Of a stretch of DNA of 64,000 nt, positions 1 to 64,000 are shown piece after piece. How positions within the stretch are numbered: position 1 is the first letter of the stretch; each line of letters opens with the position of its first letter. Origin of the DNA: Blastocystis sp. Blastoise (taxonomy: Eukaryota; Protista; Bigyra: Opalinata). Below the pieces are notes generated by a model that did no database searches, was not told where the DNA came from, and saw nothing but the letters and a program-made list of their open reading frames with translations. Where the stretch lies: the NCBI GenBank assembly GCA_039096225.1, contig JBBPEB010000026.1:248001-312000 (forward strand), written 5' to 3'. Both the position numbers and the translations under genes were made by a program.

Positions 1-3000
1 TAATATAGTTGATTTATAGGATCCTTTCTCATTATTTCCAGGAATAAATTGATTTATTAAATTGAAATCATTATCAGATACGATATATTTTGTAGATTGA
101 CTATTACTATTTATACTTGAAGAGACACTAGTTGTTGATAATACTGATTTATGAATAGAAGAATTAGATGTATTTTCAGATATAGGAATATTTGATATTA
201 TTGAAGTATCTGATACAGAGGTTGAAGATATAGTTTCAATAGGTTTCAAAGGAGTAGATACAGTAGGTGTAGATACTTTAGGTGTAGATACTTTAGGTAT
301 AGATACAATAGGAGTAGATACAATAGGATTAGATACTATAGGAGTAGATTTAGGAATACTAGATACTATAGGAGTAGATACTATTGAAGGATTATTAAGT
401 GAAGAATTGATAGAAGAAGATGACGATATAGAAATAGAAGTATTAATAGGAGTAGTTTGTTTATTAGATATAATAGTTTGATTAGTAGAGGAAGAGGATG
501 ATAAAGAAGAAGCATCTTTAGTACTAGTAACAATAGAAGTAGTAGTAGTAGAAGAACTAGAACTAGAACTAGAACTAGAAGTATCTTTAGTAGTCGTAAC
601 AGTAGTAGGAGCATCGGAAGACACTGAATTTATAGTATTAACACGATTATTAACACCAGTAGTAATAGTAGCTTTAGAAGAAGAAGATGTTAAAGGTGGA
701 TTACAAATAGGATAATATTGAATAATATTTATATAATCCTTAGGTACAGGATTTGATGTAAACACACACTTTGATTCATTTTTTATCTTTGAAGAGAAAA
801 AAGGATATGTACATGAGTAATTTAACATATTCTTATAAGATGTATATAATTTATCACATCGATTCTTTTGTTGTTTTGGTATATTATAAATATAATATAT
901 ACATGAATTTTGAATAGATGGTTTTATTTGGCATTTCTTTATAATATAATGTCTATATATTAACATATAACGAATTGATCTCAAATATTCAATGAATAAC
1001 GTATCTTTTGGCATATCTTCCTTTTTATTATCTATATATATATATGTATATATAACAATTACTTATTTGAAACAATAATAATTTGATAAAGATAGATATA
1101 TACATATAATATTGACTGAAAATAATCCAATAAGAGAATCAGTTGTATTAAGAAGAATATATAGCTGATGAAGATGCTCTGTTAAAAGTATACAATCTAT
1201 ATACATTGTATATAATAAAAATAAATAGTATATATACTTTTAAATAATATTTGACCAATTCTCTTTGGAGATACTTTTAAAAATGAGTTCATATCCAAAG
1301 AAAAATCAAAACTTAAATCTATATATATGTTATAATATATTGACATTACCAAGAATAATATATTTACTTTGAAATGTAACACATTGAATGCACTCAAATT
1401 TTTTAATACTATCAAAAAGCATATTAAATTCTACGTCTATAGTAATATTTACATCTATATATATATATAAAAAAATAAATATATATCATGAAAACAATTA
1501 ATTAATAATTATAATAAATATATAAGTTCACATAAATATATACCTTTAATAATTAATGAATAAACTCTTGATTTAATTAATGATTCAAATGATTTTATTA
1601 TATTAATAATGGAACACTTAAATGGACCTATATAATTAATAATCAATATAGCATATATATATACCTTGAAGAGTAAAGTCTACAGATCCATTATTCTGTA
1701 AAGATATATTATTATGATTAATAACATATTTTTCATAGACTTCTTGTGTAACTATATAAAGTTATTGAATAATAATAATAATAACAAATAACAATAATAA
1801 AATTATATACCTAATATATGACGTTTACAAGATGATAGTTCATTTTTGCCAGGAATAAATGTATTAAAATAATTAAAATCGGAATCTGATATAGTACTAT
1901 CATCTTTAATAATAGGATTAGTCTTAGTAATATTAGAATTATCATTATTATTAGAAGAAGCAACAGAAGATAAATTAGCAGTATTAGAAGGAATAGAAGG
2001 AGAAATAGAAATACAAGAATTATTATTATTAGAAGGAATAGAAGAAGATATAGAAACACAAGAATTATTATTATTAGAAGGAATAGAAGAAGAAATAGTA
2101 GTATTATTATCGTTAGAAATAACATTATTATTGTTAGAAATAACATTATTATTGTTAGAAATACTAGTATTAGAAGAATTAGTATTAATATTATTATCAT
2201 TAGAGATATCAGATAAAGACTGCGACTTATTAATAATATCATCTATAGATAATTTTCCATTTTCTTCAATAATGCTTGTAATTATATCCTTTATATAGAA
2301 TTCATCTATTTTCTTAACAGTACCATAAGATTCTACTTTTGTATATATATCAATATCTTTAGGACAAAGCTCATCTTTATTCTCTTTCAATGTATATACT
2401 GATATAGAATCTCTTAGTTTATTATATATTGGTATATATTGATACTTATATTGTTTTTGATCCAAATATAAATAAGATACAAATAATTGAAATAATATTC
2501 TATTAGATAATTGATTATAATAATAATATAATGGAGAAGAAGAAGACAAAGTAGATTGAGCTATAGATATATATATGTATAGTATACTATTCTTTATATG
2601 AAGAATAAGATTATTATTATTATATATACATAGAATCGAAGATCGAACAACTAAAGCAAATTGTATCTTTCTACAGTATTCACTTAATAAAGTTATATAG
2701 TTAGAACCATTATCTTTTGCTATAAAATATAATTAGTTTAATGATATATATAAATATATATATATATATATACGTTTAATCCAAAGAGCAATAAGTTGTT
2801 TAAAATAATTGGTTGTCATAATCATATCATATAAGCGAATAATACATTCTTTAGTCATATTGACTTCTATATATAATATATATTCGAAAATATTAGTTTT
2901 AAATATTATTAAAAATATATTTTAAATAAAAATGATGTTTTTCGTAGAGTAAGAATAAGAATACAAAGGAGAGAATAGTTATATATAAACATATAGTAAA

Positions 3001-6000
3001 TACCATTAAAACAAAGATAAGAAATAGAGACAGGACACAATACGACTGCTTGTTTTAAATCTGTTATTATATCCTTAAAGGAACAATCTATATATATATA
3101 TATATATAATTAAATTAATTCTATTTAAAAAACCTAAAAAAAAACATATTATTATAAAGAGTTATTATATATATAATAATTATATTTATAATAGATAATA
3201 ATTAAATATATAAAATAATTACCTTCAAATGAGAAAGATATTAATTGTTGACAATTTTCAAATAGATACATTAATATAGGATAAAAAGCTGCTTTAGAAC
3301 AATCAATCTCTATAATAATATATATGTTTATTTCAAGTTCAATTTCATTTAAATATATATTAAAAGATAACTCATTTATAAAAACATTAGATAATATATA
3401 TATACTTTTCATAGTAATAGCAATAATATAATCAAAATAATCAGAAAATAAAATCAGCATTATTGACATAATATCAGTTTCAAATGGACCTATATACATG
3501 TATAATATAATAATAATATATTAAAAATGAATTATCTCTTTTTTAATACATTTAATCATATATATTTATATACCATGTAAAATTAATGTAAATGGTTTTT
3601 CAGGAATAAGAATCTCTTTCCCATTCTCAAAATATAAAGTATAATCCTTTTGAGTAACTATATACATATTAAATTATTATAATTATATAGCTAAAGAATA
3701 TATATACTAGAAACAATTGGGTTTTCAGTAAATAATGGCAATTCTTTGATTCCCGTAAATAAATGTATATTTATATAATCTGCATTATCATTATAAAAAT
3801 ATATATTTTTAGTTGTCGAAGTTGAATCTATACTACTGTTATTGGTAGAGGAATTAGATTCATTTTCGTGATTATTAGTTGTAGACATTGAAGAATGTGA
3901 AGAATCTAATATTGTTGATGCCTTAGGAGTTATTTCAGCAGTATTAAGTGTATCTGAATGATTCTGAATAATGATATTTTGATTGTTAGAAGAAGCGTTG
4001 GTAGATGATGATATATCTTTAGTATTAGGAATAGTTTGTTTATTAGATATTGATTCATTATCTATTTGATTCTTATTTGAATCAATAGTATCCTTAATAA
4101 TGTTATTCTGACATATAATATTTTCTTTAGCGTTTAAGTCATTAGTAGTAGAAGATAAGTTTGAATTTGATTGACTTATATTACTAGAGAGATCTATAGA
4201 TGGAGGTAGAACTAATGTTGGAGGAACTGGTAAAGATAAAGAGTTCTTAAGATTAGAATTCTTGTTAGTAGTAGTAGTAGTAGCAGTAGTTGATTTATTA
4301 TTGCTTTTAGATTTATGTTTAGTAATAAATGTAAAAGTAGGAGAAGGAGAAGGAGAAGGAGATTGGAAGATAGAATGATGAGGAAGAGGAGGAGGAGGAG
4401 GAGGAGAAATAGACTCAATACTTTCTTTATGAGTATTATCAATAATAATAGTTGTATTATTGTTATTGTTATTGTTATTGTTATTATCAATATCAATATT
4501 CTCATTATTATCATAATTAACCATATTTTTATCCTTATCAGTTTTATTATTATTTTGATTCTTATCATCACTATCTTTATCTTCTGTTTCCTTATCCTTA
4601 TCAATATTACCATTATCATTATCAATAGCATCATCATTATTATTCGTATCATTATCCGATTTAGTAATACTATTATTCATATCTTTATCAGCATTTTTAT
4701 TATCTATACATAAAATTTCTGACCACGAAATAACTGGATAAGATTCTATTTTCTTCAAAAATACAGATACATAATTATTTATATTTTCTTTTTCTATTAT
4801 ATCATCATAAATAGAATCAAATGGAATATCAGTTTTCTTTTCAAATTTGAGATGATAATATCCGTAAAAACTTTCTATTTCTGAAAATGGAAGATTTAAT
4901 ATATCTATATATATATATATATATGAGTAGTCTAGAAGTAATCATGCTTTATAATAGTATTATAAAAGAAATCAAAGTCTCATATCATTACTAATACTTA
5001 TATAAGAAGAATAACTATTATATATATATACTTATGAAATAATACCTAAATCTCATAACAGATTCACATATATTAAAATAATCATGAATATCCATATACT
5101 CATATTCTATTATTCTTTTTACTAATAAATAAAGTAATTAATAAATATTTATATATATATATATATATATATACTATCAAATTGAATATAAAAAAGTTTA
5201 TAGAAAAGAGAGGACTTATTCACAATATCATGAATGGCTGAAATTGTTTCAGAATCCATTAATGCCGCTATATATAATCATATATATGTAATTATATATA
5301 GAATCATTTTTATATTTTATGTATATTTATAATTGTAACAATATATAACCAAAGAATAACAAAAAACTAGAATATCATTATGATTAATACTAGAGTTATT
5401 ATTATTATATATATACCTTTTATAGATAATACATTCAAAGAAGGAAATACAGATTCTGATGGTTCCAGTTCATTGAGACAGTAGAAAAACATAGGAGAGC
5501 AGTCTATAGATATAAATATATAATTATTGTATACTATTTATATTACATAATACTTTGTAAGAAATATAAAGAATATAAGATTTACAAAAAGAATACATAT
5601 ATATATATAGAGAAATGAATATTATAAAGAATTGAATATAAATAGAAATACTTATATACCTTTAATCTCAATTAATCTTAATGAAGGTACTTTAGAAATA
5701 AAATTAACAAACCATTCTATATCTTCCGTTTCATAATAAGTTATATCTTTATATATATAGAGATATATAGAATATATATATAGAGAATAATTAAATTTAA
5801 TAATAGTTCATATTAATCTATCTTTATGGACAAATAGTAAATCAATAATAATAATATATACTTCGAAGAACTAACTGAGTAAAATCAGAAATAGCAACCA
5901 TTTGAGTATTTAAAATATCATTGAGAGTAGAACAATCAATATCTATAGATTTATAGGTATATAGATTTATAGATATATAGATATATACATATCTAGATAT

Positions 6001-6160
6001 ATAGATACACAAATGTATTGATATATAGATATATATAAATAATAAAAAGTATAACGACACATATAATAAAAATACTGCATGCAATAATTCTAATATTTTT
6101 AGATAAATATTTAGTATAGGATCGTTTTGTACTTCTACAATAATTCTGATTATGTTCATC

Positions 6161-6216
<56 letters not shown>

Positions 6217-9200
6217 ATAATAAAAATATAATTATATATATATATACATAATATATCATAACCTGTAAAACTTTCTTTATATATATCTATAAAATGTGGT
6301 GATTTATATGCGTCAGAAGTTGATTCTTGTTCTAATTGAATATATCCTGATTTTGGTGGAACAGATGAAGAAGTATATGATTTCTTTATTGATTTTTTAC
6401 CTGAAACATCCGTTGACTGCTGAGTATTTGAATACATTTGATTATTTCTTATGTTTCGATTAATTATCCTTTCTGGAGTTCTTCCAGAATTACTATTATT
6501 AATAGTAGTTCTATTAGCAGTTGTATTCGTAATTTTAGAACTTGCAGTAGAATTACTATTAGCTTTCATGGCAGATTCCATAATTCTTTTTATTTGCTTT
6601 TTACTCATTTTAGAAAAATCTCCACTGTATTCTTTATTTGTGATTTTTTTGTATTCCTCATAATAACTCATAGCATTTAACTTATTTTTATAGTCATTTA
6701 CATCATTTTGAGTAATAGTAGTTTTGTTATATAATGATATATTCTTCAATCGTTTATAAATAGAAGTATCTAAGTTACATATAGATGAACTTAATGGTGA
6801 AGAAGAAGAAAGTTTAAGTTTTTTATAATCTATATACAGAAATAGTTTAAAACAAGAATATATATATATTATCATGAAAATTATAGTAAAAAATAAAAAG
6901 AAATTATATAAGTAAAGTTATTAGTATATAAACTGAAACATGTCTTAAGATAGTTATAATAAAATAATAATCTAATAAGATAATAAATTACTAATAACAT
7001 AATAACGAAAAACTAGGTAATATTTGATTGTTATTAGTTCTTGATTGTGTGTTTTATTCACAGCTTGAACATTTTTTTCTATATATATATATATATATAT
7101 ATATATTTAACATTTATACATATAATATATAATAGAAAATTATATGGATCCAAATTAAAATATAACAATAGATAATAAGAATGAAATAAATATGATATAT
7201 ACCTTTAATATTGAAGAAAATAAGATAGGGAAAGATATTTGTAGTATTAATAATGTTAGTGAATACTACAAGTGATATATCCACAGACGCTATATATATA
7301 TAATATAAAAGGATAGATCAGATAAAAGTATTTCATATAGAATATTAATAAAATATAAAGTAATATATTTATATACCTTCTATTGACAAAAAATATAAAT
7401 AATTGAAATCTGCAATGTCTGATTTAATGAACAAATCCAAAAATTCTTTATGAATGCAATCTAGAAAAAAATAGTAAAATGTATAATATAGAACAGGGGT
7501 GGAAATATGCAAAAACAATTTTTACAAATTACTTATAAATATCTTATTCTTATATACTTTTAATTTCTAATATAGATAATAATAGCAGTTTGCTTCTTAT
7601 CAAATTTATAAAAAAACTTACATTTCTTATATCCACATATAAATCTATAGAATGCCATATGATAAATAATTATTGAATAAACGTTACTAATAAAAGAAAC
7701 AATGATATCTACTAAATGTAATTATAATTGATGATATACTTTTCATGCATAAATGATCCACATTTCTACAACAAAGACGATTAATAAAAGAATTAAGTAA
7801 TTCTGTTGATGGCAGTTTTTCACCTATATATAATACATATTATTGATTCTAATCTTAAATCTTGTTATTTAGCTTATATGTCATAGATATTAAGTTATTT
7901 AATATAATGTTTAAAATTATGCTAATTATTATGTTATCTATTAACATTACTATGCTTATCAAAATCTAATATTAATAAAAGAGGATAGTATCTTATATAG
8001 AATATTAAAAATATTATGCAGTTACATATATATATATATATATATATATACAATCAAAAATAATTGATCTATAATTTTGGTTTTTAAACTGATCAGTATT
8101 GTTTAATATGCTATCAGCATCATCTACTATATAATTATATATATTTGTATATATGAGAACATAATAAAATAATTGAATATACAAATAAAAAGCTTTGAAT
8201 ATTAATAATAAAAAAAATTATATATATATATATATACAGTAAAGGCATTTATGTCTAACACATTCTTTATATATAAATATATATTCATTATCAAGTATTG
8301 TTGATTGAATTTTTTTATATATATCTTTGTCATTATTTTTAGGATCCAAGTTAGTATTTAATGGATTCTTTGATACAGTTGACTTGATATTTGATTCTAT
8401 TTCTGATTTTAATGGAATAGTTGAATTAATGTTATTCTCTTGCTTGTGATTATTAATTAAAGATATAGAATTGTTGGTAGTAGAAATAGGAGTATTTATA
8501 GTATTTATAGTATCATTTGTAGGAGAGATAAGATTATTATTTGTAGATATAGGTTTAGTACTAGATATAGAATTTTTATCAGTAGATTCAGGTTTAATAG
8601 TAGTAGATATAGAATTGATGGTAGTAGAAATAAGTTTAGTAGTAGTAGTAATAGGTTTAGTAGTAGTAGATATAGTCTTATTATTATTAGAAATAATCTT
8701 ATTAGTAGGAATAGGTTTATTATTAGTAGGAATAGGTTTATTATTAGAAATAGTCTTATTATTAGTAGAAATAGGTTTATTATTGGTAGCTATAGTCTTA
8801 TTAGTAGAAACAGGTTTATTATTAGTAGAAATAGAATTAGTATTAGAAATAGGTTTATTATTAGTAGAAATAGAATTAGTATTAGAAATAGGATTAATAG
8901 TGGGTAGAGAATTATTATTAGTAGATATCGAATTAGTACTAGTAGAGATAGAATTAGCAGTAGATATAGGTTTAGTAGTAGTAGCTATAGGTTTAGTAGT
9001 AGAGATAGAATTATTAGTAGAAATAGGCTTAGTAGTAGAAATAGGTTTATTATTAGTAGAAATAGGCTTATTAGTAGAAATAGGTTTATTATTAGTAGAG
9101 ATAGATTTATTGGTAGGTAGAGAATTAGTATTAGATATAGGTTTAGTAGTAGTAGCTATAGGTTTAGTAGTAGAAACAGGTTTAGTATTAGTAGAAATAG

Positions 9201-11840
9201 GCTTAATAGTAGATATAGAATTATTATTAGTAGAAATAGACTTAGTACTAGTAGACATAAAATCTCTAATATTAGAAATAGAATTCTTATTAGTTGAAGA
9301 AATAGTTTTGTTTTCTTTTGTCTTTTTAGAAGAATTAGCAATACTATTATTAGTTGCTTTTAAGCAAGAGAAAGAAGAATCAACATTGTTTTCTTTTAGT
9401 TTTGAAGTAGGAAGAGTACTTCTAGAAGATGCTTTATATGTTGTTGAAGGAATATTTTTCGATGATGTTCCTTTTGATGAATTGGCATTATTATTAATAT
9501 CATTAACTTTATAATATTTATCAAATAGGTATTGATCTATAGAACTAGAAGTTTCTCTGGTAGAAGAAGATGAATAAGAAGTATTATATATTGATGGTTT
9601 TGTAGATACTGAATGAATAGATTTAGTATTCGTTATAGATGGATTACTATTGATGAATGATGATGATACTGATAATGGGTTAGAAGGAATAGAAGGAGTT
9701 AAATATTTAGTAGTATTTGAGTTATTACTGATAGAAATTGAGTTAGAAATAGGAGAGGAAGTAGAAGTAGAAGAAGAAAAAGAAGAAAAAGAAGCATTTA
9801 TATTAATGGGTTGACTAGAAAAAGATGATGAATATGTGGATGAAGAAGAAATAGTAGTAGTATCACGAGTAGCAGAAGCAGTAGAAGTAGTAGCAGTAGC
9901 GGTAGCAGAAGAAGAAGAAGAAGAAGAAGAAGAATTATTATTATCAATATAAGGTTCTTTACGTTTCCGGAAATCATTTGCTGATTGTACACATCCAAAA
10001 ATACGTGAAAATATTTTTGAGAAGAATCCTTTTTTTTGAGAAGCCTGATTATCTTGATTATTCATTTGATTTTGTGATTTATTTTCATTACTAATATCTG
10101 ATAGAATATGATCTATATTTGTATTTTGATAGAATAGTAATGAAAATTCTTCAGAGTATAATGGGACATTATAACCGTATAATTGACAAATAATAAATGA
10201 ATTATATAAAGAATAATTATTATAGGCGAGAGAAGAAACATAATTCATACATACTAAACTTTGTCTTTGAATTAATCCATTACGTGATAATTCTAAACTA
10301 TATTTAAATATTTTCTTTAGACTTAAAATATCGCCAATGGTGATGTATGTATCTATAAAGAAATAAATATAAATATTTTTTATCATAAATAATAATATAT
10401 TTTTATAAAAACTATATAGCATAATATATATATCATATATAATTACCATTAACATAAATTTTTAAAAAGTTTCGATTTCTATTAAAAGGTAACTTGACAC
10501 TATTAAATGGAGAAATCGTTATTGGATTATCTATATATATAAATATGCAAAGATAAGATATATATATAAATATAATAATAGATATGTAAAAAAAAGGGAG
10601 TTTTATGAATAACAATGAATATATAAGATATATAATATATATATATACATCCAATAAATATATCATTAATTTGAGGGAATGCCAATAATATAAGTGGTAA
10701 TAGTACTACTATATGTGAGTCTTTTAATTCATTATCTATAATTCAAAATGATAATTAGAATATTCAAACATTATATATATATAAAGAGATATAAATGGAT
10801 ACTTTCAATAATTAATGTGTGAATTGAATATGGCATTTTAATATTTTCAATTAATTGTTTAAGTAGATCTTGACTCTTTGAACCTATTATAAATATATAT
10901 ATATTAGTTAATATAAATAGATCAATGTTTCAATTAATACTAATAGATAATAAAAATGTAAAAAAATGTTTTCTTTAAAAATACTAGTTAAACAAGTATT
11001 AGAATACAAACATACTACTAATTTTAAGTATTTCTAGTTCCATATAAGGAAAACCTTTCAAAGCACTTGCAAATTTGTTAACAATTGCTGAGAAAACATC
11101 TCTATTCAAATCTATACAAAAAAACGAATAAGTATTATGATTATATAATTAAATATATATAAAAACATACTTGTTACAGATAAAAATATAAGTTCACGAA
11201 ATGTATATTTTCCAACATGTTCAAAAAATATATTTAATAAAGAAGGTGTCACTAATTCTGTATTTGAACAATCTATATATATATATATATAAACTATTTG
11301 AATACATAAAATTGGCAAAAAATTATATATATATTAATACGACCAAATAGAATTGATAATACAATATTTTATATATGTCATAGAATATATAATAATGTTA
11401 TTTTTAAATATATAGATACCAATTTGAATAACTTGTAATGATTGTAAATAGAGTCTATCAACATAAAAAGTAAAATAACGAAAAGATAAAATTGATTTTG
11501 TTTCTTCATAATGACTAAGTGAATTATCTATATATATAAATATAATATGAATACAAAGAAATATATATATACAACACGTTGCATCAAATAGAAATTTCAC
11601 ATTTTTAATAAGACTGATATAGAGAGTAATACTGTTCTTATTTGTAAGAGACCGTAATTCAGCTTTTACAGGAACAGGTTTATTAAGATAAAGTATTTGT
11701 ACTTGAGATATTTGAGTTGCATCAATCCATTTCTTATATTCCTATAGTTATATATAGCTTAGTCTATACAACTAAGCATAAAACAATACCACAACATAAT
11801 AATGAATCATATTTTCAATAGTAATGTTATCACTCATCAT
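1..11840 (-). CDS. Very large multi-exon protein of unknown function, truncated at the window start; predicted ordered segments interleaved with long S/T/N-rich low-complexity exons
   Basis: ATG at 11840 (MMSDNITIENMIHYVV) is followed by many GT..AG introns. The exons I checked join in frame (e.g. 7460-7377, 7290-7203, 7078-6990, 6830-6262). Long exons match ORFs 8218-10455, 3691-4758 and 1803-2549. No family recognised, and not every junction was checked, so it could be more than one gene. Confidence 0.6.
8550..9260 (-). repeat. Coding tandem repeat, degenerate 6-7 aa unit (TN/TT/TNN-KPIS, TNSIS)
   Basis: Directly visible in the translation of ORF 8218-10455 (STNNKPISTNKPISTNNKPISTTKPIS...). 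Confidence 0.9.
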
Positions 11841-12941
11841 AATCTTCAATGAAGACCATCCATAATATAGTGAAACATACATTTTATGTGGTTAATTAGC
11901 ACGTAGATGCAATGAAACAAAAGGAAAAAGACACAAAAAAAAAAATTCAAGAAAAACGATTAGAGACAGGCAAAGTCCAATAAATTTCTTTGGAACCAAA
12001 ATGTTATTTTAAAAGTTATTTTTCTTGTATAATAATAATAAAACATTTGATTTTTAACTTATGCATATATATTTGTATTCTATATACTTATATTTACCAT
12101 TAGAGAAGGAAAGATCATTAAGTATATATGACAATTAGATGCAAACCATTTTATAAGTGATCTATGTAATTTAATTGTAGTATATATTACTTTATAAACA
12201 GTTCCTGTATTCTATTTAATATTAATAAGGCATTTATAGAATTATTTGTAATCAATACAGTCATAATATTTTGTAAATTTCACCTAAAATCTATCATTAT
12301 GAGTTATAAACTGTTTATTATATACAAGAAAACTATGATTAAATTTATAAACGTTGATATGAATAGAAATGCGTCGATAATTTATAAAATAAGAATATTT
12401 AATAAAAATAAGAATATATATTTAATAATATACACAACCTAATATTCTTATATATATAAAATAAGCAAAAAAATGATATTTGATAGAACATTTTTACAAA
12501 AATGTGATTGATATATATTTATATAGGTTATGGTTTTTTTTATCCAATTTAAAATATGAAAAAATACAGGTACAAATTGAGCATCCAACCCAAAAGATGG
12601 ATCTTCATGGACCTCCATCTAAATGGACTTCTAATTGTGTATCTCTAATTTGTAGTTACTTTTTTAGTATTATAATGAATAAGAAACCTTAAACATATAT
12701 GTATTAGACTCTGCCATTATAGCATATGTCATAAGTTACTTATAAAATGGAAATGATGTAAATGAGATAATTAAGACCTTTTTACATTTTTTAAAATGAG
12801 AATAGAATTAGCTGAGTATAATAAATGAATAGATGAATGATGGGAAATTTAATACACACGAATTATTACTTGAACAACAAAACTAATAAAAAGAAACAAA
12901 AAAACATATAAAAAAGGTTATAAAAATGATAAATCAATAGT

Positions 12942-15289
<2,348 letters not shown>

Positions 15290-15789
15290 GCTTTCTTATA
15301 ATAAATATAGATATCCGTAATGAATTCAACTACTTTTCTTCAGATAAAGGCTTTTCACTTTATTCTTTTGAAAACCAACCTCTTTTGTGTGGATATAAAA
15401 AAATAATCGTGAAACATTGTTTCTTTGACTTTTTAAGACTGTCACTATTTTCAGACAAATTCAGTCACTAGAATTCAGACTTTTGTGTTTTTAGAGATTA
15501 AAAGTGGATTCTCTGATAATGTCGAGGTATTTTGCAGTCATTCCTCAGATGAAGACAGCTAAGAAAATTCGACACTAATGATATTATTGTTAAATCACGA
15601 TTATTTTTTGTTAAACTAGACATTTATGAAAGATAACCAAGAGAAAATGAGATTGAAGGAAAAATATGACAAGCATTCAAAAAAACATTATGACCAGTGA
15701 TTATAAGATTTTTCTTGATAGTAATACAACTGTCGAACTATCGTCATTTTGTGAAATTTTTTTGATTTATTGTTCTGTTCAAAAAAGGT

Positions 15790-18127
15790 ATGTTATCTTT
15801 TGTTTATGAACTATTAATATTACTTGTCGTAATAATTATTGGTTCACTGTTAGTTCTTACAAAAAGGTTTAACAAAGAAAAGTCTAAAGGAAAAAGAAAA
15901 CATAAAGCACATCGTTATTCTGACATTCTTGAACCTGAAATGTTTTTAAAGAAGAAGTGGGGTAAGTCAAAGGACGAAGTTAAACCTGATACTGAAGAGA
16001 AGCACGTTGCTCTCTGTCCTAATTGTGTCCAGTTAATTAGTCAAATTGCTGACGTAAAAAAACAGCTTGCTGCTTTAGATGTCTGTACTACAAAGAGGTT
16101 TTCCATTGCTCCTACTTTGTATACCTATTATCATAATAATGTTATTCAACAACGAATTTCTCGGTATATATTTATTATTTATTTATTAGTTTTAATATGA
16201 GTATTCATATGCTTGATATACATTATTTATTTTAGTTTTATGCATTTTTATTTATTTTTATGAGATTTATTGTTGTAATTATATTATTCGTTTTTATAGA
16301 TTTTATAAGATTATATAAATATTTATTTTTTAATAATTTTTACATATTTTTTATAGTGCTGCAAGTCAATTATCTCAAGATATTTTGGATCAAACACCTC
16401 AACCTGATGAAGATATTTATAATGAAGAGATTATTAAGAATGCTACACCCGATCTCCCTATTGAATATTTCTCTACACCTGATTTCGCAAATTTATTTAT
16501 ACAACAATGTTCTAGAATACGTATATAATAATAATAATAATGTTTATAATCATAGTATTGATGAGAATCATAATAATAATAAAATAATATATAGGTGAGA
16601 TACTGATAAAAGAGCCTCGTGTTTTACGATTAAAATCACCTATTTATATATTTGGTGATTTCCATGGGAATATGAGTGATTTAATGTCATTTGCTAAGGT
16701 ATTATGGCCTTTAGGCATGCATTTAACTCCAGGATGCTTCTTATTCTTAGGAGATTATGTCGATAGAGGTCCTTATTCATTAGAAGTATTAACATATTTA
16801 TTTGCTCAAAAGATATTACTTCCTGAAAAAGTATTCTTATTAAGAGGAAATCACGAACTAAAAGCCGTCAATGTATATAATATTATATTATATAATATAA
16901 TAGAATAACTATAATATAATTTAATATAATAGAATAACTATAATATTATATATATATTTCTTTCATATTGTTACTTATTCTATTATATAGGGTTGGGAAT
17001 CATTTTATGGTACCAAATGTTTTTTGGGTCAATTAAAACAACGATTTGGTGCTGTTACTGGAAAATTAGTATATATATTTATATTCAAAAATATTTTTTT
17101 TTATTTTATTATTTTTTGTTTAGTATGATATATAGATTCAAATATATATATATATTGATTTATCTCTTTAGATGTGGAATGCAGCAAATAGTGTTTTTGA
17201 TTGTTTGCCGTTTGCTGCCGTTGTAGATGACGTCATCTTTTGTGTTCACGGCGGTATCCCTCGTCCAATCAATGAGAATCAGCCTGCGTCATTGGAATAT
17301 ATTAATAATATTCCTTGTCCTATTTCTATTAGACCGGCTACTTCTGGAGAAACTCTAGAAGTATATATATATAAGATATTATTATTTTTAGTTATTTTTA
17401 TTATTTATTATTTTTATTATTTATTATTTTTTATTATTTATTATTTTTATTAATTATTTTATTATTATTTTTAATTATTATTTTTAATTATTATTTTTAA
17501 TTATTATTATTTTATTATTCTATTATTTTTAATTAGTATTTTTATTATTATTTCTGTAGATTACTTTACTATTATATTATATTATATCTATAGATAAAGC
17601 AAGTTACGAATGATTTATTATGGGCTGACCCAGCACAAGCCAATCAGGAGTCGATGTTGGATGACGATGGTTTTGGTGAGGGAGAACGAGGTCCTGGTGC
17701 CATTTGTTTTGGCGCTAAAGCTGTGAATGATTTCCTTGAGGATAATGGCTTAACTCACGTGATACGTGCACATGAACCGACACAACAGGGTGTAGCGATC
17801 AGTAAAGGAGCGAAACTTATCACTATCTTTAGTACTTCAAGAGTATATTATGCTTATTATACTTATTATTAGTGTATTAATTTATATATATATATATATA
17901 GGATCATGGTTGTGAAAATGCTTTTTGTGGTTGTCTCCTTGTTGATCGAACAGTATTTATATTATATATAGTATATTATATATATTATATTATATAGAAT
18001 ATAATTGCTATTAATCATCCAGATGCATCAATTCCTCATCGTTATTCTTATGGTATATATCTATATATTTAAAATATAATATATATTTATTTTTTCTATA
18101 GATGAAACTATGGATTTATTATCATAA
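15790..18127 (+). CDS. PPP-family Ser/Thr protein phosphatase with an N-terminal signal-anchor, multi-exon
   Basis: GDFHG, GDYVDRG and LRGNHE metallophosphoesterase motifs, plus FCVHGG, DLLWADP and IRAHE. Hydrophobic N-terminus. Last exon DETMDLLS* (TAA at 18125-18127). Confidence 0.92.
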
Positions 18128-19127
18128 ATATATAAAAATTAACCAGAATTATTGTATGTTTCATTTTTTAAAACAATTTATATTTATTTTCTCTCTCACA
18201 CTTTTAATTTTTGTGAATAAATATATATTTATTTTATTATTTACCTTTTTCTTTTGCTGATTAGTTTTTATAAAACTATGTTTATTTAACTTGAATTGTC
18301 TACATTTATATTATTATAAGTCCATCTTTGTTATATGTACTATATCACGAAGAATATCAAATTCTTCTGAATTCTTTATTCTTATCTCATTTGATTTTTC
18401 AATTTATTTATATATTTTGCTTATTATTCCTTTTGGTTTTGTTTCATGATTCAAACAGATATTCTTTATTCTTTAACAAGTATTTCAGTTCTTGTGTATT
18501 CACCTATTTTATAAATCAACATTTTCCTTTATCATTTTCTTTAATAGATAAATGTAATGCCCATTATTTTATTGTTTAAGAATTACATTAAGAAAAAGTC
18601 TTTGTCAACAAGAATAAATACAATAAACCAATCAAGAATTCTCTCTTGTCGATAGTGTTTTTACATAATTCAACAATTTTGGCATTTCAAATAAACGAAA
18701 CAAAGAAACTTCTGTTTTATTGGAGAGATCTTTATATGACACCTAATTCCCTTTTTCCCTAAAGAAATAATAAAGTAATTTTATATATATGGTGTATTTA
18801 ATTGGGTCTTTTAGTAATAGAATCAATTATATGGGTAATTAATATTCCTTTAAATTCTCTGTTTCCCCATAGTTTATGGGTTTCTAATTGAATTCTCGCC
18901 TTTTTTAGGTATCCATAATAAATATTATTTTACGATCATTTTTTTATTTATGACCCAATAATGAATTTATTTTAGGGAATATATTTTATAATAATCATAA
19001 AAAGAATAGAGTATGGGGCTTTGTTCTAGAATATATACCTTTTTCTTTATTGATCTGATGACACAGCATTACACAAAATAAGATCAGATATTAGACATTT
19101 TTTATTTTATTTATTATCATTAATAAA

Positions 19128-20357
19128 ATGGAAACTGCTGTTGAAAGAGTCGAAACTAAGTCTGGAAGTGAATTCAATAAATTTGTTCAAGCTCAACTTG
19201 ATGATATTGAAGCTTCTGGTACCTATAAACATGAACGTATCATTACTTCTAAGCAATTCTCTGAAATTGAAGTTGAAGGTACTGAAGGTAAGGTTCTTAA
19301 CTTCTGTGCTAACAACTATCTTGGTCTTGCTAATAGCCCCGTCTTAATTGATGCTGCTAAGAAGGCTCTTGATACTCATGGATTAGGTTTAGCCTCTGTC
19401 CGTTTCATCTGTGGTACTACTGATATCCATAAGGAACTTGAAGCTAAGATTGCTAAATTCCATGGTTTTGAAGATTGTATTCTTTATACTTCTTGTTTTG
19501 ATGCTAATGGAGGTTTCTTTGAATGTCTCTTCACTGCTGATGATGCCATTATTTCTGATGAACTCAACCATGCTTCTATTATTGATGGTATTCGTCTTTG
19601 TAAAGCTGCCAGACTCCGATATCACCATATGGATATGGCTGATCTTGAAGAACAATTAAAGGCTGCTCAAGATAAGAGACATAGAATCATTGTCACCGAT
19701 GGTATTTTCTCCATGGATGGTGATGTTGCTCCTCTTCCTCAAATTTGTGATTTAGCTGATAAATACAACGCTCTTGTTTGGATTGATGAATCTCACTCTG
19801 CTGGTCACTTTGGTCCTACTGGTCGTGGTACTCCTGAATTCACTCATACTCAAGGTAGAATTGATTTCTTAACTTCTACTCTTGGTAAGGCTATGGGAGG
19901 TGGTTCTGGTGGTTACACTTGTGCTTCTCATGAAGTTATTAATCTTCTTAGAAACAAATCTAGACCTTATCTTTTCTCTAATACTCTTCCTCCGGCTCTT
20001 GTTGGTGCTGGTATTGCTACCTTTGATATGCTTTCTAACTCTTCTGAACTTCCTGAAAAGATTGCTGCTAATACTAAGTATTTCCGTGATAGAATGACTG
20101 CTGCTGGTTTCAAACTTGCTGGTGATTATGCTTGTCCTATTGCTCCTATTATGCTTGGTGATGCTGCTCTTTCTGTAAAGTTCGCTGATGCTATGCTTAA
20201 GAAGGGTATTTATGTTATTGGTTTCAACTTCCCTGTTGTCCCCAAGGGTAAGGCCCGTATCCGAGTCCAAATTTCTGCTGCTCATACTAAGGAACATATT
20301 GATAGAGCTGTTGATGCTTTCATTGAAATTGGTAAGGAATTAGGTGTTATCGCTTAA
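19128..20357 (+). CDS. kbl: 2-amino-3-ketobutyrate CoA ligase (glycine C-acetyltransferase), single exon
   Basis: 409-aa ORF with LNFCANNYLGL, SVRFICGT, SDELNHASIIDG, DGIFSMDG, the PLP-lysine motif STLGKA, SRPYLFSN and PVVPKGKARIRVQISAAH. Confidence 0.96.
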   Translation: METAVERVETKSGSEFNKFVQAQLDDIEASGTYKHERIITSKQFSEIEVEGTEGKVLNFCANNYLGLANSPVLIDAAKKALDTHGLGLASVRFICGTTDIHKELEAKIAKFHGFEDCILYTSCFDANGGFFECLFTADDAIISDELNHASIIDGIRLCKAARLRYHHMDMADLEEQLKAAQDKRHRIIVTDGIFSMDGDVAPLPQICDLADKYNALVWIDESHSAGHFGPTGRGTPEFTHTQGRIDFLTSTLGKAMGGGSGGYTCASHEVINLLRNKSRPYLFSNTLPPALVGAGIATFDMLSNSSELPEKIAANTKYFRDRMTAAGFKLAGDYACPIAPIMLGDAALSVKFADAMLKKGIYVIGFNFPVVPKGKARIRVQISAAHTKEHIDRAVDAFIEIGKELGVIA

Positions 20358-20675
20358 ATAATTGAATAAACATTTTAATTTATTGCGAAAATGTTTTTTT
20401 CTATTTGCTGCTTTTAATTTTTCTTTTCTTCATGAATTGTTTTATAAATCTACAAAAAAATATATATATTTTGTTTTGTTTTGTTTTTATTTTTTTTCAG
20501 GAAATGTTTGTTGTTGTTTTATAAAATTTAGAAAAAAAAACTAAGGATCGTTAACTATAATAAATTAGAAGTGTTTTCTGTATTTTTAAATTAAAAAAAA
20601 ACTAATGATTGTTAACTAATAAAATAGTAAAGGATAAATAATATCAATGAAAATAATTATAAAGTAATAATAGAA

Positions 20676-24223
<3,548 letters not shown>

Positions 24224-25312
24224 GATCTTTTCAACTTCTTTTCTTTTCTATATAGTTATATATTAGCTGATTGTAAAGTTAACTCTTAATCTAATATATT
24301 CATACGAAATAAAAAAGAGCAAATGAAAATATTTAAAAATTCTTTGTATGAAGAAAAACTACAGAAAACTATTTGCTTTATCCTAGTGTCTTTTTATATT
24401 TGAAAATTTTTTTATTTAATCATGGTTGAAATTATAACATGACTGTCTCCTCTTTTAACAACACACTAATAAATAATATAAAAAATTGTAATCAATATGA
24501 CGGACATGATGTGTTTTTTAATGCTATTATTATTATTTAGTTTGGCCAAATTTATCTCACAAGACATACAAAGCATATCATTACAAAAAAAGTGATCTTT
24601 TGGACATAAAAAAATGTTTTTAACAAAATACATTTGACTCATTTCTTCATTATATTCCCATATTCCTTATCTCATAACTTCCAGTTCATCTAATATAATT
24701 AAAAATGAATTGAATGATAGTATATGTGAATAAACTCAGTGTTACTACATTCTCTATTTATAGGAAAAAGTATTTGGCTCATCATACAGTAACTAGCTTT
24801 ATATTGATCATCATTCTATTTGTGTGAAATGGAATAATATTCATTAAGAGTATTTAGAAAAAACAACAAATAACGAAAATATATTATAAATCTACTTTTC
24901 GTGCATGACAAGACACCAAATCCATTATTATTTAATCATTAAATTCATTTTTTATGAAGAAAACACAAGATATATAAAAATAATAGAATAGAGAAAGGGA
25001 AACTCAGATCTCAAAATGGCATTACAATCAATTTCATTTTTTTAAGAAGACTTTTTTAAGAAACATAAATTCGTGGGAATCGACACATTACTTCTGTTAT
25101 AAAGACCCATATATATGGGAAAGACCCTATTTTCTCTTTGATACTATCTTTCTACGAAGGAACTTTTCTTGATAATACGTAGTATATTTTTGAAGAGGAC
25201 GTATACAAGAAACTCAATAATGTTTTTCTTAAAACAAAAGAATAATTTATTTACCTTTTTTTGAGACGTTTACTTATTTTATTACATAAACAAATATCTA
25301 TAAAAAGGACTC

Positions 25313-28300
25313 ATGAGTGATAATGTATATAATTAATTCATATTTAATAATTTTTAAAGAGTAAATTGTATTATTCATTTGCTTCTTTATAGACCAGATA
25401 CTATCAATCAAGAGGATCAAACCCATTTGCCAATAAGGCTCCTTTGAAAACATTTCCAAATGCAAAAAACAATACATCTGCTACAAATATGTTTTATTGA
25501 TTAGCTATTTTTCATTTTAATCAAATATAGATACTCAGTCTAATGATCCAAAATACAATCTGAATCAAATTCCAAAATATCAGTCAAAGCCAACAGCTTT
25601 TAATCCACATAAATTAGAATGTAAGTATTTATTTGTGTCAATTATTTTATAAAACATATCTAGTATCCTAATTATAAAAAAATATATTTATTTATATTAT
25701 TCTATTCACTTTTTTGTATTTTTAGTACCATTTCAGCCTGTTTCAAATTCAGGTGCTCAAGCAATAGATCGTCCATTAGGTCCTCCTCCTACTCAATCTA
25801 TTCCTCAAGCACCTATGTCTACTCCTATGATTCGTAGACCTACTACTACTACTTCTTATATACCTTCTCATATTAAACAAATGAATATACAACCAACTCC
25901 TCCTCTTCCTTCTTCTCCTTCTTCTTCTTATGGAGCTCCTCCTTCATCTACTATTATAAATAAGAATACTATTCCACATGCACCAATGAGTGCAATTCCA
26001 TCAAAACATTCAAATCAAAGAAATTTAGTACAAGAATTAAAATTGGCAGGATCTTCAGCTACAACTACTACTCTTTCGGGGAATAGTATTCCACAACCCC
26101 CCTCTTCTGTTCCTCCTCCTCCTTCTTCTTCTAGAAATGCTATAAATCCATTATTACCAAATACAATTGCTTCTAGAACACCAACTAATGATAAGAAGGT
26201 AAATAGATATGATATGGTTATTGTAATAGTATTATTTATAGTATATTTAAATGAATAAATATATATATGATATTATTATAATAATATTGTATTTTTTATA
26301 TTATTTTATTATATATATAGATTCATCAATATATTCCTACATCTGTATTAAAGAGTAATACTACTGTTCCTCCTCCTCCTCCTACTACTATTAATAATAA
26401 TACTATGAATAATATTAATAGTAATAATAATACTTCTATTCCTCCAACAACAACATCTATGTTACGTTCTAAATCTATACAATCATATACTCCTTATCCT
26501 ATCACTCCTAATACTACTACTAATATTAATAATAATAATAATACTATTCTTCCTCCTCCTCCTTCTTCTTCTCAACCACAAATAACCGCGGAACAATTAT
26601 TTAATACTCCTATAATGTCACCACGATCAAATTCTATGTCTTCTCATCCAAGTACTCCCCGCGGGAATGGACTACTTCCAACGCCATTATCACCTCATTC
26701 CCATAATTCTGCATTATCAACTCCTGTATCCACGATTTCTTCAATACAAAATATATCTCCATCAACACCTATTAATAATAATATTAATAATAATAATTCT
26801 ATGAATAATAATATAAATACGAATTCTCAATATGCAGATGCTGAAGACTTCTTTTCAAGTCGATCTATGTCTATTGGCTCAATTCAATCAACACAAATTG
26901 AGAATAATAATATGAATAATAATATGAATAATATGAATAATAATATGAATAATAATATGAATAATAATATGAATAATAATATGAATAATAATATAATCTC
27001 ATCTGTTGAGGATACTGAAGTTATTCCTTCTTCTTCTTCTTCTCAAAATATTAATACGAAACAAATAGATTCATCTGCTTCTATAGAAAATTCTATTAGT
27101 GATATGTCACATGATAATTATAACTCTCAACTAAATAATAATAATAATAATACTTCTATTCCTCCTCCTCCTCCTGCTACTACTACTACTACTACTTCTA
27201 CTACTACTTCTACTACTCTGCCTCATCTTGTTGTTTCTCATGAAAACCTTCCTCCTTCATTGTCTCTTCTTCATGACGCGTCAAGTCAGTTACCGTTACC
27301 CTCTCCTACACACGTGCCTAAACCAGCTCCATCTATTTCTCATATGCATTCTTATAAACGTAGATATATGAATATTAATAATAATAATAATAATAATAAT
27401 AGTGAAATAGAGACTTCTTCTATTACATCTACTCATACTTCTAATATAGATAATTCTTTAAATACTATTAATAAATCTATGAATATATCGAATATTCTTA
27501 ATAAGAATGATATTGATAAACAACAAATGGAGAATCATTTTTTAAATCATCCTAATAATCTTAATGAATCACCTATACAAACAATATCTAAATCAAATAC
27601 GACTTTCTCCTTTGCGAATTCGATCGAACATTCTATTGCTGAAACACCTCTTGAAACTGTATCTCCTTTAAGTAATAGTATTCCAGAACCTGCTTTATAT
27701 CCTGATTCCTGTACAATGATACCATCTCCATTAGCTCTTAATACACCACGTAATATATATGATAATAATAATTCTACTTCATCATTCTCACCTGATTGCC
27801 ATAATGATAATGAAAGTGATAATAATAATATTAATAATAATATTAATAATAATAATAATAATAATAATAGTGGTAATAATATGATTAATGATAATGATAA
27901 TAATAATAATACTAATGAAGAGAATATGATTTCTAAGGAGACAATAAATGATATTCAAAATCATACGAATGAAGAAAACAAGGAAATGAAAGAGAATTCT
28001 ATTCAAGATATACATAAAATAGAACCTACTGTTACTACTATTCTTCCTCCTCCTCCTACTACTATTAATACTACTAATGATGATACTATTCCTAAGACTA
28101 TTAATACGGATATAGATGATATTGGAACCAATAATAATAAAATAAATACAATAATGACTCCTCCTCCTCCAATGAAAAGTAATAGTGTTCCTTTGGAAGA
28201 AGAAGTAATAAATGATGAAACTGAAACACAAACACATTCTTTAAGCAATAATAATCCTATTACTACTACTACTCCTCCTCCTACATCTACTACTACTACT

Positions 28301-30534
28301 CCTCCTCCTCCTACTAGTACTACTATTGCTCCTCCTCCTTCTTCTCTTTATACACCATTACCTGTACCAGCTCTTTTAAATAAAAATAAACGTGGGAATC
28401 CTGGATCTCCTCGTTTTAAGGTATATAAACCTACGTATGTGGTACCTGCTCCAGTATCATCTTCTGTAAGTGATATATCTAATAATAAGAATAATAATAT
28501 TACTACTAATGTTACTAATGATACTATTAATACAAATACTAATACAACTACTATTACTAATGCTACTAATGATAGTATTAATACAAATACTATTACTACT
28601 GCTAATTCTAAGGATATTAATCAGTCTGTAATTGATTCTTCTTCTAGTATATCTGAAAAAACACAATTTGGAGAACAACCAATGATATCTACTATTCCTC
28701 CAACTGTTAATAATACTGTTTCTAAACCATTAGTTGTAACTCCTACTCCTATAGCTTTTATACCTAATAATAATAATAATAGTAATAATAATAGTGATAG
28801 TAATAATAATAGTAATAATAATAATAGTAATAATAATAGTAATAGTAATAAACCTACTCCTTTGCCTTTTATGCCTAAAACGATGGTTGTAAATAGTACT
28901 ACTAGTAATAATACTACTGATAATAATACTACTACTACTGATAATAATAATAATAATACTACTACAACTGCTTTTACTCCTGTTGCTGCTACTACTAATA
29001 ACAATACTATTACTTCTACTCCTCTTCCATTCATGCCTGCAGTAGTTACTCCTACTTCTACTACTACTATTAATCCTTCTAATAATAATACTCCTGCTAT
29101 ACCTACTCCTACTACTAGTATTCCTGCTGTAACACCTATTATGCCAACTCCATTCCTTCCTATAGGAAATACTACTGCCACAACTACTATAAATAATAAT
29201 AATAATAATCAAAATACTCCTATTTCTACTATTCCTTCTATAAATAAACCTAATAATAGATTTACAAATAAACCCAAACCATTTATTCCTCCTACAGCTA
29301 CTCTTTCTATTCCTAATAAAATTAATAATACTATCTCTACTAATAATAATATGAATATTACTAGTAATACTATAAATACTACAAAACCTAATGTATTTAT
29401 GCCACAAGTACTTCCTTTTGGTAATAATACAAATAATGCTATTAATAATAATAATATTGAATATGAAGAACATCAACAAATTAAACCTATTGCACAATTT
29501 GGATTTGGCGGGAAAATAGTTATAGTTAAACCTATATATAGTCCTTCTCATGCTCTTACCGGAAAACCATTCTTACCTGGTCAACCTTCTATGTATATAT
29601 TTATAATAATTATTATAGTTATATTATTATTATAGTTATTGTTATTGTTATAGTTATTATTATAGTTATTATAGTTATTATTATAGTTATTATTATTATT
29701 AATATTATTATACTTATTATTATTAATATTATTATACTTATTATTATTATATTATTATACTCTATATATATAGAATGAATGTACATGATTTGATTGAAAA
29801 ATCTTATTTTTCGTCTCTTGTCACTAGTTATCCTGGACCTCTTATTAACCGCGGGAAAAAGTCAGATGTCAAGTCATTTATTGGAACTATGATGAAACAT
29901 AATGGTATATATATATGATTTTATTATTATTATTATAGTTATTATTATAGTTATTATTATATATATATTATACTTATATATATATATTCTACAGAAACAA
30001 CAAATAATGGCTGGTACGGTCTTTGGAGTTTATTGGATATTATGATTGACGCTAATGGCGTCATTGATAAAGATAGAACTGATGCTACAACTTCCAAGCT
30101 AGTTTCTCTTCTTTTATCTCTCTCTGATTCTACTCTAGATATACCGCCATATGACCCGCCAAATTACCCGCCAAATGATACTATTATTTCTGCTCTTATT
30201 GATACACAAAGAATGATTTTAGAAGGACATGTATATATATATATATAATATTAATAATTATATTAACTTGAATTTTTCTTTATTATGATATATATATATA
30301 TTAATAGTTATATTTATGTATATATTATATATATATCTATTATTCCATCTTTCTAAAGCATACAGATGCCGTCAACCTCTGTATTCAGCATAATTTATGG
30401 TCCTATGCGTTAGTATATAGTCAACTAGGAGATCATGATCTATATATAAATACATTATTATCTTTTATTCAAACTAGCTTCCCTTCTGAAAATACTATGA
30501 GTATACTACTTCCTATCCTTCTTAATAGTGATAC

Positions 30535-30577
<43 letters not shown>

Positions 30578-33308
30578 TCTACTATACAATAATTTATATA
30601 TAATTTATATTTATATATTATTATTAATTTCTATTATATTATTTATTAATATTATATAGATCACTTCCAAAACATTGTGTTCCTATATGGGGTCGTTTAT
30701 TGGCTGGATTATTAACGTATGTGAATACGGAAAGAGGGAAAAGCCTCGTCATCGAATTAGGTAACATTTTATTGGAGAATAAACACGTTCCAGAAGCACA
30801 TATATGCTATATTGTATATATATACTATTATATATTATATATATTATTATATGATATACTATTATATACTAGTATATTATATTATATTATTATATATATA
30901 TATAGTTAGGAGGAATAGAATTACAATCTTATACACAAAGTAGTAATTTCTGTTTACTTGGAACACAATTCGGAACTGGCTCCAAGCCTATAAATGAAGA
31001 ATCGCAATGGGCAACTGAAATATATGAATATATATTAACATTAAATAATCCATTATATATATCAAAATCACTTCTTCCTCATAAATTATTATATACAATG
31101 AAATTAATTGACTGGGGATATATTCAACTTGCTTATACATATATTAATTATATATATAATTATTATAATGATTATTATTATCATATTTATTATAATTTTA
31201 TTATATTGCTTGTTTTTATTATAATATTTATTGTTGAATCTTTATTATATTTATTATAATATGCTTTATATTAGAAATAACTTTATTTTATCTATAGATA
31301 TATTGAGAATATTCGAAAGATATTAAAGAATACAAGTAATAATCAAGCGACAGGGTTTATGAAGCAATTAACTGGACTTGAAACAAGACTCAATATTGCT
31401 ATTAAAGGACAAGAGTATATATATATGTATATAGTTTTATACTTATTATACTTTTTAGTATTCTAGACTCATTGTTATATATATATATATATTATTTTAT
31501 ACTTATTATACTTATTATCTATATATACATAGTTCAACTTCTTCTTCTCCTATGGATACTACAGTTCCCGCCAGTTCTTCCCGCTCTTTCTTTTCTTCTG
31601 TGTTTTCAACTATTGATAATGGTATTCAATCACTTGTTACGTCGGCTACAAAAGATGAACAATCACCTTGTATATAATAATAATAATATGTTTAATAATA
31701 ATAATAATATTTTATAATAATAATATATGTAATAATAGTATATTTAATAATAATATATATAATAATAATAATATTATATATACTTTATATATTATAGTAT
31801 CTGATACACCTACTCCCGCGGTTATGACTCCTGCTCTTTCTGCTCCTTCTACTTTAGTTACTCCTGTAAATAGTATTTCTGCTCCTAATACATTATATAC
31901 TAATAATAATATGAATATGAATAATATGAATATGAATAATAATATGAATAATAATATGAATATGAATAATATGAATATGAATATGAATATGAATATGAAT
32001 ACTATGAATATGAATATGAATAATATGAATATGAATAATATGAATAATGTGAATAATATGAATATAAATAATATAAATAATATGAATATGAATATGAATA
32101 TGAATATGAATTCTGTTGTGAGTAATACTAATAATACAGTTATAAATAATAATAATAATGCTAATCCACCTCTTCCTCTTCCTCTTCCTCTTCCTCTTCC
32201 TACCACTAAAAATCATCATTTCCCCACGGTTATGCAATCTCCTATTCAATCTACTAATCCTATTGGTCAGCAAAAAGATACTATTCCAGGAACACAATCC
32301 CCATCTGTCCAATCATTACCCACACCTGTTCCTGCACCCCTCTCTCCTAAATCAAGTAATTTCAAACGATATCAACCATCAACATCACATAGAGGATCTA
32401 CTGCGTATCGTCCCGCTCCTTTCCATCCCTCTTATTCAACCAATAGTATTCCTTCGCTACAAAACACAAATATTATGAATACAGAGAATAATTCTATTAA
32501 TAATAATGTTAATAATAATAATAATAATAATAATAGTACTAATATACCTCCTTCTTCATTCTCTTCTTCTCCTATTCCTTCTTCTCATGATAATAATTCT
32601 ATTAATAATAATAATAATAATAATAATAATGCTATAGATTCTATACCTTTGCCTAAATCTGATGAATCCCCGCGGGGAGTTCAGTTTATGTCTGTTCCTT
32701 CATCGTTAATACGTCAAAATATACCACTTACGGATAATAATAATAATGATAATGATAATATTAATAATACTAATAATAATGCTTCTACTACTACTACTAC
32801 TACTAATAATAATAATAATAATAATAATACTAGTAATAGTGAAACTACTGACAATAATAATAATAATGATAAGAATATTCAATCTTCTATTGCTACAAAT
32901 GGTCCTGCTTCTACAAAGAAACATCGACGTAAATATGATTTTGATGATGATGATGATTATGTTCCAAAGAGTAAACTGTCTCCATCAACAGGAAAGACTA
33001 ATGATAATAATAATAAAGATGATAATAAAGATAATAATAAAGATATTAATAAAGAAAAACAAAAAGAAGAAACAGAATCAAAGAAAGAAACAGAAACAGA
33101 AGAGAGTATATATATATTATTGTTTAAAATAGATACTATACTATAATTATGATTCTATAATTTTTATAGAGTCTATTTATTTATGATATATTATTATTGT
33201 TTATATCTCAATGAATATTATTATTATTATTATAATTATTATTATTTATATCTCAATGAATATATAAAAATTATTGTTATTTATATCTCTATAATATAAT
33301 AATAATTT

Positions 33309-33353
<45 letters not shown>

Positions 33354-34115
33354 TTCTCATTCTTGGTTTTCTCTTCGTTCCTTTTTCAGTCGTCCAAAGC
33401 CTGCTACTACTGTATATCATGTTGAATTACCAAAAGAAGAAGCTAAACCCTATTATGATGAACAAAAAGGAATGTGGATATTCCCAGGGGAAAATAATAA
33501 TACTTCTGATTCCATTCCCGCGGGACCACCTCCAGATACAGCCATTCAAAATGCAGTTATTTCTGATGATGATGGTATATATTATTATATTTTATTATTA
33601 ATATATATATATATTATTATTAATATATATATATATATTATTATTATTATTATATATATATAGAATTCTCTACTCCTCCTACTTCTTCTGTCACTCCTTT
33701 AATGCCATCTGTTACTCCATTCTCTCCTACTACTAATGCTAATACTACTACTACTAATAATAATACTAGTAATAATAACACATCGTTACCTCCAAACCCC
33801 TCAATCCCTCAGGATCCCTCACAACCACCAGCTGAATTCATGTCACTCTCTCCGTCATCCACATCTCCAATAACTCCGTCAGTAACTCCACCTCCTTCTG
33901 CATCACCTGCTTCAACTCCAAGAACTGGTATATATATATATATATATATATAATATTCTTCTTCTTTTTCTATTACTTATTGTTATTAGAATACTTCTTG
34001 TTATAATTATACTTATTATTTTATATATATAGGTGCTCCTCGTTCAAAATATTCTGCATTAAATAACAAGAAAAAGAAGGGTCCCGTGAATATGTATGTA
34101 AATACATTCGCTTAA
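25313..34115 (+). CDS. SEC16: COPII scaffold Sec16, multi-exon, with very long disordered N/P/T-rich regions
   Basis: Central conserved domain motifs PIAQFGFGGK, YPGPL, LWSLLDIMIDANG, NLWSYAL, EAHICY, LLG and TEIYEY..LPHKLLYTMKLIDWG. C-terminal SWFS..F and YYDEQKGMW, ending YVNTFA* (TAA at 34113-34115). The start exon is tentative. Confidence 0.88.
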
Positions 34116-34911
34116 ATATATATACACATATATATACATATTTTAGTATCATAGATATATATAATATAAATACATTAAAAATGTGTTTTTATTTTCTTTT
34201 AACTCTAGTTATTTTTGTATTTTTTTTTTCTTTTCTATAAATTCTAATTGATTTATGTTGTGCAATCATTTATTATTTTTCGACGTTATAACTATATAAT
34301 ATATATATATCAAAGTTTATTTTAATAACAGCAAGAATTATTTTTATATTTATTATTTTATTCTTTTTGAAAAAAAAATTGTTGCTACTTTTTTCTAGTG
34401 TTTATAAATACTTTTTCTTTTCAAGTATTATTTAGTATTTTTTTATACATAAATTTGTTGTTTTGCTTTTTCATTTTTAAACTTAATATCTACTCAAATA
34501 ACATTCTTAAGTTTTTATGAAATAACTCTATTAATAATAGTCACTAAAAATAGTTACCTGTTTTCAATAGCTACCAATATAAATATTTAATTTCTTTACT
34601 TATTCTACTATTATAAATATAGTTATAAAGAAAATAAGTTTTTTAAGGATAGTGATTTATATCTATTAACAACTAACAAAATAAATATTTACTATTTCTC
34701 TATCTTTGTAAGGTAATATTCGTACTATGTGGCATTTTTGACCTTTTAGAACATATGATTGGCAAGATAAACTATTCTATCCAATCAATTTACTTAAAAC
34801 ATCAAAATGCCTAATCGTGGATGTTTATATTGAGAGAAATAGTGTTAATAAAAAATTGTGAATAAATATGAATAAAAAATAACAGTTAATAAAATATTAT
34901 AAATAAATAGT

Positions 34912-36501
34912 TTAAGCTCTTCCCCATACTTCATAATCTTCTACTATAAAATTATTTCTAGAATTAGCATTATCAGTATTCACAAATAATGATAATTTTT
35001 GAGGAGTATTCATTTCTGCATGGCGTGTTGAATAGCAAAATGAATTATTATTATTATGGCACTGATCATATATACAGATACCTCCAAATAATGGCCCGAA
35101 AGGAGAACCACAACATATACCATTACTTTTTTTATTACTTATATAATCATATTTAGTAGGAGGAATATTATGTTCGTTACTTAATGTAAATAGAAACTCT
35201 TTTGAATAAGGTTTCCAACCTATATATATGATATTGAATATTTTTATAAAATAAATATACCACTTGAACTATCCCAATTTTGATCTGTATATCCTCCAAA
35301 TATATTAATATGATTATCATGACCTATATGTTTGATTAGAGTCACTGTTTCTCCTTTATTATCACAATATTTATGGAATTTACTTCCAGAATAATGATGT
35401 TCACTTGCTCTATATATATAATTATAAAATATAATAAAATAATAAATACCTATATAATAATTTCCATCTCTTTTTAGTACCAAGCCAATACACTAAGGGA
35501 GCTTCAAAACATCTTTTTTCAATTATCGTTGAATTTGTAAAAACAACTAAATTTCCACTCATATCTGAATTAGCAGCTTTTCTTCCTTTTTCACCAAATA
35601 ATTCAACCATTTCTTTCTCTAATAATTCTTTATCAATATTTTCATTATTTTTATCATCTTCTACAACATATAAACAGCCATTCTTTATATATTGAGTAAT
35701 ATATTCTATATATTCATATTGTTTATTCATATATAAACTTTCATCACTAGGATTATAATCAATAAAACCATTATCATAATTCTTAACATATTCATTCCAT
35801 AATCCATTCTTAACTAAATATTCTTTAATAATATCATTTTTGTTTCCATTAATAAATAAAGAAACTTCATCTCGTTTCTTATATTTCTTCATCTTTGTAT
35901 CTCTTCTTTCTCTACAATCTATTAATTCTATAGGAATTACTAATCCACAAAATTCAAATAAATCCAATATTTCTAATTGTTCTTCATAAGAAAAAGAATC
36001 AAAATTTACTTTCTTTCCATTCAAATAGTCTATTAAATAATAAATAAAAGCATCATTTCCAGGATAATCAAGAAATATAGATCCATCATTTGTTCTATAT
36101 TCTTCACCACGTTGTTCTTCAATAAAAGAACCTTTTAAAGAATCTAAAACAGATTTCGATATTTGAAAGATGGGACCATTATTTGTAAATCGAATAGTAT
36201 CCATTTTTTCATCATCACATTCATCAGGGTATCTACGTTTATTTTTATAATTATTCTCCACACTTTCTTCAGGAGAATCATCGAAAAAAGAAAAGTTACC
36301 AACTATTTTAGTTTTATTTTCACTATAATCATCTGCAATATGTTTTATAAGTCTATTAATCGACATTCCAGAATGTATACCAAGATTCATTACAGAAGAG
36401 AAAACATTAATAATATCTTTCATCAATTCTTCATATACATTGATATCCTCCTTCAATCTATTGAATTTATCAATACCAAATAGCATCTTTTCTTTCACCA
36501 T
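34912..36501 (-). CDS. BTB/POZ-like x2 + TLDc protein, 3 exons, intact (paralog A)
   Basis: Long exon 1 with KCTD-type BTB-like motifs (DGSIFLDY..YLIDYL..LFEFCGL). TLDc motifs WKLLYRAS, FHKYCDNKGETVT, FGGYT, FLFTL, GPLFG and YEVW. Confidence 0.88.
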
Positions 36502-38074
36502 TAATGAAATAATGCTAATTAAAAAAAATAATTTATTTCCCTTGTTTATTTTTGCTTTTACAAAAAAATCTTTTGTTTCTTTGTTATTCTCTTATTATTC
36601 ATATAGAATTATTAATATTATATTAAATAATTAGTATCCAATAGGATCTACAAAAATCTGCTAAGAATTCCTTAGAATAAAAAGTTTTTGTGGATCTTCA
36701 CTTCACCTATTACTTTAAATAGGTGATTGAATATTAATAAAAAATATAGATGATGCTAGAGACAGAATGACATGCTTAATTAGTATATATCTCTTGATTA
36801 TTTTTCATTTTGACTAATAATTCTTCTATTTTAAACATATATATTTCTATTTTTATTTATAATATATTTATACATTTATATCTGATAATTATTACTTATC
36901 CAGAGATGAATAGCTATATTTTCTACTTAATCATTCCTAATTTCTGACTGAATTTAATGAATTTTTATTTATTTTTATATCATATTTATGAAGTATATTT
37001 CCATTACTCATATAAAATCTCTTCTATAATCTTTATGTACGAAAATTTCTACTTTTATTTTTATCTTATTCTAATTATTCGTCCACTCCTATTTCACACT
37101 ATTTTATTCTCTTTATATTTTATAAAATAATTGATTAAGATATTCAAATTATCATATTTGTATAGATACTAAATTATCTATATGATGAATAATAACTATT
37201 TTTGATATTCTCTTCAAAGTTATTATTGATAATAAATACGTATTACATATATTTATGTCGATTGTCTATTAATAGAAAGATACATGAAAAAATAATATAT
37301 GGTTTTATTTTACCTATACATTGACCATAACTCTCTTTTAATATTTTATATTAAAAGATTATTTAATAATTATAATAATTTTAACATGAATTCAATCACG
37401 TAATATTTTGTTACTCTCATTGTTTTTTTATTAATAAAATATTTTTCTTGCCTATATATAGTACTACAATTATGCTTGCATTCATTAGTATTTATTTTTA
37501 GTTATATATATACTAATATCTCATTATAAACTATTATATATATTGAAAATGAAAAATGTGATTCATTAAATTATATATATAAATTATTTTATAACAATTT
37601 TTCAATAATAATTTTTTAAATATAAAGAATGTTATAAAAGAATTGTAAATTAAATGTGAAATAATAAAAAAAATTTTCTTCATACACTAATTATATGTTT
37701 TTTTAATAAAATCATGAAAGTTTCCTCTTTAATTATATACAAACAATTAAAATAAGATTTCTAGCCATGATTGAGGTTATCATTGTAATAATTAAAATTC
37801 TTTAAAGATATGTATATAGTTTACACTTCGTAGATATTATAACAATAAATTCATAATAAGTACAAAATAGATTTTATATATATATGTTGTATATATGTTA
37901 CTAAAATATATATTTTATTGAATCACTACTATTTTCTTTTTTTCAAATAAAACAAAAAAAAAAAACATTAAAATATATATATACTTCATAAAAATACAAA
38001 AAATAATTATGACAAGAAATTATAAAAAACCATGTTAACTAAAAATAAATATATATTCAAAGCATTTAATATAC

Positions 38075-42251
<4,177 letters not shown>

Positions 42252-42547
42252 GGTAGTAATTGAACTATACTAACATAATGAGTTCAAGAATCATATAAAA
42301 AAATAGGTATACAATAAATATAGGATAATTGATTCCTAAAAATTCACTGAAACTAATGAAATTAAAAGAGACTTATGAAAAATACAAAACAATTTAATAG
42401 TCAAATCTTTCGAATAAAACATGAAAAATAATGAAAAATCACTAACAAGATGTTTCATTCCTTAGATCAAATCTTTGCAAGTTTTAAATATTCTGTATTT
42501 AATAAAGAAAAAAACATTTTTTTTTATCATTTTAATCTCTTTTTACA

Positions 42548-44881
42548 ATGATAAAAGAAGGAATTTTATTTGACTTAGATTCTTTGAATCAAGTTAAAGA
42601 AGCTGTTAGTGGTTTAGATGAATTGATGAAGAAGATTACTGAAGGATTCACTTCTATCATTTCTTTGACTCTTTATTCTGGTCAAAAACTTCAAGGTGCT
42701 CTTAATAATCTAGATGATGATTGTGTTCAACGAGGAAGTGATAAATTCTCAAAATTGAAATATTTTCTTGATAATGCTCAGGGGAAAACTACTACAAAAA
42801 TAAATACGAGTAATATTAATGATACTGAACTTATTCGCTTCACTGGGAATGGCCCTCTATTTTCTTTATCGAAGAATATTATCAATTCGATTCCTTATTC
42901 CTATATTTATGAGCAATCTGAAGAAGTGTTGAGAACGAGTGATGGAAGTATTTTCCTTGATTATCGAGGAAACGATGCATCTGTTTATTATTTATTAGAT
43001 TACTTGAATTGTAAAGTTGTAGATTATAGTCAGATTGAGTCTCGAGAACAATTAAAGTTGCTTGAATTATTTGAATTTTGTAATTTACCAATTCCAATAG
43101 AATTATTAGAATGTAAAGAAATGAGAATTACAAAACAAATGAAGTTTAAAAAAGGTGATGAAGTGTCTCTATATATTAATGGAAATAAGTATGATATAGT
43201 TAAAGATTATTTAGTAAAGAATAATTTATGGGAGAATTATATAATGAACTATAAAAATGGATATGTTGATTGTGATTATATTCATGATATTATGTCTATG
43301 AATGTGAGCTATAAATATATGAAGTATATTACTGAATATATGAAAAGTGGTTATCTTTATATAAAGAAAGAAGAAATCAATAATATAGATATTAGCTTAT
43401 TAGAGAATGAAATGTATAGTATATTTGGTGATCAAGGGAAAAAAGCTGTTAAAACATATTTGAATGGAATACCAACTGTATTTACAGATTCAATGATAAT
43501 TGAAGAGAAATTTTTTGAAACCCAATTAGTGAATTTGTTAGGTAAAGAAAAGAAATGGAAATTATTATTTAGGTATGATTATTATTATACTGTTATTTAT
43601 TATCTATATCTATAGAGCAAGTGAACATGAATATAAAGCAAGTGAATTCCATAAATATTGTGATTATAAATGTCCTACTGTGACTCTTATTAAACATATT
43701 GGTCGTAATAATAAAATTAATATATTTGGAGGCTATACTAGTCAATATTGGGATTCCATAACTGAAAAAGGTATACAATATATATATATGACACTACTAA
43801 ATATACATGATTCTATATATAGAATATAAATATGATGATAAATCTTTCTTATTTACATTAAGTAATGAACATAATATTCCTCCTTCTAAATATGGTATAC
43901 TAGATCCTTATAATGCATTATATTGTAATAAAATAAGTGGTCCTGATTTTATGAATATATGTATTAGTGACGATTGTCATAATAATGAGAATAGTTTTAT
44001 TAATGAACGAACTGGTATATATTCTCATAGTTTTATTCCTCAATCTGCATCTTTATTTGTGAATACAGCTGGACCAAATGAGTCTAATTATTTTACTGTT
44101 GATGAATATGAAGTATATGAATTAATTCCAAAATCTGATTTATATTTACCAGATTCAATTCTTGTTACTAAAGAAATGGGTATTAAGTTAAGTAATTGGT
44201 TTGATGAAGATAAAGAATGGGAATTATTATATAGGTATATTCTATTATTTTTTATATTATTTATATGTTTCATATATTCATTATATTCTTATTATATAAT
44301 AATAATAATTATTATATATAGATGTTCTGATGAGAATAGAAGTGTAAAGAAATGGCATGAGAAATGTGATGATAAAGAATCATTAGTGATTATACAAGGA
44401 AAAGGAAAAGATGGTCAATCTTATATATTTGGAGGATATACTAGTGTTGGCTGGGGAAAGAATCATATAGATGAAATAGATGAATATGATAGTATATATA
44501 TTATATGAAATATATATATATATATATATTTCTTTAGAAAGTATAGGATGTAGAATAGATTCAAAAGCCTTTTTATTTTCATTAACAAATCCTCATGGAC
44601 ATAATTATACTAAATTAAATATTAATCCTGAAAACTCAGAATGTGCATTAATTAGTAATAATTCTAATTGTGAACTCATATTTCTTAATGGTATATATTT
44701 AAGGACTAAGAGTGATGATGATCAATTTTTAGATGGTAGAAGTAGATATTTATGTAGTAATGATCCAGTATATATATCTCCTTATCCTGAATTAGGAAAT
44801 AGTTTCTTTGTTAATACTAATAAACCTGATAAGGATAATATCTTTGATTTAATTGATTTTGAAGTATTTACAAGCATATAA
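42548..44881 (+). CDS. BTB-like x2 + two tandem TLDc domains, 5 exons, intact (paralog B)
   Basis: 355-aa first ORF is homologous to paralog A. TLDc1 runs WKLLFRAS..FGGYT..EYEVY and TLDc2 runs WELLYRCS..WHEKCD..FGGYTSVGW..AFLFSL..DFEVF. Confidence 0.88.
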
Positions 44882-45432
44882 GAATATATGATGTGTATTC
44901 TATTCTTATTTTTTAAATATATTTTTAAATAATTATTATATATAATTTTTTCTATTCATATTAAAGTGTATATATCGTTAATAAAAAAAAATTTATGTAT
45001 AAATTATATATATATGTTTTATCTTATATTTATTTGTTTCTGTTTTCGTTATTATATAATATATACTATTTTTGTATACTATTTTATTATAGTATTAATT
45101 GTTTTTTTACTTTATTCTTATTAGAATATATTATTTTTTTTAGTATTATTAACATTACAATGTAGTAACATTTTTTCTTTAATAATAATTATCTATTATA
45201 AAATATTATATATTAAATAAAATGTCTAGATATCTTTTTTATGATAACAGTGATATGCAATTCTATTATATATGTCACAATTACTAAACATATAAGAAAC
45301 AACATAAATGAAAATTGATTATAAAAAAGTAATAACTTCTAATATAAATATAAAAAACAAGAAATATATATTTTCAGAGTATTTCAAATAGATTCATTCA
45401 TATAATAGAATATAATAGATATATAATATATA

Positions 45433-47021
45433 TTAAACTCTTCCCCAAACTTCATAATCTTCTACTTTAAAGTAGTTCTTTTTATTTGGACGAGCAGTAT
45501 TAACAAATAAGGATGATTTTTGAGGAGTATTTATCCATGTGAAAGAAGAAGCTTTTGTATATACATATTCATTTCCAGTATCACATCCATCATCTAATGT
45601 AATATCCCTACCATCTCCAAATACAGGACCCCAAGAAGAAGAACAACATATACCACAACCATTACCATTATGTAGATATTGAGTAGGAGGAATACCATGT
45701 TCATTACTTAAGGTAAATATAAATTCTTTAGAAGCAGGTTTATTACCTATTGAAAAGAATATAGAATATTTATATATATGGATTGTCATATATACAGTTG
45801 TTTCTTCTAGATTCCCAACTTTGATCTGTATATCCTCCAAATATACTAATATGATTATTATGACCTATATGTTTGATTATAGTCACTGTTTCTCCTTTAT
45901 TATCACAATATTTATGGAATTCGTCTCTTCAATAATTATGTTTACTTGCTCTATATATATAATTATATAATATAATAAAATAATAAATACCTAAATAATA
46001 ATTTCCATTTCTTTTTAGTACCAATCCATTTCATTAAGGGAGTTTCAAAACATCTTTTTTCAATTATTTTTGAATTTGTAAATACAGTTGGGTTTCCCAT
46101 CATTTCTTCTGTCACAGCTTCTCTTCCTTTATCACCAAATAATTCATTCATTTCTTTATCTAATAATTCTTTATTAATATCATTAATCATATCTTCTTCT
46201 ATATCTATAGTTCCATTATTCACATATTCAGTAATATATTCTATATATTCATATTTCTTATTCATATAAAAACCTTTATCTATAGGTTTATAATTAATAA
46301 ATCCATTATCATAATTCTTAACATAATTATTCCATAATTCATTCTTTACTAAATAATCTTTAATAATATCATTCTTTTCTCCATTAATAATCAAAGAAAC
46401 TTCATCATCTTCTTCATATTTCTTCATCTTTCGATCTCTTCTTTCTCTACAAGCAACCAATTCTATAGGAATTACTAATCCACAAAATTCAAATAAATCC
46501 AATATTTCTAATTGTTCTTCATAAGAAAAAGAATCAAAATCTACTTTCTTTCCATTCAAATAATCTAATAAATAATAAATAAAAATATCATTGCCTCTAT
46601 AATCAAGAAATGCAATTCCATCATTCGTTCTTTTTTCTTCTTCACGTTGATCATCTATAAAAGAACCTTTCAAAGAATCTAAAACAGATTTCGATATTTG
46701 AAAGATGGGACCATTATTCGTAAATCGTATCAAATCCATATCATTATCATCATTAGTATTCATATTGACATTCATATCTTCATTATTATTATTTTCATAA
46801 ACACATTTCTTTTCAAATTCATCACTTTCACCTTCTTGTTCAATACAATCATTTCCAATATGTTTTATAAGTCTATTAATCGACATTCCAGAATGTATAC
46901 CAAGATTCATTACAGAAGAGAAAACATTAATAATATCTTTCATCAATTCTTCATATACATTGATATCCTCCTTCAATCTATTAAATTTATCAATATCAAA
47001 TAACACCTTTTCTTTCACCAT
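45433..47021 (-). pseudogene. BTB-like x2 + TLDc (paralog C) with an in-frame TGA in exon 2
   Basis: Close paralog of A. Exon 2 reads RASKHNY*RDEFHKYCDNKGE (TGA = complement of 45929-45931); the downstream frame is open and conserved. Confidence 0.75.
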
Positions 47022-47695
47022 TTCTAAGGAAAAAAGAAAACAAACACTTTGTAACTCCTCAAGAGAATTTTGTTTTTACACCGTTCTTCATACACTTTAC
47101 CGTAAATCTAATTTTTTTTTGTATTTTTTTTGTATTATACCTTCTCTAAAGAATTGCAATTCATATAGTAAATTGCTAATTAATGATAATATGTATATTC
47201 GTAAGAGTTTGATTATATGGAAGAAACACTCTTTGAGAATGGGTATTAGAAATTAAATATGAATATCTCCAGCAATAAATATGGTTCAAAATATCTGATT
47301 ATGATATAAACTTTATTATATTTCAAATTTAAACATCAGTGAATGTTTTCATCTATCGTTTCTAAAATAATCTTTAAAATGAATAACTAAATAACATGCA
47401 TTGTCTGAAAAAGCATTATATAGTATTGAAACGATTATTTGAATCATTATTTATTTTAATATTATGATAAAAAGGCAATAATTAAATTGATTGTACTTTT
47501 TAGTTTATAGAATAAACAGAAATATACATATGTACAACTAATACATTATATACATATACAGTTGAAACTGAAAACGAAGATTGATTATAATAATAATATA
47601 GAGTATAATAATAGAATGAATAATGTTCGTTTTATTACAAATTGGAGAATATCATAATATATAAAAGAATATGAACATATATATATTATAAAAAG

Positions 47696-50600
47696 TTATA
47701 TTGTAGCATTTGAAGGAATAAGATTTGTTTTCATATTTGTTTCTGTAGAATGCTCATATTGTTGTTTTGATAGCATCTGTACTTCAGAATTCTTTCTAGA
47801 TTGAGCTATTAAAACATTTTTGACGGTATAATGTTCACCATTGAGTCGAGGAACACGATGAGAATGATGTCTCTTTCTAGAGAATAAATAAGATAGATTT
47901 TAGATCCTATAATAAGAGCGAATATATATATAGAATATATACATAATGATGACAATACTACAAAGAGTAATAAACACGAGACAGCTTATTAAAATAATAA
48001 TAATAAATGTATTATCTTTAGGAGGAGAAGGTTTATATGTTGTCTTATGTATGCTTCCAAGGACATCCACTATATATAATATAGCATTATAGATATATAG
48101 TAGATAATATTAATTATGAATAAATGAATTATTTATTATGAATAAATGAATATTTTACAAAAAAGTCATAAAATCATTAAATAATAAATAATAATAAATA
48201 GAATAATAAATAGAATATAAATAGAATAATGAATATAAAAATAAATAGAATAATAAATAATATATAAATAGAATAATAAATAGAATAATAAATAGAATAA
48301 TAAATAGAATAATAAATATAATACTATATCTATACAATGACAAGCACTTGTAGGAGTGGCTATCCCAATTCGATCATGTTCTTTATCAAAAATAGTTGTA
48401 AATGCTCTCATCATAGTAGCGCCAAATACATTTGCATCCTATTTATATGAAACATATATATACAATTAAAAGCAAAAAATATTAAAAAAAAAATTTTATT
48501 ATCCAAAATAAAAAAATAAAATTTTTTATTATCCAAAATAAAAAATAAAATTTTATTATACAAAATAAATTATATACTAAGCCATGATGTCCAATATCTC
48601 TGATTCCAAAACAATAATAATTTGTATTATTTTCAGTATATTTCAAAAAATAGACTTCTGGTGAAAGAGAAAGATATACTCCATTAAGGTATATATCTAA
48701 TGTTGGCCATTCAGAAGAAGGAGGATCATCTAAGCATTCATCTGAGAATATATTTGGTTTATCACAAACATCTGTATAGAATAGATATATATACTATCAA
48801 AAAATATAAAATATAGATAATGAATAAGATATATATGTTATTAAATATATATATTCTTAACATGAATAATTTTTAAAAAATAAAGGAAATAGCATATATA
48901 TATAATTAAAAATGAAATAATACAAAACAATAGATATAGAAAACAATATACAAGGAAGATGACAATAATTCGTCTGAAAGTAGTTTTTAATGGAATTAAA
49001 GAGATCAGTTTGAAGTAAAATTAGAGTAGTACCAATATCAAATAGAGTATATAAAGGTTCCTAAATATAGATAATGAGCAATGAAAGTAGTGTAATTGTA
49101 TTATACAATAAAAACAAATACATACATAATATATAATGAAAATATATTACATATATACATACATTCAACAGGAATACAGATTTGCCATTTATTCTAAAAT
49201 CATTCACTTCTAAAGTATAATAACCATCTAAAAATATATCTATCCATGTAATATTACCAGTCTATAGGTATTTATATAGTATTATAATAAATATAAGTAA
49301 AAGCAAAAGGATAATAAATATTTTGAGTATTATTTAGTGTGTATATAAAATATGTTATTATAAACAAAAATAGAATAGTGTCGTATAGCATTTTTGAACA
49401 TATATATAAATAAATCAAAGAAATTATGTTATAAATGAATGAATATAATTATATACATAAAGATCTTCATCAATTCCTCCATATGAAAGAACTCCTTTTG
49501 TATTTCCAAAACATATTGTAAACATACTCTTTGTTCCATTTATATTTTTAATCATTGAATCAAAATAATTATCAAAGCAAGAAGGATTACAGAACTTTTG
49601 ATAACTCAAACCTAAAAGGCCATCAGAACTATCTATACTACCATAGGCAGACCTATATGAATATAATATTATATATAATAAATAAAATAATTATTAAATA
49701 ATAATTATTAAATAATAATTATTAAAAATAATTATTAAATAATAATTATTAAAAATAATTATTAAAAATAATTATTAAATAATAATTATTAAAAATAATT
49801 ATTAAATAATAATTATTAAAAATAATTATTAAAAATAATTATTAAAAATAATTATTAAAAATAATTATTAAAAATAATTATTAAATAATAATTATTAAAT
49901 AATAATTATAAAAAATAATTATTAAATAATAATTATTAAATAATAATTATTAAATAATAATTATTAAAAATAATTATTAAATAATAATTATTAAATAAAA
50001 ATAAAAACGATAAATATATACTCTAAATAGCCAACATAAATAGGAAATGAAGGAGACCATCCTGTTGTTGTTTGAATCATAATATTCTCTTGAATCATAC
50101 TTCCATAGGCTCTATAAAATAATAAAGAATAATAAAAGAATTATAATAAATAGTATACTAAAAAATAAAAATGTAAGAAATATAATAAATAATAATAAAT
50201 ATATTTATATACGAATGTTGTGATATAGTGCCAAAACTAAATCCACAAAGAGATTTATTATTTTTTGCACAACAAGCATTTGTTGATGCATGACAATCAC
50301 CAGCACAATCACTAGTTGTACAAGTATCTATATATATAATTATATAATTATAAATAATTAAAATAAATTCTTAATAATTATAAAACACAATATATATATA
50401 TATGTATTGAAAAATAAAACATCACATAATAAGTATACTTGGAGTACATAGAGAGCTGCCACAGCTTATCGGAACCATAGTTGTAGAATTGTTCATATCA
50501 TAGGGATTTGAAGAAGCCTAATTTAATTAGTAATTTGATATTTAATAATTGTATACATGACTACATCCAGAACATGTCTTAGCGTTTAAATAGCTGACAC

Positions 50601-50844
50601 CATTAGCTAATTCCTAAAGAAGATATTATTACTCAATGTTATGTAGATCGTTACCAGAAACATCTTTGCTGGATTTTTTTGAGATCCAACTGTGATATCG
50701 ATGTAGTATAGTCCATGAACAATATTGCCGCTTAGATCGCTTTTTATTAAGGTCGAAGCCTATTAAACAATTAGACTAACCTAATTCTTATATTACTTGT
50801 AGTTCAACAAGAAAAAGGGCAGATATCAATATCAAAAAACGCAT
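47696..50844 (-). CDS. Pepsin-family (A1) aspartic protease homolog, type I membrane, probably catalytically inactive; multi-exon
   Basis: Signal peptide MRFLILISALFLVELQA, then YYIDITVG, SDGLLGLS, FTICFG..GVLSYGG, DIGTT, YCFGI, VFGATMMRAFTTIFD..RIGIA, and a C-terminal TM. The first DTGS motif reads ELAN. Confidence 0.85.
49687..49995. repeat. Tandem array of an 11-12 nt unit containing the palindrome AATAATTATT, in an intron
   Basis: (ataattattaaaa / ataattattaaata)n seen directly. Confidence 0.9.
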
Positions 50845-51697
50845 TTCTGAACAATCAAATAGTGTATAAAATAAAACTATTTTTATATCTTATTTTTTAT
50901 CAACAATGACAAAAAGATTTCGTCCTTTTTCTGTACATTATTGGGATACCTATATTTGTCATTCAGGTGCACACAATAACAATTCGCTCCGTAAAAAAAT
51001 GATCGAAATTTCCATGAAACCTTATCTTATTTTACTCAAATTTTTTAAAATTCCTAAAAAAGATTTTTTCAGTATTCAAATCCACAGTACCCAATTTCTT
51101 TAAGAGGATTCTCATTTATAGGTTTTCTAAATAGCTTCATACTTCATGAGTATTATTTATAATTCATACTGATCATAGTAAGACAGAAAGCTTGTATTGA
51201 AACCAAAATAAAAGAGGCAAATTGGTGTGTTATCTCTTATCGTGTATCATAGATTGTTTAAAATATACTCTATATGAAGTATTAATACTATTCAAGATAT
51301 ACCTTGAATGAAGAGAATACAATATACATATATTTTTGTTTTTGAAATTAATTTTTGAAAATGTGAGTTAGTCTTTGTTTTTTACTATTCGGATATAAGA
51401 TAAAATATCTTGTGCATTATAAAAGGAATTGATAGATCTGTAGAAGAACATGAATTAGGGATAGTGAAACAAATACTTGTAGATTATACGTTTTAGCTTC
51501 CATAAATAAAACAGTCAAGTGTTGCTTCATATAAATATAAATTTTTATAAAATTCATACAGAAGATAAGAAATGAATAATAGATAGAAAGATTGTTTGCA
51601 TAAAAAATAAATTTTTAGCTAAAAATACGAAAAAACTACGGTAATAGAGTTATTTTGATACATTTCTTGTTTATTGTGAACACAGAAACTATTTATA

Positions 51698-53933
51698 ATG
51701 GGTATAAGGGGTTTAACTAAGTTTGTGTCTGATAACATCACGAAATTCTCATCAAAACCGTAAGTTTCTGGTTTCTTTAGGTCAATTTCTATAGAAGAGG
51801 CATCTCCATACCAGTTATTGTTGATGGGAATGCCTTGAAGCATTTCACATATCATCATCTAGATAAGTCAAGTCCTGATTCATGTGATATTGCTGTTTAC
51901 GAGTACTTATATGATTTTTTTATGAAGTTAAATCATCTAAAAATTAACGTGAATTGTATATTATTTGATGGAATGATTGTAGAAAGCAAATTCAACACTA
52001 TTTTAAGTCGATCGAAAGATACAATGAAGGAAAGTATCAAATATTTTAATCAATTTGATGGCCAAAGTAGGGTTTATTATATTTATTTTTCACTAAAAAA
52101 AATGAAATATTATTATATATAGAAAGTCCAACAACATTCGCATGTAATTTTCAAAAGGTTATTCTACAGTTAAGTACTGCTTCTCCTTTCAACTTTGAGG
52201 TTATAGTATCTTCAGATGATGCAGACAAGTATATATTAAATGAAGAACGATAATATTAAAATAATAATTATAGGCAAATTGCAACTTATGCAAATAAAAA
52301 TAAATGTTATGTAATCAGTGAAGACAGTGATTATTATATTTATAATATTCCAGGATATATTCAACTCTCTTCGATTTCTAAATTAATAAATAGAAAAAAT
52401 TGTATGTTAAATAATAATAGTATTAATCATATACTCTATAGTAGAAAGACAATCTGTATATGCCTATAATTCACGGTTATTTGCTAAATATTATAATATT
52501 CATCCATGGTCACTTCCTTTATTTGGTGCTCTTGCAGGCACAGATACTTATAAATGCTGTTTCCCTAGACAACAATCTTGTAGTATCTATATATTATTTT
52601 TTATATATATTTTTTAATTTATATTTTTATAACTTATATTTTTGTTATTTTTCTTATTATTATGGCTTTATTTTTTTTTAATCATATTATTATAACTTTT
52701 ATATTATAGTTATTATTTATATTTTTTTTACTTTAGTTATTTATTATTATTATTATTATTTTTTTTTATTTCTCATCATATTTATAACTTATATATATAT
52801 ATAGATAATTTGAGTACTATTTTAGAGATAATGTCTGAATATCAAGATGATGATGATGAATTATATAAACATATTTTTCATACAGAAAATATCGCTATTA
52901 AAGACATTGAAAATGATGTATATATATATTATTATTATTATTTCTTTTAAACAATATTTTTTTTTTCTTATTGATATATAATTATTCTTATAGTTTAGTG
53001 AGAATATTGTTTTAATCAATATATATATATAGCTTCTAAAAGGAAAAGAAGAGTTTTCTATTTCTAAATATGATTATATATATCCGAATTGTATTATTCC
53101 TATGGCATATATTGGCGATAAACAAAAAGAAACCATTTTAGAATTAATCAAAAACCCATGTATATATATATATATATATATATAATTTTTATTATATATT
53201 TATGTATTTTCGAAAATTATTCCTTCACATATATATAATATATTATTAGTTATATATTGTGGATTATATATTATATATTATATATATAGATTGTTCACGA
53301 ATTTTAGAGTATATGAAAACAGGTGTAATTCCTTCCAAATTTACACATTTCATTTTCCACGGGATTTTAAACTTTTCTATTCCACGATTAGAAGATCAAG
53401 TACATACATTAGAGACTATAAACTTTATTGAAGTTTTATGTAACAAAATGATTAAGCAATATATGAAAACATACCGTCCCAAATATCAATTTTTTAGTTT
53501 AAATACAATTAACGATATAATTCTAGATGAAACTAATATTATAAGGTATATATATTATACTCTATATTATATATTTTATTATATATTATGTATATTATAT
53601 TATATATTCTATATTATATATTTTATTATGTATTATTTATAGTATATTATATATATTCTATTATATATTCTATTTTTTATATTCTATATTCTATATTCTA
53701 TATTCTATATTTTATTATATATTATGTATCTTATATTATATATATTCTATATATAGAATAGATAGGTGTTTAAATGATATGTCAATTAATTATATGAACA
53801 TTAATTCATCAATAAATGAAATGACTACATTATTAGGTATTGAAACATTTATAACGGACACAAATAGTTATATATATACACATATCATTGACGTCAATGC
53901 TGTACTTGCATTACTGTATATATATATATATTT

Positions 53934-54013
<80 letters not shown>

Positions 54014-54976
54014 CATTCAATTATTCTATAATCTTTTTTTTTTTTAATTTTTATAATAGTATTATCATTATTGTTCTTGTACTTATATAGATTTCTATAC
54101 AAAAAACAACCTCAATATAACCGTAATTATTTTATTTCTGTTCTTACAGCTATATTCTCTGAACACGATCATGATAATAATCGCGGTTATTCTCCTAATC
54201 ATCATGAAAACACTTCTAGTGAAGGTATATATATATTTATATGTTATTATAATCAGATTTATTTTTTATATTATAAGTTTTTATTATATATATATTCTAG
54301 TTATTTATGAACCAGAAATAAAGAATTTTGTTCATCCTCCTCAATCTATTGATAAATCACTTCTTATTTTCTATCAAGATTATCAAGTATATATATGTGT
54401 TTATTACAATTATATATATATATATATTACTATTATATATAATATATTTTATAATATTTAATATTATTATTATAGTATATCTTATCATGTATAACCATTT
54501 TAAGCAGTTATTTCTATTGCTTCAAAGAAACTCGTCAAGTATATATTAAATATATAATACATATAATATATATATATATAGTCTATTTGTTTCGATTATG
54601 TATCACAAATATATTATTCTATTCAAAGAGGGTATATATAATATAATATTATATATATAATATATATATATATAGTATTTATGAATCTCATTCTTCTTAT
54701 CTTAAAAGTAAAAGTGAATACAATTCTATTATGAAGAAAATCACTATTTCTTCTTCTTCTTCTTCTTCTAGATTATATTCAACACGTGCTTCTCCTTCTT
54801 CTTCTTCTATTTCTTCTTCTACGGCTTCTTCAATACCTTCAACACGTGCTTCTCCTTCTGTTTCTATGCCTCGTTATGTATATTCACCACCTCAATATTC
54901 CTCTTCTACAGAATCATATTCTCAATATTATCCTTCTCCAGAATCATCATCATCATCTATTTGTTCTACTATGTAA
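51698..54976 (+). CDS. ASTE1: Asteroid/ASTE1-like XPG/FEN1-type PIN nuclease, multi-exon
   Basis: MGIRGLTKFV start; after intron 51760-51794 come IVDGNAL, ILFDG, SSDDAD, CYVISEDSDYYIY and LFGALAGTD. Ser-rich C-terminal exon ends at 54976. Confidence 0.82.
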
Positions 54977-55196
54977 TTCTATATACTATTATTTATATAT
55001 ATAAATATATTCATATAGATATTGTTTTATTATTATTAAATATTATTTTAAAACTAAACAACTAGTTATAGAAATAATCAATTAATAAATAAATACATTA
55101 TATATATAAAAACACAATAGAATGACAAATATAATTTAAAAAAAAAACAAAAATATTTAAAAAACAAAAAACAAAATCTATTTTCAAATAAAACAA

Positions 55197-56918
55197 TTAT
55201 AATCTACCCCAAACTTCATAATCATAAACCTTAAATTCATTTGCTTTATTCGGTTTATTCGTATTTACAAATAATGAACTCTTTTGATTTGTATTGACTT
55301 CACCATAATGAGTAGCTGAACATTTCGCAGAAACATCGTTCTTATTACTCGTAAATATTGTTATATCTGAAAGATTACCAAAACAAGGACCAGCTCCTGC
55401 ATTACAATATATACCACAACTTCTATCACTGCTTGTATATTCATATTTAGTAGGAGGAATATTATGTTCATTACTTATAGTAAATATAAATTCTTTAGAA
55501 TGCCATTTAGAAACTATACATATAATAGTATATATATATGTATATATATATGTATATATATATGTATATATATACTTGGATAATTTTCCCAATCTTGATC
55601 TGTATATCCTCCAAATATATTAATATAATTATCATGACCTATATGTTTAATTAAAGTTACTGTTTCTCCTTTATAGTACAATATTTATGGAATTCACTTG
55701 CTTTATAATTATGTTCACTTGCTCTATATATGTATTTATTTATAATGAAAAAAAATAAATATTGATTTATAATGAAAAATATATATATATATTTATAATG
55801 AAAAAATATAAATATTTATTTATAATGAAAAATATATTTTATTATTTTATAATGAAAAATATATTTATTTATAATGAAAAAATATATATATACCTAAATA
55901 ATAGTTTCCATCTTTTTTCCTCACCTAACCATTTCACTAAGGGTTTTTCATCTGTTGAATCTAATATTTTAGAATGTCTAAATACATAATTCGATTTCCA
56001 ACCTTTTTTAACGATATTTTTCCCTATATCTCCGAATATACTATACATTTCTTTTTCTAAATTTTCTCTATTAATATCATAAGTTTCACTTTCAAAAATA
56101 TATATACAATTATTAATAATATATTCATTTATATAATCAATATATTCATAATTTATCTTCATATATTCCTTATTTTCTATTTTATCATAATCAATATATC
56201 CATTATTATAATTATTTACATAATTATTCCAAATTCCATGTGATTTACAATATTTCTTTATAATCTCATTCTCTTGATTATTTATATAAAGTACAACATT
56301 ATCAGCATTATTACATTTCTTTATATTTTCTCTTTGTATTTGAATCTTAGTTAATTCTTCTGGAAGTGGTAATTCACAAAATTCAAATAAATCTAATAAT
56401 TGTAATTGATCCTTTATTTTCAATTGATCTATATTAATTACATTATTCATTAGAGAATCTATAAGTAATGGAGCACAAGAATCATCAAAAGGATAATCTA
56501 AATATATAGAGCCATCAGTAGTTCTTCGATCTTTTTGAGACTGTTCATATAAATAAGTTCCAACTAAACTATTCGTAATTGTTTTAGGAAGAGAATGTAA
56601 AACACCACCACTGTTAAAACGAATATAATCGGTATCGTTCTGACTAGTATTGATGTTCATGAAATCAGTAGAATTATCTTGAAAAGAAGATTCTTGGACA
56701 AGAATATCTGAATTATTATTTTTGTTTTCATCAATTTCGGTATTAGAACGTAGGTAGTGGCTTAGCAATCCATTTATTGAATCACCTGAATGAATACAGA
56801 AACTAATAGACTTTCCTAAGATTCCAATCAAATCACATATCAATGCTTCAAAGTGAATCACATCATTCTGGATATCAGATGTCTTCCCAGAATCAAACTC
56901 CACATTATTCTTTACCAT
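55197..56918 (-). pseudogene. BTB-like x2 + TLDc (paralog D) with a 1-nt frameshift in exon 2
   Basis: Exon 2 reads TGT ACT ATA AAG GAG AAA CAG TAA, where paralogs have C-D-(Y/N)-K-(G/C)-(E/P)-T. Restoring one G between 55678 and 55677 gives CDYKGETVTLIKH..FGGYTDQDW. Confidence 0.75.
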
Positions 56919-57436
56919 TCTTTAGTAATAAAATATTGAAAAATATAAAAATGTAGTTCGAAATGGTAGATCGCAGGATTCGCTAAATTGCTTTCTGAGT
57001 AAGGTCTGTACTCCAAGAGAGTTTTTATTTATGCCTTTTGAAGCTAAAAGTACCTATGAAACTGGTATTTTTAGGAAATTTGTATTTCAAGAAAGTCTTC
57101 GTGGCGAACCCCATTTATTACCTGAAAAATAAACTGTCGTAAACCAACTTTCTATATACCGTTTTTATAATGAAAGAGTTATGAAAATATTTTGATATTC
57201 AGGTACTGTTTTAATAATTCCTCTATTTATCTATTTTTTGGTTCATAACGAGTCACAATAACTTCCTTAATATTCATCTATTGTTTATAATTTAACTTGA
57301 TTCATTAAGCGTGGATTATGCTATTTACCATTATATATCTTTTATTGCATGAAAATAAAAATGAAGCCAAAAAAAGTTTTCAAAAAGTATGACTATTCTT
57401 GGTGTTGGCTGTATTCAGAGAATTAAAGTAATCTCA

Positions 57437-57446
57437 TCCCGCGGGA
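57437..57446. promoter_or_regulatory. Palindrome TCCCGCGGGA in the divergent intergenic region between paralog D and the GT61 gene
   Basis: Perfect 10-nt GC-rich palindrome about 100 nt upstream of the inferred GT61 ATG. A regulatory role is inference. Confidence 0.35.
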
Positions 57447-57548
57447 CAACGAAAAATTTAAAAATGATTAAGGTTAGTCAGACTAATCACGTATTAAGTT
57501 TATTTTTATAAAAAAAGAATCTGTCGTATTCTTATTATTTATTTCAAT

Positions 57549-59914
57549 ATGAAAAACATCAATTTTTTTATTTCCTTGCTTATTTTTTTTTCTGGTTTCT
57601 ATATTATATACTCGTAAATAGTCATTTACAAAATAATCACTGCATTTAGATATATGACATTGGCAAGTAAACATGAAAAGTTTGTAATTTATAATGAGCA
57701 TAATGTTACACGAGATATTCGAAACGTCACGAAAACTGTGTATATTGAAAAAACTGTGAATCTGACGAATCAGATCCAAGATATAAATGATTGTATATTT
57801 AAATGCATATATGTACTCTACTGATCCTGTAGTTGTTTTATCAACGACAAAAGAAATATATCCTAGTGATAATTATGGAATTGATTTTCGAAAACCATCT
57901 TGGTATATTTATTTTTATATGAATCGTATTTATATTCTTAGGAAAACGATGTTGGATGACCATATCAAAGATGTCAATGAAAATTATTTTATGTACGTGT
58001 AATTATATCATTTATATCATTATTTAGTGCCAAGAGGCCTGAATCCAAAATAAAACAGGGGAAGTATGTATATATATGTATATATATATATATATATACT
58101 GTGCATGTTATATATTAGAAAAACGAAGATATTTATGACAAAAATATGTTTGTTTTAAAACAAATACTAATATTTATATATATATATTTTTATATAGATA
58201 TTCATCTGTTCTATTTCATCCAAATCAATTAGGGATTATACTACTTGAATTTTACAATATATGCTTTGATTTTAAATCACGTACTATTACTTATTTTATT
58301 GAAAATGATTCAGAACAAAAATTATTTGAAAGAAATAGACAAAAATGTATGTATTTTATTCGTTTTTATTATTATTATTATTAACATGAAATAGATTTAA
58401 CTTTTATGACTGGTGTCTCTATTCAAACTGAAAAACAATTTCATAATCAAACTGTGTTCTTAGAACATTCGAATGCTTTATATTTAATATCTATTGCTAT
58501 TAATCAAATCGCTCATTTTACTGAAACTGCAAATATATTACTTTCTATAAATATGAGGTTTAGAAAATTTCCTTTTGTATATTTGTAATTATTATGTTTA
58601 TTAATATATTTATGATTTTGTTGATTATATATTATTATTATATATTTAATATATTTATAATATTCATTATAATATTTATTATTATATATTATTATAATAT
58701 ATTTATTATATTTATAATATTCATTATAATATTTATTATAATATTAATTATTATATTTATTATATTTATTATTATATATATTATTGTATATTTATTCTTT
58801 TAAATAAATAGACAGATACAGTAATATATGAAATAGCAGATCATCCTAATGATTGGATATTTAGTTATTATAACTTGATAAAGAGTTTATACCCATCAAA
58901 TATAACTTTTTCTAATTTAAGAGAAGCTACTGAAAGATATGGGAAAAACAAATGCTTTAAACATTTTGTATATAGTTTATATTATTCTATTTATTATGTT
59001 TATTATTATATACTTATTATTACTATCATTTTTTTATATTTATCATTAAACTATAATAATAAATAATGATATTATTATGTACATTTTTTTTTGAAATATA
59101 TAAATCAATATATTTAGTATGTATCAAATAGAGTAGTTTATTCATCTTATGGTGGTATATTTAGTTCAATAAGAGATAGTGATACTATACGTATTTTAGC
59201 ATATAAACATATAGACATTGATCCTTATACTATGAAACGTCATTCTAAACCATTCATTACATTATTAAATCGAAATATTCATAAACGAGCATCAAATAAT
59301 AGATTAATTATTAATATAAATGAACTTGAACAATATTTTAAGTCTAACTTTAATAATAAGGTATATACAAGAAATTTTCTTACTCTATATTCGATATATA
59401 TCTATATGTATACTATTGTTTATTCTTTAATTTTTACTATACACTTATATAAATTATTACTATTACTCTTATTTCTTATTTTTCTATACTATATTATATA
59501 TAGTTAAGATTTGATTATTCAATAGTAGATACAGAAAAATTTACATTTAAAGAACAATTGCAGTTTATGGTTAAAACAGATATATTAATAGGAACAGTAG
59601 GAACAGGGTTTTTGAATTCTATGTTTATGTTACCTTATAGTAGTATTATTGCTGTATATCCTCCTTATTCTGATAATATATTCTTTACTGCTAGTAGTAG
59701 AACAAGTAGAATATATTTTATTCCTTATTATAATAATACTGTTCATTATCGTAATAATACACCAGAATATGCTTGTGTACAAAATATTCTATCAAAATTT
59801 CCTAATACTTATGACTGTAGACGCTTATTATATTATTCAGATGTTTATGTAGACCCATTTTCATTGTTTTTAATTCTTCAAACAACTTTTTATTATTTCT
59901 TATACAATAATTAA
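57549..59914 (+). CDS. Glycosyltransferase family 61-like (DUF563), type II membrane protein, multi-exon
   Basis: Signal anchor MKNINFFISLLIFFSGFYIIYS, then NQIAHFTE, ITLLNR..RLIININELE and TFKEQLQFMVKTDILIGTVGTGFLNSMFM (GT61 EQ...GxHGAGLxN-like). Confidence 0.75.
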
Positions 59915-61872
59915 GTACTTATTTTATGATTTTTTTTTAATATAATAAACTAGTTGAATATTTTTATAAATGATACTCCTATTTTTCAGTCTTTTTTATA
60001 CTTTCAACAAGCTATTATTATTATTATCATTATTATGATAAATATTCTTTATTCTAATAATAATATTTATTTTTATTTTTTTTATATATATAATTTCGTT
60101 TTATTATAATAGTGATTTCAGATATATATTATATTCTTTTTATAACTTACTCTAAAAAGTCTTAATAACTTAAATCTATTATTTATTTTTTTTTTCCTTT
60201 CTATTTATTATATATATTTTCTCCTATTAAACCAATTTAATATTTGATTTCAATTCTTTATCAATTTAATATATCAACTAATAATATTCTATGTACTTTG
60301 TTGTTTTATTTATATACATAAATACTAATTGAAGTATGAGTCAATATTAGCAAAGATACATAATAAATACTAACGTATCTATTGCATTAAATGAATAGAG
60401 TCTTAAGAGAAATATTTTATGTATTTAATTGATAACACAAAAAAAATATCAGTAACGATATAATATATTATTAATCATGTTTATAAGTTGTACTTAAATG
60501 AAAATGTTTCACTAAAATATTAATTTTATATTAAATGATTTGGATTTGATATCATCAAACATAGAAAACAAAGAATATATAATAAATAGGAATAATTCCT
60601 ATTTATATTGACAAATATATGTCAAGAATAGCTATAGAGCATCATTAAAACATACAAAGCAAATTTAATAAATGTTTTAAACATTTTTTTATATTTACTG
60701 ACAAGATATCATCGTTTTTATATCTAAAAGAAAGTATTATTATTATTACTATATCTAGACAAATAATTTCTTAATATACTTTCCATATATATTATTGGTT
60801 ATTGTTTAGTAAGATGGTTATGATCAAATGTGAATAAATACATAATCAATTAGTTACTTTTAATAAAAGATTCTATATAAGAATTATATATTTATAAATA
60901 TATTTGCCATATTGATTTTTTGAAAAGAATAAGACAAAAGGTTGAATATAAATATATTTGAAACAAGGGAAGTGATTATTACTTCATATAACAATATTTG
61001 AGTGTGTTTAACATCCGATAGGTACTGTAATATCTATTAAACTAGTAATTTATCCCATTATAATAATTTAATGGATGCTAACAACAAAAATTTGATGGTT
61101 TTTTTCTGATAGAAACAAAAGTATATAAAGAAAATACATGTAAATTGAATAAAGATTTTTAATTATTATAATCTCTTTTAAACTTTGTTGTGTCTTGTCA
61201 ATTCATTTTATGTGACTAATTACTATTTGGTAAAGTGAAAAAGGCAATTTAAATTGTAAAATATACTTGTTGGATTTAAAAAGAATTATAGAATTAGCAA
61301 GTTATTATTGTTTATTTTATTTAATTATCCACGCATGAATTAAAGCTCATTATATATATATATATAGTTCAAACAAGAAATTATAACGAATGGAGATCAT
61401 TTTTCAATATAACTGCTATTGAAAACGCATAAAACTATAACGTCTTTATATAAAATCATAAATATGATTGATTCGCACTAGCTATTATTCAATTATTCAC
61501 TTTGTTTAATGTGCTTAAATACACTATTATGTTTTTTTATCAAAATTGCATATCTACAAGTTTCATACCTACATTCCCTAATCAGACAGCTTATTCTCTA
61601 TTTTAAACAAACAGAGAATTCTATCACACACGAAATTCTCGCAAGTGAAAATTACGGAAATATGTTTTTGTGACCATTTAATATATTTTAAAACTACCCA
61701 TTATTATTAAAAGTCATAATAGACTTTCAACAAGTGAAAACTAATAAATAATGAAAACAACGAATACTATTTTTCACCACGATTCAGATGCCTTTTAAGA
61801 ATTATGAACGATTGGATAAAAACAATAAGGTTCTTCAAGTACCTTTTCTTAACTTTGAATCGTTGTTACGCA

Positions 61873-63154
61873 ATGAGTATTGAAAGAACTATCGACAGGT
61901 TAACTGCTGCTTACTTTGCGTATGTTGTAGTTTTATTTTATTATATTTTTTTAGACTTCACCAAGAGGATTTTCAAAAGTTGTTTGAAAATTGCGTATAG
62001 TTACATCTTTTCTCATTGCCAATAGTTATATAGGTTCGTTACGTAATGGAAACTGCGAAAAGTAGCAGGGATCAGCATATTGATGATCCCCAGATCATTC
62101 GTTTCTTTAAAGTTTTACCTGTTCTAACTGAGATTTCTATTGAAAAGTATTGTAAGGAGGATATAGACCTTCTAGTTGTATGTATTCGATATAATTTATA
62201 AAGTAACTTGCTTTTTAAAGTGTTTTTAATTTTATTTATTTATTCTAATGTTTTCTTATATATTTCAGACTGCTCTTTCTGATTGTTACACTGAACTAAC
62301 GATTCCTGAAACAGAAGAATGCATTGAATCATTAATAAAACTTCTTAATAATCAAAAGAAGAATTATCCGATTCTTGTGTCTCTTTTTGTTATTATATCG
62401 AAGCAACTTTTGATATTACCTTATGTATATTATTATTATGTTTATTTTAATTAACTCTATGAGTTATTTTTTATAAATTTATTATTATTATTATTCTTTT
62501 ATATTTTAGTTAACTCTTTTATTTTTTTATATTTTTTTTTAATTATTTAATATAATTATTTTTATTATTATTATGTTTTATTTTAGTTACGCTATTATTC
62601 ATAAGTTATTTTTTTTGCAAATTTACTATTATATATATAGTATAATTTTTTTGATTATGAGTCCAAGTTGATCTCTACAATAACATTCCCCTCAACGGAT
62701 AGTTATATAGATGTTCTTATTAATTTATTACCTTCTACTAGACATTGTATATTATTATATTTATATTTATTTATGTTTATTATTATATTTATATTTATAT
62801 ATATATATTTTTTTATTATATATTTTTTTATTATATTTATATTTATTTATGTTATTATTATATTTTAATAAACAGTTTTATATTTATAATACTATACTTA
62901 TTCTTTCTATATATTATTATCTATATAGATAAGCAATTATTTTATATAATAGCGGATTGTTATCAGACTATTATATCTGCTTATATGGATAGGAAATATA
63001 CTCCTGAGTATTCTCAAAGGAAACATAAGGCTTATTTAGATCGATGTATACAGTTTGCAACAGTACATATCGATTGCTATCGTCTATGTAGCTATATGAC
63101 ACAAGCGTATATCATTATTATTATTATTATTATTATTATTTTCTTAAATTATAC

Positions 63155-63201
<47 letters not shown>

Positions 63202-63215
63202 CAAATTATACTTAT

Positions 63216-63282
<67 letters not shown>

Positions 63283-64000
63283 TGTATTATATTTATAATT
63301 ATTATTTATATTATATTTATAATTATTATTTATATAGATTTGTTTGTGCATATAGTATTTTGATTGATTTGCCAAAGTCTCCTTTGTGTATATTATTATA
63401 CTATTATATATATATACATATATATATAGCTCAACAATTACCTGAAGATCAATTTGATACTCATTTTCGAAAGAATATTCCAGTATCATTATTTAAAGAT
63501 CGTCAAGCATATGTCAGTATCCAACCGTCACGTGATCGTATTCATGATGCATCAAGTATATATATATATATATATAATCTTGTTTTATTCAAATATATAT
63601 ACTATAATATATAGTATCCAAACAAGTTGTATCAACTGCTGTTCCCGCCACTTCTTTGGCGCCAAATGATGCATTTATAACACCCCGTAAAGTATGTACA
63701 TATATATATATATAGAATAAGATTTATTATCCCCATTCTATTTAACTGTATATATATATAGAAAGATAAACGTATTAATGAGTTACCAACATACGATATT
63801 ATGGGTATTTCTGCTGTATATTCACCAGATGTTGCTTTTAAGAATTATTCCATCTCTTCTTCTTCTATGAATAATATACAGAATAAATACAATACGAATA
63901 AGAATAATAGTATTATTAGTAATAATAATAATAGTATTAATAATAATAGTATTAATAATAATCAAATTATTAATAATACTACTAGTAATAATAATATTAA
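61873..64000 (+). CDS. Multi-exon protein of unknown function, probably helical; truncated at the window end
   Basis: ATG at 61873 (MSIERTIDRLTAAYFA) splices in frame to LHQEDFQKLFENC and VRYVMETAKS.., with further exons matching ORF fragments at 62248, 62668, 62745 and 63282. Confidence 0.6.

Follow-up and report, generated by a model that had tools for sequence, protein, structure and literature searches.

A co-amplified pair of BTB gene families, one with TLDc domains and one with exon-sized repeats, in the genome of Blastocystis sp. Blastoise

Five neighboring genes in the genome of Blastocystis sp. 'Blastoise' are one local copy of a two-family module that has been amplified well over a hundred times. 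The genes lie in a stretch of 64,000 nucleotides, here called the window; four of them (A, B, C and D) belong to a family that we term F1, and the fifth (E) to a second family, F2. The reading we favor, with a probability of roughly 0.6, is that F1 and F2 form a genome-wide co-amplified module in which BTB domains oligomerize and TLDc domains or repeats serve as target-binding heads, together making up a large multivalent repertoire.

Blastocystis sp. 'Blastoise' is a tortoise-gut protist (Russian-tortoise isolate Rus-B). The five gene models in the window are as follows:

34912..36501, reverse strand: gene A (F1), three exons, apparently intact; annotated as the 502-aa hypothetical protein WA158_004287 (protein label P0001)
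42548..44881, forward strand: gene B (F1, double-TLDc subfamily), four exons, apparently intact
45433..47021, reverse strand: gene C (F1), convergent with B, with an in-frame TGA at 45929-45931
55197..56918, reverse strand: gene D (F1, divergent), whose first TLDc exon carries a 1-nt deletion
38075..42251, reverse strand: gene E (F2), in which about 16 small exons follow a short 5' exon, one that is BTB-like and one of low complexity

An earlier note on this DNA had described four paralogs with a common first exon of about 350 aa, an intron placed identically in an Arg codon and, downstream, one or two TLDc domains; this description holds for A to D. The first exon measures 349-359 codons and is uninterrupted in each; it is followed by a GT..AG phase-2 intron, located in all four within one and the same arginine codon (AG, then A) after LL(Y/F) residues, and then by one TLDc domain in A, C and D and two in B. 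For genes B, D and E, searches were run on single exons, and full-length comparisons used proteins from the databases; the alignment of gene B with a 702-aa double-TLDc paralog spans all four exons and contains no stops. The parts of the F1 protein are best followed in gene A:

36316..36474, reverse strand: N-terminal long helix, aa 10-62; pN/pS 0.19, under tighter constraint than any other part in the A-type clade
35893..36210, reverse strand: BTB unit 1, aa 98-203; predicted KCTD/T1-type fold, model pLDDT 90.8
35557..35892, reverse strand: BTB unit 2, aa 204-315; predicted T1/BTB_2-like fold in an ESM Atlas model
34915..35556, reverse strand: TLDc domain, aa 316-502; two introns, with a variable patch at aa 416-440 in the last exon

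The first exon had been proposed to hold two KCTD-like BTB units, and fold comparison finds a BTB fold in both of its halves. Unit 1 aligns with the BTB domain of KCTD5 (VIA-align) at Z 10.4 and rmsd 3.1 over 94 residues, and with KCTD5, 13, 17, 10, 9 and 16 at Z 9.6-10.4 and an rmsd of about 3 Å over about 95 of 100 residues. Unit 2 matches BTB_2 clusters at TM 0.58-0.64 over residues 209-315 of the gene A Atlas model. In these models the BTB core fold, of three strands and five helices, is present in both units; the predicted identity of unit 2 rests on the Atlas model together with Pfam BTB_2 matches in distant paralogs. No gene of the window reaches the Pfam BTB_2 (PF02214) cut-off of 21.4 bits, the best score being 14.2 (gene A, unit 2), and sub-threshold matches occur in just 5 of 45 close family members. 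Distant paralogs in the same genome do pass it, at the position of unit 1 in P0125 (40.7), P0148 (31.4) and P0165 (30.7) and at that of unit 2 in P0160 (33.0) and P0135 (27.7), with P0158 also significant there; a family profile ties them to the genes of the window, with E between 1e-4 and 1e-13. Searched against PDB sequences, the two-unit profile returned a weak Kelch13 BTB match alone (E 0.2). When unit 1 was compared with unit 2 by hhalign, the expected register was recovered, yet not significantly (E 0.25), so that an internal duplication is not apparent from the sequence.

Both units thus resemble, in predicted fold, the T1 domains (BTB_2, PF02214) of KCTD proteins and Kv channels; F1 differs from KCTD proteins in placing tandem T1-type units behind a long helix and in having TLDc instead of the KCTD C-terminal domain. 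The earlier note read the genes as candidate Cullin-3 adaptors; on that view F1 and F2 would be substrate adaptors of a Cullin-3 ubiquitin ligase, with the BTB docking Cul3 while the TLDc domain or repeats pick substrates. In its favor, unit 1 comes closest in structure to KCTD BTBs, including KCTD5 and KCTD7 chains complexed with Cullin-3 (8u80, 8i79), and a six-frame scan of the genome found a cullin-homology locus, at C15:290059-291924. However, K+ channel T1 domains, in entries whose titles name no cullin, match equally well, and Skp1, a partner of Cul1-type SCF ligases rather than of Cul3, matches unit 1 about as well. Several KCTDs are likewise not known to bind Cul3. Just one cullin locus was found by the scan, which also counts against the idea; for the N-terminal exon of that locus, neither PDB nor NCBIfam returned a match. 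We regard a Cul3-adaptor role for the families as unlikely.

The TLDc assignment is secure by both Pfam and structure. Against a PF07534 cut-off of 24.5 bits, the annotated product of gene A scores 68.4, and single exons or domains from the other F1 genes also pass (C last exon, 31.5; D last exon, 29.6; B second TLDc, 27.7). Foldseek matched the TLDc region, with a query-model pLDDT of about 90, to solved domains of NCOA7, OXR2, TBC1D24 and mEAK7, at an E of about 1e-7 and a target TM near 0.73; for entries 8ar6, 4acj, 6r82 and 7obp, E ran from 1.6e-7 to 2e-5, with a probability of 1.0 and a target TM of 0.6-0.74. F1 therefore shares its C-terminal domain, by Pfam and structure, with TLDc proteins such as OXR1, NCOA7, TBC1D24/Skywalker, mEAK7 and yeast Rtc5p. 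In these proteins TLDc is joined to LysM/GRAM, TBC or EF-hand-like modules and is not known to be joined to BTB. To our knowledge, other eukaryotes have far fewer TLDc genes than the present genome, in which at least 156 matches, out of 346 candidates, scored above the Pfam cut-off.

Among the closest solved TLDc structures are NCOA7B, mEAK7, Oxr1 and Rtc5p on V-ATPase or V1 (7uzg, 7u4t, 7fde, 9nn1). This would suit a family of V-ATPase regulators that expanded with the large central vacuole of Blastocystis, the BTBs merely conferring multivalency. More than 100 diverging paralogs with a variable TLDc patch fit poorly with a single conserved target, and the co-amplification of F2 would be left unexplained; we consider this account distinctly improbable.

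Gene E links the second family to the first through its N-terminal domain:

41903..42173, reverse strand: BTB/T1-like domain of gene E, a homolog of F1 unit 1 that is conserved in 20 aligned paralogs
38219..41485, reverse strand: gene E repeat region, about 16 exons with one repeat of about 30 aa each (a helix, then an FPxLKxφxφ-like strand)

The N-terminus of E had been noted as similar to that of the TLDc genes, and hhalign turns this similarity into homology with unit 1 (90.2% probability, E 1.5e-6, 88 columns); a BTB module common to the TLDc genes and gene E is thereby borne out. Downstream, 15 exon-sized units align as repeats of about 30 aa. The splice donors that were inspected fall inside the last codon, which suggests that the introns between repeat exons are of phase 1. 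Pfam gave no match to the repeat exons taken one at a time, and a profile search of the PDB gave weak matches, the best to 2ra8 (E 0.027) and one to ANP32A (E of about 5); an LRR-like nature of the repeats is plausible. In the Pfam scans as a whole, weak matches to Mo25, PUA_3 and EELM2 were taken as chance. Other F2 first exons have exons homologous to the repeats of E at a distance of about 3 kb, and a search for intronless F2 copies found none.

The window holds a small part of either family. A word search returned 99 matches, all 99 from the Blastocystis sp. Blastoise genome. Scored matches to the F1 first exon number at least 117 (out of 275 first-look candidates) and those to the F2 first exon at least 147 (out of 240), so that loci run into the hundreds and the five-gene cluster cannot be taken for the whole family. 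The two families also lie together. Of the 17 F1 matches on contig C3, 12 lie within 7 kb of an F2 match, where about one would be expected by chance, and on contig C23 the same is true of 5 of 8 (both hand counts). A further sign is the DNA between the divergent genes E and B:

42174..42547, no strand assigned: divergent E/B spacer, which also contains the short 5' exon of E

As DNA, this spacer is conserved at 12 further junctions where F2 and F1 genes stand head-to-head, giving 13 copies with that of the window. Eleven of these junctions share 73-77% identity with it over 313-374 bp, and the twelfth aligns over 317 bp (all E <= 1e-40). Convergent pairs of B-type and C-type genes likewise recur, at 8 loci, 3.36-3.63 kb apart.

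Genes of either family are subject to decay, and the birth and death supposed in the earlier note is evident. Gene C carries its in-frame TGA in the first TLDc exon, around which the annotated 472-aa model splices, dropping the start of the TLDc domain. In gene D, the 1-nt deletion near 55671-55677 leads to a TAA at 55657-55659, for which reason D is probably a pseudogene. Two of the four F1 copies in the window are accordingly broken, and stops occur in 22 of the 117 genomic F1 exon-1 matches as well as in many F2 matches. The common intron, kept in all four window genes, is not universal in the family: intron 1 is absent at about 9 of 30 paralogous loci and both introns at about 5. As many copies are pseudogenes, part of the family may be functionless. 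A search of sequencing runs for the region turned up a single run, containing 15% of the words and not recorded as RNA; none of those recorded as RNA contains the region.

Selection was gauged from pooled Nei-Gojobori counts over 13 independent paralog pairs in concatenated exon-wise alignments. Third codon positions are 86% A/T, which caps apparent dS and makes absolute dN/dS values unreliable. Constraint proved uneven along the protein, with pooled pN/pS of 0.19 in the N-terminal helix, 0.38 in BTB1, 0.50 in BTB2, 0.42 in the N-terminal half of TLDc and 0.70 in its C-terminal half. Within the latter, patch residues 416-440 reach 1.57 (Nd 127 versus Sd 21). The patch, a region picked after inspecting the data, differs from the rest of the protein (Fisher's p = 4.5e-6) and, with the same qualification, from a ratio of 1 (binomial p = 0.025). 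Across 48 family members, conservation of TLDc equals or exceeds that of the BTB units, and the highest conservation anywhere in the protein is found in the first TLDc exon. The notion of a fast-evolving TLDc domain therefore stands for the excess change in this patch of the C-terminal half, and not for the domain overall, which is not hypervariable.

Much of this could be read as a largely non-adaptive array, produced by segmental and tandem duplication, perhaps with some RNA-mediated copying, in an expanded genome poor in genes and left to drift and decay. The broken copies in the window and the genome speak for it, as do the existence of intronless copies and pooled pN/pS values that are fairly high at 0.4-0.7. 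Set against these are frames of about 500 codons that stay open in most copies despite 25-60% amino-acid divergence, the clear constraint on the N-helix and BTB1 (pN/pS 0.19-0.38) and the retention of the divergent spacer at 12 other junctions. We hold an array of mostly non-adaptive origin to be very unlikely.

The co-amplified recognition module that we prefer would work as follows. An F1 protein begins with a long N-terminal helix and a disordered linker, continues with two tandem KCTD/T1-type BTBs and ends in one or two TLDc domains; it is probably cytosolic, since no obvious signal peptide is present. An F2 protein carries one homologous BTB followed by about 16 exon-sized, LRR-like repeats of about 30 aa. 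Three arrangements recur: a double-TLDc F1 gene paired head-to-head with F2 over a conserved spacer of about 360-375 bp, a single-TLDc F1 gene in convergent orientation, and an F1 gene lying in tandem downstream of F2. Modules would duplicate as units, after which copies diverge, lose introns and decay. Judging from their domain families, the T1-type BTBs would drive oligomerization, and mixed F1/F2 assemblies may form because the families have a homologous BTB unit in common. Target binding would then fall to the TLDc domain and the repeats as heads, and between recent paralogs change would probably be fastest in a surface patch of the TLDc C-terminal half. On this view the families would supply, as a large repertoire, multivalent proteins for adaptor or recognition roles.

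The genes are not without relatives. Distant BTB-BTB-TLDc proteins are encoded on metagenome contigs of about 39-43% GC (a sub-threshold HeLo match in one of them was taken as chance), and a cnidarian Atlas cluster matches BTB_2 at 100% and TLD at 100%. Insects have a BTB-BACK-TLDc protein (Bombyx Bmmp, Drosophila CG7102) with a classical BTB plus BACK, described as one gene per species (bioRxiv 10.1101/2021.07.26.453796). The insect and cnidarian proteins resemble F1 in placing BTB N-terminal to TLDc. Unlike the insect form, F1 has a double T1-type BTB, is massively amplified and is paired with a BTB-repeat family; BACK was absent from all Pfam scans, and the second T1-type unit fills that position. 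Of the lineage specificity claimed for these genes, the expansion stands and the architecture does not, given the metagenomic relatives and the BTB-TLDc fusions of cnidarians and insects.

By analogy, the head-to-head pairs recall paired plant NLR genes, which are likewise divergent, co-duplicating and subject to birth and death, and which likewise join a repeat-bearing protein to a partner with a common oligomerization domain. F1 and F2 differ in lacking NB-ARC and TIR, and an immune role is analogy only. A bolder extension of the module would make F1 and F2 sensor/executor pairs, co-assembled through their homologous T1-type BTBs and expressed from shared bidirectional promoters, and together an innate-immunity-like recognition repertoire with rapid turnover. 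Binding of a viral, bacterial or selfish-element ligand by the repeat partner would set the TLDc head to act on the V-ATPase or the central vacuole, or else on a ubiquitin pathway; to this we give only slight credence.

Neither 'TLDc' nor 'BTB' occurs in the full text of the genome preprint (PMC10690189), and no paper in the literature collection searched links Blastocystis with BTB families. If our reading is correct, this gut-dwelling protist, with roughly 8,500 genes, would have a few per cent of them in one undescribed, co-amplified family pair built on a common oligomerization domain. The F1 genes would represent a new and unusually large TLDc expansion, and with it a handle on what TLDc domains recognize. 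The pair would also offer a tractable case for the origin of cytosolic recognition or adaptor repertoires in microbial eukaryotes.

Genes A to D (family F1, double BTB plus TLDc) each open with one long exon, 349-359 codons in length, and gene E (38075-42251) represents a second family, F2, combining a BTB domain with repeats.

35422-36501, minus strand: first-exon ORF of gene A, including intron read-through
42548-43615, plus strand: first-exon ORF of gene B, including intron read-through
45963-47021, minus strand: first-exon ORF of gene C, including intron read-through
55869-56918, minus strand: first-exon ORF of gene D, including intron read-through
ATG at 42251, minus strand: short 5' exon of gene E, spliced to an exon starting near 42173

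In all four F1 genes, exon 1 ends in ...LL(Y/F) followed by AG/GT and the sequence picks up again after the intron as AG/A GCA AGT (slashes marking exon boundaries), so that the same Arg codon is split in phase 2, just as the earlier note had read a common first exon and intron position in four paralogs. Intron 1 measures 40 to ~170 nt; that of A, B and C is repeat-free and ~40-43 nt long. By tblastn, P0001 (the 502-aa annotated product of gene A) places three exons in each of A, C and D, and in B two TLDc domains, the second of them weaker; against P0101, a 702-aa double-TLDc paralog, gene B resolves into four exons without stops at 62-83% identity. Gene C carries an in-frame TGA at 45929-45931, which the deposited 472-aa model (P0004) bypasses with a longer intron that also removes the start of the TLDc. 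In gene D, a 1-nt deletion immediately after the Cys codon at 55678-55680 leads to a TAA at 55657-55659. Accordingly, A and B look intact and C and D damaged, by independent events in the same exon.

The TLDc assignment is supported by Pfam PF07534 (68.4 bits in P0001, with single exons also passing) and by an AlphaFold2 model of P0001 that used 48 family members as input (mean pLDDT 80.9, ~90 within domains) and matches solved TLDc domains at E ~1e-7. At its N-terminus the model has residues 10-62 in a long helix and residues 59-97 in a disordered linker, followed by two compact alpha/beta units; residues 98-315 modeled separately reach pLDDT 90.8. The VIA-align match list for this separate model covers unit 1 (its residues 1-106) and barely samples unit 2; there, unit 1 matches KCTD5, 13, 17, 10, 9, 15 and 16 and Kv T1 domains with Z 9.4-10.4 and rmsd ~3 A over ~95/100 residues. 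For unit 2 (residues 209-315), ESM Atlas's own model matches BTB_2-bearing clusters, including KCTD4, Kv channels and one cnidarian BTB_2-TLD cluster, at query TM 0.58-0.64, and by language-model features all ten of the ten nearest Atlas clusters are BTB_2. The window genes score below the Pfam BTB_2 threshold; the domain is significant at the unit-1 position in the distant same-genome paralogs P0125, P0148 and P0165, and at the unit-2 position in P0160, P0135 and P0158, the last, a distant metagenomic relative, having two stretches. The two KCTD-like BTB units proposed for exon 1 are thus borne out. Since hhalign found no significant match between units 1 and 2, both are T1-type folds for which a recent internal duplication is not demonstrable. 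Elsewhere in the family, P0100 (WA158_000619) has a Pfam He_PIG Ig-like domain in place of TLDc after the double-BTB region, and the model of P0162 (WA158_000431) has an N-terminal PRA1 domain; these are genuine module swaps or else products of gene-model fusion.

The exon of gene E starting near 42173 is strongly conserved among 20 paralogs, and its first 90 residues align with F1 unit 1 by hhalign (90.2% probability, E 1.5e-6), which makes the previously observed N-terminal resemblance true homology. Downstream of this BTB exon lie one low-complexity exon and ~16 small exons; in those inspected the donor GT falls within the last codon, suggesting phase 1 introns. Fifteen exon pieces align as one ~30-aa repeat, a helix followed by an FPxLKxφxφ-like strand. 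The BTB part of the earlier description of E stands. The repeat resembles an LRR, but as the repeat exons drew a blank against Pfam and their profile has only weak matches in the PDB, "LRR-like" is a plausible label only. The introns of E (41482-41643 and others) are packed with long (TA)n / (TATATA)n microsatellites.

We searched the 33.3-Mb genome (34 contigs, ~22% GC; window at G000:C17:248001-312000). In the genome preprint (PMC10690189), the isolate is Rus-B, from a Russian tortoise, with 33.3 Mb in 33 scaffolds, 23.1% GC and 8,547 genes; neither "TLDc" nor "BTB" appears in the main text. A genome-wide count, suggested earlier as a check, revealed two large families: the gene A first exon occurs at no fewer than 117 places (116 of 275 candidates scored), Pfam TLD at no fewer than 156 (346 candidates), and the gene E first exon at no fewer than 147 (240 candidates), where stops interrupt many of the matches. 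Among the gene A first-exon matches, 22 contain stops and ~22 stay open over 490 aa or more and are therefore intronless. Of 30 fetched loci, intron 1 is missing in ~9 and both introns in ~5; L007, L008, L009, L010 and L030 are fully intronless F1 paralogs with one ORF of ~490-555 codons, other F1 paralogs retaining one or both introns. This mixed content suggests that, within the family, introns have been lost repeatedly or copies have been made through RNA.

The two families are also genomic neighbors: by hand count, an F2 match lies within 7 kb of 12 of the 17 F1 matches on contig C3 and 5 of the 8 on C23, where ~6% per F1 locus would be expected by chance. Copies of the 374-bp spacer that separates the E and B starts lie at 12 other loci with 73-77% identity (313-374 bp at 11 of the 12), and each copy with both neighbors scored is flanked by the first exon of an F2 gene on one side and that of a B-type F1 gene on the other. 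Convergent B-type/C-type pairs occur at eight loci, their starts 3.36-3.63 kb apart. Together, these recurrences identify the arrangement seen in the window, A(-) E(-) <> B(+) >< C(-), as the canonical module; gene D is a lone divergent copy. Upstream of the cluster, 31668-33146 is a long Asn/Met-rich low-complexity ORF.

All named matches to the gene A first exon are hypothetical proteins from "Blastocystis sp. Blastoise," and no close F1 relative was found outside this genome, including by a profile search of 1.84 billion representatives, in which the family profile reaches 77 clusters. More distantly related proteins that share the layout are present in metagenome assemblies from ENA, Logan and NCBI. 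P0158, on a contig of ~39-43% GC, is 59% identical to the conserved member WA158_000014, and its alignment with gene A runs through the two BTB units as far as the WKLLYR motif, the site of the intron. "Lineage-specific" therefore holds for the expansion, which the architecture predates. BTB and TLDc are also fused in the cnidarian cluster and, as BTB-BACK-TLDc, in insects (bioRxiv 10.1101/2021.07.26.453796). Another distant metagenomic relative, P0145, with a long helical N-terminus, has a sub-threshold Pfam HeLo match (18.3 bits, cut-off 23.2), probably by chance, though of interest beside the conserved F1 N-terminal helix.

For 26 intact A-type paralogs aligned by codon, Nei-Gojobori counts pooled over 13 independent pairs gave pN/pS of 0.19 for the N-helix, 0.38 for BTB1, 0.50 for BTB2, 0.42 and 0.70 for the N- and C-terminal halves of TLDc, and 0.72 for the linker; A/T makes up 86% of third positions, which compresses dS and inflates the absolute ratios. 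The sliding-window maximum (1.1-2.0) falls at residues 416-440, a patch picked after inspection (Nd 127, Sd 21, pN/pS 1.57; remainder of the protein 1457 and 662, 0.48; Fisher's test p = 4.5e-6; against neutrality, binomial p = 0.025). In the wider family, the most conserved segment is the first TLDc exon, and the BTB units show entropy at least as high as TLDc. Constraint is thus non-uniform, with a local excess of TLDc change; it does not set a hypervariable TLDc against an unchanging adaptor, as had been anticipated.

T1 folds are found in Cul3 adaptors and non-adaptors alike. A six-frame Pfam scan of the whole genome returned a single cullin-homology locus (G000:C15:290059-291924; L053-L055), the N-terminal exon of which matched nothing among PDB sequences. 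Judged only by the entry titles of its structural neighbors, the F1 TLDc may bind V-ATPase. Alongside the observed folds, copy number, module structure, decay and uneven constraint, we infer that the BTB domains would drive the formation of oligomers displaying TLDc or repeat heads.
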